64,000 nt of DNA from a virus (IMGVR_UViG_3300041583_000371:18992-82991), one strand, 5' to 3'. Shown: positions 1 through 64,000, numbered from the stretch's first letter. Numbers and translations are program-made. The notes: generated from the sequence alone by a model not told the origin.

Positions 1-77
1 AATCTTAACTTAGGTGCTGGATTTCGTGGTTTCACGCCACATTTTTTTGCGGATTTGAATTTTAAAAGGATTAAAAC

Positions 78-614
78 ATGATTATTATAGAAAGCAGGGA
101 AGATACTTTTGATGTCGTTAGGTCAAAAATTGAGGCTCTTAAAGGTTCTTATTTGGTTGACATAGATACCATAACAAAAGTCCAGCTAAAAGGTGGAAAA
201 AAGAATCCAATGCAAGGCAAAGTAACTAAGTTGGTCGCTGGTTCTAAAGTTGTTTTGTGCTCAAATGTAAAGAATGCTTATGAAAGTATGGTAAAATCCC
301 GCATGGAAAAAGAAGGCAAAGACCCCGAAGAATTTGTTCTCAAACCACGCCCATGGGGAAGTAGAATCGAAGACACGCCGTTTGTAGAACACAAAGGCAA
401 CTTTTACATAGAGTGCTTTTTTAAAGAATCAGGTGCTTCGACATATTTCTTAGATGGCGAACCAATTGAAAAAGATGATATTGAAGGGTTGGAGCCTCCT
501 AAATCGTCAGAAGAATCACAAGGTGGTATCAGTGACAAGGTTATTATCCGAACATATGCCATGGAATCGATTGAAAGAATGGTTGTTCTTTCAGAAATAC
601 AAAATATAGAGTGA
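78..614 (+). CDS. hypothetical phage protein
   Basis: 178-aa ORF with AAGGA RBS; no recognised motif. Confidence 0.7.
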   Translation: MIIIESREDTFDVVRSKIEALKGSYLVDIDTITKVQLKGGKKNPMQGKVTKLVAGSKVVLCSNVKNAYESMVKSRMEKEGKDPEEFVLKPRPWGSRIEDTPFVEHKGNFYIECFFKESGASTYFLDGEPIEKDDIEGLEPPKSSEESQGGISDKVIIRTYAMESIERMVVLSEIQNIE

Positions 615-629
615 TGGGAAATATGACGC

Positions 630-2252
630 ATGGATGAAGATATCAACAAGCAAGACGAGGATAAAAACCAACAAATAGTAGACCTCTACAAAACTATCAT
701 AGCAGAAAAGAAAGGGTTGCCTGTATATAAAGATTTTCTTGTGCATGGCATAACCAGAGATATACTAAGAGGAAGATTTGGTGGAATAGAAACCCTTCAT
801 CAATTTGTAAAAGACAATCACGAAGAATTTCTTTCAGAGCATTTCTTTTCAGTTGATGACATATTTGCATCTAATAAAAACTTGATTAACAGCAACAAAA
901 AAGTGTTTATTGTAACTACTGCGGTAGGAAACTGTAAGGCCCATCACGGGTTTCTTGATGCTATTAAGACATTTTGCAAAAGAAATGATGCGCAGGCTGC
1001 AATCATGCCTTGTGAAAGCATAACCAATAGTTTCGAAAACAAAACTGCAGTTTTTGATCCAGTATTCAGTGATCCCTCATATTTGTTTGTTCAAGCAGAC
1101 ACGCCATTAAACGAAAACATTTCGCTATGTAGTATTCAAGTTTCGGCAAAACAAATTAAACCAATTACTGGGTTATCACGACTCGGAAACCGTGAAGGGT
1201 CTAATATTTTTGCAAGTCCTAAACAATTCTTAGAATATATTCCTGCTGGGAACAGTAGAGGTAAAAACTATTCAATAATGACAACAGGTGCTTGTACTTT
1301 ACCTCAATACTATTCTGATTTTTTTATGTCAAAGAGATTGTCATATATTGCAGATTTCGACCACAAGATGGGTGCTATAATTGTAGAAATTGAAGATGAT
1401 AAGTTATTTCATTTTAGACAAATACAATGTGATGAAAGCGGTGCTTTTGTTGATCTTGGTAAGATGTATATGCCAAATGGTCAGGTCAAAGACATACCAA
1501 TTAATATTGTATTTGGGGATCTTCATGGAACAAGTGTGGATAAAGACGCACTTGATGCATTCATCAACACCTTTTCAAAAATGAAAGTAAAAAGCATTTA
1601 TCTACATGATGTATTTGATGGGTACAGTATTAGCCATCATGTCAAATCTATAGTAGAAAGAAGCCAAAGGGCATTGAGCGGCGAAGAAGATTTGCATGAT
1701 GAGCTCGAACAAACCTTCGATTTAATTAAAAGCATTGATATTGCTTTAAAACCAAGCAAGATATATATCGTAAAATCTAACCACGATGAATTTCTCACAA
1801 GATACATATCAAGCGGTAGATATGTTGAAGACCCCAAAAACCACTACCTATCATTGAAGATTGCAACTGCACTTTTTGAAGATGAAGACGTGTTGAAGCG
1901 CGGGTTCAAGTTGACTAATAATAAGATACCTAATAGTTGGGTTTTCTTATCAAGGGATGACTCTTCAAAGGTAGCAAATATAGAATGTGGTTCTCATGGC
2001 GATTTGGGGTTGAATGGTGCTAAACCATCACTTAATGGCTTAGAACAGGTGTATGGTGATTGTGTGGTAGGACATAACCACACAGGCGCAATACAAAGGG
2101 GAGTGTTTAGAGTTGGTACTGTTTCCAAACTAGATTTAGGCTATAATAGAGGGCCTTCATCTTGGACTCACACCTCTTGCTTGGTGGCAGAAAATGGGCA
2201 GAGACAGCTTATTAATGTCATAAATGGAAAATGCACCAATTTACAGTTGTGA
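630..2252 (+). CDS. large calcineurin-like metallophosphoesterase-domain protein
   Basis: GDLH, HDVFDG, SNHD, HGD and GHNH metal-binding motifs in C-terminal half. Confidence 0.7.
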   Translation: MDEDINKQDEDKNQQIVDLYKTIIAEKKGLPVYKDFLVHGITRDILRGRFGGIETLHQFVKDNHEEFLSEHFFSVDDIFASNKNLINSNKKVFIVTTAVGNCKAHHGFLDAIKTFCKRNDAQAAIMPCESITNSFENKTAVFDPVFSDPSYLFVQADTPLNENISLCSIQVSAKQIKPITGLSRLGNREGSNIFASPKQFLEYIPAGNSRGKNYSIMTTGACTLPQYYSDFFMSKRLSYIADFDHKMGAIIVEIEDDKLFHFRQIQCDESGAFVDLGKMYMPNGQVKDIPINIVFGDLHGTSVDKDALDAFINTFSKMKVKSIYLHDVFDGYSISHHVKSIVERSQRALSGEEDLHDELEQTFDLIKSIDIALKPSKIYIVKSNHDEFLTRYISSGRYVEDPKNHYLSLKIATALFEDEDVLKRGFKLTNNKIPNSWVFLSRDDSSKVANIECGSHGDLGLNGAKPSLNGLEQVYGDCVVGHNHTGAIQRGVFRVGTVSKLDLGYNRGPSSWTHTSCLVAENGQRQLINVINGKCTNLQL

Positions 2253-2258
2253 GAAAAG

Positions 2259-2290
2259 AGGCGACCAGTATAACCAACTGGTCGCCTTTT
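2259..2290 (+). terminator. intrinsic terminator
   Basis: AGGCGACCAGT/ACTGGTCGCCT stem followed by T-run, just after stop. Confidence 0.8.
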
Positions 2291-2367
2291 ATATTAGGTA
2301 TGCAAAAAATGCACGTTAGATATGCTATAATAAATTACAATTTACTCTCTTTTTAGTGTAATGTAGA

Positions 2368-2375
2368 TATAAATA
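2368..2375 (+). promoter_or_regulatory. T4-type late promoter TATAAATA
   Basis: exact consensus upstream of small ORFs. Confidence 0.65.
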
Positions 2376-2401
2376 AGTACATCAATAAGATAGGAAATGA
2401 C

Positions 2402-2551
2402 ATGAGGTTTTTAAGAAATATTTTTGGATACAATAGTGTATCCATTGACATTAATATAATGAGATGGGCAAAAACAGAGTATAAAAAAGACTATCTGTTT
2501 GCTTACTATGAAATTACAAATGGTAGAATTCCATTTACTGGTGTTATGTAA
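2402..2551 (+). CDS. 49-aa small protein (MRFLRNIF...RWAKTEYKKDYLFAY...), not in ORF track
   Basis: manual translation; AGGAAA RBS; stop overlaps next ATG. Confidence 0.55.
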   Translation: MRFLRNIFGYNSVSIDINIMRWAKTEYKKDYLFAYYEITNGRIPFTGVM

Positions 2552-2739
2552 TGAAAAACACAATCAAATGGCTTAGTGACTTTATTTTTAAATCCCATGA
2601 CGATGAGTATAATTATTTGGCATCATCAGAAAACCTTGAAGATTTAGAAAGAAGGCAGCGTCTTTTGTCGAAAGGTGATGCACCGATACAGAAATATAAT
2701 AGGTTTTTGCCAAACTATAAAAATCAAATCGAGAACTGA
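2551..2739 (+). CDS. small DUF3563-like protein
   Basis: YLASSENLEDLERRQR resembles the YLA.S.D..DLE.R signature. Confidence 0.55.
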   Translation: MKNTIKWLSDFIFKSHDDEYNYLASSENLEDLERRQRLLSKGDAPIQKYNRFLPNYKNQIEN

Positions 2740-2764
2740 AAAGGGGGCATCGCGCCCCCTTTTT
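2739..2764 (+). terminator. intrinsic terminator
   Basis: AAAAGGGGGC-atcgc-GCCCCCTTTT. Confidence 0.85.
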
Positions 2765-2765
2765 G

Positions 2766-2773
2766 TATAAATA
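2766..2773 (+). promoter_or_regulatory. T4-type late promoter
   Basis: TATAAATA directly after terminator, upstream of 2835 gene. Confidence 0.7.
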
Positions 2774-2834
2774 GATTAAAGTGCAATTTGCGCTATCATA
2801 AATACACATATTATCTTATTCAGAGGAAATCGAA

Positions 2835-4919
2835 ATGGCTGATGATGACACAAAAAAGACAAATAAAAAAGACAATTCCAAAACTCATGACAGCAAAAAA
2901 TATATTGAGACTGGGCCTACAATGAACGAAGAAGAAATGGATATTTATCTTGAAGGATTAGATGATGATGATTTGTTATCACATTTCGATTCATTAGATG
3001 AGGCCCCTTTAAATATTGCACAACGAAGAAAACGCGCTATGATCATGCGCAAATTCAAAAGTAAAATTGTAGCTGCAAGGGCGCGTTCAAAGAAAAGAAA
3101 AGCATCACCAGAAAAGTTGAAGCTAAGAGCTCGAAAAACTGCTCGTAATATGATACGCCAAAGGCTTATGAAAAATAAATCATATAGTGAAATGACACCT
3201 TCTGAAAAAGTGGCACTAGACAAGCGGCTGGCAAGAGTTCCCAAAGCAGCGATAGACAGAATAGCAACAAGACAACTGCCCATAGTTAGGAAGGCGGAAG
3301 TCGAAAGATTGTCAAAATTGAGATCAACTAAGAAAGAATCTTTAGACAATCGGTTCGAAGACTTTCTGTATGAGGCTTCTTTAGCAGACACAAACATCAA
3401 AAAAAGATATCACATGGCACTTGAAAAAGATAACTCTGTAAAATTTGATAACAGATTTAAGATTTTCAGCAAAAAAAATAGCGAGCAGACTGAATCTATT
3501 GCGGAATCAGAAAAGCTTTGCGAAATAGTTGAAGCATATGAAAATTATTTGTTTGGCGAAAGTATAGATTACCAGAATCTGGACGAACAAACGATATTGG
3601 ACAAAGTTATAAGCGCAGTTCATAAACATGTCTTGAAGGGCACAAATTTGTATGACATAGCATATGAAATTAGTGGTGCAGCAGGCGTTAGCGTTGGTCC
3701 TAGAGAAATCATGAACATGTATATTAAAAAGTTTGGCGACCCAAATATAAAAGAACCAAAAGATCATTCTGCATTAAAAAGAAAATATGGTTTCAAGGAA
3801 AATAACTCCACGCCGTCACAGCGCGAATATGGCACCGATAGTTTGGTAAGGATATTAAAAAAAGACACGCCATATCAAAATGAGTCAGCATTAAACTCTA
3901 TGATACGACGTGGTATGAATGTGGCATTTGAACAGCCATCTATTATAGGGCAACCGATATCAACCAAAGGCATTTTCGTAGGAACTGATGCTAAAACTGG
4001 CAGAATGCGCATACGCGAACGAGATGGTAAGTTGCATATAGTTAAGCATGAATATGTAGAAGCAATTTTAGAATCCAGAAGCGTAATGGGCCTGAAAGAA
4101 TACAGCATGTCATTACCTAAAGCCAAAGATACACTTGGCATCAAAAGAGATAAAATGCCACAAGTTTCTAGTAAGGACATGGATGATTTTAAGAATTATC
4201 TCAAATCCAATAACGTATCAATTGATAAAAAAATTGCAGACCCATCAAAACTAATGGCATCACAAAAAGAATTTGATGCTGACAAAGTTGCTGATAAAAT
4301 GGCGAAGATGAACAAATCTAATGTAGAGCCAAAAGCTATAATCATAAGCTCTGACAACTATGTGATTGATGGTCATCATGGATGGTTAGCTGCAAAGAAC
4401 CTCGGCATAAAAATTCCTGCTCTTAAAGCAACGATGAAGGCCAAAGAGTTGATAAAATTGATCAACAAGTATCCAAAAGTAAAAAATGTTGGCATAAACG
4501 AGAGTGGTCTTTATGAGGCATTTTCGGGGATTAATGAAAACGATTCTTGTACTGTTCTGACTATGGCGCAAATGCGCGAATTTGAAAAACTGGTAGACAA
4601 ACTATTTGCCAAGTTTAAAATTGATTTTGACTTCACTAAGCATTTTAGAGAAAGAATGTCTGATGAAAGAAATTCGCCTTGTATTACTATGCGTGAATTG
4701 GCGGCTATGATTAAAAAAATATATGACCTAAACAAAGCAGATAGTAAATCATTGACAAAATTTACTGACACTGAAGCGGTCATAAAAGATATGCAATCAA
4801 ATCTTAATATGCCTATTGCAGTAGAATATAATAGAAGCAAAGATGAATTGCGTGTGGTTGCTAAAACGATAATGCGCAAAAAAGACTTCCGCACCCCCAA
4901 CACAATAGTAAGAGTCTAA
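2835..4919 (+). CDS. multi-module putative head-internal protein with ParB/Srx-like domain and possible RelE/RegB-like C-terminal domain
   Basis: IIISSDNYVIDGHHGWLA ParB-like motif; C-terminal FTKHFRER; many L/I-x-E sites. Confidence 0.55.
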   Translation: MADDDTKKTNKKDNSKTHDSKKYIETGPTMNEEEMDIYLEGLDDDDLLSHFDSLDEAPLNIAQRRKRAMIMRKFKSKIVAARARSKKRKASPEKLKLRARKTARNMIRQRLMKNKSYSEMTPSEKVALDKRLARVPKAAIDRIATRQLPIVRKAEVERLSKLRSTKKESLDNRFEDFLYEASLADTNIKKRYHMALEKDNSVKFDNRFKIFSKKNSEQTESIAESEKLCEIVEAYENYLFGESIDYQNLDEQTILDKVISAVHKHVLKGTNLYDIAYEISGAAGVSVGPREIMNMYIKKFGDPNIKEPKDHSALKRKYGFKENNSTPSQREYGTDSLVRILKKDTPYQNESALNSMIRRGMNVAFEQPSIIGQPISTKGIFVGTDAKTGRMRIRERDGKLHIVKHEYVEAILESRSVMGLKEYSMSLPKAKDTLGIKRDKMPQVSSKDMDDFKNYLKSNNVSIDKKIADPSKLMASQKEFDADKVADKMAKMNKSNVEPKAIIISSDNYVIDGHHGWLAAKNLGIKIPALKATMKAKELIKLINKYPKVKNVGINESGLYEAFSGINENDSCTVLTMAQMREFEKLVDKLFAKFKIDFDFTKHFRERMSDERNSPCITMRELAAMIKKIYDLNKADSKSLTKFTDTEAVIKDMQSNLNMPIAVEYNRSKDELRVVAKTIMRKKDFRTPNTIVRV

Positions 4920-4944
4920 TTCTTACCCACAAAAGGACGATAAA

Positions 4945-5666
4945 ATGAAGACGTTTAAAGCACTAAATGAAGAACTTTATATTGAAGGCCATGAAGAGTA
5001 TTTGGGCGATGATATGACACAAAAAGAACTAAAAATTGCAATATATTCTGCTAAAAATATACTTGAAATGCTTCAAGATGGTGAAATGATTCAAAGGTGG
5101 CAAATAAGTGCTATTGTGAAAGCATCTGATGAATTGGCATCTGTATATTCAAGCATGAGCGTAGACATGGATGATGATATGGATGATGATATGGATGATG
5201 ATATGGATGATGATATGGATTACGAATATGAAGATGAATATTATCAAGACGAACCAATGTATGGTCAATATGGATATAACATGTATGGTGAAGATAAAGA
5301 AACCCACAAAACAAAAGACGGTAAAACTGCCAAAAAAGGTCTTTGGTATAATATAAATCAGCGCAAGAAAAAGGGTCTTGCACCCAAAGAAAAAGGCGAC
5401 GAAGGATATCCAGAAACTTTGGATATTGACGAGGCAATAGAAGTCTCTACAAGTAGATACATGAAAACTCATGGTAAAGCCCCAAGAGATTCGGGTGGTT
5501 CTGGCACTTATATGTTTACTGCAAAAAAGACGGGTGAGGTAGATATAAATAATGAAAAAGAAGTTCACCAAGCATACGGTACATTTGCGGGTGCAAAACA
5601 ATCTGCAAAAAATGGGCAAAAGAAAATGGATATGACTCCGTTTATGTCTTAGAAAATAAACTGTAA
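4945..5666 (+). CDS. putative head-internal protein; C-terminus probably frameshifted at A-run 5607-5612
   Basis: MKTFKALNEE leader; adding one A gives AKKWAKENGYDSVYVLENKL* ending 5666. Confidence 0.55.
5167..5220 (+). repeat. 12-bp tandem repeat ATGGATGATGAT x4.5 (MDDD repeats)
   Basis: directly visible in sequence. Confidence 0.95.
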
Positions 5667-5685
5667 ATTGATTGGAAGAACCCAA

Positions 5686-6399
5686 GTGAAAAGTTTTCAA
5701 GAACATAGAAATCAATCTGAATACATCCTTTATCTTGAAGCTATTGAATTGTACGAAAGTAATATACTAAACGAGTTTATTTCAGGAATCGCTGGGAACC
5801 TCAAAAAGTATTACGACTTTATTAAGGATATAGCACAACAGGTTAAGGTCGGAATTAAAGACATTGCTGCCATGTTAAAGAACAAGAAGATTTTTGAATT
5901 TTTTCAAAAAATAAAATTTTCAATGGCAAATCTATTTTCTAAGGTTAAACTTGGGTTCAAATACTATAAAGAATTGCGTTCAGCTATTTCTGAATATCTT
6001 TCGTCTACAAAAGTTGTTAAGTGGACAGAAGAAAAACTTCGTGGTTTAGATGCTTTTCTTTCAAAGCACCCAAAGACAAAAAGATTAGCAGGCGTTGCGG
6101 TTGGTGCTATCTTATTATACATATGGCTGAATATGAGCTTTACAGGTGACTTTGACTATGACTTTGATCAATCTACCCTAATTTCCGCTTTGATGGGGAA
6201 TTTTACTTTATCAGATATATTTTCAGGGCCTGAAGGCATAAAACTCATTACACTTTTTGTAACTGGTACTTTATTTAGTTTTCCTTGGCCTGGCCCTCAA
6301 GCGGCACTGTTTTCATTATCTCTCCTGTATGGACTGTCTAAAACTGTTGGGTTGCGCGATCTTGCGATGAAATTCAAACAAAATATGAGCAGAAAATAA
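5686..6399 (+). CDS. putative virion protein with hydrophobic C-terminal segments
   Basis: GTG start gives MKSFQEH leader; TM-like stretches in C-terminal half. Confidence 0.55.
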   Translation: MKSFQEHRNQSEYILYLEAIELYESNILNEFISGIAGNLKKYYDFIKDIAQQVKVGIKDIAAMLKNKKIFEFFQKIKFSMANLFSKVKLGFKYYKELRSAISEYLSSTKVVKWTEEKLRGLDAFLSKHPKTKRLAGVAVGAILLYIWLNMSFTGDFDYDFDQSTLISALMGNFTLSDIFSGPEGIKLITLFVTGTLFSFPWPGPQAALFSLSLLYGLSKTVGLRDLAMKFKQNMSRK

Positions 6400-6428
6400 A
6401 GCATTTGGTGTTTATCCAAATGCTTTTT
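6398..6428 (+). terminator. intrinsic terminator, followed by late promoter TATAAATA at 6431-6438
   Basis: AAAGCATTTGG/CCAAATGCTTT stem plus T-run. Confidence 0.75.
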
Positions 6429-6492
6429 CTTATAAATACAAGTGACATAATTAAATAAATTGCAATAGTCCAGTTAACAAAAAGAGGCTCAA

Positions 6493-7074
6493 ATGATAAA
6501 AGAATTGCTCGCCCAAATTATGAAAGAATTCGCTCCAACTACTATTGTAGAAAAAAACGAATTACAAGAAGCCGTGGAAATACTTGCGGAAGCTGACTTT
6601 AGTAAATCACATCTGGAGATGCTTAAAACAGCATATGCTGGTATTAAAAAAATTGACCCTGATAGTGAAGCATATAAAAAGATGATAAAAATGCTTGATG
6701 CCATGTCAGATAAGCAAATTGCTACTGTAGCAAAATCAGATATAAATTTTCTTAGTCTATTAGCAAAAAATAGGGTGATCCGTCGGGGATTGAAAAAAGA
6801 AAGCTTATCGGAAGATTCTAAATATACCGTAAACCACAAAACATTTTCTTCTGCTGTTCAACATGCACAAGCACAAGCCGAAAAACAGGGATTTGAGATA
6901 GATGGTGATGAATGGGATAGAAAAGTTGCAATGGGGCCAAAAAAGCCAAGTAGTGGCAAGACTAACCGATATATAATTGATTTGATGAAAAATGGTAAAG
7001 AAGTAAATCGCAGACTTCATATGCAAGTTTATTATGATGAAGGCAGATTTGAATTGAACATGTATATCCAATAA
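6493..7074 (+). CDS. putative head-internal protein
   Basis: late promoter upstream; ILAEA and KKESLSED linker-like motifs. Confidence 0.5.
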   Translation: MIKELLAQIMKEFAPTTIVEKNELQEAVEILAEADFSKSHLEMLKTAYAGIKKIDPDSEAYKKMIKMLDAMSDKQIATVAKSDINFLSLLAKNRVIRRGLKKESLSEDSKYTVNHKTFSSAVQHAQAQAEKQGFEIDGDEWDRKVAMGPKKPSSGKTNRYIIDLMKNGKEVNRRLHMQVYYDEGRFELNMYIQ

Positions 7075-7102
7075 ATAACAATAACATATAAAGGAGATTT
7101 CA

Positions 7103-7531
7103 ATGTCACTATGGGGAAAATTAAACGGTGCACCACTAACTGGAACAGTATCGTTAGCAGATGATACCACAACGGTAACTGGCACCTCAACGCTTTTTAC
7201 GTCAGAACTTTCTGTCCGTAATGTAGTTGCTTTAGACTCAACAGAAGATATGTATAGAGTATTATCTATTGTATCAGATACAGAAATGACAGTAGAACCT
7301 GTCGCTACCGCAGAGTATGTAGATGTTGCGGGATCTTTCAATCAAGTACCAAAATATCTGCCACTAGACAAAGCTATCACTGTCGACCTAATATCTGTGG
7401 CGACCGCACAGACTGTCGAATCGCGCTTGATAGGCGTCAAAACACCCGGTTGGACCACTACACAAACCTACACAGACCAAAATGGTAATACAAGACGTAG
7501 AGTTGAAACTTTAATTGCTTTGAAGCCCTAA
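7103..7531 (+). CDS. putative virion structural protein
   Basis: Thr/Val-rich beta-type sequence, MSLWG start, AAGGAG RBS. Confidence 0.5.
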   Translation: MSLWGKLNGAPLTGTVSLADDTTTVTGTSTLFTSELSVRNVVALDSTEDMYRVLSIVSDTEMTVEPVATAEYVDVAGSFNQVPKYLPLDKAITVDLISVATAQTVESRLIGVKTPGWTTTQTYTDQNGNTRRRVETLIALKP

Positions 7532-7532
7532 T

Positions 7533-7907
7533 ATGAGATTAGATGAATCGACCTTTCTCCAATTTGCAATGAAACATTATGATAACCCACATTGTCACGA
7601 CATTGCGGAATTTGAAGAAGATCTTAAAAGATTTCAGTATATTCGAAAACTTTTTAATAGATATAATATTGATGGTGATTTGAGAGAAAGGTTGATTCTA
7701 AATCATATTATTATTATATATAACACTTTCGGAATAGGTGCCACAAATATGTTATTTTTTAAACTTGATGAGTATGCCACAAAATTAAAACCGTTTATTC
7801 ATTTTTTAAATAGGCTACCCGAAAAAATAGAGTATAATGGAAATGTTATATATACTAATACAATAGAAACAGATATCATAATAGAAAAAAAATTAAAGGA
7901 GATATAA
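7533..7907 (+). CDS. conserved T4-like phage hypothetical protein
   Basis: FAMKHYDNP..EF.EDLKRFQYI..LRERLILNH pattern recalled from T4-like myoviruses. Confidence 0.65.
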   Translation: MRLDESTFLQFAMKHYDNPHCHDIAEFEEDLKRFQYIRKLFNRYNIDGDLRERLILNHIIIIYNTFGIGATNMLFFKLDEYATKLKPFIHFLNRLPEKIEYNGNVIYTNTIETDIIIEKKLKEI

Positions 7908-8891
7908 ATGTCACTTAAAGATATAATAAGCGCAAGTATAGAATCTAACCCAATTGGCTTAAAAGAAGCATTTTCATTAGCTATTAATGAAAGAATTAAA
8001 ACTGCATTGGAAGAAAAGAAACTTGATGCCGTAAACGCCAAAGAACTTAGCAAAGACTTTAAAGACCGCGACGACAAAGACATTGACAATGACGGTGATG
8101 AAGATGATTCAGATGAGTATCTACATAATCGTAGAAAAACAATTGCTAAAGCAATCAAAAAAGAAAGTCTTGATGAAGCCAAAAAGTATAAAATTACAAC
8201 GGATGAAACTAAAAAGTATCAACAGATGGGTGCCAACGCATTCAAATCTGGGATCACCGCTCCTGTTCTCGACCCTGCATTGTCGCATATTTTTTCGCGT
8301 ACGGCATCGCATGAATCTAAGATAGAGTTCATGAAAGCATGGCTTCGTGGTTGGAACATCGAAAATCTAAAAGAAAGTCTTGATGAAGCCAAGATGGACG
8401 ATTCAGAAGTCCTAAAAGCCGCCAAGTCACTTGCTGCTAATGGCAAAGATGCAAAGTCAAAAGCATTTGGAAAAGGTCTTGTAGATTTTTATGCAAAAAA
8501 TGATTCATTCACACCAGCACAAGTAGGTGGTCTGCAAAATATTATGAAAAATGCAAGCTTCCAATTTGCCAAAGAAGACTATATGCTTGAAGCCAAGATG
8601 CCTAAAGCCGCGTTCGGTAGCAACGATGGTTTCAGCTATGCGGTAAATTTGAATGGCGCAGATAACGAATTTTTCAAACAACCTTTTGGTCGGCAACTTG
8701 ATACGCTAAAGAAAGTAAAAGAATTCACTGCTAAAGCTAAAAAAGGCTCTGTAGGAGCAAAAGGAAAACCAACACTTGCTGCTGTTAAAGATTGGGTGAA
8801 AATGAATCAACCAACACAGTTTTATGCAAAGTGGAAAATGGACAGTAAATCATACAAAGATGACAGTGTAGAAATATACTACACTGATTAA
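7908..8891 (+). CDS. prohead-core-like N-terminus fused to repeated cargo modules
   Basis: N-terminus shared with the 10461 ORF; two KESLDEAK linkers. Confidence 0.55.
   Translation: MSLKDIISASIESNPIGLKEAFSLAINERIKTALEEKKLDAVNAKELSKDFKDRDDKDIDNDGDEDDSDEYLHNRRKTIAKAIKKESLDEAKKYKITTDETKKYQQMGANAFKSGITAPVLDPALSHIFSRTASHESKIEFMKAWLRGWNIENLKESLDEAKMDDSEVLKAAKSLAANGKDAKSKAFGKGLVDFYAKNDSFTPAQVGGLQNIMKNASFQFAKEDYMLEAKMPKAAFGSNDGFSYAVNLNGADNEFFKQPFGRQLDTLKKVKEFTAKAKKGSVGAKGKPTLAAVKDWVKMNQPTQFYAKWKMDSKSYKDDSVEIYYTD
8159..8392 (+). repeat. 24-bp direct repeat AAAAGAAAGTCTTGATGAAGCCAA (8159-8182 and 8369-8392)
   Basis: identical copies 210 bp apart, in frame. Confidence 0.9.
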
Positions 8892-8995
8892 TTATAATCC
8901 CGAGTTAGATATCAGTTTCATCTAACTCGGGATTCATATCCTTGTGTATTGCATATCAGGGCAAAGAAACTAAAAATAAGTAGAAAGATTTTTGT

Positions 8996-9577
8996 ATGCT
9001 AGACTTATTCCTCGTATATCAGTTCATTCGGAGGCTTGCCACGCCATTTGTGGAATGGGATGCCTATAAACTTGGCATAATTGATGAAAAGGGGGAAGTG
9101 CTTAGAAAGCGCAAAACCCTTGCAAGACGTGAAGAAAAAAATGCTTTTGGTATATATGATGTTATGCTTCTTAACATAAAAAAGCTATTAGAAAAAATCC
9201 CAGGTGGAAGCACAAGGCTTGGTTCTTATGCAGCTGCACTATATTTAATTCGTGAATGGAATCATTTTTCAGACAACACAATGCTGACCGAAGATGTTAC
9301 AGATAACGAATTGAACCTCGAAGATTTATCTATATACGTTAATAATATAATAAAAGAAAATAATGTCAATATCAAAGATGATATCAATTCTCTTTTTGAA
9401 AAGGCATTTGATGAAGATGCGCCAACTATGAATGTCGGCTCTGGTAATATTGCTGGAATGGGTGTTGGTCCACAAGGTGAAGTCGGTTTCACCCCATCGC
9501 AAGTGAGAAAATACAAAAAAGGTAATCAAAAGACCAAAAAATTCAGAGATATGATTACAGACATCAGAAATGCATAA
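8996..9577 (+). CDS. conserved T4-like phage hypothetical protein
   Basis: YQFIRRLATPF..W.AYKLGIIDEKG...SYAAALYLIRE pattern. Confidence 0.65.
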   Translation: MLDLFLVYQFIRRLATPFVEWDAYKLGIIDEKGEVLRKRKTLARREEKNAFGIYDVMLLNIKKLLEKIPGGSTRLGSYAAALYLIREWNHFSDNTMLTEDVTDNELNLEDLSIYVNNIIKENNVNIKDDINSLFEKAFDEDAPTMNVGSGNIAGMGVGPQGEVGFTPSQVRKYKKGNQKTKKFRDMITDIRNA

Positions 9578-9595
9578 ATTCTAAAGGAAATAGGC

Positions 9596-10459
9596 ATGAT
9601 AACATTACAAAATTTTAGACAGATGATTCCAAGTAACAAAGAACCAGATGCTTGGTATGCGATAGCGATGAGATTCTTTGAGAAGTACCAAATCAATACA
9701 CAAAATAGAATAGCTGGGTTTATGGCACAGTGCGCACACGAATCTAATGATTTTCGTGCACTTGAAGAAAACTTGAATTATAGCGAGGATGCTCTTAATC
9801 GTGTGTTTGGTAGGTATTTTGGTGCAGGAAAAAGAAATGCCGCTGAATATGCCAGAAACCCACAAAAAATTGCTAACTATGTGTACATGGATGAATTTAG
9901 ATCTAAAAAAGGTGCGCTAGGTAATACTGTAGCTGGTGATGGCTGGCGATTTAGAGGCGGCGGAATCAAACAACTTACGGGAAGAAGCAACTTCACGGTA
10001 TTTGCAAATTTTATGAAAATGAGTCCTGAGCAAGCTGCTGATTATGTCAGAACTAAAGAAGGTGCTTTCGAGTCTGCTTGTTGGTTTTGGGAGACTAACA
10101 ATATTTCAGGCTTCGCTGACAGAGACGACATTGATGGGATGTCAAGAAGAATTAATGGTGGTGACATAGGCATTGATGACAGACGTAGAAGATATATTTC
10201 TGCAAAATCCATCATAGGCAACGTTGATACCAAATCTGCAATAGGGGCTGCGACTTCCACATCGAGTGATATTACCTTAAAAATAGGATCAAATAGTAAC
10301 TTGGTAAAAGAAGTGCAAACTGCATTGAAGCTCAATGCCGATGGTGCTTTTGGGCCATTAACAGAATCAGCAGTCAAATCTTGGCAAAGAATAAATAGAT
10401 TCATAGCTAATGGTGTTATAGACCAAAAGCAGATAAATAAACTTTTAAGGAGAAACTAA
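9596..10459 (+). CDS. endolysin, GH19 chitinase-like domain plus C-terminal peptidoglycan-binding domain
   Basis: AQCAHES, ENLNYS, DGWRFRGGGIKQLTGRSN, INGG; C-terminal ADG.FGPLTE.AVK.WQ. Confidence 0.85.
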   Translation: MITLQNFRQMIPSNKEPDAWYAIAMRFFEKYQINTQNRIAGFMAQCAHESNDFRALEENLNYSEDALNRVFGRYFGAGKRNAAEYARNPQKIANYVYMDEFRSKKGALGNTVAGDGWRFRGGGIKQLTGRSNFTVFANFMKMSPEQAADYVRTKEGAFESACWFWETNNISGFADRDDIDGMSRRINGGDIGIDDRRRRYISAKSIIGNVDTKSAIGAATSTSSDITLKIGSNSNLVKEVQTALKLNADGAFGPLTESAVKSWQRINRFIANGVIDQKQINKLLRRN

Positions 10460-10460
10460 T

Positions 10461-10799
10461 ATGTCACTACAGAGAATAATCAAAGAGTCAGTAGATAAAA
10501 ATCCTATCGGTCTTAAAGAAGCACTTGAAAACGAACTTCGTGGCCGTATTGCTGTTGCGCTTGAAGCAAAAATGTGCGACATGGATATGGATGACGAAAT
10601 GGAAGATGATGAACTAGATGAAGTTGACATGGGCCAAGCTAGATCTGTTCAAGATAGACGTGATAGCCAATCGGTAAATCATAAGGTTACTGTTAATGGT
10701 AAAGTAGTTTCAAGTCATGGAAATGATTACTCCGATGCTACTGCTGCAGCAAAAAAACTGCAAGCGGCTGGTAAGAAAAATATAAGAATAGTGTCTTGA
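10461..10799 (+). CDS. prohead-core-like small protein, paralog of the 7908 N-terminus
   Basis: MSL..II..S...NPIGLKEA....RI..ALE shared; acidic linker ending LDEV. Confidence 0.55.
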   Translation: MSLQRIIKESVDKNPIGLKEALENELRGRIAVALEAKMCDMDMDDEMEDDELDEVDMGQARSVQDRRDSQSVNHKVTVNGKVVSSHGNDYSDATAAAKKLQAAGKKNIRIVS

Positions 10800-10806
10800 A
10801 GGCCAA

Positions 10807-11286
10807 TTGATGAAATCTTGGATTTTCATAGGTATATTGATAGCGTTATTGAGTGGGGCTGTATACTATTATTACAACACCACTCAAACGCGCATTGAAG
10901 CGTTAACACAAGCCAATGCCACATTGGTTGTGAACAATGGCCAATTATTAAGGGCCAATACTGAAAATATCAATACCATTGATAAAATGGAACAGAATTT
11001 CGAAGAAGTCACAAGTAATTTTTATGCTGTTCAGAACGATTTTCAAGTCATACGAATGGAAAATAATGAGTTGCGTGAACGTCTTGGTCGCCATGAATTA
11101 GATGCATTAGCTGCGGCAAAACCAGTATTGGTCCAAAGAACAGTCAATAATGCTTCGGCAAATGTGCTTAGGTGTTTCGAATTATTATCCGGTGTGCCAT
11201 TAAATGATAAGGAAAAAAATGCTAAAAACGAGAAAGAATTTAATGTCGAATGTCCTTGGTTTTGGTCTGGTAATAATACTCCTTAG
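10807..11286 (+). CDS. putative inner-membrane spanin (Rz-like)
   Basis: N-terminal TM, coiled-coil, C-terminal Cys residues; overlaps lipoprotein gene. Confidence 0.65.
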   Translation: MMKSWIFIGILIALLSGAVYYYYNTTQTRIEALTQANATLVVNNGQLLRANTENINTIDKMEQNFEEVTSNFYAVQNDFQVIRMENNELRERLGRHELDALAAAKPVLVQRTVNNASANVLRCFELLSGVPLNDKEKNAKNEKEFNVECPWFWSGNNTP

Positions 11287-11578
11287 TGCTTGTTCAGTTG
11301 GCCCGAAAGATATTGCAGTAACACCAATTGAGATACGAACAGTTGAAGTCAGTAAACCTAAACCTATTGTTCCTAAAGTAGACCAGCTTGGCCTTAAAAG
11401 TGTCAAATGGATTATCGTTACACCTGAAAACATAAATCAGTTGTTTGATGATATGAATGGCGAAAAAGTTCTTTTTGCATTGACATCTGAAGGGTACGAA
11501 AATATTGCATTCAATTTATCTGATATTATGGCCATGATTAGGCAACAGCAAAAAGTAATAGCAATTTACAAAAAGTAG
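11243..11578 (+). CDS. putative outer-membrane spanin lipoprotein (Rz1-like)
   Basis: signal peptide with LSAC lipobox from ATG 11243; Pro-rich. Confidence 0.7.
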   Translation: MSNVLGFGLVIILLSACSVGPKDIAVTPIEIRTVEVSKPKPIVPKVDQLGLKSVKWIIVTPENINQLFDDMNGEKVLFALTSEGYENIAFNLSDIMAMIRQQQKVIAIYKK

Positions 11579-11602
11579 ATTACAAAAGGTATAAATAATC
11601 TT

Positions 11603-11890
11603 ATGGAAGATGGTAAAAAAAATTGGCTGCGGACGCATTGGAGACCAATGATGGCAGTTGTATATATGATTATTATTCTATTTGATTTTGTTGTAGCTCC
11701 TATACTTTGGAGTTTAATTCAAGTTTGGGGTTCTGGTAGTGTTGCATTACAATGGACTCCTCTAACATTAATAGCTGGTGGTGTCTTTCATGCTGCTATG
11801 GGCGCGGTTTTGGGAATTAGTGCTTTCACAAGAGGCCAAGAAAAGATACAAAGGATAAAGGCAGATTATGACGGGCAATCAGATGAATGA
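11603..11890 (+). CDS. putative holin (3TM/GTA-holin-like)
   Basis: WRPMMA..Y...FDF..AP and LG....TRG.EK motifs; late promoter at 11590-11597. Confidence 0.6.
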   Translation: MEDGKKNWLRTHWRPMMAVVYMIIILFDFVVAPILWSLIQVWGSGSVALQWTPLTLIAGGVFHAAMGAVLGISAFTRGQEKIQRIKADYDGQSDE

Positions 11891-12344
11891 TAATGAAACA
11901 AATTCTATCAAAACAGACATAGCCCTAATAAAAAAAGATGTTAAGCAGATTGAACGGGTGTTCCAAAAAATTGATGATGCTGTCATGCAAATGACTAACG
12001 TAATAAAAAATATAGCTGTTCAGGAAAACATTCTGCAAAATAACGAAAAAAGAATTGCGAGTCTCGAAGAAAAGTCTATGAAGAATACCCAAGACGAACT
12101 AGATTTTCGTAAAGAATTAAATCAAAAGTTGGAAGATATGAAAAATGTATCTGACCATGAAAGAGATAGAAGGCATAAAGAGGTTCTTGATGCCATCAAT
12201 AAGTCAAACCAAAAACTAAGTGACAAGCTAGACCATCAAGATAAACGTATAAATTCTCTGGAAAACTGGAGATGGTACATACTTGGTATAGGTGCAGTCA
12301 TAATTTTTATCTTGTCAAAATTTCCTTTTTCATCATTTTTCTAG
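11883..12344 (+). CDS. coiled-coil protein with C-terminal TM (lysis-region associated)
   Basis: coiled-coil followed by RI.SLE.WRW..LG and a hydrophobic tail. Confidence 0.55.
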   Translation: MNDNETNSIKTDIALIKKDVKQIERVFQKIDDAVMQMTNVIKNIAVQENILQNNEKRIASLEEKSMKNTQDELDFRKELNQKLEDMKNVSDHERDRRHKEVLDAINKSNQKLSDKLDHQDKRINSLENWRWYILGIGAVIIFILSKFPFSSFF

Positions 12345-12373
12345 TTGACAAGTGCTTGCACTATGTATATAAT
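12345..12373 (+). promoter_or_regulatory. sigma70-type promoter
   Basis: perfect TTGACA-N17-TATAAT upstream of primase. Confidence 0.85.
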
Positions 12374-12417
12374 CAATGTTATATTGAATGAGATAGTAAG
12401 TAAGAGATAAAATAAAC

Positions 12418-13443
12418 ATGGTTGACTATATTGATCTACAGCACGTTATGATGCTGTCTAATAAACTTGAGCGTTTTTCTATCAAAAATAAATCCCCTTA
12501 TCGTATTAACTTTAGATGCATATATTGTGGTGATTCACAAACCTCCAAATCAAAAGCAAGAGCTTGGTTTCTTGAAGACAAATATCAGTCATTTAGATAT
12601 TTTTGTCATAACTGCGGCGAGAGTCATTCTTTCGTTTCATTCTTGCGCGGGTTTGACACTATGGCATATAATTCATACATTACAGATAAATATGTCAATA
12701 ATGTATCAAGGGTAGATGTACCCCCAACAGCAAAAATAGAACCAACCAAAGAACCGCCAAAATTAAGTATTAACCATCTATCTAAGATCAAAAAAATCAG
12801 TCAGTTGAAATTTGATCACCCAGCAAAACTGTATATCGAATCAAGAAAAATTCCAACCGACCAGCATTACAGGATATTTTATGCGCCCAAGTTTAAGACT
12901 TGGGTAAATTCTATTATACCAGAAAAATTAATATTTACAAGAGATGAGCCTAGAATTGTCATCCCCTTTCTAGATAGTAAAGGAAAAATGTTTGGCTTTA
13001 CGGGTAGGGGATTTGACCCTAATGGATTACGATACCTCACTATCATGATGGATGAAAAGCCAAAAATATTTGGTCTGGATAAAGTCGATTCGAAAAAACA
13101 ATATTATGTACTCGAAGGTGCGATAGATAGTTTGTTTGTTCCAAATTCTATTGCAATGGCGGGTGCTGATGGAAATCTTTCAGGGCTAGATAATGTTGAA
13201 AATGCGGTTTTCGTTTTTGATTTGGAATACAGAAACAAAGAAATTATGAAACGTGTCGAAAAAATAATTGACAAAGGCATGAAAGTATGCTTGTTCCCTA
13301 AAGGGATGACAAAGTATGGAAAAGACATAAATGATTTTGTGTCAAGTGGCTTAACATCATCTTATATTGTAGACATGATCAAGAAAAACGTGTATAGTGG
13401 TTTAGAAGCTAAGATAAAGCTGATCGATCTCAAAAACTGTTAA
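12418..13443 (+). CDS. 61: DNA primase (T4 gp61-like)
   Basis: RC.YCGDS and CHNCG zinc finger; EG.IDSLF TOPRIM motif; KDIND. Confidence 0.92.
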   Translation: MVDYIDLQHVMMLSNKLERFSIKNKSPYRINFRCIYCGDSQTSKSKARAWFLEDKYQSFRYFCHNCGESHSFVSFLRGFDTMAYNSYITDKYVNNVSRVDVPPTAKIEPTKEPPKLSINHLSKIKKISQLKFDHPAKLYIESRKIPTDQHYRIFYAPKFKTWVNSIIPEKLIFTRDEPRIVIPFLDSKGKMFGFTGRGFDPNGLRYLTIMMDEKPKIFGLDKVDSKKQYYVLEGAIDSLFVPNSIAMAGADGNLSGLDNVENAVFVFDLEYRNKEIMKRVEKIIDKGMKVCLFPKGMTKYGKDINDFVSSGLTSSYIVDMIKKNVYSGLEAKIKLIDLKNC

Positions 13444-13456
13444 CAACGGGGTAAAT

Positions 13457-14152
13457 GTGTTGAAACTAATAAACGGCGATTGCCTACTAGAGATCAAAAA
13501 AATTGAAAGTGGGTCTGTTGATATGGTAGTTACAGACCCGCCATATGGTATGAATTTTGTGTCTAATAGAGCAAAAGAAGGGCCAAGACATAAAGCCATT
13601 AATGATGATGATAAGGTAAACACAGAATGGATTTCAGAAGCTTTTCGCGTATTAAAAGATGGTGGTGGTTTCGTCACATTTTGTGACTGGAATACAAGTC
13701 ACGTTTGGCGGGAGTCTATTGAAAAAAACGGATTTAATTTGCGTTCACAAGGTGTTTGGAATCGTATGCATCATGGCATGGGCGATTTGACAGGGGCTTT
13801 TGCACCTATGCATGATATTATCTGGTATGCATCAAAAGGACGAAGAATCTTTGACAACAAACGATTGAAGTCTGTTTTTTCACATCGTAGACCAAGCCCA
13901 TCCGAAGATAATGGGCATCCGACTTGCAAACCAGTTAGCCTCATGGAAGAAATTATTCATGGGATTGGTGATGGTTCTAATGGCATTGTTTTAGATCCAT
14001 TCATGGGTTCAGGTAGTACAGGTGTAGCAGCAAAGAAATTGAACTTGCCATTTGTAGGAATAGAGTTAGATGAAACATATTTTGCAACTGCACAGAAAAG
14101 AATAAATGGCACAAGTGGATTGATAGATTTTTTTAATATGGGGGAAATATGA
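13457..14152 (+). CDS. orphan N6A/N4C DNA methyltransferase (beta class)
   Basis: DPPY, HPTCKP and LDPFMGSGSTG motifs. Confidence 0.9.
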   Translation: MLKLINGDCLLEIKKIESGSVDMVVTDPPYGMNFVSNRAKEGPRHKAINDDDKVNTEWISEAFRVLKDGGGFVTFCDWNTSHVWRESIEKNGFNLRSQGVWNRMHHGMGDLTGAFAPMHDIIWYASKGRRIFDNKRLKSVFSHRRPSPSEDNGHPTCKPVSLMEEIIHGIGDGSNGIVLDPFMGSGSTGVAAKKLNLPFVGIELDETYFATAQKRINGTSGLIDFFNMGEI

Positions 14153-14631
14153 CAGTAAATGCTATTTTAGCGCATGATGATAAATACGGTATAGGAAAAG
14201 ATGGTGTTCTGCCATGGCCACATTCCTCAGCCGATATGAAATGGTTTAGAGAATGTACCAATGGTCATATTGTAATTATGGGTAGAAAAACATGGGAAAG
14301 TATCGGTAGTAAAAGCCTACCAAAAAGAATGAATATCGTGGTCACAAGATCAGAAATTATAGGCTCCCCTAAATATACTTGGTTTGGTGACATAGAAGAA
14401 CTTATCAAAAATTTAAAAATGGAGTATCCAAACCTTAAAATCTGGATCATTGGCGGTGCTGATATTTATAGGCAAACCCTTCATCTATGCGACAACATTT
14501 TTGTGACTAAGATTGATGGTGATTATGATTGTGATGCATTTGTAGATATGAATATGTATCTTAATGGTTATGATAAGACGGCGGTAAACAAACAAGATGG
14601 GTTAGAATTTAGTATTTGGAGTAAGAATTGA
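14149..14631 (+). CDS. frd: dihydrofolate reductase
   Basis: IGKDGVLPW, DMKWF, IMGRKTWES, IIGGADIY. Confidence 0.95.
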   Translation: MTVNAILAHDDKYGIGKDGVLPWPHSSADMKWFRECTNGHIVIMGRKTWESIGSKSLPKRMNIVVTRSEIIGSPKYTWFGDIEELIKNLKMEYPNLKIWIIGGADIYRQTLHLCDNIFVTKIDGDYDCDAFVDMNMYLNGYDKTAVNKQDGLEFSIWSKN

Positions 14632-15518
14632 AACAATATCATATGCTACTGAAAGACATTTTAGAAAACGGTGAAAATGTAAGTGACAGAACAGGGACAG
14701 GAACCCGTACCTTATTCGGTCGTCAAATGCATTTTAATCTTGTAGATGGGTTTCCAGCGGTAACAACAAAAAAACTTGCATGGAAATCTGTTGTTGGTGA
14801 ATTGCTTTGGATGCTTGAAGGAAGCACAGATGAACGTAGGCTTGCCGAACTAACTTATGGTAAGCCCAGAAAAGATTTAGTTGGAAGAAATACAATTTGG
14901 ACTGCCAACGCAGATAATCAAGGTGTTGCGTTAGGATATGAAAATAACGATTCTAAAAAAGAGCTGGGGCCAATTTATGGGGAAATTTGGCGAAACTTTG
15001 ACTATTTCAGAGGATTAGAATGTGGTGTTGACCAAATACTGCAAATTATCGAACAGATAAAAGAGACACCAGATTCAAGGAGAATCATATTATCTGCTTG
15101 GAATCCTTTGTTAATTCCTGAAATGTCATTGCCGCCTTGTCACTACACCGCGCAATTTCGTGTGGTAAATGGCAAACTAAGTTGCATGATGACACAAAGA
15201 TCTGGTGATTTATTTTTAGGAATCCCGTTTAATATCGCAAGTTATGCTCTCTTGACACATATTATTGCTCGTGAATGTGGTTTGGAAGTAGGAAATTTTG
15301 TACATTCTATCGGTGATGCACACATATATAATGACCACTTTGATCAGGTAAAAGAACAACTGCTAAGAGAAGAATATGCTTTACCTACACTTGAAATTGG
15401 TGTAGAGTTTAACCTTATGGATAGACTACGCAATGGCTTTAAACTCGAAGATTGCTCTCTATTTACTCTTAAAAATTATGTACATCATCCCACAATAAAA
15501 GCACCAATGGCAGTATAA
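14628..15518 (+). CDS. td: thymidylate synthase ThyA
   Basis: DRTGTGT, LPPCH, QRSGDLFLGIPFN, DAHIY. Confidence 0.96.
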   Translation: MKQYHMLLKDILENGENVSDRTGTGTRTLFGRQMHFNLVDGFPAVTTKKLAWKSVVGELLWMLEGSTDERRLAELTYGKPRKDLVGRNTIWTANADNQGVALGYENNDSKKELGPIYGEIWRNFDYFRGLECGVDQILQIIEQIKETPDSRRIILSAWNPLLIPEMSLPPCHYTAQFRVVNGKLSCMMTQRSGDLFLGIPFNIASYALLTHIIARECGLEVGNFVHSIGDAHIYNDHFDQVKEQLLREEYALPTLEIGVEFNLMDRLRNGFKLEDCSLFTLKNYVHHPTIKAPMAV

Positions 15519-15560
15519 ACACTAAACTTGGTATTTTGACATGTATAAATACACATCCCA

Positions 15561-15576
15561 ACACAACATATAGCAA
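15561..15576 (+). promoter_or_regulatory. NrdR-box-like site upstream of nrdA (late promoter at 15544-15551)
   Basis: ACACAACATATAGCAA versus consensus acaCwAtATaTwGtgt. Confidence 0.45.
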
Positions 15577-15621
15577 ATATATATTTGCTATTAAAACAAT
15601 TTTTAACACTAAGAGGTACTG

Positions 15622-17241
15622 ATGACTATAATTATTAAACGCGATGGGCGCAAAGAGCAGTTAGATTTGAACAAAATACATACTGTTGTTGAATGGGCTT
15701 GTGACAAGATTACAGGGGTGTCTATTTCGGAAGTTGAACTGAAATCACAAATTCAATTTTATGCAGGTATTACGAGTGAAGAAATTCATGAAACTCTTAT
15801 CCGTTCAGCATCCGAATTAATTTCAGAAGAAACCCCTAACTATCAATTTGTTGCATCAAAGTTGATTAACTTTGATCTTCGTAAGCGAGCATATGGGCAT
15901 TATGAGCCTTGGCATATCAAAGATATCGTAAAGCGAGGCGTTCAGAAAGGTTTTTATAACCCTGACTTACTTTCTGTATACAATGATGAAGATTGGGCGT
16001 TTATGGAGGGTGTCATAAATCACAATAGAGACTATGAAATTTCATATGCTGGTATGGTGCAGTTCAGGACCAAGTATCTCGTAAAAAATAAATCGACTAT
16101 GGAGTATTTCGAAACACCGCAAATTGCATACATGTTGATTGCTGCTAGTGGTTGTATTTCTGAAGAAAGTAAAGATAGACTTAAATTTATCAAGAAAATT
16201 TATAACCATCTTTCCAAGTTTGATTTTACACTGCCAACACCTATCATGGCAGGATTGCGGACTAATGTAAAACAATTTTCATCTTGTACTTTAATTGATG
16301 CTGGTGATTCACTTGATTCGATCAATGCTGCCGCATCGGCTATTGTAAAATATGCAGCCAATAAAGCAGGCATTGGTTTGAATATCGGAAGAATTCGTGC
16401 GGTTGGTTCCCCAATTCGTAATGGTGAAGTTACCCATACTGGTGTAGTGCCATTTATAAAATATTTCAATGCTGCGCTAAAAAGCTGTAATCAAGGTGGG
16501 GTTCGTAATTCAAGCGGCACATTTTATTACCCAATGTGGCATTATGAATATGAAGATATGATTGTACTAAAAAATAACAAAGGTACAGAAGACACGCGAG
16601 TTAGATCAGTAGATTATGGCGTTCAACTTAACAGATTTTTGATTCAAAGGCTAATCGAAGATGGCAACATTACTCTGTTTTCGCCCAACGATGTACCAGA
16701 CCTTTATGAGGCTTTTTTCACAAATCAAGAATTGTTTGGAGAACTTTATGTCAAATATGAAAATGACAGTAGTATTCGTAAAAAAACAATAACTGCTATT
16801 GAGGCGTTCAGTGTCCTTGCGCAAGAAAGAGTTGAGACAGGTCGCATCTATATTCAATTTGTTGACAACACAAACGAGCAAGGTATGTTAGGCGAAGAAA
16901 ATCCAGTATATATGAGTAATTTGTGTTTAGTCGGTGATACCAAAATTGATGTGATTTGTGATAATCAACCATTTAAAATTAATATAGAAGACTTGGGTAA
17001 TTTTATGCGCAAGTATGATAACGTGGTGGTCAAGTCTTACAATACGGATACGAAGGCTGTTGAATATATGCCTATTGAAGCGTTTGGTCTCACAAACCCC
17101 GACGCAGATTTATATCAAGTAACTACCGATGATGATACACATAGTGTAGTGTGTACGAGCGATCATTTATTCTGGACTGATAATAGAGGATATGTGGCAG
17201 CAATAGATTTGACTGAAGAAGATAGAATAAAAACATTATAG
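15622..17241 (+). CDS. nrdA: class Ia ribonucleotide reductase alpha, N-terminal fragment fused to split intein N-part
   Basis: ATP-cone start IIKRDG; PTP.M, QFSSC, NQGG.R; ends MSNL|CLVGDT intein. Confidence 0.93.
   Translation: MTIIIKRDGRKEQLDLNKIHTVVEWACDKITGVSISEVELKSQIQFYAGITSEEIHETLIRSASELISEETPNYQFVASKLINFDLRKRAYGHYEPWHIKDIVKRGVQKGFYNPDLLSVYNDEDWAFMEGVINHNRDYEISYAGMVQFRTKYLVKNKSTMEYFETPQIAYMLIAASGCISEESKDRLKFIKKIYNHLSKFDFTLPTPIMAGLRTNVKQFSSCTLIDAGDSLDSINAAASAIVKYAANKAGIGLNIGRIRAVGSPIRNGEVTHTGVVPFIKYFNAALKSCNQGGVRNSSGTFYYPMWHYEYEDMIVLKNNKGTEDTRVRSVDYGVQLNRFLIQRLIEDGNITLFSPNDVPDLYEAFFTNQELFGELYVKYENDSSIRKKTITAIEAFSVLAQERVETGRIYIQFVDNTNEQGMLGEENPVYMSNLCLVGDTKIDVICDNQPFKINIEDLGNFMRKYDNVVVKSYNTDTKAVEYMPIEAFGLTNPDADLYQVTTDDDTHSVVCTSDHLFWTDNRGYVAAIDLTEEDRIKTL
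16924..17238 (+). mobile_element. split intein N-fragment (IntN, ~105 aa)
   Basis: block A CLVGDTKI; block B CTSDHLF (TxxH); ends at stop without blocks F/G. Confidence 0.9.
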
Positions 17242-17252
17242 TACAATGAAAT

Positions 17253-17292
17253 ACCTCTTTGCATAAATAAAATTAGTTAAATGCAAAGAGGT
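17253..17292 (+). promoter_or_regulatory. RBS-sequestering hairpin with embedded late-promoter variant CATAAATA
   Basis: ACCTCTTTGCAT (17253-64) is the perfect reverse complement of ATGCAAAGAGGT (17281-92), which holds the SD. Confidence 0.75.
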
Positions 17293-17297
17293 GCTAC

Positions 17298-18287
17298 ATG
17301 AACTATCGTAAACTACATGACAAATTTATAAATTATTTTATAAATACCGCCCCTAAAGAAAGGTTAATGGCAAAAAATAATATAGACAAAAGGCTTGATA
17401 AAGAGAATTTATATGTGGAGATTCATCATATAATTCCTAAACATGATGGTGGGTGCGATTCGCCACATAATCTTGTTACTCTATTACCCGAAGAACACGT
17501 CTTCATACATAAGCTAAGATACAAGGCTTACGGTCAAAGAGGTGATATGCTTTCTGTTAGGTTTGTTCTTAATGGTATGAAAAGCAATGCTAGATTTAAT
17601 GTTGATGGGTCTAACATGCACCTTACTAAGTATATATTAGGCGGATATGCGTTCATAAAAAGTAATTCATCTGAATTCAGAAAAAAAGTTGGGTGGCATA
17701 CGCCAAATGGAGCTAAAAAAATATCCGAATCGAGGAAAGGCAATATGCCAGTGAAAGATGTTGATACTTTAAAAATTATAGGTTCAGTAAGTTGCCAACA
17801 CCCTAAAGTGATATCGGGTCAGTGGGTCCACCATAGTAAAGGTGTAAAATACACAGATGAAAGAAAATTATCTATGGTAAATGGTAGTGGGGATAAAAAT
17901 AATAACTATTCTGGTTATGATGATGACCAACTCATTTTAAACTTTATCGAAATATGCAATAAATTAGGATATATACCAGGTCATAAAACAGCAACAGATT
18001 TTGGGGTTGAAAATAATATATATTTTCCTAAGTCAATAAAAGATTTTAGGTTTGATGGAGATGGCTTTCGTGGTATGATACAAATAGTGGAAGAAAAAAC
18101 AGGTCTAAAATATGACCCATACTATACCAGAAGATCTGGTCGTGTGAAAATAATAAGCGGAAAACGTTGTTGGGTTACTGACGGCGTTAATAGCAAATCA
18201 ATCTCTTTTATTGATTTGAATGAATATAATCTAATAGGATGGAAAAAAGGAAGAACATTATATGGCAAAAGTAATAAAATTAAATAA
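17298..18287 (+). mobile_element. free-standing MobE-like HNH homing endonuclease
   Basis: EIHHIIPK.DGG.D...NLV.L...EH...H; C-terminal WVTDG..GWKKGR. Confidence 0.85.
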
Positions 18288-19341
18288 AAGAGCCCCAGTA
18301 TATGATATAACAGTAGCAGAAAATCATAACTTTTTTGCTAATGGCGTTTTAGTGCATAATTGCGCCGAAGTCGTACAGACCACAAAGCCAATGCAAAGTA
18401 TTAGTGATGTTGACGGACTAATATCATTGTGCACACTTGCTGCATATAATATGGGCAATATTAAAACGCCTGATGATTTTGAAAAACTTTCAAAAGTAGT
18501 TGTAAGGTTTTTAGATAATGTTTTGACATATCAGACTTATCTTCTACCATCCGCACTTTCATCAACATTGAAGTATCGTAACATTGGTATTGGAATATCG
18601 AATTTGGCATACTTTTTAGCCAAAAACAATTACAAATATACAGGCGAAGACACACCAAAATTCTTACATCCATATATGGAGGCAATGGGGTATTATACTA
18701 TTAAAGCGTCGGCTGAACTTGCCCAAGAAAGAGGTTCTTTTGATGCTTTTTCCACTACTAAATGGGCCAAAGGTAAATTGCCCATTGATACATATCGCAA
18801 AGCTGTTGATAGTATTGTAGAAAACGATTTGTTGCTTGACTGGAATGAATTACGCGAAATTACTAGCAAAGGCATGAGAAATGCTACAATACTGAGCTTG
18901 ATGCCTGTTGAAACTTCGAGTCAGTTGGTCAATGCTACTAATGGTGTTGAGCCGCCCCGTGGACTTATTTCTGTCAAGAATTCTAAGGATGGTTCTATGA
19001 AGCAAGTGGTCCCAGAGATTCAAAGGCTGAAAAATAAATATGATCTTTTGTGGGATCAAAAATCACCTACTGGTTATCTAAATATTATGGCCACGATACA
19101 AAAGTTTGTGGATCAATCTATTTCTACGAATACATCTTACAATCCCGAATTTTATCCAAGCAATGAAATTCCCCTTATGGTTATACTTGGTGATATGATT
19201 TATGCTTGTAAAATGGGAATTAAGACACTATACTATTGCAACACATATGATATGTCTGGTGAAGTAAAATTAGATGAGCCGCTATCTGAAAATGAAGTCA
19301 CAGACGGCGATGATGATTATTGTGAATCTTGCGTACTATAA
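18262..19341 (+). CDS. nrdA: split intein C-part (33 aa, 18262-18360) fused to nrdA C-terminal fragment
   Basis: VYDITV..NHNFFANGVLVHN|CAE; then LCTLA, MP.ETSS, NGVEP, DQSIS, KTLYY, terminal CESC. Confidence 0.93.
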   Translation: MAKVIKLNKRAPVYDITVAENHNFFANGVLVHNCAEVVQTTKPMQSISDVDGLISLCTLAAYNMGNIKTPDDFEKLSKVVVRFLDNVLTYQTYLLPSALSSTLKYRNIGIGISNLAYFLAKNNYKYTGEDTPKFLHPYMEAMGYYTIKASAELAQERGSFDAFSTTKWAKGKLPIDTYRKAVDSIVENDLLLDWNELREITSKGMRNATILSLMPVETSSQLVNATNGVEPPRGLISVKNSKDGSMKQVVPEIQRLKNKYDLLWDQKSPTGYLNIMATIQKFVDQSISTNTSYNPEFYPSNEIPLMVILGDMIYACKMGIKTLYYCNTYDMSGEVKLDEPLSENEVTDGDDDYCESCVL

Positions 19342-19363
19342 ATTTAAATAAAAGGAAAATATA

Positions 19364-20449
19364 ATGACACTAACAGTAGATTATACGGGCAGGGGGATGT
19401 TCCTTGATGGTTCTGTAGATATCGCAAGATACGATCAACCACAATTTCCTGCTCTTGATCGGTTTGTTAAACAACAAAGAGGATTCTTTTGGGTTCCAGA
19501 AGAAATCAATGACATCAATAAAGACAAAGAAGACTTTCGGAGTTTAACCGAGCATGAACAGCATATTTTTATTTCAAATTTGCTGCGTCAAACCCTTTTA
19601 GACAGTATTCAGGGACGCGCGCCTTCCGAAGTGTTTTCGCCAATTACCTCTGTACCTGAAGCAGAAATCTGGACACAGACTTGGGCATTTAGTGAAACTA
19701 TTCACTCTTACTCGTATACTTATATCATTCGCAATATATTTCCAAAACCAGATGAAATTTTTAGCAAAATGCCTAGTATCATGGAAATTGTAGATTGCTC
19801 AAATGACATTTCACATTATTATGACGATTTAGACAAATATAATAAATTAGTTTCTCTATATGGATATACCGATGGCCGAAACTTGCATGACCATAAAAAA
19901 CTGCTTTGGAAATGTATTATGTCAGTAAATATTCTCGAAGGCATTAGATTTTTTGTGTCTTTTGCATGTTCTTGGAATTTTGCCGAACGTAAACTTATGG
20001 AAGGCAATGCGAAAATTATTAAGTTGATTGCCAGAGATGAAAATCTACATTTAGGATCTACGCAATATATGTTAAGAGAGCTTGTACGTACTGATCCGGA
20101 ATTTGCGGATATTGCAAAAGAAACTGAACAAGAATGTATTGATATGTTCAAAGATGCAATTCTACAAGAAAAAGCATGGGCAAAATATCTATTCAAAGAA
20201 GGTTCTATGGTGGGCCTAAATGAAAATATTCTTTGTGATTATGTAGACTATATCGCAAAAGTTCGTATGAAAGCAGTAGGGCTTCCATGCGATATTGAAA
20301 TTTCGCAAAATCCACTACCTTGGACTTTGAAATGGATTGGCGGAAAAGAAATGCAGCCTGCGCCACAAGAAACAAATATAACATCTTATCGTATAGGTGG
20401 TATGAATACTGCGGTAGATAAAAGTGCTATGGGTAAATTTTCACTATAA
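19364..20449 (+). CDS. nrdB: ribonucleotide reductase beta subunit
   Basis: FFW.PEE, LDSIQGR, ETIHSYSY, EGIRFFVSF, RDENLH. Confidence 0.95.
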   Translation: MTLTVDYTGRGMFLDGSVDIARYDQPQFPALDRFVKQQRGFFWVPEEINDINKDKEDFRSLTEHEQHIFISNLLRQTLLDSIQGRAPSEVFSPITSVPEAEIWTQTWAFSETIHSYSYTYIIRNIFPKPDEIFSKMPSIMEIVDCSNDISHYYDDLDKYNKLVSLYGYTDGRNLHDHKKLLWKCIMSVNILEGIRFFVSFACSWNFAERKLMEGNAKIIKLIARDENLHLGSTQYMLRELVRTDPEFADIAKETEQECIDMFKDAILQEKAWAKYLFKEGSMVGLNENILCDYVDYIAKVRMKAVGLPCDIEISQNPLPWTLKWIGGKEMQPAPQETNITSYRIGGMNTAVDKSAMGKFSL

Positions 20450-20539
20450 AAAACCGAAAATCCTCTGTTTAGGGGGTTTTCATATACATTTTTTTATGAT
20501 AGAATATAAATTCATTCACAATCATAGGATTACATCAGT

Positions 20540-20707
20540 ATGTGGGAACTTTGGGTAGAGTATAGTTATGGCTGGACATGGCGGGTAATTGGTGCTGTAG
20601 AGCCTAATGACTTGCTTCAAAATATTATTGACGAAACGAATGATAATGATTTTATTTCAATGCGGGTGGTTTCAAAAAAAGAAGATAGACCAATCGTATT
20701 GAATTAA
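20540..20707 (+). CDS. 55-aa hypothetical protein (MWELWVEY...), not in ORF track
   Basis: manual translation; AGGA RBS. Confidence 0.45.
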   Translation: MWELWVEYSYGWTWRVIGAVEPNDLLQNIIDETNDNDFISMRVVSKKEDRPIVLN

Positions 20708-20852
20708 AAATACACCAACATCATTTTACCCCGATGGCACCAAGAATATTTTTGGTGGACACTATTGAAATTAATAAATCTGAAATTGGCGGGCATACTT
20801 GCCAATTTCTTTCTTGAATCTGTTATTATTATAGGCTATAATAGTCTTTGGT

Positions 20853-21332
20853 ATGAAAAAAGGGAAAAACATGAAAATAATTGGTATGGCTTTTATTGCC
20901 TTACTTTTATTTTGTAGTCAAACTTTATCACAAACATGTGACTATGAAAAAGAAATTAAAGTGCTTGCATTGAACATGTATCATGAGGCTCGTGGCGAGG
21001 GTCATGAGGGTCATGATGGTATGCAAATGGTTGGCGAAGTAACACTAAATAGAGTTGAGAATAAAAACTTCCCAGATAATATATGCGATGTTGTTTATCA
21101 ACGCAGTCAATTTTCTTGGACAAAAACAAAAAAAGACCACACACCATATAATGAAAAGCTTTGGGCCGAGTCACTTGAAATGGCCGAAAACCTTATTAAT
21201 GGCGAAGTAGAATATTTCAATAATGGCGCTACCCATTTTTTAAATCCAGACAAATTGAAGCGGATGCCTACATGGGCAATAAAGTTCGAAAAAGTTGGCA
21301 GGATCGGCAATCATATATTTTATGCTATGTGA
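20853..21332 (+). CDS. cell wall hydrolase, SleB/Hydrolase_2 family
   Basis: LALNMYHEARGE, V.LNRV, QFSW, IGNHIFY; signal peptide. Confidence 0.88.
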   Translation: MKKGKNMKIIGMAFIALLLFCSQTLSQTCDYEKEIKVLALNMYHEARGEGHEGHDGMQMVGEVTLNRVENKNFPDNICDVVYQRSQFSWTKTKKDHTPYNEKLWAESLEMAENLINGEVEYFNNGATHFLNPDKLKRMPTWAIKFEKVGRIGNHIFYAM

Positions 21333-21343
21333 AAGGATTTGTG

Positions 21344-21655
21344 ATGAATAAAAGAGTAAAAAAGACAAAATCAAGTATTGAGTTTTCAGATTATGAAGAT
21401 GATGAAATGATTGATGAGATCGTAGATAGAGGTTATAAAGTTTTTGACGAAAATTTATATGACCTTGATGATGATGTCATGGTCAAATTATTGAATGAAA
21501 GAGGTTCCTTTGTATACGATAGTGAAGAAGCCACGATATCTAATCACGAACTTAGTTTACTAAAAGATATTTTTGGAAATCCCAGATTAGGGTCTGAGGA
21601 ATCAAACCTTCAAGATAAGGTACTTTATATAATAGAGCAGCAGTTTAAATCTTGA
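21344..21655 (+). CDS. acidic hypothetical protein
   Basis: ORF; start adjusted to ATG after AAGGA. Confidence 0.5.
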   Translation: MNKRVKKTKSSIEFSDYEDDEMIDEIVDRGYKVFDENLYDLDDDVMVKLLNERGSFVYDSEEATISNHELSLLKDIFGNPRLGSEESNLQDKVLYIIEQQFKS

Positions 21656-21945
21656 TAGTCAACGTCAATAATAGATTATTTGAAACAAAATATTTCCCTT
21701 TTTTCAGAATAGAACAGACCGAAGATTTTGATATATATACCATAACCTACCCATCTGGATTCCAAGAAGAAATGGTAGTGTTTGACCAGAAAGATTATAT
21801 GAATTGTCTAAAATGTCATATGGGGTTTTTAATAAGTGAATACGCACTTGAAGAAGACGATATGCTAACGCCAAGAGCAATGAAATTAAAAAACGACATA
21901 TTAGACATGATAGAAGAAAGATCCGATAATGCAAAAAGAATTTAG
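21652..21945 (+). CDS. hypothetical protein
   Basis: ORF coupled to both neighbours. Confidence 0.5.
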   Translation: MIVNVNNRLFETKYFPFFRIEQTEDFDIYTITYPSGFQEEMVVFDQKDYMNCLKCHMGFLISEYALEEDDMLTPRAMKLKNDILDMIEERSDNAKRI

Positions 21946-22336
21946 AATTATTGTATGTGGTGGACGTGACTATGGTTGGGTGATAAACTCTAATCGCAAG
22001 AAAACCATGAATGCACAAGAAGTAAAGTTTATGTTTGATAGATTAGACATTCTGCGACAATCGGTAGAAGAATTAGGCAGAACACTTATTGTTATCCAAG
22101 GTGAAGCTGATGGCGCGGATTCTTGGGCAAAGAAATGGGCAGAAACTAACGACATTCTAAATATGGGATTCTCTGCCGATTGGGATACATATAAAAAAGC
22201 TGCAGGCGCAATTCGTAATAAGCAAATGCTGGCCGAAGGCAAACCAGATTTGGTAGTTGCTTTTAAAGGTGGTAAAGGTACATCCAACATGATTGAACAG
22301 TCAGAAAAGGCAAAAGTGCCAGTAAGGAAATACTAA
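21929..22336 (+). CDS. SLOG superfamily (DUF2493/YspA-like) protein
   Basis: IIVCGGRDY, G.A.GAD, AG.IRN.QML, GG.GT..M. Confidence 0.8.
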   Translation: MQKEFRIIVCGGRDYGWVINSNRKKTMNAQEVKFMFDRLDILRQSVEELGRTLIVIQGEADGADSWAKKWAETNDILNMGFSADWDTYKKAAGAIRNKQMLAEGKPDLVVAFKGGKGTSNMIEQSEKAKVPVRKY

Positions 22337-22594
22337 ATGACAAAAACCTTTACTACAATCTGTTGCATATCCTGTTCGAAAGTACTCGATAATTTAAATT
22401 ATGAAGGACAAGATGGAAAAGCAATTGAAGTACACCCGATGAATGGGTTGCACTTTAGAACTTATGGACATTACGGGTCCACTATATTCGATCCAATGGG
22501 CACAGGTGAAACACTTGACGTTGCTATTTGTGACGATTGCATCATGGAGAACCTTGATAAAGTTCGCGGTTCTGGAAAAATAGGGTTATCATAA
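22337..22594 (+). CDS. small CxxC-containing hypothetical protein
   Basis: CISC and CDDC pairs; GHYGS..FD. Confidence 0.55.
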   Translation: MTKTFTTICCISCSKVLDNLNYEGQDGKAIEVHPMNGLHFRTYGHYGSTIFDPMGTGETLDVAICDDCIMENLDKVRGSGKIGLS

Positions 22595-22798
22595 AATGAA
22601 AAATGGTTGGTTTGATTTGAAAACAGAACCCCCGACAGGAAAAGAATATGCAGTAATTCTTTTCCCTTGTAAAACCGATTGTGGCGTGTTATACACAATA
22701 AGAAATCGGTTTTACGCAAAGAGCAAATATGCATTGAAGGCTGGATATACGCATTGGTGCAATTTCGAATTATCACAAGATCATGATAAACTGGTTGC

Positions 22799-23206
22799 TT
22801 GGCAAGACAACTTAAATTAGAGGAATTTAATATCATTAAAATTGAATACATCCCAAGTTTTATTACAAGTTCGCCACTACCAAACGGCGAAAAAACTTAT
22901 GAGTTTTGCACTTTCGCTGAATTTAAAGATTGGGTACAATCTTATGTATGTATTCATTGTCTTGTAGATTTTGCGATGAGTAATAATCGTTCGCCAGAAA
23001 CCCTATCTGAATGGCTTGATATGGGTTGTGGTTGTGAAATTGATATTGAAGATGACACCAACCAAATTGATTGGGCATCAAAGATGACACAACCAAGTAA
23101 TTTAGAAGAAGAGTTATCTATGTTGAATGATGATTTTGGCATAGGCGACCAAGACATTAGCGTTTCTCTACCAGATGATGTGATTGATATGTTGAAGGAT
23201 GAATAA
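22799..23206 (+). CDS. hypothetical protein
   Basis: ORF in operon context. Confidence 0.5.
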   Translation: MARQLKLEEFNIIKIEYIPSFITSSPLPNGEKTYEFCTFAEFKDWVQSYVCIHCLVDFAMSNNRSPETLSEWLDMGCGCEIDIEDDTNQIDWASKMTQPSNLEEELSMLNDDFGIGDQDISVSLPDDVIDMLKDE

Positions 23207-23534
23207 AATGGTAAAATATCAAAAACCTGCGGAAGGTGTATTAAAAACTGATGCTTCTTGGGGTAACTCTTTGGTTTATCATGTTCGGTGCGATTGTGGT
23301 GACGAATATTGTTCGCATGAAGTTGAAATTGAAGCAGACAAAATGCATATCCAAGTACACACGCACCTTATCGTACATACCAGATGGTCGGGAAAAAGCC
23401 GATGGAAACAAATCTGGCAAATACTCACAAAAGGATATGCAGAAATGCAAAGTACAATTGTGATGAAAGAGCAAACTGCGTTAAATTATGCTGAAACTAT
23501 AAAAGTTGCAATAATTCAAAGCAAAAAACTATAA
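23199..23534 (+). CDS. hypothetical protein
   Basis: ORF with CDCG motif, coupled to neighbours. Confidence 0.55.
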   Translation: MNKMVKYQKPAEGVLKTDASWGNSLVYHVRCDCGDEYCSHEVEIEADKMHIQVHTHLIVHTRWSGKSRWKQIWQILTKGYAEMQSTIVMKEQTALNYAETIKVAIIQSKKL

Positions 23535-23956
23535 TGCAATTTTTTATTAAGATTAAGAAACACAAATGTTTTATCCTATTCAAAAGAAATTGGATAAATG
23601 TAAATAGCGAAATTATGGCAGGAGGCGGTGGCATTAAAGGATTCTGTATTTTGTTTACAGGTCTTGTAAAATGTTTATTTGGTGTACACAGGTTTCACAA
23701 GATTTTTCGTGTTAATAGCATGGATTTTAGTAACCAATGTAGATATTGTAGAAGTGAGTTTAAGATGCGCTATGCAATAATGATACCTTTTGAAGGTAGT
23801 TATATGTATGTAACAAAACTACCTATTGATGCCCATAGCAAAAATATTGAAGTTCATACATATAACACACTATATAAAGCTAAAGAAGCAGCACTTATTT
23901 GGGGTACGTTGGCAAAAGTTGTTGAGTATCCAGATACCACAAAGGAAATTATATGA
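23534..23956 (+). CDS. hypothetical protein
   Basis: ORF coupled to neighbours. Confidence 0.45.
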   Translation: MQFFIKIKKHKCFILFKRNWINVNSEIMAGGGGIKGFCILFTGLVKCLFGVHRFHKIFRVNSMDFSNQCRYCRSEFKMRYAIMIPFEGSYMYVTKLPIDAHSKNIEVHTYNTLYKAKEAALIWGTLAKVVEYPDTTKEII

Positions 23957-24768
23957 GAATTAATTATTGGAGTTGTAGCAAGTTTGCTGATAAAATTCGA
24001 GGCACTAAAAAAATTGAGTGTGGTACCGCCGATGAATGGGCATCTTGGGATAGAAATGCAAAAAACTTTAACAAATTTAGATTTTGGGTTGCTGAAGAAG
24101 CTCTTGACGGCATTCAAAATTTCGTAAATTGGCCCAAAGATAAGATTTATGCAGTAAAATATTATGTTGTGAATCGTTGGGTTGATGAGACACATGCTCT
24201 TGTTGCGCACAAAAAACATATCAAACGAGGGCAATATCTAGATTTTGATAGCAGGATTTTGATATGCTTATTTGATGAGCTCGTAGATTTTGTAGAAATC
24301 GAAATGGCATATTCTTATCATCGCTGGGATGAAGAAAAAATAAAGAAATTGTCTTGGTGGCAAGGTGGAATGTGGCGTACCAGAACATGGCGCAGTTCTG
24401 AATTTGGAATTAAGCATCTTCAATGGTCAATGTCATTAACTAACGAAGATTGGCTTGAAGACGATAAAAAGCACGAAGCAGTTCCTACTTCACAAGCAGA
24501 AAATGCTAAAGAAATACTACATCTTTACACATGGTGGACTGAAACATACCCCAATCGCCCAGAAGCGTATGATTTGAGTGGTTGGAGTGCATATTGTGAC
24601 GACAAGAGATCTAGAGGTGTAGGATTTCTGGAAACAGACCCCGAAGAAAACCATGAAAAAACTGATATGATGCTTGAAAATATCAATTCAATCGAAAAAT
24701 CATATGAAGATGAAGATACAGAAATGTTAATTCGTCTCATTAAAATTAGAAGGTCATTGTGGACATGA
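23953..24768 (+). CDS. Trp-rich phage hypothetical protein
   Basis: 271-aa ORF; LY.WW...RP and LI.IR..LWT ending. Confidence 0.65.
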   Translation: MRINYWSCSKFADKIRGTKKIECGTADEWASWDRNAKNFNKFRFWVAEEALDGIQNFVNWPKDKIYAVKYYVVNRWVDETHALVAHKKHIKRGQYLDFDSRILICLFDELVDFVEIEMAYSYHRWDEEKIKKLSWWQGGMWRTRTWRSSEFGIKHLQWSMSLTNEDWLEDDKKHEAVPTSQAENAKEILHLYTWWTETYPNRPEAYDLSGWSAYCDDKRSRGVGFLETDPEENHEKTDMMLENINSIEKSYEDEDTEMLIRLIKIRRSLWT

Positions 24769-25172
24769 AAATATTTTGGTTTGCCCTTGGGGTACTATTA
24801 CTTGGAATTGCATATTTGGGTGTTATCCTACCTGGGATTCCTTGGAGTACCCCTGCGGTGGGAGCAGCATATTGTTTTGCAAAATCCAGCACTAGGATGC
24901 ATAAATGGATTTACAGCCATAAATTGTTCGGTCCTTTCTTGATTGGATGGCAAGAAAAAAGAATCTTCCCATTGAAATTCAAGTTTTTTATGGTAGGAAC
25001 AATGTCAACTTCACTATTATTTCTGTGGTTTACTACAGGTAATGTATTTGCAGTAATGGGGTCTGGTGGGTTTATGTTGTTGGTCGGTATTTGGAGTTGG
25101 AGATACCCAAGTTCATATGATGAATACCAAAAAAGAGTAAAAAATCAAAAACGTATAGGATGGCTAAAGTAA
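24765..25172 (+). CDS. YbaN/DUF454 family inner-membrane protein
   Basis: LG..LPG.P......AAYCFAKSS.R.H.W...H.LFGP....W. Confidence 0.8.
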   Translation: MKIFWFALGVLLLGIAYLGVILPGIPWSTPAVGAAYCFAKSSTRMHKWIYSHKLFGPFLIGWQEKRIFPLKFKFFMVGTMSTSLLFLWFTTGNVFAVMGSGGFMLLVGIWSWRYPSSYDEYQKRVKNQKRIGWLK

Positions 25173-25296
25173 ATAAAAATCATACAATAAATACAGGTGT
25201 TGTGACATCAAACCACCTTCACTTTTGATGTTACATAAAGCCCATACTACTAATAATCAGTGGATCACATATCCGCGTAGAATTGAAGGAAAAATA

Positions 25297-25905
25297 ATGA
25301 ATAAAAAAGCATCAAAATTTGACTTGGCTGATATTTTTGGCAAGCAAACAAAACAAGATGATAAAAGTTTTTGCAAGCCTATTATGCATATACATGAATT
25401 TTACCTAAGTGGTGTCATAGAAACCGCAGATGAATATATCCCATGGTTTGACACAATTCGCCATGCTGGTTCTAATGATGCAATAAAAATATACATAAAT
25501 TCGTATGGTGGTGATATGAATACCGCAATTCAAATGTTGAGAGTTATCAACGAGACAGAAGCAACAGTAATTGCATCTATCGAAGGCGCATGTATGTCAG
25601 CAGCTACTATGATATTGTTGGCGGCAGACAATGTTGAGGTTTCGCCACACTCACAAATTATGTTTCACAACTATTCAGGCGGCACTATCGGCAAGGGCAG
25701 TGATATGCATTCGCAAATAGAGTTTGAAAGAAAATGGTCTATCAAACTAATGAATGATGTATATCAGGGGTTTCTATCAAAAGATGAAATCCAAAAACTT
25801 ATAGACGGAAGTGATATATGGATGGATGGCGATGAAGTTGTCAAGCGTCTCGAAGCAAAAAACAAAAAAGATAAACCAAAGTCCAAGAAAAAATCAGAAA
25901 AATAA
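25297..25905 (+). CDS. ClpP-like protease
   Basis: IYINSYGG, G.CMSAAT (Ser nucleophile), MFH, DIWM. Confidence 0.8.
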   Translation: MNKKASKFDLADIFGKQTKQDDKSFCKPIMHIHEFYLSGVIETADEYIPWFDTIRHAGSNDAIKIYINSYGGDMNTAIQMLRVINETEATVIASIEGACMSAATMILLAADNVEVSPHSQIMFHNYSGGTIGKGSDMHSQIEFERKWSIKLMNDVYQGFLSKDEIQKLIDGSDIWMDGDEVVKRLEAKNKKDKPKSKKKSEK

Positions 25906-26041
25906 ACTACAATTTTGATATGTTGTTTGTGTTAGTAGAATTAAATTCCAACCTTGCACAAACAACAACAAAAGATGTATATCCCCTATTGACAAGCCTC
26001 CCAAATTATCATATAACATAGATAAAGAAAAGGAGATATCA

Positions 26042-26296
26042 ATGCGTATCACTGCTGAAAATATGACTTCTATCGCAATCGGAACCAAAGTTGTTATGGT
26101 CTGGGGTGCATATTACCCAACAGAAGAAGGTCTCGTAGTTGATTACGAAATTATGCCACCTTCAAAATTCTTTCCGGCCAAATATATGGTTGTCGTAGAA
26201 GGTTCTAATGGTCAAATCCATGACACAACAGAATTTGTAAATTCTGGAGTCGGAATTTATCTCGAAAGTGTTTATATGCAACCCAGAAGCTACTAA
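26042..26296 (+). CDS. early hypothetical protein
   Basis: TTGACA-N17-TATAAC at 25989-26017 and AAGGAG RBS. Confidence 0.65.
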   Translation: MRITAENMTSIAIGTKVVMVWGAYYPTEEGLVVDYEIMPPSKFFPAKYMVVVEGSNGQIHDTTEFVNSGVGIYLESVYMQPRSY

Positions 26297-26309
26297 GGAG
26301 AATTTAAAA

Positions 26310-26852
26310 ATGACAAACCCAATTTGCACCGTGATGGTTGGTATGCCCGCGATGGGGAAGTCTACACAAGTTGATCTATTGAAAAAAATAGACCCAGATA
26401 TTTTTGTATACAGTACAGATAACTTCATCGAAGAAGCTGCCCTGCAATTCAATATTACTTATGATGAAGCGTTCGAAGCAAATATTAAAAATGCAACTTC
26501 GTCAATGAACGCACTTCTTGATATTGCTGCGCAAAACAAACAAAATATTATTTGGGACCAAACAAATTTAGCACTTGCCAAACGCAAAAAAATCATAAAT
26601 CGTATGAAACAGGCGAATTATGATATTCACTGTCATTGCATTGTTCCACCAGAAGTCAAAGACGTTGACAATTTACATGCTTGGAAATATCGCCTATTAA
26701 ATCGGATTGGCAAAACTATCCCCATTAACATATTGACAAGCATGTATAATTCTTATATTACCCCATCTATTGATGAGGGGTTTGATATGATTACTTTTGT
26801 CGATATGAATGGAACCTTATTGTCTACAAATCATATGGAGTTGCCTTTATGA
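26310..26852 (+). CDS. P-loop kinase (AAA_33/polynucleotide kinase-like)
   Basis: VGMPAMGKST, STD, IIWDQTN, EGFD. Confidence 0.75.
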   Translation: MTNPICTVMVGMPAMGKSTQVDLLKKIDPDIFVYSTDNFIEEAALQFNITYDEAFEANIKNATSSMNALLDIAAQNKQNIIWDQTNLALAKRKKIINRMKQANYDIHCHCIVPPEVKDVDNLHAWKYRLLNRIGKTIPINILTSMYNSYITPSIDEGFDMITFVDMNGTLLSTNHMELPL

Positions 26853-27169
26853 TGTATAATCCTGATAATTGGGTTGTTGTATATTTTAAAACCGAAAATC
26901 CACACTATAGGGTGGTAGCTGGATGGGGTGGTGGATACACAACAGGTAATAGTTGGAAAATGAGCTCTGGGATTGTTGGTGTTACAATAAACGAAGATAA
27001 GTTTACCTTTACTGGTTACAGTGATTCTACATACTTATGCCACAAAGACTCATATTGTTTTCGATTGAATAATGCCCATGTTTGGGATATGCTTGTAAAA
27101 AAACATGGCGATAATGTAGAAATTGTAGATGAATTTGTTGATTGGAAAAACATGGATTGGATTATATAA
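26849..27169 (+). CDS. hypothetical protein, paralog of 30323
   Basis: DNWV....PHYRV..G..GGY..G.SW. Confidence 0.65.
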   Translation: MMYNPDNWVVVYFKTENPHYRVVAGWGGGYTTGNSWKMSSGIVGVTINEDKFTFTGYSDSTYLCHKDSYCFRLNNAHVWDMLVKKHGDNVEIVDEFVDWKNMDWII

Positions 27170-27254
27170 TGTGGAGTAAAATACAAAATTAGTGCTTGCG
27201 CGGTACTACCATAAATGCTATAACTAACACACAGGTAAAACACAGGAGACGAAA

Positions 27255-27554
27255 GTGGGACGCATTATTACTCCAACCTACCGCGCCGAATACAGAGACC
27301 AAGCTGGATGGCATGTGATTGCGTGGAATGTCCGAGGCGGCGTCAACAGCACGGCGAACGGTGCACCGACTGATAAAAACGCAGAGATCATGCGCCGCAA
27401 TCTGAACGCCAGCTTTGAGCAGAACGGCTGTAACTATCACGCGTCGGTTGCAGCAGGATACCTCATCCATGTTAGTCAGGTTCGCCTAATCCATCAAGCA
27501 ACAGGCCAGCAAGTTGCCAATATCGCCGCGCCCATGTTCGAAATTTTTAACTAG
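27255..27554 (+). CDS. early hypothetical protein (GC-richer than surroundings)
   Basis: AGGAG RBS, GTG start. Confidence 0.65.
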   Translation: MGRIITPTYRAEYRDQAGWHVIAWNVRGGVNSTANGAPTDKNAEIMRRNLNASFEQNGCNYHASVAAGYLIHVSQVRLIHQATGQQVANIAAPMFEIFN

Positions 27555-28211
27555 TTATATGTGAAATACATGTTGGCTTACACACATTTTAGATATATAA
27601 AGTAATTCTAATGACAAATAAAGGAACACACCATGAAACTAACTTTTGGAATACTGCTTATTGTTTTTGTTGCGGTTATGCCGCTTGTACTGATTTGGGC
27701 GGTTAATACCCTATTCCCAGTTGCGGCTATTCCGTTCGTATTTGAGACTTGGTTGGCCGCGCTTGTAATCGGCGGTATGTTTAGTAAAAACACGGCTGTC
27801 AAGTAACAGTCTGACACCACCTACTGTGATGCTATTGTAAAACAAGTAGGTTAAATATATATCAAAGGAAACACGCTATGACATACTTTCTGATTATACT
27901 TATTACACATATTATTGTACTTGCAGTAGGTTATCTTTATGGGCGCAACAATGCGGAACCAGTTTTTGACTTACAAAACGAGAAAGATATTTGACATGGT
28001 TAATTTTTTACTTTTGTTGTTTGTCGTTTTTAGTATTGGCATGGCGGCTTTCACTTTTTCAAAATGTGGTTCGCGTACATTGATGCTAGGAAATGGTGTT
28101 TCTTATGCCGCATTTAGTGGTATGTGCGACAATTAAAACTAGATTGGTGCTTGACAAGATACGAATTATCAATTAATCTGTATTCATAATGTAACACAAA
28201 AGGAACGAAAC

Positions 28212-28553
28212 ATGTCTTACATCTCAAAAGAAATGAAGTCTGTCCGTATGCCAAACATCAAAGCCGTACTGAAAAAGTATGACATGAAAGGTACTGTTTC
28301 TACGCCTAAGAATTCTAAGATAGTCGTCACACTTACTTCAGGTAAGGTTAATATTGGCGAAAATGTAAATGTTTACAACATTGATTACAACTTTAAAGGT
28401 GTTGCAAAAGACTTTTTGAACGAACTTGTTGCCGCAATGAAAGGCAGCGATTGGTATGATAATTCCGAAGTCAATAGCGATTACTTTGATGTCGCCTTTT
28501 ATTACGGTATTGATGTAGGTAGGTGGCCTAAGAAATTCGTACTTACAGAGTAA
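28212..28553 (+). CDS. early hypothetical protein
   Basis: promoter at 28151; AAGGA RBS; DNS....DYFD motif. Confidence 0.7.
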   Translation: MSYISKEMKSVRMPNIKAVLKKYDMKGTVSTPKNSKIVVTLTSGKVNIGENVNVYNIDYNFKGVAKDFLNELVAAMKGSDWYDNSEVNSDYFDVAFYYGIDVGRWPKKFVLTE

Positions 28554-28581
28554 TTTTAACATGAAATTAATGAGGGCTTGA

Positions 28582-28938
28582 ATGTCAATTTCTAATAAAG
28601 AAATAATCCCATATGTAGTGCAAGATTGTTTAGTAATGAAATCGCTTGACAGTAGTGCAGAAAATTTAAAAGATGAAATTGATAATGTAGTTACATTAGC
28701 AAAATCAAAAGGAATGGTAAATGCTGGAACGTTTTATTTTTCCGCTTGCGAATTAAATGATGGCGAAATTGTAGCAAGGTATTATTATTACCGTAGTGAA
28801 ACCGACAAAGAACAAAGAAAAAGACTAAATGAAGAAATGAAAAGTAAGAATGCAGGTATCCTTATTGCTAAAACAAAAAAAGACAAAGAGTATGCCAATT
28901 ATTTGCGGTTGCATAAAAAGTTTGGTACAGACGAATGA
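28582..28938 (+). CDS. hypothetical protein
   Basis: R.ETD.E...R and Y.RL.KKFG C-terminus resembles 35155. Confidence 0.6.
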   Translation: MSISNKEIIPYVVQDCLVMKSLDSSAENLKDEIDNVVTLAKSKGMVNAGTFYFSACELNDGEIVARYYYYRSETDKEQRKRLNEEMKSKNAGILIAKTKKDKEYANYLRLHKKFGTDE

Positions 28939-29623
28939 TTAATACAGCGGGTGCATTCATCTTGGTAATTATATACACCACTTTCAATTTCAGTGGGAGT
29001 GGCGTGGCAATGCAAGAATTTAATAATGAAGAATCTTGTCGAGCAGCAATTGTTCAGTTAAAACTAATTGGCAGTGTTAGAGGGTTCTGCATTGCCAAGG
29101 ATGTAATTGAATGAATGAACATCATAGTAAATTATTATTATTTTTGCTGGCAGCAGAAAACAATGATCCCACTATGCGTTTTGGGGTCTATACTATCCAT
29201 GAAACTATCAATAGTCTTGCATCAATACTCGAAACCACTCCAGACAAATTGCGAAAATCGTTAGAATAAAATTTTATTGGTTATCATAAGGTATTAACAG
29301 AAAAAGACACTTTATGTATTGACTAACCATTCAATCTGTCGTATACCTATTATGTAGAAAATAGTAAGGATTTAAAATGACATGTGCTGAAAAATTAATT
29401 GCTTCTTTTTACTCGAAACCCGTTACTTTTTGTACCTCATCCGATGGATTTCGTGCGGTAGAAGTTTTTAATGTACACACATTTAGTTATGAAGTGCATG
29501 AAGTCCTTGTTTTGGCAGCGGAAATTATGAAATATAAGCGCATGATGAACCGCTTGCGCAACAAAAGAAACAAATAATATTTTTATGTTGGCATGAAACC
29601 AGTATAAGATTTGGTGAGGCAAA

Positions 29624-30283
29624 ATGAGTAAAACAAGATATATAGGCGATGTACACGGCTACGTTCGCGAACTGCAATTGGTCCTGAACAATCTTCCTCA
29701 GGAAGTCACTTCTGTCGTTCAAGTTGGTGATATGGGCGTGGGGTTTGAAAAAAGCAAATATTGGCACACAAATCTTGATGATATGATGGTTCGCAAAAAT
29801 GCAAAATTCATTCGAGGAAATCATGACTCGCCTAATGAATGTAAGAAGATGAAATCGTGGATTCCAGATTCTACAGTTATTAATGATGTAATGTATATGG
29901 GCGGTGCTTGGTCGATTGATCACCATTGGAGGACTATGGGTATTGACATGTGGGAGGATGAAGAACTCTCTTATGCTGATCTAAACATTGCTATCAATAT
30001 GTTTGAACTTGCACAGCCAAGAGTAATGGTTACGCACGATTGTCCTGCAGAGATCGCTCTCGAACTGTTTATCAAAACAGGGAACAGTTTAGGCGGTAAA
30101 AACCAATTCAAAACTAGGACCGCATCGGCACTACAGGCCATGTTTGAAGTCCACCAGCCCGATTTGCACATTTTTGGTCATTGGCACACTGATGTTGATA
30201 AAGTTGTAAATGGGACAAGATTTATTTGTCTTGGTGAACTCAGCTATTGTGATGTTGATGATGATACTCTTGAAGTTGCATAG
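29624..30283 (+). CDS. metallophosphoesterase
   Basis: GDVHG, QVGDMG, RGNHD, THD.P, FGHWH. Confidence 0.85.
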   Translation: MSKTRYIGDVHGYVRELQLVLNNLPQEVTSVVQVGDMGVGFEKSKYWHTNLDDMMVRKNAKFIRGNHDSPNECKKMKSWIPDSTVINDVMYMGGAWSIDHHWRTMGIDMWEDEELSYADLNIAINMFELAQPRVMVTHDCPAEIALELFIKTGNSLGGKNQFKTRTASALQAMFEVHQPDLHIFGHWHTDVDKVVNGTRFICLGELSYCDVDDDTLEVA

Positions 30284-30322
30284 TAAAAATAATATAATCA
30301 TTTTGAAATTAAGGAACATTTC

Positions 30323-30688
30323 ATGAAAAATTATAAAGTTGACAATTGGGTTATTATAAAATTTAATGGTGTGGAACCACACTATAGAGTTCTCAGTGGA
30401 AAATCAGGTGGCTACCTTGATGGTAGCAGTTGGTGTATGGAAAGCGGCATCATAAGTGTTAAAAGTAGAACTGACCATTATGTGAGTCTAGGCGAAAAGA
30501 TAGAAATCTTTTTGTATGAATTTTTCAGCACAAGTGGTTCTTGTTACACTTGCAACAAAGAATCTTACGGTATCAAAATGAACAACGCATATGTTTGGGA
30601 CAAGCTAAAAAAAATCTATGGGGATGAAGTCGAATTGATGAACGAAGATACAGATTGGCTGGACATTGATTGGCTGACCAAAGTATAG
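30323..30688 (+). CDS. hypothetical protein, paralog of 26849
   Basis: shared DNWV/PHYRV/GGY/C.K.SY motifs. Confidence 0.65.
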   Translation: MKNYKVDNWVIIKFNGVEPHYRVLSGKSGGYLDGSSWCMESGIISVKSRTDHYVSLGEKIEIFLYEFFSTSGSCYTCNKESYGIKMNNAYVWDKLKKIYGDEVELMNEDTDWLDIDWLTKV

Positions 30689-31513
30689 TATTATAAATTC
30701 CAGTACTATAGTTGTTGGATTATAAGTCAACTACATTTTCAACAGTGTTTTCTAAATTAGCGATTGTTGCGTTGATTACATCGTGGCCTATCACCTATAA
30801 AAGAACGTAATATCTATTGACTTTGATCTACTGAAAAAGTATAGTTGACGCAACACTTCGATTAGCTTATGACAATAAAAGGACTGTGAAATGAAAGTTT
30901 ATATTTACCTACATGACTGGCATGTTGATTATGATATGCACGGTACTAATATCGTCTGGGTGTCAGATGAACTACATCTACCAACTTATAATTCTATAAT
31001 TCAATGCTGTCACCGAGTGGAGTTCTGGGAAGACGGGATCAAACAATGGACTAAGGAACAAGTCGGAAAAATGTCACCAAATTGGATCTGATAAACATCT
31101 TTTGGCTAATTTTTATATGTGTATCGGAAAGCGCATGGAATTTAAAAACTACGAACCAAAGCATTACTCTGGAATGCCAGAAGAATTAAAGTCTTATGAT
31201 GAAGTGGAAGTTGTATTTTCGGATTCGGATGAGTCTTGGATTGACATTGCAGCCAATGCGCTGTATTCAGCATCAAAATTCCTATGAAGCTAATTGATAA
31301 ACTCATGGATATAGATGCCATGCTGTATGGTAAAGGCGGAACAAACTTTATCAATATTCGCATTGTGATGGATGATATTGATGATCTAGTTTTGGAAAAA
31401 AACAGCAATGCAATTAAATTTGCAGATAGTATGGAATTACTACATTCAGTATTAAAGAAAGTAACGGAAATAAAATCTGATAATAGGTAAATTTAATAAC
31501 AAGGAAAAATGAT

Positions 31514-31759
31514 ATGGAACCTGATGAAGAATATGATAGAATACTAAAAATTAATAATAAAACCGCTGTGTTACTCATTTCTCTATTAGAGCAATTCAGT
31601 GAATCTAATATAGATGAAGATAATTTTCTTGCTGACATTTACTCCAAGCTTATCTGCGCGGAAATTTTTGGATTTAATTTAGAAGCTCTTTTGGCAGATG
31701 CAAAAGCAGCGGCATCCCGCTTACTCGCGGAAGAAGCAAACGGAAAGGAAGATAATTAA
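31514..31759 (+). CDS. hypothetical protein
   Basis: ORF with AAGGA RBS. Confidence 0.5.
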   Translation: MEPDEEYDRILKINNKTAVLLISLLEQFSESNIDEDNFLADIYSKLICAEIFGFNLEALLADAKAAASRLLAEEANGKEDN

Positions 31760-32281
31760 TAAGCTAAGTGGGTACTTTTAAGCAAAATTAACAGTGAAAT
31801 GATGGCGTTTGACCATTATGCAATCATTACATCTTTTATCAGGATTTAAATATGACAATACCTACATGCAAGCATTGGGCGATTATAACATGCACACCCA
31901 CAAGTGTATTTGTATCATGTGATAACCGTGCCCAGATACCTCTTGGGCACGGTTACTTTGAAGACAGCGAAGAAATTATTGGATATGAAGCGTTCGTAGA
32001 ATTTGAAAAATTCGAGAAACGAGTACTACAGCTCACACTTAAAAATTCCAAGTTTCATGCGATTGACGCAAATCCCCTAAAAGTAGAGATGACTACAACA
32101 ATAAAATTAACATAAGGCGGTAGATTATGAAAACATTTAGACGGGTGCTCGGTATAGGCGGCACAGTAAGTATTGTTGGTGGCATACTATTCAGTAGCAC
32201 TCCCTTCCCATTTTTAATCGGATTTGTATCTTTGCTATGTCTGGCATATATACAGTACACCGATGTAGATTGGGATAAGTA

Positions 32282-32524
32282 ATGGAAAACTGGGAAATGC
32301 GAGCAGGAAATAAAATATCTACAGTAACTTTTGAGTATGATAATTTGACATATGTAGATGAATTGTTTCATGATGCTATCGTCTATTGCCATGTACGCAT
32401 CATGAAACTTATCATTAAAATGAATAAGACTCCCGATGATCCATTAGATCAACAAATGTTAGATTATTACAATTCTAAAATTACCGCATACGAAAAAATG
32501 GCTGCTACTCTTAGTAACAGTTGA
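32282..32524 (+). CDS. hypothetical protein
   Basis: ORF followed by perfect TTGACA-N17-TATAAT at 32521-32549. Confidence 0.5.
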   Translation: MENWEMRAGNKISTVTFEYDNLTYVDELFHDAIVYCHVRIMKLIIKMNKTPDDPLDQQMLDYYNSKITAYEKMAATLSNS

Positions 32525-32632
32525 CATCAATAATTTAAATTACTATAATATGATAAATTTAGGAGCATAAATAAAAATTTAAAAACGCACCAAGTCGGAA
32601 GATTAGAAACTGCAAACAACAGGAAAAATAAT

Positions 32633-32977
32633 ATGATTAAAACTATCCCACTAGGAACCATAGATATTTCGTTATGTCTCGAACATAACGGTATTTATGT
32701 TTATCTCAATGATGATGAAATACCCGCAGGCAATTGGACAATAGACGATTTAGTTACTGATATAATCGAATGTTATGCTATTGACGGTTTTTTTGAACTA
32801 GGTACAAAAGAAGCAGAAGTAGTCGACCAGCTTGCAACCGCACTTGAAAAAGCTGCAAAAACTCTTCGAAATTCTAGAAGAAAAGAAGAGGGCGTGATTG
32901 ATGTTGATTGGTTGGGGACTGTTGGTACTGTCCAAGAAGATGGAAACGATCTTATCATGACGGTGAAGCCACAATGA
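32633..32977 (+). CDS. hypothetical protein
   Basis: ORF with RBS downstream of early promoter. Confidence 0.55.
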   Translation: MIKTIPLGTIDISLCLEHNGIYVYLNDDEIPAGNWTIDDLVTDIIECYAIDGFFELGTKEAEVVDQLATALEKAAKTLRNSRRKEEGVIDVDWLGTVGTVQEDGNDLIMTVKPQ

Positions 32978-33338
32978 ATATGATCTTAGTTTTGGCAGGA
33001 ATAATCTTGTGATTTGGCATTAGTTCAGCATATTTCTTATGCAACATGGGCAAGAAAAATAAAAAAGAGCCTTGGTATATTTGGATATTTCTGCCTCCTG
33101 TAATTATTTCATTGCTAATATTCTTGGTACTGCCATTTTCTATTGGATATTTTTTAGAATGGGTTTTCGAGAGCAGACTTCGTTCACATACAAGTGTTGT
33201 AAAAGGTGTTATTAGGAACATCGGAGACTTCATGCATTATTTTCTAAAATAATAGTTGACATTTGATGATATGAAATATATAGTATCATCTATTACAAAA
33301 TAACATAAATAAAGACGTTATAACATCATAAGGAGTTT

Positions 33339-34799
33339 ATGAAAATGACCAATGTACTATCTCTACTAACTGCAATTATCCGAACTGATAGCTATAAATT
33401 GAGCCAGTTCTTGCAGTATCCCCCAGATACTACCCGTATCAGTTCATATATCGAATCTCGCGGCGGTGAAAAAGAAAGTGTTTTCTTCGGCTTGCAAGCA
33501 TTCATTAAGCAGTATATGCTCACGCCAATCACACAAAAAGATATCAATATGGCGGAAAAGCTTGTGCTTGCACACGGGTTGCCATTCAATCGTGAAGGTT
33601 GGGAAATTATTGTCAACGAATATGACGGTATGCTACCACTTGAAATTGAAGCAGTGCCTGAAGGTACTGTTATGGAAACGCGAAATGTACAGGTTCAAGT
33701 TGTCAACACTGATCCTCGACTGTTTTGGTTGACCTCTTATATCGAGACTGCGATGCTGCGCGGCATTTGGTATCCTTCTACCGTCGCGACAAAAAGCCGT
33801 AAACTGAAAAAGATTATTGCGGCTGGATTGCATAAAACAAGCGATATTCCAGTAAATGATCAAATTCAGTTCAAATTGCACGACTTTGGCGCAAGAGGCG
33901 CTAGTAGCTCAGAATCTGCAATGCTTGGTGGAATGGCACACTTGACTAACTTTATGGGCACTGATACAGTAGAAGCACTTGTGGGTGCAATGGAATACTA
34001 TAATTCAGAAGTAGTGCCTGGGTTTAGTATCCCCGCTAGTGAGCATAGTACAATTTGTGGGTGGGGAGGACCAGAAGGCGAAGTTGTTGCATTTGAAAAT
34101 ATGATAGTCAAATTTGCTGGGGAAGGCAAGATTTACGCTTGTGTAAGCGACAGTTATGATATCTATGCCGCGTGTCGAGAGTTGTGGGGTGGTGTTCTGA
34201 AAGATAAAGTAATTTCATCAGGTGGAACTTTGGTAGTTCGTCCTGACTCTGGCGATCCAATGACAGTACCAATCGAAGTATTGAATATTCTTGCCGAAAA
34301 GTTTGGCTTTGCGGTAAACAGCAAAGGATATAAAGTTTTGCCTTCTTATATTCGTGTAATTCAAGGCGATGGCCTCAATGAAGAAACCCTTCCTATCCTG
34401 ATTAAAAACGTGATAGATGCTGGGTTTTCACTTGACAATATCGCATTTGGTATGGGTGGCGGATTGCTACAAGCTTGGAATAGAGACACACTGAAGTATG
34501 CAATGAAAGCAAGTGCTCGTGAGGATACCAATGGTATTTGGCATAATGTATTCAAAGACCCAATTTCAGACAAAGGCAAGACTTCTAAGAAAGGTCTTTT
34601 GGGGCTTGTGTATGACTGTGGTGTGGGTAGCTGTAGTTATAAAACAGTACCTAAGAATGTTGCAACAGAAAAAGGAAACCTGCTTCGTACAGTGTATCGC
34701 AATGGTGCTCTCTTAATTGAAGATACATTTGATGAAGTTAGAGCTCGGGCCGGACTAAAAGTCGAAGAGTATTCACCTCAGATTATAGAAAGATATTAA
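33339..34799 (+). CDS. nadV: nicotinamide phosphoribosyltransferase (Nampt/NadV)
   Basis: TDSYK, LHDFGARG, SIPASEHS, VSDSYD, VRPDSGDP, IQGDG, FGMGGGLLQ, SKKG. Confidence 0.93.
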   Translation: MKMTNVLSLLTAIIRTDSYKLSQFLQYPPDTTRISSYIESRGGEKESVFFGLQAFIKQYMLTPITQKDINMAEKLVLAHGLPFNREGWEIIVNEYDGMLPLEIEAVPEGTVMETRNVQVQVVNTDPRLFWLTSYIETAMLRGIWYPSTVATKSRKLKKIIAAGLHKTSDIPVNDQIQFKLHDFGARGASSSESAMLGGMAHLTNFMGTDTVEALVGAMEYYNSEVVPGFSIPASEHSTICGWGGPEGEVVAFENMIVKFAGEGKIYACVSDSYDIYAACRELWGGVLKDKVISSGGTLVVRPDSGDPMTVPIEVLNILAEKFGFAVNSKGYKVLPSYIRVIQGDGLNEETLPILIKNVIDAGFSLDNIAFGMGGGLLQAWNRDTLKYAMKASAREDTNGIWHNVFKDPISDKGKTSKKGLLGLVYDCGVGSCSYKTVPKNVATEKGNLLRTVYRNGALLIEDTFDEVRARAGLKVEEYSPQIIERY

Positions 34800-35154
34800 C
34801 CTAAAGAGGGGCAGGGAAACTTGCCCCCATTCACTTTAAGTATTGGATAATAAAATGGAAATTGATATGCGCTCAAAAGAATATGTTGAATGGACTGCAA
34901 ATGTTTGGAAACTAAATTCCGAACGAAACGAAATTTTACAAAGAGAAATCCGACGGCAAGAAGATTTGGATTGGGTAGCAGAGTTTAGTAGTCAAGATAA
35001 TGATGTTTAACTATTGACAGCGATATATATCTAGTCTATGTTTATCTTGATGGAAATGAACACAAAGCGATGATTAATACAGGCAAGGTGTTGTATGCCA
35101 TGGCCAAATTAGAAAATCCAAAAGATATATATTTTCTCGGAAAGGGAATATAAA

Positions 35155-35517
35155 ATGACAAATATCGAACGCAAAATGATTACCGCTACATTGGGCGAAA
35201 CGTATACCCGCAAAGATGGCAGTACAGCTTTCTTAAAGGATGAAATGAACTGGGACGGCGCCACATTGGATGAAATGGCGAACCGCATTAACCGCATTCG
35301 AGATGAATATGGTGCCACATATACCGATATCCGTATCAGCAAAGAAACTGTGTGGGAATATGGCGAAGAGCGTATTGAATGGGTATTTACAGGTCGCCGC
35401 ATGGAAACAGAAGAAGAGTGTGCTGCAAGAGTCACGGCGGTCGAAAAAAATAAATCTGATACTGATGCCCGAAACCACAAAGAATTTGAGCGCTTGAAAT
35501 CTCTCTTGGGAAAATAA
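35155..35517 (+). CDS. hypothetical protein
   Basis: ORF after promoter at 35014; GRRMET.EE motif. Confidence 0.6.
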   Translation: MTNIERKMITATLGETYTRKDGSTAFLKDEMNWDGATLDEMANRINRIRDEYGATYTDIRISKETVWEYGEERIEWVFTGRRMETEEECAARVTAVEKNKSDTDARNHKEFERLKSLLGK

Positions 35518-35800
35518 AATCTTAGTAACAAAAAAATGAGGTTATATACTATGAAAAAAGAAGAATTTGATGCGCTAGATAAAGAAATCCGAACACTAGT
35601 GACAGAAGGATATATTGATGGATTTGAAACAGCGATTATGGTGGTAAAATCAATTGTCATGCGTGTTGGCGACAAAGAACTGGATGATAATTATAAGGCG
35701 GCACTTGATTTTGCTGTCAGTCTTTTGAATAATAACTTAGACATGTTGAAGCGTGATGAATTGATTGTGTTGGGACGAGATGAATTGAATATGTTGAAGG

Positions 35801-36669
35801 GTGGCAATGATGATAAACTTTGATGATGAGGAAAGCAATGCAGCCGATGCAAAACAAGATCAACTCGAACAAAATAGAAATTTCATGCTAAATCTTGATG
35901 AAAGTGAAAGCAATGCCGCCGATGCTATTCTTGAGCCAAAAGATTATTTTGCCGACTTAAAAAGCAAAATAACTGATGTTCAGTACGATCAGCTAGAACA
36001 GAATCGTGGGTTCATTGGCAAAGAAATTGAAAAGGCAAATCGTCTAGGCCAAAAGAATCTTACCCATAAAGCATCTTATATGTGGGAAATTCTCGAAAAA
36101 GAACTAATTTTACATGCTATGGGGCTTACTAAGTATGTGCATCGTCAAGATGTCATATTGCTTATTGACAAAGTGAAACCAAAAAACTCTGTAAAAATAG
36201 TTGAACTTGAAAATTATCCTCGGTCAATTCCAGACGCGAATATGGAAGACATCATCAAAGCTCGTGAGCTTGGACTTTTTGATGTTTTACTTATTCTATA
36301 TACAGACCTTACCGACGAAGAAGTAAACACGCCTGCGCAAAAGCAATTTGCTGCCAGAAAAAAAGATCCCATTGTATTCGGCATGTTTATTAATGATAAG
36401 ATCAATCTAAAACATGATCGTCTATACTTTATTACTGACTGGGAAGATGAGTTTTGTGAACTTACATTTACAAAGATGATTGACAAGATGTCTGAAATGG
36501 GTATTAAAAACCCTGAAAAAACATAACCATAGATGAAAATCACATCAATTCTATCGTAGCAATGTCAAAACAGGAAGTTTCTGCGGTTAAACTAGAGGAA
36601 AAGTTTGTAGTATCAACACCAGAGAAAAAGAAATTCTTCTCGAAGCTAAAGGCATATCTCTTTAAATGA
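35801..36669 (+). CDS. phage hypothetical protein; C-terminus probably frameshifted at A-run 36516-36521
   Basis: EL..YPR.IP, DPI.FG, DW.DE.C.LT; adding one A extends the frame to TGA 36667-69 overlapping the next ATG. Confidence 0.55.
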
Positions 36670-37112
36670 CTCCCGATAATGATAAAACTCTACGGTCAAT
36701 CTTTTGCAAAGCCGTAGTTGGCTGGGATGAATGGAATGATCGTAGAGATTATAAACGAAAATATGAAAGTAGCGAGTTCCACTTAGGTAATGGCGTCGGC
36801 AATAGTATTTTAAGAATCATGTCATACTACATTGAAGATACCTATGGAAAGAAAAATATACTGAAAGATAATGTTACAGATAGCGAAGAATATATGCATT
36901 TTCTATCTAAAATCATGCCAGAGTCTAAGCAAGGCCAAGAGTATGATTATATGATGTCATTCGGGATGGCTAGAAATATAGACGGCACATTTTCCAATTG
37001 TGATTGTTGCGGAAAGGACTTGAATATTATAAATTCTTCGAAGTTTGCTATGTGTGATGCTTGCGATGATGTCCATAGTGAAAAAATTATACCTAAAATA
37101 GATTTACGTTAG
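36666..37112 (+). CDS. hypothetical protein with C-terminal zinc-ribbon-like CxxC pairs
   Basis: CDCCG...CDAC. Confidence 0.5.
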   Translation: MTPDNDKTLRSIFCKAVVGWDEWNDRRDYKRKYESSEFHLGNGVGNSILRIMSYYIEDTYGKKNILKDNVTDSEEYMHFLSKIMPESKQGQEYDYMMSFGMARNIDGTFSNCDCCGKDLNIINSSKFAMCDACDDVHSEKIIPKIDLR

Positions 37113-37202
37113 GTAAATAGGCTTAAAATTTATCTGTCAAGAAAAATTCAATATACCTAAATATGTTAGTGCTGGTTGGCCCAAGCATATTGGAGGGAAA
37201 GC

Positions 37203-38420
37203 ATGAATTACGAATCAGCACTTGATGTAGTATTAGACAGATTACGTTTGGAGTCGCGGTATAGGACTTTCATAGATATTGAACGTATAAGAGGTAGGTA
37301 TCCTACTGCATTATGGCACAAACCAAATGGGGATAAAAAAGAAATTACCGTTTGGTGTGGTAATGACTATCTTGGTATGGGGCAGCACCCAATCATTATA
37401 GATGCAATGATTGCGGCATTAGATGCTACCGGAGCGGGTTCTGGGGGCACAAGAAACATTTCTGGGACAACAGTATACCATACCAGTCTTGAAAAAGAAT
37501 TGGCGGAATTACATGGAACAGAATCTGCTTTGGTTTTTACATCAGCCTATAATGCCAATGATGCCACATTATCAACTCTATCAAAAATATTCCAAAATCT
37601 CATAATATATTCGGACGAACTAAATCATGCTTCTATTATAGAAGGGGTGCGGCGCAATAATACCACAAAAAGAATTTTTCGCCATAACGATGTTCAACAT
37701 CTGCGTGAGTTGTTGAACAATGACGAACCTTCATTACCGAAGTTAATTGTATTTGAATCGATATATTCTATGGATGGTGATTTTGGGCCAATCAAAGAAA
37801 TTTGTGATTTGGCTGAAGAGTTTAATGCACTCACATATATAGACGAGGTTCACGCGGTTGGTATGTATGGGCCGCGTGGTGCAGGTGTTGCGGAACGCGA
37901 TGGTGTTATGCATAAATTAGATATTATAAATGGTACATTAGCCAAAGCATATGGAGTTGCTGGTGGTTATATCGCGGCAAGCTCAAAAATGTGTGATGCT
38001 ATACGGTCATACGCCCCAGGTTTTATTTTCACATCTTCCATGCCACCATCAGTTGCCGCTGGTGCAACAGCGTCAGTTAGTTATTTGAAAAATGCACAAC
38101 ATTTGCGGGACAAACAACAATTAAATGCAAAAATACTAAAAGATAGGTTTAAGTCGATAGGACTTCCTGTAATTGATTATGGTAGCCATATCGTACCAGT
38201 TCAAGTAGGCGACCCAATCAATTGCAAAATATTATCAGATATTCTACTCGAAAAATATGGCATATACGTTCAGCCAATTAATTTTCCTACAGTACCAAGA
38301 GGAACAGAAAGATTGCGCTTTACACCTTCGCCTTTGCATGATGTAGAACATATAGATGTATTGGTTAATGCCATGGAAGATATCTGGGCACATTATATCA
38401 TAGGCGGAAATGCTACGTGA
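37203..38420 (+). CDS. hemA: 5-aminolevulinate synthase (Shemin/C4 pathway)
   Basis: [44 protein letters not shown] (PLP Lys), [11 protein letters not shown]; GGAGG RBS. Confidence 0.95.
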
Positions 38421-38678
38421 TTACACATATTTTAAATTGAAAAATTATTTTACCAAAGCTGATTTTAAATATATAGAATTTAACAATAAAATTTATAAAA
38501 ATCACTAGGTTTCTACCACTTCATCCCATTAACATTGATTATACCAAGATTTTTATACTTGTCAAGACATAAAATGCATGTTTATTGAAATAAGTATAAA
38601 TAGTGAAATACAGCAAAATATATTTGTATGAATAACCAAATCATGCTACTGTATTCAAGAACAAATAGAGGAGTGCCT

Positions 38679-39734
38679 GTGAAAAGCTTCAAAGAATATA
38701 TTTCTGAAAATACAGAAGCTACCAACATCTTCAAAAATGCAAAAGGCATTGCTTTTTACATCAAGGGCGAAAAAAGAAAACAATCCTATATTGATGCACT
38801 GACTGCACTTGAAATTGCAGCAGAAGAGAAAGAAATATATAACGCAAGATTTGATGAATACAAATCAAGCATAAATCTTGGCATCGAGTATGCTTACAAT
38901 ACCATGTTTGCTGAAATACAGAAAGATGTGAGAGATGCTGGGCAAGAAACATCTGACCTTTGGAGTATGACTTCGGCAGGTGATGTTAAGAAAATAACTA
39001 AAATTTTCAATAGTATGACGCCAAAAAATAACAAGGCGATATCCTTTACTAATGCCATTTCAGATATTCATGGTGGCTTCAAGATTATAAAAAGTTATGT
39101 CAAAGCGGGTAAGCCCCCTGCACAACCAAAACCAGATCAATTTTACAAGCCCATTGCTTCTGTTGATGCTACAAAATTAGCATTAAAATTCATGAAAGAG
39201 GCTTCCGATTCTTTTTCTAAAGAATTAAGAACCAACATAGAATCGCAAATGATGACAGCATATAATAAAATAAAAAATTTGACCGACCCTAAAGAATTGC
39301 CATCATCTCCTACTATACAGCAAGTCGCCTCTACTATATTTTTGCTGAGGAAAAAAGATGGCAAACCACTACTGGAATTGATTTCTGGCCACAAAGAAAG
39401 AGTAGAAAAACTCATTAACGATAGTGTGAATTCTATCGTAGATGGGTTTGTTTCAAAAAGCTCTTCTAAACTTTCTTTGATACTTCAAAAAAAAGATGCC
39501 CCAAAATCACACAAAATTGTTCGTACAAATGTAAATAATGGCATGGTCGAAAATGTTATGCAATTTGAGTTCAACGATGGTAGCAGTTTTACTATGGAAA
39601 GCAGTGTTGTATTTAAGCGTAGCTCTGGCGGAAAGTTATTTTTTCAATACCCAACACGATTCAGAAACATAAAAATGGCAGATGGTTCTATGATGAAATC
39701 CCCATCTGAAGAAAAAATGATAAAAGAATTTTGA
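38679..39734 (+). CDS. late-expressed protein with MKSFKEYISE leader
   Basis: TATAAATA at 38595-38602; GAGGAG RBS before GTG 38679. Confidence 0.6.
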   Translation: MKSFKEYISENTEATNIFKNAKGIAFYIKGEKRKQSYIDALTALEIAAEEKEIYNARFDEYKSSINLGIEYAYNTMFAEIQKDVRDAGQETSDLWSMTSAGDVKKITKIFNSMTPKNNKAISFTNAISDIHGGFKIIKSYVKAGKPPAQPKPDQFYKPIASVDATKLALKFMKEASDSFSKELRTNIESQMMTAYNKIKNLTDPKELPSSPTIQQVASTIFLLRKKDGKPLLELISGHKERVEKLINDSVNSIVDGFVSKSSSKLSLILQKKDAPKSHKIVRTNVNNGMVENVMQFEFNDGSSFTMESSVVFKRSSGGKLFFQYPTRFRNIKMADGSMMKSPSEEKMIKEF

Positions 39735-40279
39735 TATCAACAAAGGAAAATAGCAAAGTGATCAGATATAAAGCTTATATACAAGACCCAATGTCTAAGT
39801 GGAAAAATAAAGAACCAGCTAAGTATGCAAGGCATCTTCAAATGTTTTTTGGACCACCGGAAGAATTGACAGAAAAAAGAGCAGTGTGGTATGAAAAAGA
39901 TGGTTTCATCCGCATAGAAGTGTTAGATGAATTTGTCCTACATGCTTCACCTAGCCCACATCATGATTATGTATATTGTTATGTGAATCTGAAAATTCCC
40001 CATGATTTAGCTGATGACTTGGCGAAAAGTAGTGAAAGCATCCTTATTGATAATCTTAAAAGTGAGCTTGGGGCACGTTGTGCTAGTCTTGCTGCAAACG
40101 CTGTTACGATACAATACGTTATGGATGTAGTAGAAGAAAGAGTAGCACCATCTAAAGCAGAATACGAAAAGCGAATAAAGTCTATGACGAAAATGTTCAA
40201 TGATGGACAAATATTTGAGTTGGATTGGTGGAAAGATATGTCAGGTGATACTGACCCCGAAAACCCTTATTACCAATAA
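39731..40279 (+). CDS. hypothetical protein
   Basis: ORF; H..P.PH.D and ARC motifs. Confidence 0.6.
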   Translation: MISTKENSKVIRYKAYIQDPMSKWKNKEPAKYARHLQMFFGPPEELTEKRAVWYEKDGFIRIEVLDEFVLHASPSPHHDYVYCYVNLKIPHDLADDLAKSSESILIDNLKSELGARCASLAANAVTIQYVMDVVEERVAPSKAEYEKRIKSMTKMFNDGQIFELDWWKDMSGDTDPENPYYQ

Positions 40280-40347
40280 TGCAATTTTGCAGTTGACATA
40301 TATATTGATACTGTGTAACCTATATAAGTACAATATGGAGATATGTT

Positions 40348-40566
40348 ATGTGGCACACTACTGATGGAAACATGTTAGCAGCAGATAATTTCTACAATCA
40401 ACCGACGATAGAAGATGAAGCACAAGAAATATTAGAGTCTCTTTCTGAATTTGAGATTTCTGATCTTATCGAAGACCTCAAAGAAACAGATGAAAATTTC
40501 AATTCATTAGACCCTAATGAATCCGTTTTTGCATACATTGTAGAAAACATTGATAATTTTACCTGA
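40348..40566 (+). CDS. small acidic early protein
   Basis: promoter at 40293; GGAG RBS. Confidence 0.55.
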   Translation: MWHTTDGNMLAADNFYNQPTIEDEAQEILESLSEFEISDLIEDLKETDENFNSLDPNESVFAYIVENIDNFT

Positions 40567-40958
40567 GAAGATGTTTTTGCGTGACAAGTTACTGTAATGG
40601 GATGATGTGTATTAGACAAAAGTATATCAAACACAATTGAAAAATAAGAGAATAATATGAAAATTTATCTAACACACTTGGGTATGGTACAATATCTTGG
40701 AATTAGTTTCGGGATTATTTTGCCATCTCTTTTTAGCACTAAAAGCGCAATTATGGTTTGCTTTGGACCAGCCTATATCATCCTAATGCTGCCATACATG
40801 GCTGGGTGAAAACTTTTGTAATGAAACCTTCCTAAAATAATTAAATGTCACTAAATGAAATAGTAGCTTCAAAAACTACTATTTCGTGTTGACATTTGGT
40901 AATTGTTTGTGGTATGATGATAGTTAATAAAATATGTAAATAACAATAGGATAATTTA

Positions 40959-42059
40959 ATGCAATGGAATAGCCAGCAAGAGCCTGCTTTGAAAGCAGCG
41001 AACACTTGGTTTTATAGAGATTCTAAAAAACAACAAATATTCAGAGTTTTTGGATTTGCTGGGACTGGAAAAACTACATTAGCAAGACATTTTGCTGAAA
41101 ATATAGATGGTGATGTTTGTTATGCATCTTTTACAGGTAAAGCAGCACTTGTAATGCGAAAAAACGGTTGCGTTGGTGCAAAAACTATTCACAGCCTGAT
41201 TTACAAACCAGTTGTGAACGATCAAGGGCAAGTATCATTTAAACTCAATAAAAAAGAAAGTCCAGTGAATGATTGCGCATTGATAATCATTGATGAGTGC
41301 TCAATGGTCGATGAAGAGCTTGCTAAAGATCTACTTTCTTTCAAAAAGCCAATTCTTGTTTTGGGTGATCCGGCGCAGCTACCACCAGTAAAGGGTGCAG
41401 GATATTTTACTGAATGCAAGCCTGATATTATGCTCACAGAAATTCACAGACAAGCAGCTGACAATCCAATTATTTATTTGGCAAATGAAGTTAGAAATGG
41501 TCGGATGCCCGATATAGGACAATATGGCGGAAGTCGGGTTGTGGATAAAGTATCAAGTGAAGAAGTATTAAGTGCAGATCAGGTTATTGTAGGAAGAAAT
41601 GCGACCCGCGAAAGACTAAACTCAAAAATGCGGAAAATGAAAGGCATAGACAGCGATTTACCAATAAAAGGCGATAAACTTATTTGTTGTAGAAATGATT
41701 CTACTTTGGGTATTTTTAATGGTGGCATGTTTACAGTAGAGGCCATATTAGATAAAAAATTCAAAACAAACTTTATCCATATGAGTGTTAATAGCGATGA
41801 CTTTGATTCTATTCCACCATTAGTAAAAGTACACAAGAGCCTTTTTGATTATGAAATACCAAAACCAGATTGGAAAATGCTGAAGGGCAGCCAAGAATTC
41901 GACTTTGGATATGCCATTACTTGCCACCGAACACAAGGTTCGCAATGGAAAAATGTTTTGATTTATGATGAGTCTTGGTGCTTTAGAGATGATTGGAATC
42001 GGTGGCTGTATACTGCAATAACTAGAGCTGAAGAAGATATTGTGCTGTATAAAGTTTAA
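40959..42059 (+). CDS. dda: SF1B Dda/RecD-like DNA helicase
   Basis: GFAGTGKTT, IIDECSM, GDPAQLPPV, HRQ, YAITCH..QGS, LYTAITRA. Confidence 0.85.
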   Translation: MQWNSQQEPALKAANTWFYRDSKKQQIFRVFGFAGTGKTTLARHFAENIDGDVCYASFTGKAALVMRKNGCVGAKTIHSLIYKPVVNDQGQVSFKLNKKESPVNDCALIIIDECSMVDEELAKDLLSFKKPILVLGDPAQLPPVKGAGYFTECKPDIMLTEIHRQAADNPIIYLANEVRNGRMPDIGQYGGSRVVDKVSSEEVLSADQVIVGRNATRERLNSKMRKMKGIDSDLPIKGDKLICCRNDSTLGIFNGGMFTVEAILDKKFKTNFIHMSVNSDDFDSIPPLVKVHKSLFDYEIPKPDWKMLKGSQEFDFGYAITCHRTQGSQWKNVLIYDESWCFRDDWNRWLYTAITRAEEDIVLYKV

Positions 42060-42156
42060 AACACAACACCCAAAATCAGAAAAATTGATTTTGGGTGTTG
42101 ACAACTCATATTTGTTGCTATATGTGTTAATAGTAGTAAACACAGAAAGAGACAAA

Positions 42157-42354
42157 ATGACATATGCAGAAGCACTTAGCGCGGCAAAGATTGCAATTTC
42201 GTTCTCAAGCGCCACGCGCAGTCATGCCAAGCACTGGAATAAATTGGATGATGCTTTGCGCGCATTGCCATTTTCTGAATTTGAGAATATCTATGATAAC
42301 GCCATCAAAGGCGAAACAGAAGCAGATTTTGCTATTGTCTGTATGTGTGAGTGA
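42157..42354 (+). CDS. early hypothetical protein
   Basis: ATG (MTYAEALS) downstream of promoter at 42098. Confidence 0.5.
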   Translation: MTYAEALSAAKIAISFSSATRSHAKHWNKLDDALRALPFSEFENIYDNAIKGETEADFAIVCMCE

Positions 42355-42435
42355 GTGAAGAGAAAATAGTTCTTGACACCAATTTGAAAATATACTAACT
42401 TATACAAGTAATCAGAAAACATGAAAGAATGTAAA

Positions 42436-43224
42436 ATGACCGAACAGAACAATCGCGACAAAATGCTTCAGCGTGTTATGAATCTTCGCGCAAAAGCCGA
42501 AAATGACGGTGCTTCCGAGTCTGAAATGCAAAGTGCTTTCACTATGGCAGCAAAACTTATGGACGCCTACAACATCGAAGAAGCAGAACTTGCGCTTGCA
42601 GAAACAGAAGGCCGCATCGTTCTTGACATCATCAATAAAGTAGTTGACACCTCTTGTCTGAACGGTAAACAGCGCCACAAAATTGTGTTGTGTCTTGCTG
42701 GTGTTTCGGCATTCACCTCCACCAAAGCGGTTTATAATCGTTATTCAGGCGATATCACTTTCACTGGCCACCGCCCAGATGTTGAACTTTCAAACTACCT
42801 CATTGCCGTTATCAAAGAAGCCCTTGATCGTGAATATGAAAACTACCGCATGAATAACAAAGCTGTTGGGTATGGTGCAAAAACAGCATTCCAGACTTCC
42901 ATGGCTTCGCGGATTTCGTTGCGCCTGTTTCAAATGGCAAAGGAAGCCGATGAGAATCGTAGAAAAGAAAAAGTAAAAGCCGAAAGTTTGCAGATTGAAA
43001 ACACGGACACTTCATCTTATACTGCTCTTGTAATTTCTGAAATTGCTGATATGAAGCGCAAAGAAGTTGACGCCGCGTATCATAAAGCGCACCCTCGCCT
43101 TCGGACCTCGGCAAGCTTTAGCTTTGGGAATAACACTACGGCGCACGGCGCAGGGCGGTCTGCTGGTGATCGTGTGAACCTAAACCGTGCCATCTCTTCG
43201 GGATCACAAAGGCGGGTGGCATAA
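42436..43224 (+). CDS. DUF2786-domain protein
   Basis: RV..L.AKAE..GASE.E...A...A.KLM..YNI; C-terminal G..AG..V.L. Confidence 0.75.
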   Translation: MTEQNNRDKMLQRVMNLRAKAENDGASESEMQSAFTMAAKLMDAYNIEEAELALAETEGRIVLDIINKVVDTSCLNGKQRHKIVLCLAGVSAFTSTKAVYNRYSGDITFTGHRPDVELSNYLIAVIKEALDREYENYRMNNKAVGYGAKTAFQTSMASRISLRLFQMAKEADENRRKEKVKAESLQIENTDTSSYTALVISEIADMKRKEVDAAYHKAHPRLRTSASFSFGNNTTAHGAGRSAGDRVNLNRAISSGSQRRVA

Positions 43225-43225
43225 A

Positions 43226-43249
43226 AAAGTGGGGAGTAATCCCCACTTT
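43226..43249 (+). terminator. intrinsic terminator
   Basis: AAAGTGGGGA-GTAA-TCCCCACTTT. Confidence 0.8.
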
Positions 43250-43325
43250 ATACTTTTTAATGTTGACAATAGGTTTGAATTTGGTATTGTGGTTTTGTAG
43301 AAACAATCAAAGAAAGATTATTGAT

Positions 43326-43763
43326 ATGCTACATACACTTGATTTTAAAGGTTGGGAAAATTTTACTGCTTGGTGTGTTCCTACTGCAGTTTCGCTTTTG
43401 ACTGGTTCGCCTGTAGGGCATATGCATAGTCGTGCAGCGATGATGCAAAATATTGCTAGAAAAGATGTTAAAGGCGTATTTATTGAGGAGGCGGTTCTTT
43501 TGTTGCGGGAACAAGGATACAATGCTATTCCTATCGATATGATAAGCCGTTGGAAAACCCCTCCTTCAATTGACAAATTTCTTGCTGGTCGTTCATCTTA
43601 TGAAATGGTGATGCCAGTTATGTTCGCAACCGATGACCATATGATGACAGCCCATTTTGGTCATGCAGCTGACAATTGGACCAAAAAGCCTGTTCCAATT
43701 GCATCTTTCCCAAAACTAAATCGTAAAGTTGTTGTCGCATGGGTGGTATCAAAAGCAAAATAA
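43326..43763 (+). CDS. hypothetical protein
   Basis: WC.P.A.S..TG motif; follows promoter at 43263. Confidence 0.55.
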   Translation: MLHTLDFKGWENFTAWCVPTAVSLLTGSPVGHMHSRAAMMQNIARKDVKGVFIEEAVLLLREQGYNAIPIDMISRWKTPPSIDKFLAGRSSYEMVMPVMFATDDHMMTAHFGHAADNWTKKPVPIASFPKLNRKVVVAWVVSKAK

Positions 43764-44035
43764 AGGAATTAAAATGAGACTAAAACCCGAAAATCTGAAA
43801 GTTGGTTCTACTTTTTATGAGTGTCAATATGGAATTAATTTAAAGTTTACCGTAACGGTAGAACCATATTGTATTGATGGAAAAATTCAATGGGAAGCAC
43901 TATCAGAAAACGATAAACCAACTAATTTTATGAACACTGTTGGCTATGAAAATTATGGCCCCAAAATTTATTCCGAACCAGCATATACTATGAAAGATTT
44001 TCGGGCTTTGAAAGAAAGTACAATGGAGTAAAAAT

Positions 44036-44599
44036 ATGACAAGAAACATTTGGGTAAGTAGCGACCTTCATTTATTCCATGCAAATATGCTTAATTTTGT
44101 TGACGATGAAGGAAAGCCCCAGCGGGCATTTTCAAATGCACTTGATATGAATCAACATATTTTGGATTCGCACAACTCTGTAGTCAAAAAAGGAGACATT
44201 TGGTATAATTTGGGTGATGTTCTGATAGGTAGTAAAGAAGAATTCAAAACATTATGGCCAAAATTTAATGGTTCTAAACGTCTAATCGTAGGCAATCATG
44301 ATGACATTCCATTTCTTTCTAATGGTGGTTTCTTTTCTAAAGTACTAATGTGGAGACAATTTCCTGAATATGAATTAATTCTTTCGCATGTCCCATTACA
44401 TGAAAGTTCAATATATAGTAGCAAAGATATAAGTGCGCCTCTTCTGTCTGTCCATGGGCATATCCATACTCGCCCTTCCCCTTCAAGAATGCATTATTGT
44501 GTATGCGTAGAACAAATAGATTATACGCCTGTAAATATTGAGGATCTTGCTGTAATCGCAAGGGAGCGTAGAAAAGAATGGCGCGAAAAAAGCAGTTGA
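44036..44599 (+). CDS. metallophosphoesterase
   Basis: SDLHLFH, LGDV, GNHD, SH.P, HGHIH. Confidence 0.85.
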   Translation: MTRNIWVSSDLHLFHANMLNFVDDEGKPQRAFSNALDMNQHILDSHNSVVKKGDIWYNLGDVLIGSKEEFKTLWPKFNGSKRLIVGNHDDIPFLSNGGFFSKVLMWRQFPEYELILSHVPLHESSIYSSKDISAPLLSVHGHIHTRPSPSRMHYCVCVEQIDYTPVNIEDLAVIARERRKEWREKSS

Positions 44600-44656
44600 C
44601 ATGACAAGACGTATGGGATATATTTTTACTGGAATAATATACAAGGGAATTTTAAT

Positions 44657-45634
44657 ATGAGCGAGTTTAAAAAGTTTACGTCAATCGAAAAGTTTTCAGA
44701 CGTGTGGCTCAAAGCACAAAAATATTGTGTGGGCGAGTTTAAACTTCGCTCAAAGATCAAACTTCATGGAACAAATGGTGCGATCAGAATTGTAGATGGC
44801 GTAGTAGCTGCACAAAAAAGAACATCAGATGTGACGCCGCTTTCTGATAATGCTGGTTTTGCTTTTTGGGCAACTAGCATCAACTGGAAAACTGAACAAA
44901 ACGTAATCATTTACGGTGAATGGGCGGGGCCAGGTGTTCAAAAATCAGATGCGATTTGTCTAACTGATCGTAAACGGTTTTATGTGTTTGGAGTGCTTCT
45001 ATTGGGGCCAAATGGGCTCTTAGATGATAATGATGGCAAATATGTGGTCGAGCCACGATTGATTGCACCATACCTACCAGAAAGCCCTGATATTGTCGTT
45101 TTGCCATGGTTTGATGAACCTATGTATATCAATACAGATTTTGTAAGCACAGCAAAAGACATTCAAGAAAAACTTGAAGTTCAGGTTTGTAGCATTGGTG
45201 ATGAAGACCCATTTGTTAAAACCATGTTTGGAATTTCTGGTTCTGGTGAAGGTCTGGTTGTCGCCCCATATCATGAAAGTGGTATTGTAGATTTGTCTTT
45301 TTATAACTCTTATGTGTTCAAAGTAAAATCAGAAGCACATAGCGCAAAGAAAACCAAATCACCTGCTTCTGTTTTTGTTGAAGTTCCTGATTCTGTCATC
45401 GATTTTGCAAAATCTTTTGTCACTGATGTTCGTTGTCAGCAAATGATTGATGAGCATTGTGAAGGTTCTATGTCACCAAAAGTTATTGGCAACTTCCTAA
45501 AAAACATCAATGCAGACATTCTTAAAGAATCTACCAATGAGCTTGCTGGCATGGATGTTGAATGGAAATCAGTTGCCAAAGAGATCAACAAAAGAGCGGT
45601 AGCTTGGTTTAACATGAGGAATAAAATTCAATGA
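44657..45634 (+). CDS. RNA ligase (Rnl2-like nucleotidyltransferase)
   Basis: KLHGTN motif I, YGEW.G.GVQ, GEGLV, FKVK. Confidence 0.75.
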   Translation: MSEFKKFTSIEKFSDVWLKAQKYCVGEFKLRSKIKLHGTNGAIRIVDGVVAAQKRTSDVTPLSDNAGFAFWATSINWKTEQNVIIYGEWAGPGVQKSDAICLTDRKRFYVFGVLLLGPNGLLDDNDGKYVVEPRLIAPYLPESPDIVVLPWFDEPMYINTDFVSTAKDIQEKLEVQVCSIGDEDPFVKTMFGISGSGEGLVVAPYHESGIVDLSFYNSYVFKVKSEAHSAKKTKSPASVFVEVPDSVIDFAKSFVTDVRCQQMIDEHCEGSMSPKVIGNFLKNINADILKESTNELAGMDVEWKSVAKEINKRAVAWFNMRNKIQ

Positions 45635-45881
45635 ATGAAATGGAATCACTAAAAAAGAAAATGCAAGTCTATTAAAGGCTCTTGAAATCTATCAAAGAGA
45701 GCGTGATAGATTTCGACATGCCCACCCAGAAATCAGTGGTTCTTTTTATTTGGCGGGCGTTCATGGAAAAACTGACGAAAACTTTCTTCCAAAATATATT
45801 GAGATTTCGCCTGCATATGGTTGTGCATGGGTCCAGATATATGAAAAAACAGAAAAAACAATATCTTATGAAGGCAGTTAA
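45631..45881 (+). CDS. hypothetical protein frameshifted at A-run 45651-45656
   Basis: adding one A gives MNEMESLKKENASLLKALEIY...ISPAYGCAWVQIYEK...EGS*. Confidence 0.5.
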
Positions 45882-45910
45882 TTTAAAATATACGTAAGGA
45901 AAATCTTAAA

Positions 45911-46066
45911 ATGACTACAGCTAAACAGTATGCCAAGTGGTGTATGATGCTACTTGAAGGCGAAAGTGATGAATACTTGATATTGGAGATGTACAAAGCC
46001 ATGTATCAAGATGGATTTGTTGATGATAATGATGAATGGTATGAGGATGAAGAAGAAAATGTTTGA
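45911..46066 (+). CDS. 51-aa acidic microprotein, paralog of 52114
   Basis: manual translation MTTAKQYAKW...EG...DGFVD...EDEEENV; AAGGA RBS. Confidence 0.6.
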   Translation: MTTAKQYAKWCMMLLEGESDEYLILEMYKAMYQDGFVDDNDEWYEDEEENV

Positions 46067-46293
46067 TATTTGGTTGGGAGCTTTTGTTTCTTCTATTTTT
46101 ACCTTCGGGTTAATTATGGTTGTGTACGTCGCGCCACATACAACCGACAATAAAACTTGGCAAGGATTTGCTATTGAGCGTGGATATGGGCTGTACTGCC
46201 CAAACACCGGAAATTTTGCATGGATAGATGAATGTGATTGACATTTGTGGTTATATGTGTTAATTGTAGTTTGTAACAATATAGGATGATGAG

Positions 46294-47622
46294 ATGATTT
46301 ACGATATTATTGAAGAAATGTCTGCAAATAATAGTGCAAATTATAAGATGGATGTATTGAAAAAGCATCAATCAAATACCCTACTTCAAAGAGTGCTTAA
46401 AATGACCTACGACAAAGTGGTGTATAATTATTATATGTCACTAAATCACTGGCATAAAAATGGGATTGTTTTTGAATCAGTACAATCTTCACATATTTCC
46501 TTTGAGCAAGGTCTCGACTTTATGGAAAATACATTAGCATCACGCAAACTTACTGGACATGCTGCAATTGATGCGATGAATGAAATTTTGAAATCCACTA
46601 CAGACAAAGACCGCGATGTTTTGATGAAAATCTTGAATCGTGACTTGAGAATCAACTGTGGTCGCACACAAATCAATAAGGTATTTTCGGGACTTATTAC
46701 CAAGCCTTGCTATATGCGGTGCGGTGTTTTCAACGGAAAGTCAAAAAAAGATATTAATTTTCCTGCGATTGTCCAGTTGAAGGCTGATGGCACTTATCGT
46801 GAAATGCAAGTATTTGATGGTAAAGTTGAATTGTTTTCGCGCACAGGCGAGCAATATTTTTATGAGTTTGAAAATAATTTTAGTGATCTGCCTAACGGTC
46901 ATTACACAGGTGAAATGATTGTAGAAGATGCTGAGAATCGTGCTATTAGTAATGGTATGCTAAATTCAGATACGCCTCCTACAGATAAGATTATTTTTCA
47001 CGTGTGGGATTATATCACACCAGATGAATACAAAAACGCAATCACAAAAGTAAAAAACAAGATCCCATATTTTATGCGGTTGGTTCAACTGCGTGAAATC
47101 GTCAATGCGAAAAATGACCGTCAGCTTCGTGTGATCGAAACCTACGAAGTTTCAAACGTCAAAGAAGCTTTGGATTACGTTAGTATGTGGTTAAATGCTG
47201 GTCTAGAAGGCGGCGTTTTGAAAGATGCTCGGGGCCTATATAAAGATGGCACAAGTAAGGAGCAATTAAAGCTGAAACTTGAAATGGTAATTGATTTGCG
47301 GGTCAAAGGGTTCAAAGAAGGTAAAATCGGAACTAAACGTGAAAACACTTTTGGCGCAATTGAATTTGAGTCAGATGATGGTAAAATTAAGGGCTTTACT
47401 TCTGGGTTCTCTGATGATATGCTTAATAAAATCAATTCGAACCGTGATGCTTATATTGGTAAAATCATGGCAGTCAGCTGCAATGATATTACAAAAGGCA
47501 GAAACAATGAGCATTATGCACTGTCGCATCCACGTTACGATGAGTTTCGTGATGATAAAGATGAAACAGATACTTTGGAACGCGCACTAGAAATCAAGAA
47601 CATGGCAATGGAGTTCAAATGA
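46294..47622 (+). CDS. ATP-dependent DNA ligase
   Basis: QLKADG adenylation motif, SRTG, EGGVLK, KLK, HPRY..FR.DK. Confidence 0.88.
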   Translation: MIYDIIEEMSANNSANYKMDVLKKHQSNTLLQRVLKMTYDKVVYNYYMSLNHWHKNGIVFESVQSSHISFEQGLDFMENTLASRKLTGHAAIDAMNEILKSTTDKDRDVLMKILNRDLRINCGRTQINKVFSGLITKPCYMRCGVFNGKSKKDINFPAIVQLKADGTYREMQVFDGKVELFSRTGEQYFYEFENNFSDLPNGHYTGEMIVEDAENRAISNGMLNSDTPPTDKIIFHVWDYITPDEYKNAITKVKNKIPYFMRLVQLREIVNAKNDRQLRVIETYEVSNVKEALDYVSMWLNAGLEGGVLKDARGLYKDGTSKEQLKLKLEMVIDLRVKGFKEGKIGTKRENTFGAIEFESDDGKIKGFTSGFSDDMLNKINSNRDAYIGKIMAVSCNDITKGRNNEHYALSHPRYDEFRDDKDETDTLERALEIKNMAMEFK

Positions 47623-47911
47623 AGGAATCTACAGACTCGTCTTTAGTTTATATGAAGCAAGCAGATGTTATGAAATCAACTGGGCATTGTAACATTATTG
47701 TGAACAAATGGTTTGCCGTACATCCTGATACAGGTGATTTGATGTTTTGGCAACCAATCAAAAAACGACAAGGTAAATTGTTGGGTGCTGCGCCGCAGTG
47801 CAACTCTTCTAGATTTACAGCGGAAATCATATATAAGAAAATTTACCCTTGGGCTTCAATTGCGTTTTTTGAACGTGTTGCATTTCCAATTTTAGCAGAG
47901 GATTACTTGCA

Positions 47912-48444
47912 ATGAAAATCTTGTTTCTTGATTGTGATGGGGTCCTTAATGACAGTAACGATATGATGGTGACAGGTGATATTCGACCATACTATGTGCT
48001 AAATTACAAAAAATCGATCATCTTCGTCATATTATCTCAAAAACCGATTGCAAAATTGTGGTATCATCTTCTTGGCGTATCATGGAAGATGGCATAGAAA
48101 CATTAATTCGTCATGACATTCCAGTATTTGACAAAACAGATTCTTTGTCTGGGCCGCGAGGAAACGAAATTCAAGCATGGTTGGATTGTCATCCCGATGT
48201 CACAAATTATACAATTTTAGATGATGATAGCGACATGCTAATTCATCAACGACCACATTTTGTACAGACAGATTCTTCGGTAGGACTGAATGAAGTCTTA
48301 GCTTATCGCGCAATCCAGCGTCTCAATCTACCGATCACACCTTCATTTGACCAATTGTTAGATTCTTTTAACGGCGATGCTAAAACAATCAAGGCAATTC
48401 GTGATTTGTTAAATGAGACTTATCAATATAAAGGGAGCATATAA
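47912..48444 (+). CDS. HAD-family phosphatase (RNA-repair type), frameshifted at A-run 48008-48013
   Basis: FLDCDGVLN in first frame; IVVSSSWR, RG.EI..WL, ILDDD.D in second frame. Confidence 0.7.
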
Positions 48445-49696
48445 TATGAAAAAAGAATTGCATACACTGCCAGTCGTCGTTCTTGGTGCACAATACCCAC
48501 AGTATTTAATAGATAATGCGATGGAAAAAGTCACAAAAACTTCACCAGAAGAATACATGAAAGCCATTAAAGAATTAGGGCTTGAAATCAAACGATACAA
48601 AGAATGCCTTGAGTTCAAGGGATTTAAGTTGTGTGGTGATGTTACAAGCACTGGATTATATGCAAAAAAGAAGTATTTGTACAATCAAGCCAATACCCAC
48701 AACATCTAAACTTGCAAAATTTGTAATGAAACTAATGGGTTATTTTCCATTAGTTTCTGTAAAGACAAAGATCCTACTTGAATCGAAAGTATATGATTTG
48801 AATATGAAACTTCAAGGTGAATCAGACCGAAACCGCAGTCTACAAAAAGACTATTTGAAATTGATTGACAATATTTCAATTGGAAGTGCGCGCATGAAGG
48901 TAGACATAAATAAAAATAACATAGATACAATGGCAAAATACGTTAGGTTCACCGCAAATATAGAGCCTGTCAGTTATCATTTTATGATCCCAGAAAATGT
49001 GACAAGAATTGATATTGCGGACGAAACACATTATATGATACGAAAAGTCGCACATGAAATTTCAAAAAATATTGCAGACCAATACGAAGAAAATATATAT
49101 CAACTTGCTACCGAAAAGTTTAACGTATTAGCCGAAAGCCCTTTAAGAAGTAGCCAAACACAATTCATAAACGAATTATATACTAGAAAATATGAATGTT
49201 AAGGAGTGTAATAATGGAATATGAAAATAAAAATTTTCTACCAGAACCCAATAAAAATACGTTTTCGATAACTTGCGGAAAATGTAAAACGAAATTTGAA
49301 AAAGTTACGAGTTATTATTGCATACATAATGATTGTCCCACGGTTACAAAAGCTGTTTTTAAATATGCAAAATGACCTTAGGGAGGCAGTTGAAGACTAC
49401 AAAAAAGATTTTCAATCTGCACTTTGGGATTATGGACATGTAATTGAAGGGTGCTTGGATGAAATAGAGCAATTGGAAAAGTCTTGCTCTGAATGGGCAA
49501 ACGTGTCACAGACAAATTTTCAACTTGCTAAAAGATATGAAGAAACACTTGATAAGATCGCAAAGCCTAGATTTGGATTGCAAAGCATACAAGAAAAACA
49601 TGAAAATAATACGTTGGAATACTACAAAGAGATTTCTGAATATTACCGCGTTATGGCAAATGATATGCAGAAATTAGCAAGAGAGGATATATATAC

Positions 49697-50269
49697 ATGA
49701 AAATTAACTGGAACCAAAACCCATTATACTCTACTATAGATGTAGACGATAAAGATAGACATATGATTTTATTGTCTTTACAAACGGATAAATATTCTGA
49801 ATTGTTGTGTGATATTGATATGTACATCGAAACCTCCACCAAAAACGCAACGCCTATTGACATGAAATACATAACCAACAAAATTTCTGGTTGGAGTACA
49901 ATTTGTGATATGGAAGTTGATGATGCTGAAGTAGAAAGATGTGTTACTTTCCTACAAGAATCGCACGGCGGAGATTGTACCTGTTGGCCTGCATCATGCA
50001 TGAAATGTTATGCTGAGTCAATGTTAGGCGTCAATACACTTGAAGGCTTGGGTAAGCACTCTGCAAATAAAATTATGGGCGCTTTTAGTAACAATAATAC
50101 AATATCTGACGCAATCAAAATTCTTGAAACAGAGCAGAGTTATACTAAGACCGCTCTTTGGGATATGTTCACACAAGAAGAATATGAAAAACACATCCCT
50201 AGATGGAAAAATGAAAAGGAAATAGCAGCTATTTGGTTAATAAAATACAAAGAAATGCACGGATTTTGA
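49697..50269 (+). CDS. hypothetical protein
   Basis: H.GDCTC....C.KC motif. Confidence 0.6.
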   Translation: MKINWNQNPLYSTIDVDDKDRHMILLSLQTDKYSELLCDIDMYIETSTKNATPIDMKYITNKISGWSTICDMEVDDAEVERCVTFLQESHGGDCTCWPASCMKCYAESMLGVNTLEGLGKHSANKIMGAFSNNNTISDAIKILETEQSYTKTALWDMFTQEEYEKHIPRWKNEKEIAAIWLIKYKEMHGF

Positions 50270-50327
50270 TTGACAACAAATCGCTTATGATATATAACAA
50301 TAGAAGGAAAACAAAAGGAATCCTGTT

Positions 50328-50639
50328 ATGAGCGCTTCAAAAATTATCGCACAAAAGATTGTCGACACTGCGGCCAAATACGGATGGAAAGTCATTGTTC
50401 GTGGTTCTATCTTGACCATCACAAAAACCGGAATTGATTCTAAAGATGCTTTTGTTCGTGCTGACATGGAATACTATAGCGTACTTGGAATCTTGCCTTC
50501 TACCAGCCCAGGTAGCATTTGGGGCACTGATGGAGGTGGCATTGGTGCGCTTACAGCAATGAAAAGCGGCGTGTTTACAATGAATAAAAGTGGTGGTTCT
50601 ACTCGTGTGTTGAACGCACTGAAGAAGATCGTTGCTTGA
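50328..50639 (+). CDS. early hypothetical protein
   Basis: TTGACA-N17-TATAAC at 50270; AAGGA RBS; GS.WGTDG motif. Confidence 0.65.
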   Translation: MSASKIIAQKIVDTAAKYGWKVIVRGSILTITKTGIDSKDAFVRADMEYYSVLGILPSTSPGSIWGTDGGGIGALTAMKSGVFTMNKSGGSTRVLNALKKIVA

Positions 50640-50917
50640 CACCGACAAAAAAACATTCTATTGTGATTATGGAAACAAAAGGAATCCTGACATGACATAT
50701 GACATTTACGCAATGTATCCAGAAGCCTCTTATCTTGTATGTTCCAGTAATAATTCTTCGCATGGTGAAGCAATGGCTGATAAAATTTTGAATACATTAA
50801 ATGAAAAACCTTTGGGTGTTGCGACACTGACTCGGGGCTTGCATAACATCAAAGGTAAAGTTCTGCAAGTATCGGATATTATGAACAAAAAATAATTTAG
50901 AATGGGAATATTTAAAT

Positions 50918-52098
50918 ATGAGTAGACTACCAAAAAATCCAGACCCCTTTGATTTAAGGGGCTGTTACATTGCAGGTGGCACAATTTTGTCATTGGCGAC
51001 AAAATCAGATATTAATGACTATGACGTTTGTCCAAAAAATGCCGAGGGTTTTAGTAATGCTATTGATAAACTATTGGATAGTGGTTGTTTTGTCGTAAAA
51101 GTATCTGACAGAGCAATTACATTTAAGTGCAACACCGAAAAAATAGCAAAGGCGAACGAGCAATCATACAGGTTGTGACGTATGATTACTTCGATACCGC
51201 AGAAAAGATTTTTGATAATTTTGACTTTACTGTTTGTATGGGCGCGTTTGATTGCGACACGAGCAGCTATACTCTACATCAAGATTTCTATCCAGATATT
51301 GCAACAAAGACACTTCGTTTTAACCACAAAACAAAATATCCTTTGAATAGTCTTCTGCGCGTGAGTAAGTATAACCACAAGGGATTCTTCATGAGCAAGC
51401 CTGAATATGTCAAGATGGCACTTGCTATTGCAAAAGAAGGTATGCCCTCATCTTGGGAAGAGCTCGAAGATCAGATTGGCGGCAGTTATGGTCGTGAAAT
51501 TGGATTGACCCGTGATGGTTTAGAATATAGTTTTGAAAATATGATTATGGTTCTTAGCGATATGGTATTTGACTTTGAAAATTATATCAATGCTGAAGAC
51601 AAAGAATACGACAAACTCAGCGCAGATGATATTATCAATTTTTACGTCAAAACCAAAAAAGTAAGATTTTTCGAAATTGAACAGAAAGAAGATTACTTGA
51701 ATGTTCGGAAAAAGCTACGATATACATTAGATGAAAACAACTGTGTACTAGGCGAAATGGATGGTAGGCTAATAAAAGAGTTTGGGATGCCAACACACTT
51801 TGTAGATGTTTCAACTGAAAGGCTGTGCGCTTTCATCATATTGAAAGATAATGAGCAAAGTATTCTAAGAACAAATGACTATAAAAGTCCCGATTATGCT
51901 ATCGGACATGAGACAATATTCTCAACTAACTTGCAAAAAACACAAATAACGGCAAACAGAAATGCAACTACACAAAAAAGCAGAGTCTTTGTAGCATCTT
52001 TTAATGCATATGATGTGGTCAGAGTATATGACAATATAGTAAATGTCTCAAAAGTAAAAGTCGATACTGAAGTCGTCACCCCAACTGATAATAAATAA
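50918..52098 (+). CDS. nucleotidyltransferase-like protein (CCA/poly(A) polymerase head-like), frameshifted at A-run 51138-51143
   Basis: YIAGG...DINDYD in first frame; FDFTVCM and R..KY..KGF in second frame. Confidence 0.55.
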
Positions 52099-52113
52099 AG
52101 GAACCCTACAAAA

Positions 52114-52275
52114 ATGGCAACTAAGCAGCAATACGCAACATGGGCATTGAAACTATCAGAAGGTGAGGATGATTTTGTCGATGAGCTATATGAATCTTTA
52201 ATCGAAGATGGATATGTTGATTATCGTAATAAGTTGATCGTAACAGATCAAGATGATGATGATATGGAAGATTGA
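52114..52275 (+). CDS. 53-aa acidic microprotein, paralog of 45911
   Basis: manual translation MATKQQYATW...EG...DGYVD...DDDDMED; AAGGA RBS. Confidence 0.6.
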   Translation: MATKQQYATWALKLSEGEDDFVDELYESLIEDGYVDYRNKLIVTDQDDDDMED

Positions 52276-52461
52276 AATTGTCACATGACTTTGAAATTGG
52301 AAGTTATGAGTATATCGGAAGTAGCATAGGAAACGCATATTTTAGTGGCGTTTCCTATGCGCAATTATGGGATTGTATACTTATGGCACAAAACCGCGAA
52401 GAATTAGATGCCGCAGTTGATATCACCATAAAAATGAACAATATATATGTGGGAAGGCAAA

Positions 52462-52887
52462 ATGATAGAATTTTACCAAAAAAATATAAAAAATGAACCT
52501 TGGCTGTTTACACAAGAGCAGGTCGCCACAATCGAAAAAACAAAAAAAGCAAAATATGTATGTGACACCGAACAAAAAAATAACACAGTGGCAGTATTCT
52601 ATGGGGAATCAGCACACCCCGTTTCTGGGAGTCGTTACTTCGCACTATATTATACGCAGATAGATGGGAATTTAATGATAACAGATGGTTCTTTCATAGA
52701 ATCACAAGAAATTGCTGGCGTAGTTGCTGAAAATGGTGACATCATTTATTCGAGATTTCGCCATGATTATAGGGAAAGTAAAGATGGTAGTGTGATGGTA
52801 GACGGCGGAAGGAGCTACTTGAGGACAAATACCAAAAACACAATTAGGCTATACGTGAAAGATGGCCTCTTGACATATGATGAATAA
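52462..52887 (+). CDS. phage hypothetical protein
   Basis: YSR.RHDY and VDGGRSY motifs. Confidence 0.6.
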   Translation: MIEFYQKNIKNEPWLFTQEQVATIEKTKKAKYVCDTEQKNNTVAVFYGESAHPVSGSRYFALYYTQIDGNLMITDGSFIESQEIAGVVAENGDIIYSRFRHDYRESKDGSVMVDGGRSYLRTNTKNTIRLYVKDGLLTYDE

Positions 52888-52929
52888 AAGGGTATGTTAA
52901 ATAATAAATAAAATAACAAAGTAAGAAAA

Positions 52930-53241
52930 ATGGCAAAAAAAAGATTCGACATGATCGCAATTATATATGATAAGCGCGGTCGTGTAATTTCGGTTGGAAA
53001 AAATTCTTATTTCAAAACCCACCCATTGCAACACAAACACTCTAATATTGTAGGACTACCAGATAAGCAATTCCTACATGCTGAAATACATGCTATCAGT
53101 CTATGTCGAAATATAAAAAAAGCACATAAAATTGTTGTTATGCGCTTTGATACACAAGGCAACCCTAAAAATGCTAAACCATGTCCGGTATGTCAAAATG
53201 CCATTGAATCTGTCGGAATCAAAATAATAGAGCACACCTAA
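52930..53241 (+). CDS. zinc-dependent deaminase (CDA fold)
   Basis: HAE...PC..C motif. Confidence 0.75.
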   Translation: MAKKRFDMIAIIYDKRGRVISVGKNSYFKTHPLQHKHSNIVGLPDKQFLHAEIHAISLCRNIKKAHKIVVMRFDTQGNPKNAKPCPVCQNAIESVGIKIIEHT

Positions 53242-53365
53242 AAGGAAAAAATAATGTTCAAACTATACATGATATTTGTCAATATCTGCCCATCACATAT
53301 CGCATCATCTATATTTTTCGCAACTTATATTTTATAAATATACCCATATAGGGGGAGATAAATAT

Positions 53366-53608
53366 ATGGATAAGTTTTATAAGTATTTAAAAAGAATAGG
53401 TATAGCACTGTCTATACTTTTAAACGTATTATTAGGTGGGTATATTAATCAAACGTTTAGCGCAAGAAATTATGGATGGCATTTAAAAAACAAGCCAAAC
53501 CTTGTTATGGTTTTAGATTTTGTGTTTGATAAAGTTTTTAATGACCGATCACATTGCATGAAAGCTTGGAGTTATTGGTTAACCAGAAGGAAATTGATTT
53601 GTGATTAA
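53366..53608 (+). CDS. small late membrane-associated protein
   Basis: TATAAATA at 53333; GGGAG RBS; hydrophobic segment; QTFSARN. Confidence 0.5.
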   Translation: MDKFYKYLKRIGIALSILLNVLLGGYINQTFSARNYGWHLKNKPNLVMVLDFVFDKVFNDRSHCMKAWSYWLTRRKLICD

Positions 53609-53852
53609 AATATATGGTAATGAACGTTGTGTGTGGTGTATAAAAGCAAAAAATATGGTGAAGAATTACAACATCAAATACGAATGGTTGAATACAGATG
53701 AAAGTGAAGTAATAGCAGAGCTAAAAAACTTGCTACCAGAAGCCAAAAAAATACCACAAATATGGTGGTATGATAGGTATATTGGTGGATATGACGAACT
53801 TGCAAGTGAAATAGAAAACACTGTAGGTGGTCATGGTGAAGGCAAAATTTGA
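53601..53852 (+). CDS. glutaredoxin
   Basis: CVWC, IPQI, IGGY. Confidence 0.88.
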   Translation: MIKIYGNERCVWCIKAKNMVKNYNIKYEWLNTDESEVIAELKNLLPEAKKIPQIWWYDRYIGGYDELASEIENTVGGHGEGKI

Positions 53853-54116
53853 AGGCAAAATGACTGCTATGAAACACGATTAATTAATATTATGTCGAAA
53901 AGTGATGCTACTTTGGTGGCATCACTAATATTTGACATGTACCAAAACAATATCAACTTAATTGATGTTTTTGAAATGACAGATTATCTTGAATTGAAGC
54001 TAAATTCTGATATGGACAAAGTTCAATTTTATATGAATGTGTTGACTGGCATTCATCCGGATATGAGGTTGTCTAAGTAAATAATAATAAATACTTCCAA
54101 ATAGGAGGTATCAATT

Positions 54117-54674
54117 ATGATAATATGCGGAATAGATTACAGTTTGACAAGCCCAGCAATATGCGTACATGAAGGCGACACTTGGAATCCAGAAAGTTGC
54201 ACATTTCATTATATAGTAAACTCACAAAAAAAGGTGTTCAATACCGAAAAATTTAAAGGTGTTGTGTACCCAGATTACAACTGCGAAGCCCAAAGGTATG
54301 ATAACTTATCTTCTTGGTCTACAAGAATACTGACAGATTGTGGGGCTACCCGTACTTTCATAGAAGGGTATTCATATAACTCAGTCGGAAAGGTTTTCCA
54401 AATTTCAGAAAACACTGGCGTACTTAAATACAGCCTTTGGAAAAAAAACTTAAAATACTTTGTTTTCGCACCAACTGCCATCAAAAAATTTGCCACCACA
54501 AAAGGCAACGCAAATAAAGAGATGATGTATGCTTGCTTTCTTGAAGAGACAATGATAGACATAAGAAAGGAACTTGAAATAAAAAGCTTGAAGCAATGGA
54601 ACCCTTTATCTGACATAGTAGATTCTTACTATATCGCTAAGATGGGGTTTGAAAATACATTGACAATTGATTAA
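54117..54674 (+). CDS. RuvC-like (RNase H fold) nuclease/resolvase
   Basis: GIDYSLTSPA, IEGY, E..G.LK, GNA.K..M, D..DS. Confidence 0.7.
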   Translation: MIICGIDYSLTSPAICVHEGDTWNPESCTFHYIVNSQKKVFNTEKFKGVVYPDYNCEAQRYDNLSSWSTRILTDCGATRTFIEGYSYNSVGKVFQISENTGVLKYSLWKKNLKYFVFAPTAIKKFATTKGNANKEMMYACFLEETMIDIRKELEIKSLKQWNPLSDIVDSYYIAKMGFENTLTID

Positions 54675-54939
54675 AAATACTATATACTATATACTACTAT
54701 AATGGTTAAGTGAATGGAGTTATGTCGATGTTGATTGAAAGAAAAAGTGCTATTAGTGGTACAGTACGAAAAAAAGATATTCCCGTAAATCCAGAAGATT
54801 ATATGTCTTGGAAACTAGGATATGGTTCTATTGATGATCTGATGCCCTACCTCAGCAATGAGGATTCAGAATTTATTTTGTCTGGCATTGTCAAAGAAGA
54901 ATGGAATGATTTTATAACTAGAGAAATGGCTACTGTATA

Positions 54940-55581
54940 ATGATTATCATCTTCAATGGTCCACCTGGGAGCGGTAAAGACAAGTGCTGCGAACACATAG
55001 AAGAAAAAGGATTTATCCACTTATCTTTCAAAAAAATGCTCTTTGAGAAAACAATAGAGTATTATGGTGTAGATACAGGCTGGTTCTTAGATGAATATAA
55101 CAATCGCGAAATCAAGGAAAGAAAAGAAAATGCTTTAGGTGGATTTTCGAGGCGCGAAGCTATGATTCATGTAAGTGAGAATGTTCTAAAACCAGAATAT
55201 GGTAAAGATTTCTTTGGTATAGAAGCAGCAAAACTGTTAGAAGATGGACTAGATTATTGTTTTAGTGATGGTGGGTTCGCAGAAGAAATACGACCTGTTA
55301 TAAATAAGTGTGGTGCAGATAATATTTGTATAATCCAGCTCACAAGAGATGGCTGTGATTTTTCATCTGATTCAAGAAAATACATTAACGGAAATTTGAT
55401 AGAAAGTTTTGTATTAGGTAAAGCAACCACCATATCAAAATCACACATACTACCCGAAGAGTTTTCAGTAAAAACTTACAGGGTACACAATAACGGGAAT
55501 ATCAAAGAACTATATGGGGCAATCGAACAAATTTGCGAAAAAGAAAGAAGGGGAGCGGGTTCTTATAGAGAACCCCTATGA
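54940..55581 (+). CDS. deoxynucleoside monophosphate kinase-like
   Basis: NGPPGSGKD, R..MI.VSE, SDGGF..E, DSR. Confidence 0.7.
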   Translation: MIIIFNGPPGSGKDKCCEHIEEKGFIHLSFKKMLFEKTIEYYGVDTGWFLDEYNNREIKERKENALGGFSRREAMIHVSENVLKPEYGKDFFGIEAAKLLEDGLDYCFSDGGFAEEIRPVINKCGADNICIIQLTRDGCDFSSDSRKYINGNLIESFVLGKATTISKSHILPEEFSVKTYRVHNNGNIKELYGAIEQICEKERRGAGSYREPL

Positions 55582-55776
55582 TGTTGAATCAGTTTTTGAA
55601 TCTTTAGAAATCGCAGGTAGATATGAAAAAGAATTGATATACATGGATAGGCTAATAGCAAATCTAAGAATTGATTCGGACTGCGATCTAATAAACTTGA
55701 ATTTTAAGATACTAAGTGACTTGGGATTAATTACGATAAAACCAAAAAAATAAATAATGAAATAGGAGTTATAATA

Positions 55777-56055
55777 ATGGCTAACAAATCTTCTGGAAAT
55801 AAGTACACCTCTAAAGGTGAGCGCAACAACGTATCTAAGTCAACACTTTTGGCTATTAAAAATGACCGCGCGGCATTTGAACAAAATGTAAATATCCAAA
55901 CAGCTTATTGGAAAGGCCAAAATCCTTGGGTTACAATTGACAATCCCAATAAAAGTGAAACTAATAAGCTAAAAGTCCGTGTCTGAGCAAATGATCTTTG
56001 GGGCAACGCAAAAGTAAGACTGAAAAATTCATACAGCATGAAATCTGCGAGCTGA
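55777..56055 (+). CDS. basic hypothetical protein with in-frame TGA at 55984
   Basis: frame continues ANDLWGN... to a second TGA at 56053. Confidence 0.45.
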
Positions 56056-56060
56056 TTTAA

Positions 56061-56090
56061 CGCGCAATGTGCAATATTGCACATTGCGCG
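56061..56090. repeat. perfect 30-bp palindrome
   Basis: CGCGCAATGTGCAATATTGCACATTGCGCG is its own reverse complement. Confidence 0.95.
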
Positions 56091-56123
56091 AAATGCCAAT
56101 AAGCAGCAAAGAAAGATCAATAA

Positions 56124-56480
56124 ATGGAAGATGACAACGTGGTGTTCTTACCTTTTGGCAAGAAAGATACGGATATTAAGCCCCCAATCAAAACAATAGA
56201 GGATTATGCGGCGAAAGCGGCATCTTACCAGCTTAGTTATTCGCAAGATTTCTGCGAAAGAATTTCTAACATGGTTTTTAAAGAAATGGAACGTGATGGT
56301 ATTGATTTTCAAAATGACGACAGCTTGATACCAAGCACAATATTAGTTATGGAGTCCTTGCTTTCATTGCATATGAAAGCAAATCAACTGGATCATTTTT
56401 TACAAGAATTCGCAGATGAAACTTTTGATCAGACTTCCGACGATTTTGTAGATGATGATGACGATGATGACGATGAATAA
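56124..56480 (+). CDS. acidic hypothetical protein
   Basis: NVVFLP start; poly-Asp tail. Confidence 0.6.
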   Translation: MEDDNVVFLPFGKKDTDIKPPIKTIEDYAAKAASYQLSYSQDFCERISNMVFKEMERDGIDFQNDDSLIPSTILVMESLLSLHMKANQLDHFLQEFADETFDQTSDDFVDDDDDDDDE

Positions 56481-56540
56481 TAGTTGACTTTCATCAAGTA
56501 TTCGTATAATATTGTACAATAAAATTTAATGAGGTTATGA

Positions 56541-57398
56541 ATGATACTATTAGACTACAATCAAGTTATGCTTGCTGCATTATTTCAGAGTATAGGCAAT
56601 CATCACAATGCAGATATAAACGAAGATATGATAAGACATATGTTTCTAAATTCTTTGCGCGCGAATAGAAATAAATTTGCAAAAAATTACGGCGAAATTG
56701 TTATTTGTGCAGATGGAAAAAGTTCTTGGCGCAAAGGCGAATTCCCCTACTATAAAGCAAATAGAAAAAAAACAAGGGATGAATCGGAGTTAGATTGGGG
56801 TGAGCTTTATCGGATTATTGCTTTGGTTCGTGAAGAGCTGGATGAACATTTTCCCTATAAAGTGATGCATTTTGATCATTTGGAAGCAGATGATATCATC
56901 GGTGCTGTATGTGAAGAACTTGGCACAGAATTGAATATGGGCTGTGAGCAAATACTAATTTTGTCTGCCGACAAGGATTTTGTCCAATTACAAAAATATG
57001 CCAACGTTTCTCAATATGACCCAATACAAAAAAAGTCTATTGTACATGGCGATCCATCATCATACCTTTTTGAACATATATTGAAAGGTGATTCTGGTGA
57101 TGGTATACCAAATATTCTTTCAGAAGACAATTGCTTGGTCATTGGCAAAAGACAAAAATCAATGACATCTAAAAAAATTGCCATGTTCACTAACGATTTT
57201 GCAGCCATGGAAGAGACCGAAAAGCATAGATTTATCAGAAACCAAAAGCTTATAGACCTAAGTTTCATTCCTGATAAATATAAAAAAGAGGTTACAGACA
57301 AATACGCAGAACCAAAAACGTTAGGCCGAACTAAGTTGTTTAAATATTTTATTAGTAGAGGCTTACGAAATTTGGTAGAAGATATTGGTGATTTTTAA
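56541..57398 (+). CDS. rnh: T4 RNase H-like 5'-3' exonuclease
   Basis: YYKANRK, EADDII, SADKDF.QL, GD.GDGIPN. Confidence 0.9.
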   Translation: MILLDYNQVMLAALFQSIGNHHNADINEDMIRHMFLNSLRANRNKFAKNYGEIVICADGKSSWRKGEFPYYKANRKKTRDESELDWGELYRIIALVREELDEHFPYKVMHFDHLEADDIIGAVCEELGTELNMGCEQILILSADKDFVQLQKYANVSQYDPIQKKSIVHGDPSSYLFEHILKGDSGDGIPNILSEDNCLVIGKRQKSMTSKKIAMFTNDFAAMEETEKHRFIRNQKLIDLSFIPDKYKKEVTDKYAEPKTLGRTKLFKYFISRGLRNLVEDIGDF

Positions 57399-57409
57399 AG
57401 GAGTTAAAT

Positions 57410-57847
57410 ATGTTACTTTCGCTTTCTGAAATAGTGAACAAGGCAGCAGCAATGAAGAAAAATAGTGATAAAGTTGAATGGTTACAAAAAAACAACACAA
57501 TATCACTAAGAACAATACTAAAAATTATGTATGACAAAACTGTGATAGTTTTGCTTCCAAAAGAGCCACCACCGTATAATGATAGTCTTGCTGTTGGTAT
57601 TGAAGGGATGTTATATAAAGAAACCCGCCGACTAAAAATATTTGTGCAGGGCGGTGGTTATGATGATTTAAATCAAACAAAGCGCGAAAACCTTTTTATA
57701 CAGCTTTTGCAAGATGTAGATAAAGGTGATGCAGCACTCTTAGTGAAAATGATTTCACAAAAAGGGTTGACAGGTCTTCCCATTAGTGTTATTAATGAAT
57801 CCTTCCCGATGTTAATCAATGAAAAAGTAGAGAGAACAAATGACTAA
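57410..57847 (+). CDS. conserved T4-like hypothetical protein
   Basis: LP...PPY and KRE.LFIQLL pattern. Confidence 0.65.
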   Translation: MLLSLSEIVNKAAAMKKNSDKVEWLQKNNTISLRTILKIMYDKTVIVLLPKEPPPYNDSLAVGIEGMLYKETRRLKIFVQGGGYDDLNQTKRENLFIQLLQDVDKGDAALLVKMISQKGLTGLPISVINESFPMLINEKVERTND

Positions 57848-58007
57848 ATCCTTCAAAAAATTTCGCGAACAAAGCTGTGACGACGAGTGGACAGAAGATA
57901 ATGAAGCATACTACGGAAAAAAAAGAAAGCTTGAAACCCGTCGGCAACAACGTCGAGATAAGTTTGAAAGTAGGAACTCTGTATTAGACGAAAATCCAGA
58001 AGATTAA
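57840..58007 (+). CDS. 55-aa protein (MTKSFKKFRE...), not in ORF track
   Basis: manual translation; overlaps upstream stop. Confidence 0.5.
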   Translation: MTKSFKKFREQSCDDEWTEDNEAYYGKKRKLETRRQQRRDKFESRNSVLDENPED

Positions 58008-58022
58008 AATTAAGGGTATATC

Positions 58023-58502
58023 ATGAAAAAACAAAAAATCTTTATCGATCTTGATGGTGTAATGGCCGATTTCGATAAACACTTCCCAGAAGCTTTTGGT
58101 GTTGATAAAGACACATTGTCTGATATTGAAATGTGGGCGATGATCAACTCCAATCCAACATTCTTCTTAGATTTGCCATTGTGTGTGGGTGCAAAAGACT
58201 TTTTCGAGTCTGTTGAACACAAAGACCCTATTATCTTAACCGCATGTCCAAAAAGTAATTATACGGTTGCAGCGACACAAAAGCGGGAATGGGTTCGTAA
58301 TAATCTTTCCAAAGATGTTCTCGTAATGCCTATCATGGGTGGAAAAAACAAATGTCTATTCATGCATAGTGCTGGGGATCTACTTATTGACGATTTCGAA
58401 AAAAACTGTAAACCTTGGGATGATATGGGTGGAATTTCTATCACGCATAGAAATTTTGGAGATACTGTTGCAGAAATGAAATGGTTTGGTTTTGATGTTT
58501 GA
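58023..58502 (+). CDS. HAD 5'(3')-deoxyribonucleotidase-like
   Basis: DLDGVMADF, ILTA, LIDD. Confidence 0.8.
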   Translation: MKKQKIFIDLDGVMADFDKHFPEAFGVDKDTLSDIEMWAMINSNPTFFLDLPLCVGAKDFFESVEHKDPIILTACPKSNYTVAATQKREWVRNNLSKDVLVMPIMGGKNKCLFMHSAGDLLIDDFEKNCKPWDDMGGISITHRNFGDTVAEMKWFGFDV

Positions 58503-59079
58503 AAATGTAATTTTGGCTGATTATGATGGTGTGTTAGGGTATTGGGCACACTCTTTTGATTTGTGGATGCGCCGCAGTGACTACATCATCAAAAATTACG
58601 AAGCTTATGATATAGAGCATCGTTACGGTATTAGTTTAGATGAATCTCTTTTCTTGATTCAGTGTTTTGATGAAAGCCCTATACTTGGCAAACTTCCACC
58701 ATATAAGGATGCAATTAAGTACGTCAAAAAGCTTCATGAAGGACATGGGTATGTTTTTCATATCATATCTGCTGTTCCAAGCACTACTAAAGTATATAAT
58801 TTGAGGCTAGAAAATATTCACAATTTGTTTGGTAATACTGCCGTAGAAAGCGTTATTTTGTGTGACAACAGTTTGAACAAGAAAAAACATCTCGAATTTT
58901 ACAAAGGTAGTGGGTGCTATTGGATTGAAGATGTCCCTGCTAATGCAGAATATGGGTTGCTTTATGGTCTTGAACCCATAATTATGGAACAGCCTTATAA
59001 TAAAAGTTATGAAAATCCACATATGATAAAAAAAGTTCAAAATTGGAAAGAAATATACCATATTATTACTGGAGAGTAA
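58495..59079 (+). CDS. HAD-family protein (T4 30.2-like)
   Basis: DYDGVL, WIED...NA..G. Confidence 0.7.
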   Translation: MFENVILADYDGVLGYWAHSFDLWMRRSDYIIKNYEAYDIEHRYGISLDESLFLIQCFDESPILGKLPPYKDAIKYVKKLHEGHGYVFHIISAVPSTTKVYNLRLENIHNLFGNTAVESVILCDNSLNKKKHLEFYKGSGCYWIEDVPANAEYGLLYGLEPIIMEQPYNKSYENPHMIKKVQNWKEIYHIITGE

Positions 59080-59169
59080 TCTTATATTTGATAAATAAGA
59101 TTGTAGATCATACAAGTGACCTTTGAAAGGCGATCTGCATTAGGTCGCCTTATTTTTTATATAGGAGAT

Positions 59170-59409
59170 ATGATGCCAATCTATTCGATTCGTAATAATG
59201 AGACTAAAGAAGAATATGAAGTTACCGTAAAGCTTTCCGAGCTTGAGGTATATCTTAAAGACAACCCCCATTTACAGCAAATTTTCAACAAGTTTCCAGG
59301 TATTGGTGACTCAGTACGTCTTGGGATTAGGAGGCCAGACGACAATTTTCGTGATGTTCTAAAAAAAGCTAAATCTGCCCACAAATATAGTACGGTTAAC
59401 GACTTCTAA
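59170..59409 (+). CDS. FmdB-like small protein
   Basis: MPIYS.RN..T.E...YL.DNP..D.FR.VL; AGGAG RBS. Confidence 0.6.
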   Translation: MMPIYSIRNNETKEEYEVTVKLSELEVYLKDNPHLQQIFNKFPGIGDSVRLGIRRPDDNFRDVLKKAKSAHKYSTVNDF

Positions 59410-59435
59410 ATAAAAGAAGGCAAATAGGAGATTTT

Positions 59436-60167
59436 ATGACTAAACATATGGCAAAGCGCAAGCGCATACAAATCACAAAAGAAACTGACCAACTAGTTAA
59501 TACTAAGTTTGCAATGAAAAAAATAAATCCAATGACTGACAACCAAGCCAATTTGTTTGATTTATTTGATGAAGGCAAGCATATATTAGCAATAGGAAGT
59601 GCAGGGACAGGTAAGACATATATTTCTTTGTGGTTGGCCTTAAAATCAGTTATGTCAGGTAAAGAGCAGAAACAAATAATCATAGTCCGTTCATCTGTGC
59701 AATCAAGAGAGCAAGGCCATATGCCAGGCAACGCTTCAGAAAAAATGACATATTTTGAAATGCCATACATAGACATAGTAAATGATCTTTTCGAAAGGGG
59801 TGATGGTTATTCCATCATGAAACAGAAAGGGATGATCAAATTTATGAGTACATCGTTTATTCGTGGCTTGACATTTGACAATTCAATAATTATAGTGGAT
59901 GAAATACAAAACATGACGGATAGTGAAATAAACACTATCATGACAAGAGTTGGAAAAAATTCCAGAATTGTTCTTTGTGGCGATGTTAGACAAGATGATC
60001 TCGTCTTGTCTAAAAACAGAGCTGATGTTTCTGGATTGAGCAAATTTATTAGGATTGCCCGAAAAATACCTTCCTTTGACATTATCGAGTTTGGGGTTGA
60101 CGACATTATAAGAAGTGGTTTAGTCCGTGAATACATAATTGCGCGTGAAGCAGAACTAAGTAACTAG
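59436..60167 (+). CDS. phoH: PhoH-like ATPase
   Basis: GSAGTGKT, RGLTF, DE.QN, TRVG, GD..Q.D, RSGLV. Confidence 0.92.
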   Translation: MTKHMAKRKRIQITKETDQLVNTKFAMKKINPMTDNQANLFDLFDEGKHILAIGSAGTGKTYISLWLALKSVMSGKEQKQIIIVRSSVQSREQGHMPGNASEKMTYFEMPYIDIVNDLFERGDGYSIMKQKGMIKFMSTSFIRGLTFDNSIIIVDEIQNMTDSEINTIMTRVGKNSRIVLCGDVRQDDLVLSKNRADVSGLSKFIRIARKIPSFDIIEFGVDDIIRSGLVREYIIAREAELSN

Positions 60168-60177
60168 TAAATATAAC

Positions 60178-60204
60178 GTGGTGCAAGAACAATTCTTGCA
60201 CCAC
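60178..60204. terminator. stem-loop between phoH and PAAR gene
   Basis: GTGGTGCAAGAA-caa-TTCTTGCACCAC; no U-tract on + strand. Confidence 0.5.
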
Positions 60205-60224
60205 AAATAAAAAGGTAAGCAAAA

Positions 60225-60530
60225 ATGCCAGCATTAGCATTATGTGATGTAGATTTTATATCCACTGGACATGCCTGTGACACAACAGCGAAAATACAAG
60301 GAAATCTTCAAAGTAAAGTATCCGTAAATGGAAAGTTTGTTGCTGTTTTAGGTGACTCTATTTTTCCACATGATATTCTTATAAATTCTAGTTGTTTACC
60401 ACACAATGCGTTCATAACAGGCGGTTCTTCTAAAGTTTTTATAAATGGCATACCAGTGTCGCGCGTAGGTGATTCTGCGGATCAGGGAGCGATAATATCA
60501 GGATCCGCAAGTATAACTGTTGGATCATGA
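60225..60530 (+). CDS. PAAR-motif spike tip protein (gp5.4-like)
   Basis: TGH.C, V.VNG...A..GD, H, GSSKVFING....RVGD. Confidence 0.85.
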   Translation: MPALALCDVDFISTGHACDTTAKIQGNLQSKVSVNGKFVAVLGDSIFPHDILINSSCLPHNAFITGGSSKVFINGIPVSRVGDSADQGAIISGSASITVGS

Positions 60531-60531
60531 C

Positions 60532-61011
60532 ATGAAAACACTTAAAGAATTCATGCAAGAAAGAAAGAAAGTACATTGCACTTATTTACGATGATGAGAC
60601 CCAAGTAAAACTTCGTGAATGGGCGATAAATAATGGGTTCGATCTTACCATAAACTATGATGGTGAAGCTCAGGAAGAAAAAGATTTCGATTTTCACACC
60701 ACTATTTTTTATACCACTAATGAAGTATACTTAAAAAATAAAACAATCCCAGAACCCCCTACAGAAGTAAAAGTATCGGGAATAAAATTTCTTGGTGTGA
60801 ATCAAGATGTGTCCGTATTGTCTGTATCATTGTCAGGTAGAATAAAAAAATTAGAGGTGATTTCGAGATGATGGGCTTGTTAGATAAATGGCCTTCCTAC
60901 AAACCGCACATTTCATTGTCATATCGTAATGACAAAGTATCACCGGATAATGTAGTATTGCCAGATTTTAAGCTAAAATTCGATAAAATAGTAATAGAAG
61001 GATTGAAGTGA
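60532..61011 (+). CDS. acb1: Acb1/gp57B-like 2H phosphoesterase with two frameshifts
   Basis: manual reading: FHTTIFY and YKPHISLSY (two HxT/S motifs); stop overlaps next GTG. Confidence 0.7.
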
Positions 61012-61667
61012 ATTTTGTACATGATGGTGCTTTTACATTTCCAGAGTTGAGTGTAGTTACTACCCCAAACGGAAGATTTTATACAACACCCCAAGGCAAC
61101 AGTTACCCATCTGTCACTACTGTAATCAGTAAGGGCACTGACCAATCTTGGAAAGATAAATGGGTTAAAAGAGTTGGCGAAGATGAAGCCAAAAAGATTT
61201 CTAAGATTGCATCCAGAAGAGGCGAATCCGTCCACGAGATAATCGAAAAATACTTAAAAAACGATCCAAATTACAAACAAGGCAAAAATATATTTGACAT
61301 TCAAAATTTTGATGATATAAAAGATATATTAGATTCGAATATAGGAAACATAGAAAAGCTCGAAGTCCCTTTATGGTCAAATTTTCTGCGAGTTGCGGGC
61401 AGGGTAGACTGCATTGCGCAATGGAATGGAACTTGGTCTATTGTAGATTTCAAAACGAGCAAAAAGCAAAAAACAAAGGATCAAGTATTTCATTATATGT
61501 GCCAAGAAGCAGCGTATGCTTACATGTTTTTTGAGATGACTGGAAAGCCGATTGGTCAGATAGTGACTATAATTACGGTAGATGATGATCAGCCACAAGT
61601 GTTTGTTGAGAGAACAAAGTCTTACCTTCCACATTTTATAAAAATAAGAGAATCAATAGAAATTTAG
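61008..61667 (+). CDS. PD-(D/E)XK exonuclease
   Basis: YPSVTTV, RG..VH, AGRVDC, DFKTS, Q..AYA. Confidence 0.85.
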   Translation: MNFVHDGAFTFPELSVVTTPNGRFYTTPQGNSYPSVTTVISKGTDQSWKDKWVKRVGEDEAKKISKIASRRGESVHEIIEKYLKNDPNYKQGKNIFDIQNFDDIKDILDSNIGNIEKLEVPLWSNFLRVAGRVDCIAQWNGTWSIVDFKTSKKQKTKDQVFHYMCQEAAYAYMFFEMTGKPIGQIVTIITVDDDQPQVFVERTKSYLPHFIKIRESIEI

Positions 61668-61676
61668 GGGAACAAC

Positions 61677-61979
61677 ATGAAATATCTGATAATTTGCGAA
61701 AAAAGAGGTGTCTTTTTAGGTACGTACTCACGACTTGGATTTTTCAGTTTACTTGACAATTTTGGTTCTTACAAAGCACCTGCCTTTGATAGCATAAAAG
61801 ATGCCATAGATTATGCAGAAGAATTTATGAATATTGACAAAACACAGAAATTCATGTATCCTTCATTTAGCACAAAAGAAAAACACATATCAATAATTGA
61901 CATTGCAAGATCCGGCTATGGCCAATATGCTGGTGATATGATGTCAAACTTACCAAATTATTCTGAAACCATGCACTGA
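61677..61979 (+). CDS. hypothetical protein
   Basis: ORF with AGGGGA RBS. Confidence 0.6.
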   Translation: MKYLIICEKRGVFLGTYSRLGFFSLLDNFGSYKAPAFDSIKDAIDYAEEFMNIDKTQKFMYPSFSTKEKHISIIDIARSGYGQYAGDMMSNLPNYSETMH

Positions 61980-62047
61980 AGTAAGAAACATGTTGACACG
62001 ATTGTGATTATAATATATACATGTTAAGTATAGAAATTAGGAAAAAT

Positions 62048-62392
62048 ATGAAACCAGTAGCAGCAACTATAAACGCATTGATTCAAGGGTTTGCCTTCGT
62101 AGGCACCTTTCAATTTAACATAGTATGGGCAATCTATCCTCTTATAATGCTAACAGTATTAATTATACTGGCACAGACAATAACATCAGCATTTGCAATA
62201 GCAAACCTTGAAAACGCTATCAAAACACCACCTACCGACATCCATGTTGGTCTAAATGTTCTTGTTGGTTTTATGTATGCTGCATCTACATATCTTCTTT
62301 TCAGCTTAGGATATGTTTTTTTTGCGGGTGTTTTGTCAACGCATGTTGCGATATATCTTTTGACTATACTCTTTAAAAAGGAGACCAAATGA
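62048..62392 (+). CDS. membrane protein
   Basis: several hydrophobic segments; follows promoter at 61993. Confidence 0.6.
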   Translation: MKPVAATINALIQGFAFVGTFQFNIVWAIYPLIMLTVLIILAQTITSAFAIANLENAIKTPPTDIHVGLNVLVGFMYAASTYLLFSLGYVFFAGVLSTHVAIYLLTILFKKETK

Positions 62393-62832
62393 CAGCTGTA
62401 TTATACATAATTGCAAGAAATGACTTGGATTCTATGAACAGCGGCAAATTGGCTGCGCAATGTTCACATGCCTCTAATGCTTTCATCAACCATGCAAGAA
62501 AACATAAAATGCCAAATTATTCTGTAACTACCACAGCAGTATTGGGCGACAACTTTATTGATGACACCACAGCATGGGAAAATGAAACCACACAAGGATT
62601 TGGAACTGTCCTTGTACTTGAAGGAAGTATGAATAAAATCAAACCAGTTGTTGAAATCTTTAAGCGTTTGAACTATATTGCTGGTATCGTACACGATCCA
62701 ACATATCCTATTTTAGATGGGCAAGTCGTACACCACATACCGCTTGATACTTGTTCATACATTTTTGTACCAAACAAAGAAGAGGATATACTTGCTAAGA
62801 CACTACTACAAGATTTTACACTACACAAATAA
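62389..62832 (+). CDS. peptidyl-tRNA hydrolase type 2 (Pth2)-like
   Basis: I.R.DL..M..GKLAAQCSHA, W, ends L.K. Confidence 0.7.
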   Translation: MTAVLYIIARNDLDSMNSGKLAAQCSHASNAFINHARKHKMPNYSVTTTAVLGDNFIDDTTAWENETTQGFGTVLVLEGSMNKIKPVVEIFKRLNYIAGIVHDPTYPILDGQVVHHIPLDTCSYIFVPNKEEDILAKTLLQDFTLHK

Positions 62833-62855
62833 ATAACCCTACAGGAGATTACATT

Positions 62856-63104
62856 ATGAACGATAACGCATATTCGGTAACAGCTGACGAACTACGTCAA
62901 ATCATCGAACAATACGAAACCATGCAATCTGAAAAACAAGACGTGAATGAACGCCAAAAAGAATTAATGGCAGACGCAAAAGGACGTGGATATGACACAA
63001 AAATTCTAAAGAAAATTGTAGCAATTCGCAAACGCAACCGTGACGATATCGCGGAAGAAGAAGCCGTACAAGAAATGTACATGACTGCATTGGGAATGCT
63101 TTAA
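62856..63104 (+). CDS. gapR: GapR/DUF2312 nucleoid-associated protein homolog
   Basis: ELRQ.IE..E....EK......KE..A.AKGRGYDTK.....A.RK....EE.A....Y..ALGM. Confidence 0.88.
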   Translation: MNDNAYSVTADELRQIIEQYETMQSEKQDVNERQKELMADAKGRGYDTKILKKIVAIRKRNRDDIAEEEAVQEMYMTALGML

Positions 63105-63132
63105 CAATGTATGGGATCGGAATAAATGTGTT

Positions 63133-64000
63133 ATGAGTAGAAAAATTCTGGTCCCACCAAAGCAAGAGCTAATAGATATCTATGCCAAAGAAGGAAATAC
63201 CATTTCTTCTTTGGCAAGACTATACAACACCTCTAACCCTACAATGAGAAGTTGGCTTGTAAAATATGAAATATATCTAAAAGACCAAAAACAAGCATCA
63301 ACAGAGGCCAACAATAGGCATAAAATACATTCAAAACCAACAAAAGAAGTATTGACAACCCTATATGAAGAATCTACTATAAAGTCGCTATCATCATATT
63401 ACAACGTGAGTCTTGCAACTATATATGAATGGCTATTAGAATATGACATACAAACGCGAACATTGTCTGAATCAACAAAAAAATGCAAGCAAATTCAATA
63501 TGAAAATATTCAGTTCACAAAAGAATATCTCGTATCGCAGTATGATACCAAACAGTCTATATTAGTGTTGGCAGAAAAACTTGGCGTATCAAAAACACAT
63601 ATTAGAAAACAACTTTTGATAAATGGCATAAAAATATTGCCCATCGATCCATCTTGGAGAAGCAAAGCCGAAATATCACTTTATGAATATCTCATAGAAA
63701 ACTTCCCCAATGACAACTGGAAAAACAATGATAAGTCTATAATACAACCATTTGAATTAGATATTGTAAATGTTGACAAGAAGATTGCTATTGAATATTG
63801 TGGCCTGTATTGGCATTCAGAAGCATCAAGTGGAAAGAAAAAAAACTACCACAAGAATAAATATCTGATGTGCAAAGAAAAGGGATATAAACTTGTAACC
63901 ATACTCGAGTCTGATAATATGGAAAAAGTCAAAAATCTACTGCTAAAACTCTTTGGAAAAACTATAAAAATCGGCGCAAGAAATACTACTTTGAAAGCAC
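63133..64000 (+). mobile_element. Hef-like homing endonuclease with N-terminal HTH-like repeats (truncated by window end)
   Basis: manual translation: three LA..Y/LGVS..T...WL-type repeats, then SKAE, ELDI, IAIEYCGLYWHS, YH.NK...C..KG..L. Confidence 0.7.

Follow-up and report, generated by a model that had tools for sequence, protein, structure and literature searches.

Three same-strand ORFs occupy this part of the window (the whole 64,000-nt stretch of DNA analysed), encoding the N-terminal half of NrdA fused to the N-terminal half of a split intein (IntN), an HNH endonuclease, and the C-terminal intein half (IntC) fused to the C-terminal half of NrdA; all coordinates were rechecked. ORF1 (15622-17241, + strand) encodes 539 aa, comprising NrdA residues 1-434 and the 105-aa IntN, followed by a TAG stop. 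Its N-extein (15622..16923, +), which ends in YMSNL, matches Pfam PF03477, PF00317 and PF02867 as well as NCBIfam NF006578, the Pfam domains being an ATP-cone, an RNR all-alpha domain and an RNR barrel whose match ends at profile position 212 of 523. IntN (16924..17241, +, TAG stop included) corresponds to ORF1 residues 435-539 and is recognized by TIGR01445 intein_Nterm. The HNH gene, ORF2 (17298..18287, +; 329 aa), is free-standing, lies in a reading frame different from those of ORF1 and ORF3, and matches Pfam HNH PF01844 and phrog_655. ORF3 (18262-19341, +; 359 aa) starts 26 nt upstream of the ORF2 stop and consists of the 33-aa IntC (18262..18360, +; TIGR01443 intein_Cterm), which thereby overlaps the HNH gene by 26 nt, and the NrdA C-extein (18361..19341, +; 326 aa plus stop; PF02867 and NF006578), which begins with CAE. 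Downstream lies nrdB (19364..20449, +; Pfam PF00268, E 7.2e-46), encoding the RNR small subunit that would partner the spliced NrdA. A sequence-only reading had described the three ORFs in this form, as an nrdA fractured at its catalytic cysteine by a split intein whose halves are separated by an HNH gene; translations and profile searches reproduced every coordinate and feature, and the structural reading proved right. All or part of the stretch is contained in 24 sequencing runs, mostly labelled salt lake metagenome and none of them RNA. A search of the phage collection for near-identical DNA returned no match.

The two adjacent same-strand NrdA ORFs jointly cover the whole host protein, as in a fractured gene. 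Against the NCBIfam class Ia NrdA model NF006578 (761 positions), ORF1 residues 3-436 align with positions 6-440 and ORF3 residues 33-355 with positions 438-755, so that the junction is seamless at 438|439, the position of the thiyl-radical cysteine; the Pfam barrel PF02867 is likewise divided, with profile positions 1-212 in ORF1 and 212-522 in ORF3. The NF006578 scores are 604.3 bits for ORF1 and 383.5 bits for ORF3, each half alone falling below the equivalog cut-off of 813 bits. At the junction, ORF1 reads SNL|C and ORF3 reads HN|CAE. Translation and profile alignment identify C34 of ORF3 as both the +1 nucleophile and the thiyl-radical cysteine (C439 in the E. coli numbering of Crona 2010, PMC3045599), and the N-L-C-x-E finger-loop motif arises solely across the splice junction (SNL + CAE). 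Together with the ATP-cone, the all-alpha domain and the 10-stranded barrel, this motif identifies the protein as a class Ia NrdA. No second RNR large subunit was found on the 83-kb contig, which represents about 43% of the genome, so a second RNR may sit elsewhere in the phage genome.

Split intein halves and their relatives

The first NrdA ORF ends C-terminally in IntN, and the second begins with IntC. IntN (105 aa, net charge -11) begins with CLVGDT, contains CTSDH and ends in KTL; it scores 25.0 bits against TIGR01445 intein_Nterm (cut-off 24.5; ORF1 residues 435-519) and gave no match to Pfam Intein_splicing at E <= 0.01. IntC, the first 33 aa of ORF3, ends in GVLVHN ahead of CAE and carries a net charge of +4 in its first 12 aa; it scores 41.3 bits against TIGR01443 intein_Cterm (cut-off 15.6; ORF3 residues 12-34), matches the C-termini of solved mini-inteins in the PDB (E 1e-4), and aligns with Pfam Intein_splicing profile positions 125-155 at 28.8 bits, below that model's cut-off of 35.8. 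The residues of class-1 splicing are all present, namely C435 (Cys1), T512/H515, D15, H32-N33 and C34, and they are conserved in two alignments (A1 and A2). We take T512/H515 to be the T-x-x-H of block B, D15 and H22 to be block F, and H32-N33 to be block G.

A model of the IntN(430-539)/IntC(1-40) complex reached an ipSAE of 0.64 against 0.01 for the best of three controls, with three runs sharing at least 94% of contacts, partner pLDDT of at least 69, and 183-186 confident contacts; of 78 solved complexes, 51 attain the mark applied, as do 2 of 108 mismatched pairs. IntN and IntC are thus predicted to form one HINT fold, a result that may rest on likeness to known structures, since split-intein complexes have already been solved.

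A word-indexed protein search with residues 425-539 returned only the protein itself and one 88%-identical relative, and wider IntN relatives came from a sensitive search of cluster representatives (best 150). Among these best 150, a single representative is more than 50% identical to IntN and 111 stop at the protein C-terminus; the RNR barrel ends at Pfam profile position 212-214 in 37 of the 38 that were scanned from those 111. The best solved relative is the NrdJ-1 split intein (PDB 8ubs, 9omb), which matches IntN residues 17-102 (8ubs_A, E 3.7e-13) with 31 identical residues by hand count in an alignment of 86-88 residues; its IntC matches the present IntC weakly (E 0.038). NrdJ-1 is split at the same point and agrees in charge polarity, IntN negative and IntC positive, whereas its host is a class II RNR and its insertion lies one residue further C-terminal (Dassa 2009, PMC2677866). 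NrdJ-1 ranks among the exceptionally fast splicers (Pinto et al. 2020). The pair described here adds a natural split intein, distinct in sequence, to the fast NrdJ-1 lineage; the sequence-only reading had proposed that it may be a new orthogonal split intein, and it is a candidate for an extra, possibly orthogonal, ligation tool.

Contiguous inteins are also found at this site. In Vibrio phage YC the insertion point is identical (SNL|CFTGDT ... VLVHN|CLE), and the products of this phage and of Pectobacterium phage DU_PP_I are single polypeptides of 1103 or 1088 aa with an in-frame endonuclease domain. These domains are unrelated to ORF2 (best BLASTP E 0.58 and 1.0), leaving an origin of ORF2 as the leftover of a full intein's own endonuclease domain unsupported for these relatives.

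The HNH endonuclease and its predicted control region

The free-standing gene between the halves encodes an endonuclease by both profile searches, ORF2 matching Pfam HNH PF01844 (E 7.8e-5, 23.2 bits; cut-off 21.4) and the phrog_655 'homing endonuclease' family (E 8.4e-17). Residues H43, H44, N58, H67 and H71 are invariant in a further alignment (A4), preserving the His-His...Asn...His pattern of the HNH core. ORF2 is modular: an N-terminal MobE-like HNH core, 34% identical over residues 1-109 (E 8e-8) to the product of a gene annotated mobE in Aeromonas phage Ah1, is followed by a central module common to other HNH members and by a C-terminal module at about aa 198-285. This last module is common to GIY-YIG endonucleases at the same site (E 2e-11 and 2e-12). 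Pfam found no family in the C-terminal half of ORF2, and two GIY-YIG relatives yielded matches that stay under the cut-offs, HNH_repeat in one (E 0.011) and NUMOD3 in the other (E 0.086); the shared module is therefore left without a name.

Upstream of the HNH gene lies an RNA hairpin (17252..17293, +) in which 17252-17264 pair with 17281-17293 to form a 13-bp stem around a 16-nt loop; its folding energy is -21.4 kcal/mol (z -5.2), and 0 of 200 shuffles fold as well. The HNH Shine-Dalgarno sequence GAGG (17288-17291) lies within the 3' arm, 6 nt before the ATG, and the 5' arm and loop are spanned by CATAAATA (17262..17269, +), one base off the T4/Aeh1-type late promoter element TATAAATA, which is the late promoter element of Aeh1 (Dassa 2009, PMC2677866). 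Read by eye, the likely Shine-Dalgarno sequence of ORF3 is AGGAAG (18248..18253, +), which belongs to the 3'-terminal part of the HNH gene and is separated by 8 nt from the ORF3 ATG (18262). The locus thereby combines a hairpin ahead of the endonuclease, often accompanied by TATAAATA in fractured genes, with an endonuclease 3' end that overlaps the downstream ORF. As a word, TATAAATA occurs 11 times in the window, where 8.8 matches are expected, and so shows no enrichment; a sigma-70 scan gave 20 promoter-like sites against 20.5 expected, and a terminator scan gave 1 against 2.1 expected.

This regulatory design is conserved. Among 23 distinct HNH-type loci, [TC]ATAAATA occurs in the IntN-HNH spacer of 16, the HNH Shine-Dalgarno region is mostly paired in 19, and the HNH gene end overlaps the IntC ORF in 18. 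Start codons in the underlying 37-locus survey were chosen automatically and are clearly wrong in a few cases (L039, L043 and L057).

Related and published loci

Yersinia phage vB_YenM_TG1 (KP202158, Tevenvirinae; YenMTG1_233 to _231) has the same gene order, frd-td-nrdA'(IntN)-HNH-(IntC)'nrdA, and its junctions, SNL|CL and LVHN|CAE, show the same residues as those described here, with an IntC of 33 aa in both. The TG1 HNH protein and ORF2 share 44% identity over residues 1-206 (E 3e-50); the TG1 IntN is only 31% identical to the present one. Both loci have a hairpin with the late-promoter design and an HNH gene overlapping the nrdA-C ORF, the TG1 hairpin having a 12-bp stem of unrelated sequence that also contains the Shine-Dalgarno sequence and a perfect TATAAATA. 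TG1 has an additional 519-aa ORF ahead of nrdB. In the TG1 record, the region is annotated as two 'alpha subunit' CDSs plus an HNH gene with the intein unmentioned, and a literature search found no paper mentioning both vB_YenM_TG1 and 'intein'. For annotation, paired 'RNR alpha subunit' CDSs around an HNH gene, as in TG1, are better read as one trans-spliced gene than as pseudogenes.

IMG/VR contains 51 loci with ORF2 relatives; in 42 of them an intein half (IntN, IntC or both) belonging to an RNR alpha gene flanks the ORF2 relative. The same split is kept in the 23 distinct HNH-type loci at NrdA identities of 38-57%. The HNH-type form is thus common, being already present in those 42 loci and, in GenBank, in one cultured T4-like phage, TG1. 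The unknown 323-aa ORF of phage KP13-7, considered as a possible relative of ORF2, proved unrelated.

Aeromonas phage Aeh1 carries a comparable arrangement, nrdA-a/mobE/nrdA-b, reportedly described by Friedrich in 2007, in which a T4-like nrdA is likewise split by an HNH (MobE-family) gene overlapping the downstream half. Its mobE, as proposed here for ORF2, has a late promoter and a hairpin sequestering the ribosome site. Aeh1 differs in that its NrdA is described as having no intein and undergoing no splicing (Crona 2010, PMC3045599), which agrees with the statement in the sequence-only reading that this nrdA is split by mobE without an intein. In the same account, the Aeh1 break falls after the C439 equivalent, Cys-431 lying within NrdA-a, whereas the present break precedes the cysteine, and the Aeh1 tails are of opposite polarity, basic on the N-half and acidic on the C-half, and act as non-covalent interaction domains (PMC3045599).

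Dassa, London, Stoddard, Schueler-Furman and Pietrokovski 2009 (PMC2677866) described seven fractured NrdA loci, NrdA-1 to NrdA-7, from GOS metagenomes, in line with the earlier background claim that fractured genes with split inteins and free-standing endonucleases are known from phage metagenomes. These loci share with the present one the host gene, an insertion 'directly N-terminal to the thiyl radical active site', a free-standing endonuclease gene flanked by the halves of a split intein, of which IntN is negative and IntC positive, a hairpin before the endonuclease, often with TATAAATA, and an endonuclease 3' end overlapping the downstream ORF (PMC2677866). The same paper links the hairpin, TATAAATA and the overlap to the Aeh1 mobE control experiments. 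NrdA-1 to NrdA-7 come from cyanophage-like marine and freshwater reads, whereas the present contig comes mostly from salt lake metagenome runs; furthermore, their endonucleases are GIY-YIG or Vsr-like by the published description, in contrast to the MobE-type HNH enzyme here. HNH endonucleases of MobE type were predicted to be able to fracture genes, but were not observed among the loci of that report (PMC2677866). The arrangement is real but well precedented, since a 2009 publication already reported its site, design and regulatory elements, and it leaves the accepted view of inteins and RNR as it was. The two departures from the published loci are the MobE-like HNH nuclease and the C-terminal module in common with the GIY-YIG enzymes of the site. 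The former fills the gap predicted in 2009, indicating that a gene can be fractured at a split intein by an HNH endonuclease.

Proposed trans-splicing and homing, and alternatives

We consider it highly likely that the locus is a 'fractured gene' as Dassa et al. 2009 use the term, in which the class Ia nrdA of an uncultured large phage has been broken just before the radical-cysteine codon by a class-1 split intein and an HNH homing-endonuclease gene, working as proposed below. The split intein very probably stitches the two NrdA proteins into one RNR large subunit. That active RNR here needs protein trans-splicing, as the sequence-only reading had suggested, is computationally well supported by intact splicing residues, scores above the cut-offs of both TIGR models, homology to NrdJ-1, the predicted IntN-IntC interface, the failure of the Rfam search to find an RNA-level alternative, and the absence of a second RNR large subunit from the contig.

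Splicing, the timing of expression, cleavage and homing, as we infer them, would proceed as follows. The frd-td-nrdA'-HNH-'nrdA-nrdB block would be read through as a single early/middle transcript, on which ORF1 and ORF3 would use their own ribosome sites while the HNH ribosome site stays locked inside the 13-bp hairpin. The 105-aa IntN, which is acidic, and the 33-aa IntC, basic at its N-terminus, would assemble into the HINT fold, Cys435 would form a thioester, Cys34 of ORF3 (the future radical cysteine) would attack it, and Asn33 would cyclise, yielding a 760-aa NrdA with SNL-CAE restored. A late transcript beginning at CATAAATA, inside the hairpin, would not include the 5' arm, which would free the HNH ribosome site and allow the endonuclease to be made. 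This enzyme would then cut the element-free nrdA of co-infecting relatives, and repair would copy the whole cassette into them.

Other explanations of the two-piece gene fit the evidence less well. It is improbable that the NrdA pieces simply assemble non-covalently, although the two-piece NrdA of Aeh1 is fully active when joined by oppositely charged tails (Crona 2010, PMC3045599) and the intein halves here also carry opposite charges: every class-1 catalytic residue is retained here, in TG1 and in other loci, which would not be expected of a mere clamp. Moreover, the present break falls directly before the radical cysteine, so that if the chains stayed unspliced the active-site loop would contain about 140 aa of intein; Aeh1 NrdA is broken at another place, its C439 equivalent being part of NrdA-a (PMC3045599). 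Very improbable is a decaying gene, with nrdA destroyed by the insertion and the phage using the host RNR or an RNR beyond the contig. Both halves are full-length open frames scoring 604 and 383 bits against the class Ia model, an intact nrdB adjoins them, and maintenance of the split across the 23 HNH-type loci at 38-57% NrdA identity points to purifying selection on both halves; these observations weigh against the precedent of the multiply interrupted nrdA of Campylobacter phages, read as degenerating by Dwivedi et al. 2013, and against the room for another RNR left by a contig about 43% complete.

An artefact, in which the stop at 17239 is an assembly error within a contiguous intein, or a group I intron that removes the HNH region from the mRNA, is exceedingly improbable. 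From 17239 to the start of ORF3 at 18262 the nrdA frame is interrupted by another 30 stops, and the HNH gene occupies a different frame; the identical 539-aa ORF1 is recorded on 6 contigs, and both this stop and the 56-nt spacer recur in L017, a second IMG/VR contig. Phages TG1 and KP13-7 have their stop at the identical alignment column, as do L008, L010, L012, L013 and L014 judging from the ORF ends. The presence of the identical ORF1 on six contigs and the later in-frame stops together speak strongly against a sequencing error, which would have undone the sequence-only reading. Reads of four DNA runs (X5, X6, X12 and X13) leave some room for an artefact, X5 giving no contig and the others short contigs, none spanning 17239; the joined, element-free form of nrdA is absent from these short contigs of X6, X12 and X13, which do not reach across that position. 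As for RNA-level splicing, which had been named as another way of joining the halves, a search of 15400-19600 yielded no group I intron or other Rfam family at E <= 1, and the protein-level intein blocks are located exactly at the ORF ends.

Within the fractured-gene reading, cleavage of the element-free allele by ORF2 and its homing would be consistent with the placement of 42 of the 51 family loci at one RNR alpha site. The C-terminal module common to the HNH and GIY-YIG endonucleases suggests a nuclease swap. Tentatively, ORF2 could be a chimera recording such an exchange, in which the homing site stayed fixed while a MobE-type HNH core was joined to the C-terminal DNA-recognition module of the GIY-YIG enzymes at the RNR thiyl-cysteine split-intein site; one module would then aim two unrelated nucleases at one target, and the split intein and endonuclease would move as a unit between class I RNR subclasses. 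If this holds, the intein pair would be a sequence-distinct relative of the ultrafast NrdJ-1, with a native Cys+1 and only SNL/CAE as flanks. The shared module at one site would offer a clean natural system for studying the exchange of nuclease and targeting parts in homing endonucleases.

Layout and junction of the split nrdA

Three ORFs on one strand make up the split nrdA locus. ORF1 (15622-17241, +; 539 aa) encodes an ATP-cone, the RNR all-alpha domain and an RNR barrel whose Pfam match ends at profile position 212 of 523, and ORF3 (18262-19341, +; 359 aa) continues the barrel from profile position 212 to 522. Between them, in a different frame, lies ORF2 (17298-18287, +; 329 aa), which matches Pfam HNH above the cut-off (E 7.8e-5) and the PHROG family phrog_655, 'homing endonuclease'. 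The final 105 residues of ORF1 constitute the N-terminal intein half (IntN), beginning with CLVGDT, including CTSDH, ending at a TAG stop and carrying a net charge of -11. The first 33 residues of ORF3 form the C-terminal half (IntC), which has a basic N-terminus (+4 over 12 residues) and ends in GVLVHN, followed by CAE.

Both halves are recognized by curated NCBI models, intein_Nterm scoring 25.0 bits against a cut-off of 24.5 (ORF1 435-519) and intein_Cterm 41.3 bits against 15.6 (ORF3 12-34). Because a class Ia NrdA model of 761 positions covers 6-440 on ORF1 and 438-755 on ORF3, excision of the intein parts leaves NrdA gapless; if ligated, the product would comprise 434 + 326 = 760 residues. 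The Cys directly after the intein is the thiyl-radical Cys, numbered C439 in E. coli in the available text of Crona 2010 (PMC3045599). The sequence-only reading had described this order of NrdA(1-434), IntN, HNH gene and IntC, with the break at the catalytic Cys; its coordinates and anatomy are confirmed by the ORF calls, Pfam and the NCBI intein models, and the position of the break by the seamless class Ia match across ORF1 and ORF3.

The closest solved structure to IntN is the NrdJ-1 intein (8ubs, E 3.7e-13), with 31 identical residues by our own count in an 86-88-residue alignment, while for IntC several mini-inteins of solved structure give matches in their C-terminal strands, at about E 1e-4. 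The predicted complex of IntN (430-539) with IntC (1-40) reached an ipSAE of 0.64 versus 0.01 in the best control, with at least 94% contact agreement among three runs and a partner pLDDT of at least 69. Of 78 solved complexes, 51 attain this ipSAE mark, as do 2 of 108 mismatched pairs; since split-intein complexes already have solved structures, passing it shows a likeness of the modeled pair to those complexes and is no proof of binding.

The gene order around the split is frd, td, nrdA', HNH, 'nrdA, nrdB. The source is an IMG/VR contig of 82,991 bases from an uncultured virus, estimated by CheckV to be 43% complete, whose further genes (primase, Dda-like helicase, DNA and RNA ligases, NAMPT, PhoH and endolysin) are those of a large lytic phage. 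The nicotinamide phosphoribosyltransferase gene, an auxiliary NAD-salvage gene, occupies 33339-34796 (+) of the window (phrog_448, E 1.6e-150). An ORF at 35801-36523 (+), surrounded by small unannotated ORFs, matches the PHROG transposase family phrog_10081 (E 1.1e-38). A second homing-endonuclease-like ORF (phrog_3339, E 2.7e-23; phrog_559 HNH) extends over 63133-63999 (+) and is still open at the final full codon of the window, no stop having been reached.

Fractured genes and the HNH form in other phages

The available text of Dassa et al. 2009 (PMC2677866) describes fractured genes at 27 loci. Seven of these, NrdA-1 to NrdA-7, are NrdA loci, in which the split intein lies 'directly N-terminal to the ... 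thiyl radical active site', as it does here. The NrdA-2 locus combines a negative IntN with a positive IntC, the same charges as here, and 15 loci have an endonuclease gene that runs into the following ORF, as ORF2 does into ORF3. Our locus shows every feature that defines the 'fractured gene' class and is therefore a member of this known class; what sets it apart is its nuclease type, HNH, and an intein of the NrdJ-1 lineage with a distinct sequence. The endonucleases in the same text are GIY-YIG or Vsr-like, in contrast to the HNH enzyme here, and HNH is mentioned there as a type that 'could fracture genes'. As known forms, the available part of a 2025 preprint on actinobacteriophage inteins gives in-frame HNH and split inteins accompanied by Vsr-like endonucleases. 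In the literature searched, supplements excluded, we came across no account of a fractured gene of the HNH type that carries a split intein.

Yersinia phage TG1, a cultured T4 relative, shares the layout and synteny of this locus, with junctions SNL/CL and LVHN/CAE, an IntC of 33 aa and an HNH protein 44% identical to ORF2 over residues 1-206 (E 3e-50). The TG1 record carries no intein annotation, and our literature search found no paper mentioning both TG1 and intein. Between nrdA-C and nrdB, TG1 also has a 519-aa hypothetical ORF (L004:5535-7094), at the position that mobE occupies in T4.

Scanning IMG/VR with an HNH alignment returned 51 loci. IntN and/or IntC flank the HNH gene in 42 of them, some cut at a contig end, a number that takes in another contig of the same phage, the TG1 genome itself and many duplicates; in the other 9 the match is limited to a short HNH core with no RNR or intein flank. 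Both flanks are present in 37 loci, representing 23 distinct HNH proteins. The host genes fall into two RNR alpha subclasses, an ATP-cone NrdA type and a shorter type without ATP-cone, and the split point (NL/C ... HN/C) is the same in both. In two HNH-type loci (L039:3444-5515 and L055:3273-5341), the NrdA C-extein match lies about 1 kb downstream of IntC and starts only at query residues 19 and 14, respectively; this delay suggests a second insertion in the C-half.

A HMMER search with IntN retrieved 369 cluster representatives at E <= 1e-3. Among the best 150 of these, 111 were counted as split-like because the IntN match ends near the protein C-terminus (within 8 residues), many being fragments with the N-terminal end missing; P0003 alone exceeded 50% identity to IntN (63%). 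Full NrdA N-half geometry was found in 17 split-like representatives, with the barrel ending at profile position 212/213 in all 17, and likewise in 20 of 21 more picked by length, the single exception being P0088, of class II type. A smaller IMG/VR scan with the IntN alignment yielded eight loci: three with GIY-YIG between the halves, two with HNH, one split and endonuclease-free, one contiguous mini-intein and one cut NrdJ-like gene.

The endonuclease-free NrdA split intein of the same family (contig L013:1-2383), with just a few bases between the stop of IntN and the start of the IntC ORF, looks like the 'endonuclease lost' stage of the model in the available text of Dassa et al. 2009 (PMC2677866). 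Its C-half is broken once more (ORFs 1023-1349 and 1334-2383), and a frameshift or an additional insertion is therefore suspected. In Klebsiella phage KP13-7 (L001:3001-8284), nrdA is broken into four pieces and a GIY-YIG gene occupies the site of ORF2; the order is piece 1, HNH_3 gene, piece 2 + IntN, GIY-YIG, IntC + piece 3, 323-aa ORF, piece 4. Among the breaks scanned, the middle one alone has recognizable intein halves, and most of these ORFs are annotated as hypothetical protein in the KP13-7 record.

Putative control region and composition of the HNH gene

The 56-nt spacer 5' of the HNH gene contains a 13-bp hairpin (17252-17264 paired with 17281-17293) with a minimum free energy of -21.4 kcal/mol (z -5.2), and 0 of 200 shuffles were as stable. 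The 3' arm holds the Shine-Dalgarno sequence GAGG, 6 nt 5' of the HNH ATG, while the top of the 5' arm carries CATAAATA (17262-17269, +), a one-base variant of the T4/Aeh1-type late promoter element TATAAATA. The TG1 spacer repeats this hairpin design, its stem being unrelated in sequence and its TATAAATA perfect; thus structure is conserved between the two, but sequence is not. A late-promoter motif was present in the spacer of all six loci first inspected (three HNH, three GIY-YIG), and in each, part of the stretch directly 5' of the start codon is paired in the fold, only weakly in L010. Across the 23 distinct HNH loci, whose start codons were assigned by an automatic procedure, wrongly in a few cases, the motif occurs in 16, the Shine-Dalgarno region is mostly paired in 19, and the ORF overlap is found in 18.

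The available text of Dassa et al. 2009 (PMC2677866) finds 15 of 16 loci to have a hairpin 5' of the endonuclease, as here, ten of these hairpins containing TATAAATA. Citing Gibb and Edgell, it explains the control of Aeh1 mobE by early read-through transcripts that hide the ribosome site and late transcripts that begin inside the hairpin, exposing it. The spacer design in our locus matches this arrangement and, by analogy, the HNH gene may be expressed late in this phage. Taken as a word, TATAAATA shows no enrichment in the window (11 exact copies, including those at 2766, 6431, 11590, 15544 and 38595). The coding (+) strand carries ten of the 11 copies, and an ORF start follows at least five copies at a distance of 13-78 nt, with nrdA ORF1 beginning 78 nt after one of these; this strand bias and ORF proximity are compatible with T4-type late promoters.

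The N-terminal core of ORF2 resembles MobE-type genes of T4-like phages. Towards its C-terminus (about residues 198-285), ORF2 shows significant similarity to the C-terminal regions of GIY-YIG endonucleases found at this site in other phages (E 2e-11 versus L014, E 2e-12 versus L012). The N-terminal nuclease domains are unrelated, HNH in ORF2 and GIY-YIG in L012 and L014. The simplest reading of these alignments is that a putative DNA-recognition module is common to both, with the nuclease heads exchanged.

Proposed mechanism and competing explanations

We consider it very probable that the two NrdA halves would be translated separately, that IntN and IntC would associate with electrostatic assistance, that class-1 trans-splicing would recreate the NLCxE loop, and that the HNH homing endonuclease, expressed late under the gating of the hairpin, would spread the cassette. 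The interpretation in the sequence-only reading is supported as far as computation reaches, by sequence comparison and modeling. An alternative in which a non-covalent clamp joins the halves recalls the nrdA of Aeh1, which in the available text of Crona 2010 (PMC3045599) is held by charged tails; unlike the break here, that split is without an intein and lies elsewhere in the barrel, and we regard a clamp as very unlikely at this locus. That the two ORFs are remains of a decaying nrdA appears very unlikely.

The split could also be an artefact, or be undone by RNA splicing, and either is highly improbable. The nrdA frame holds 30 more stops from 17239 to the ORF3 start and the HNH gene lies in another frame, which rules out a contiguous intein hidden by one error. 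The 539-aa ORF1 protein is on record, identical, from six contigs, and a second IMG/VR contig (L017) has an identical stop and spacer; together with the further stops, these records contradict an erroneous stop at 17239. Four sequencing runs yielded no contig that spans that stop. An Rfam search of the split nrdA region matched no family, leaving an RNA-level intron, and thus RNA-level joining of the halves, unsupported. Contigs from one run labeled as an ice metagenome (X13) match 18320-18369, the conserved IntC block only, at below 90% likeness, and run on into unrelated sequence; one loose end appears, in our own reading, to encode a similar IntC block. These contigs are probably other inteins of the same family from other phages.
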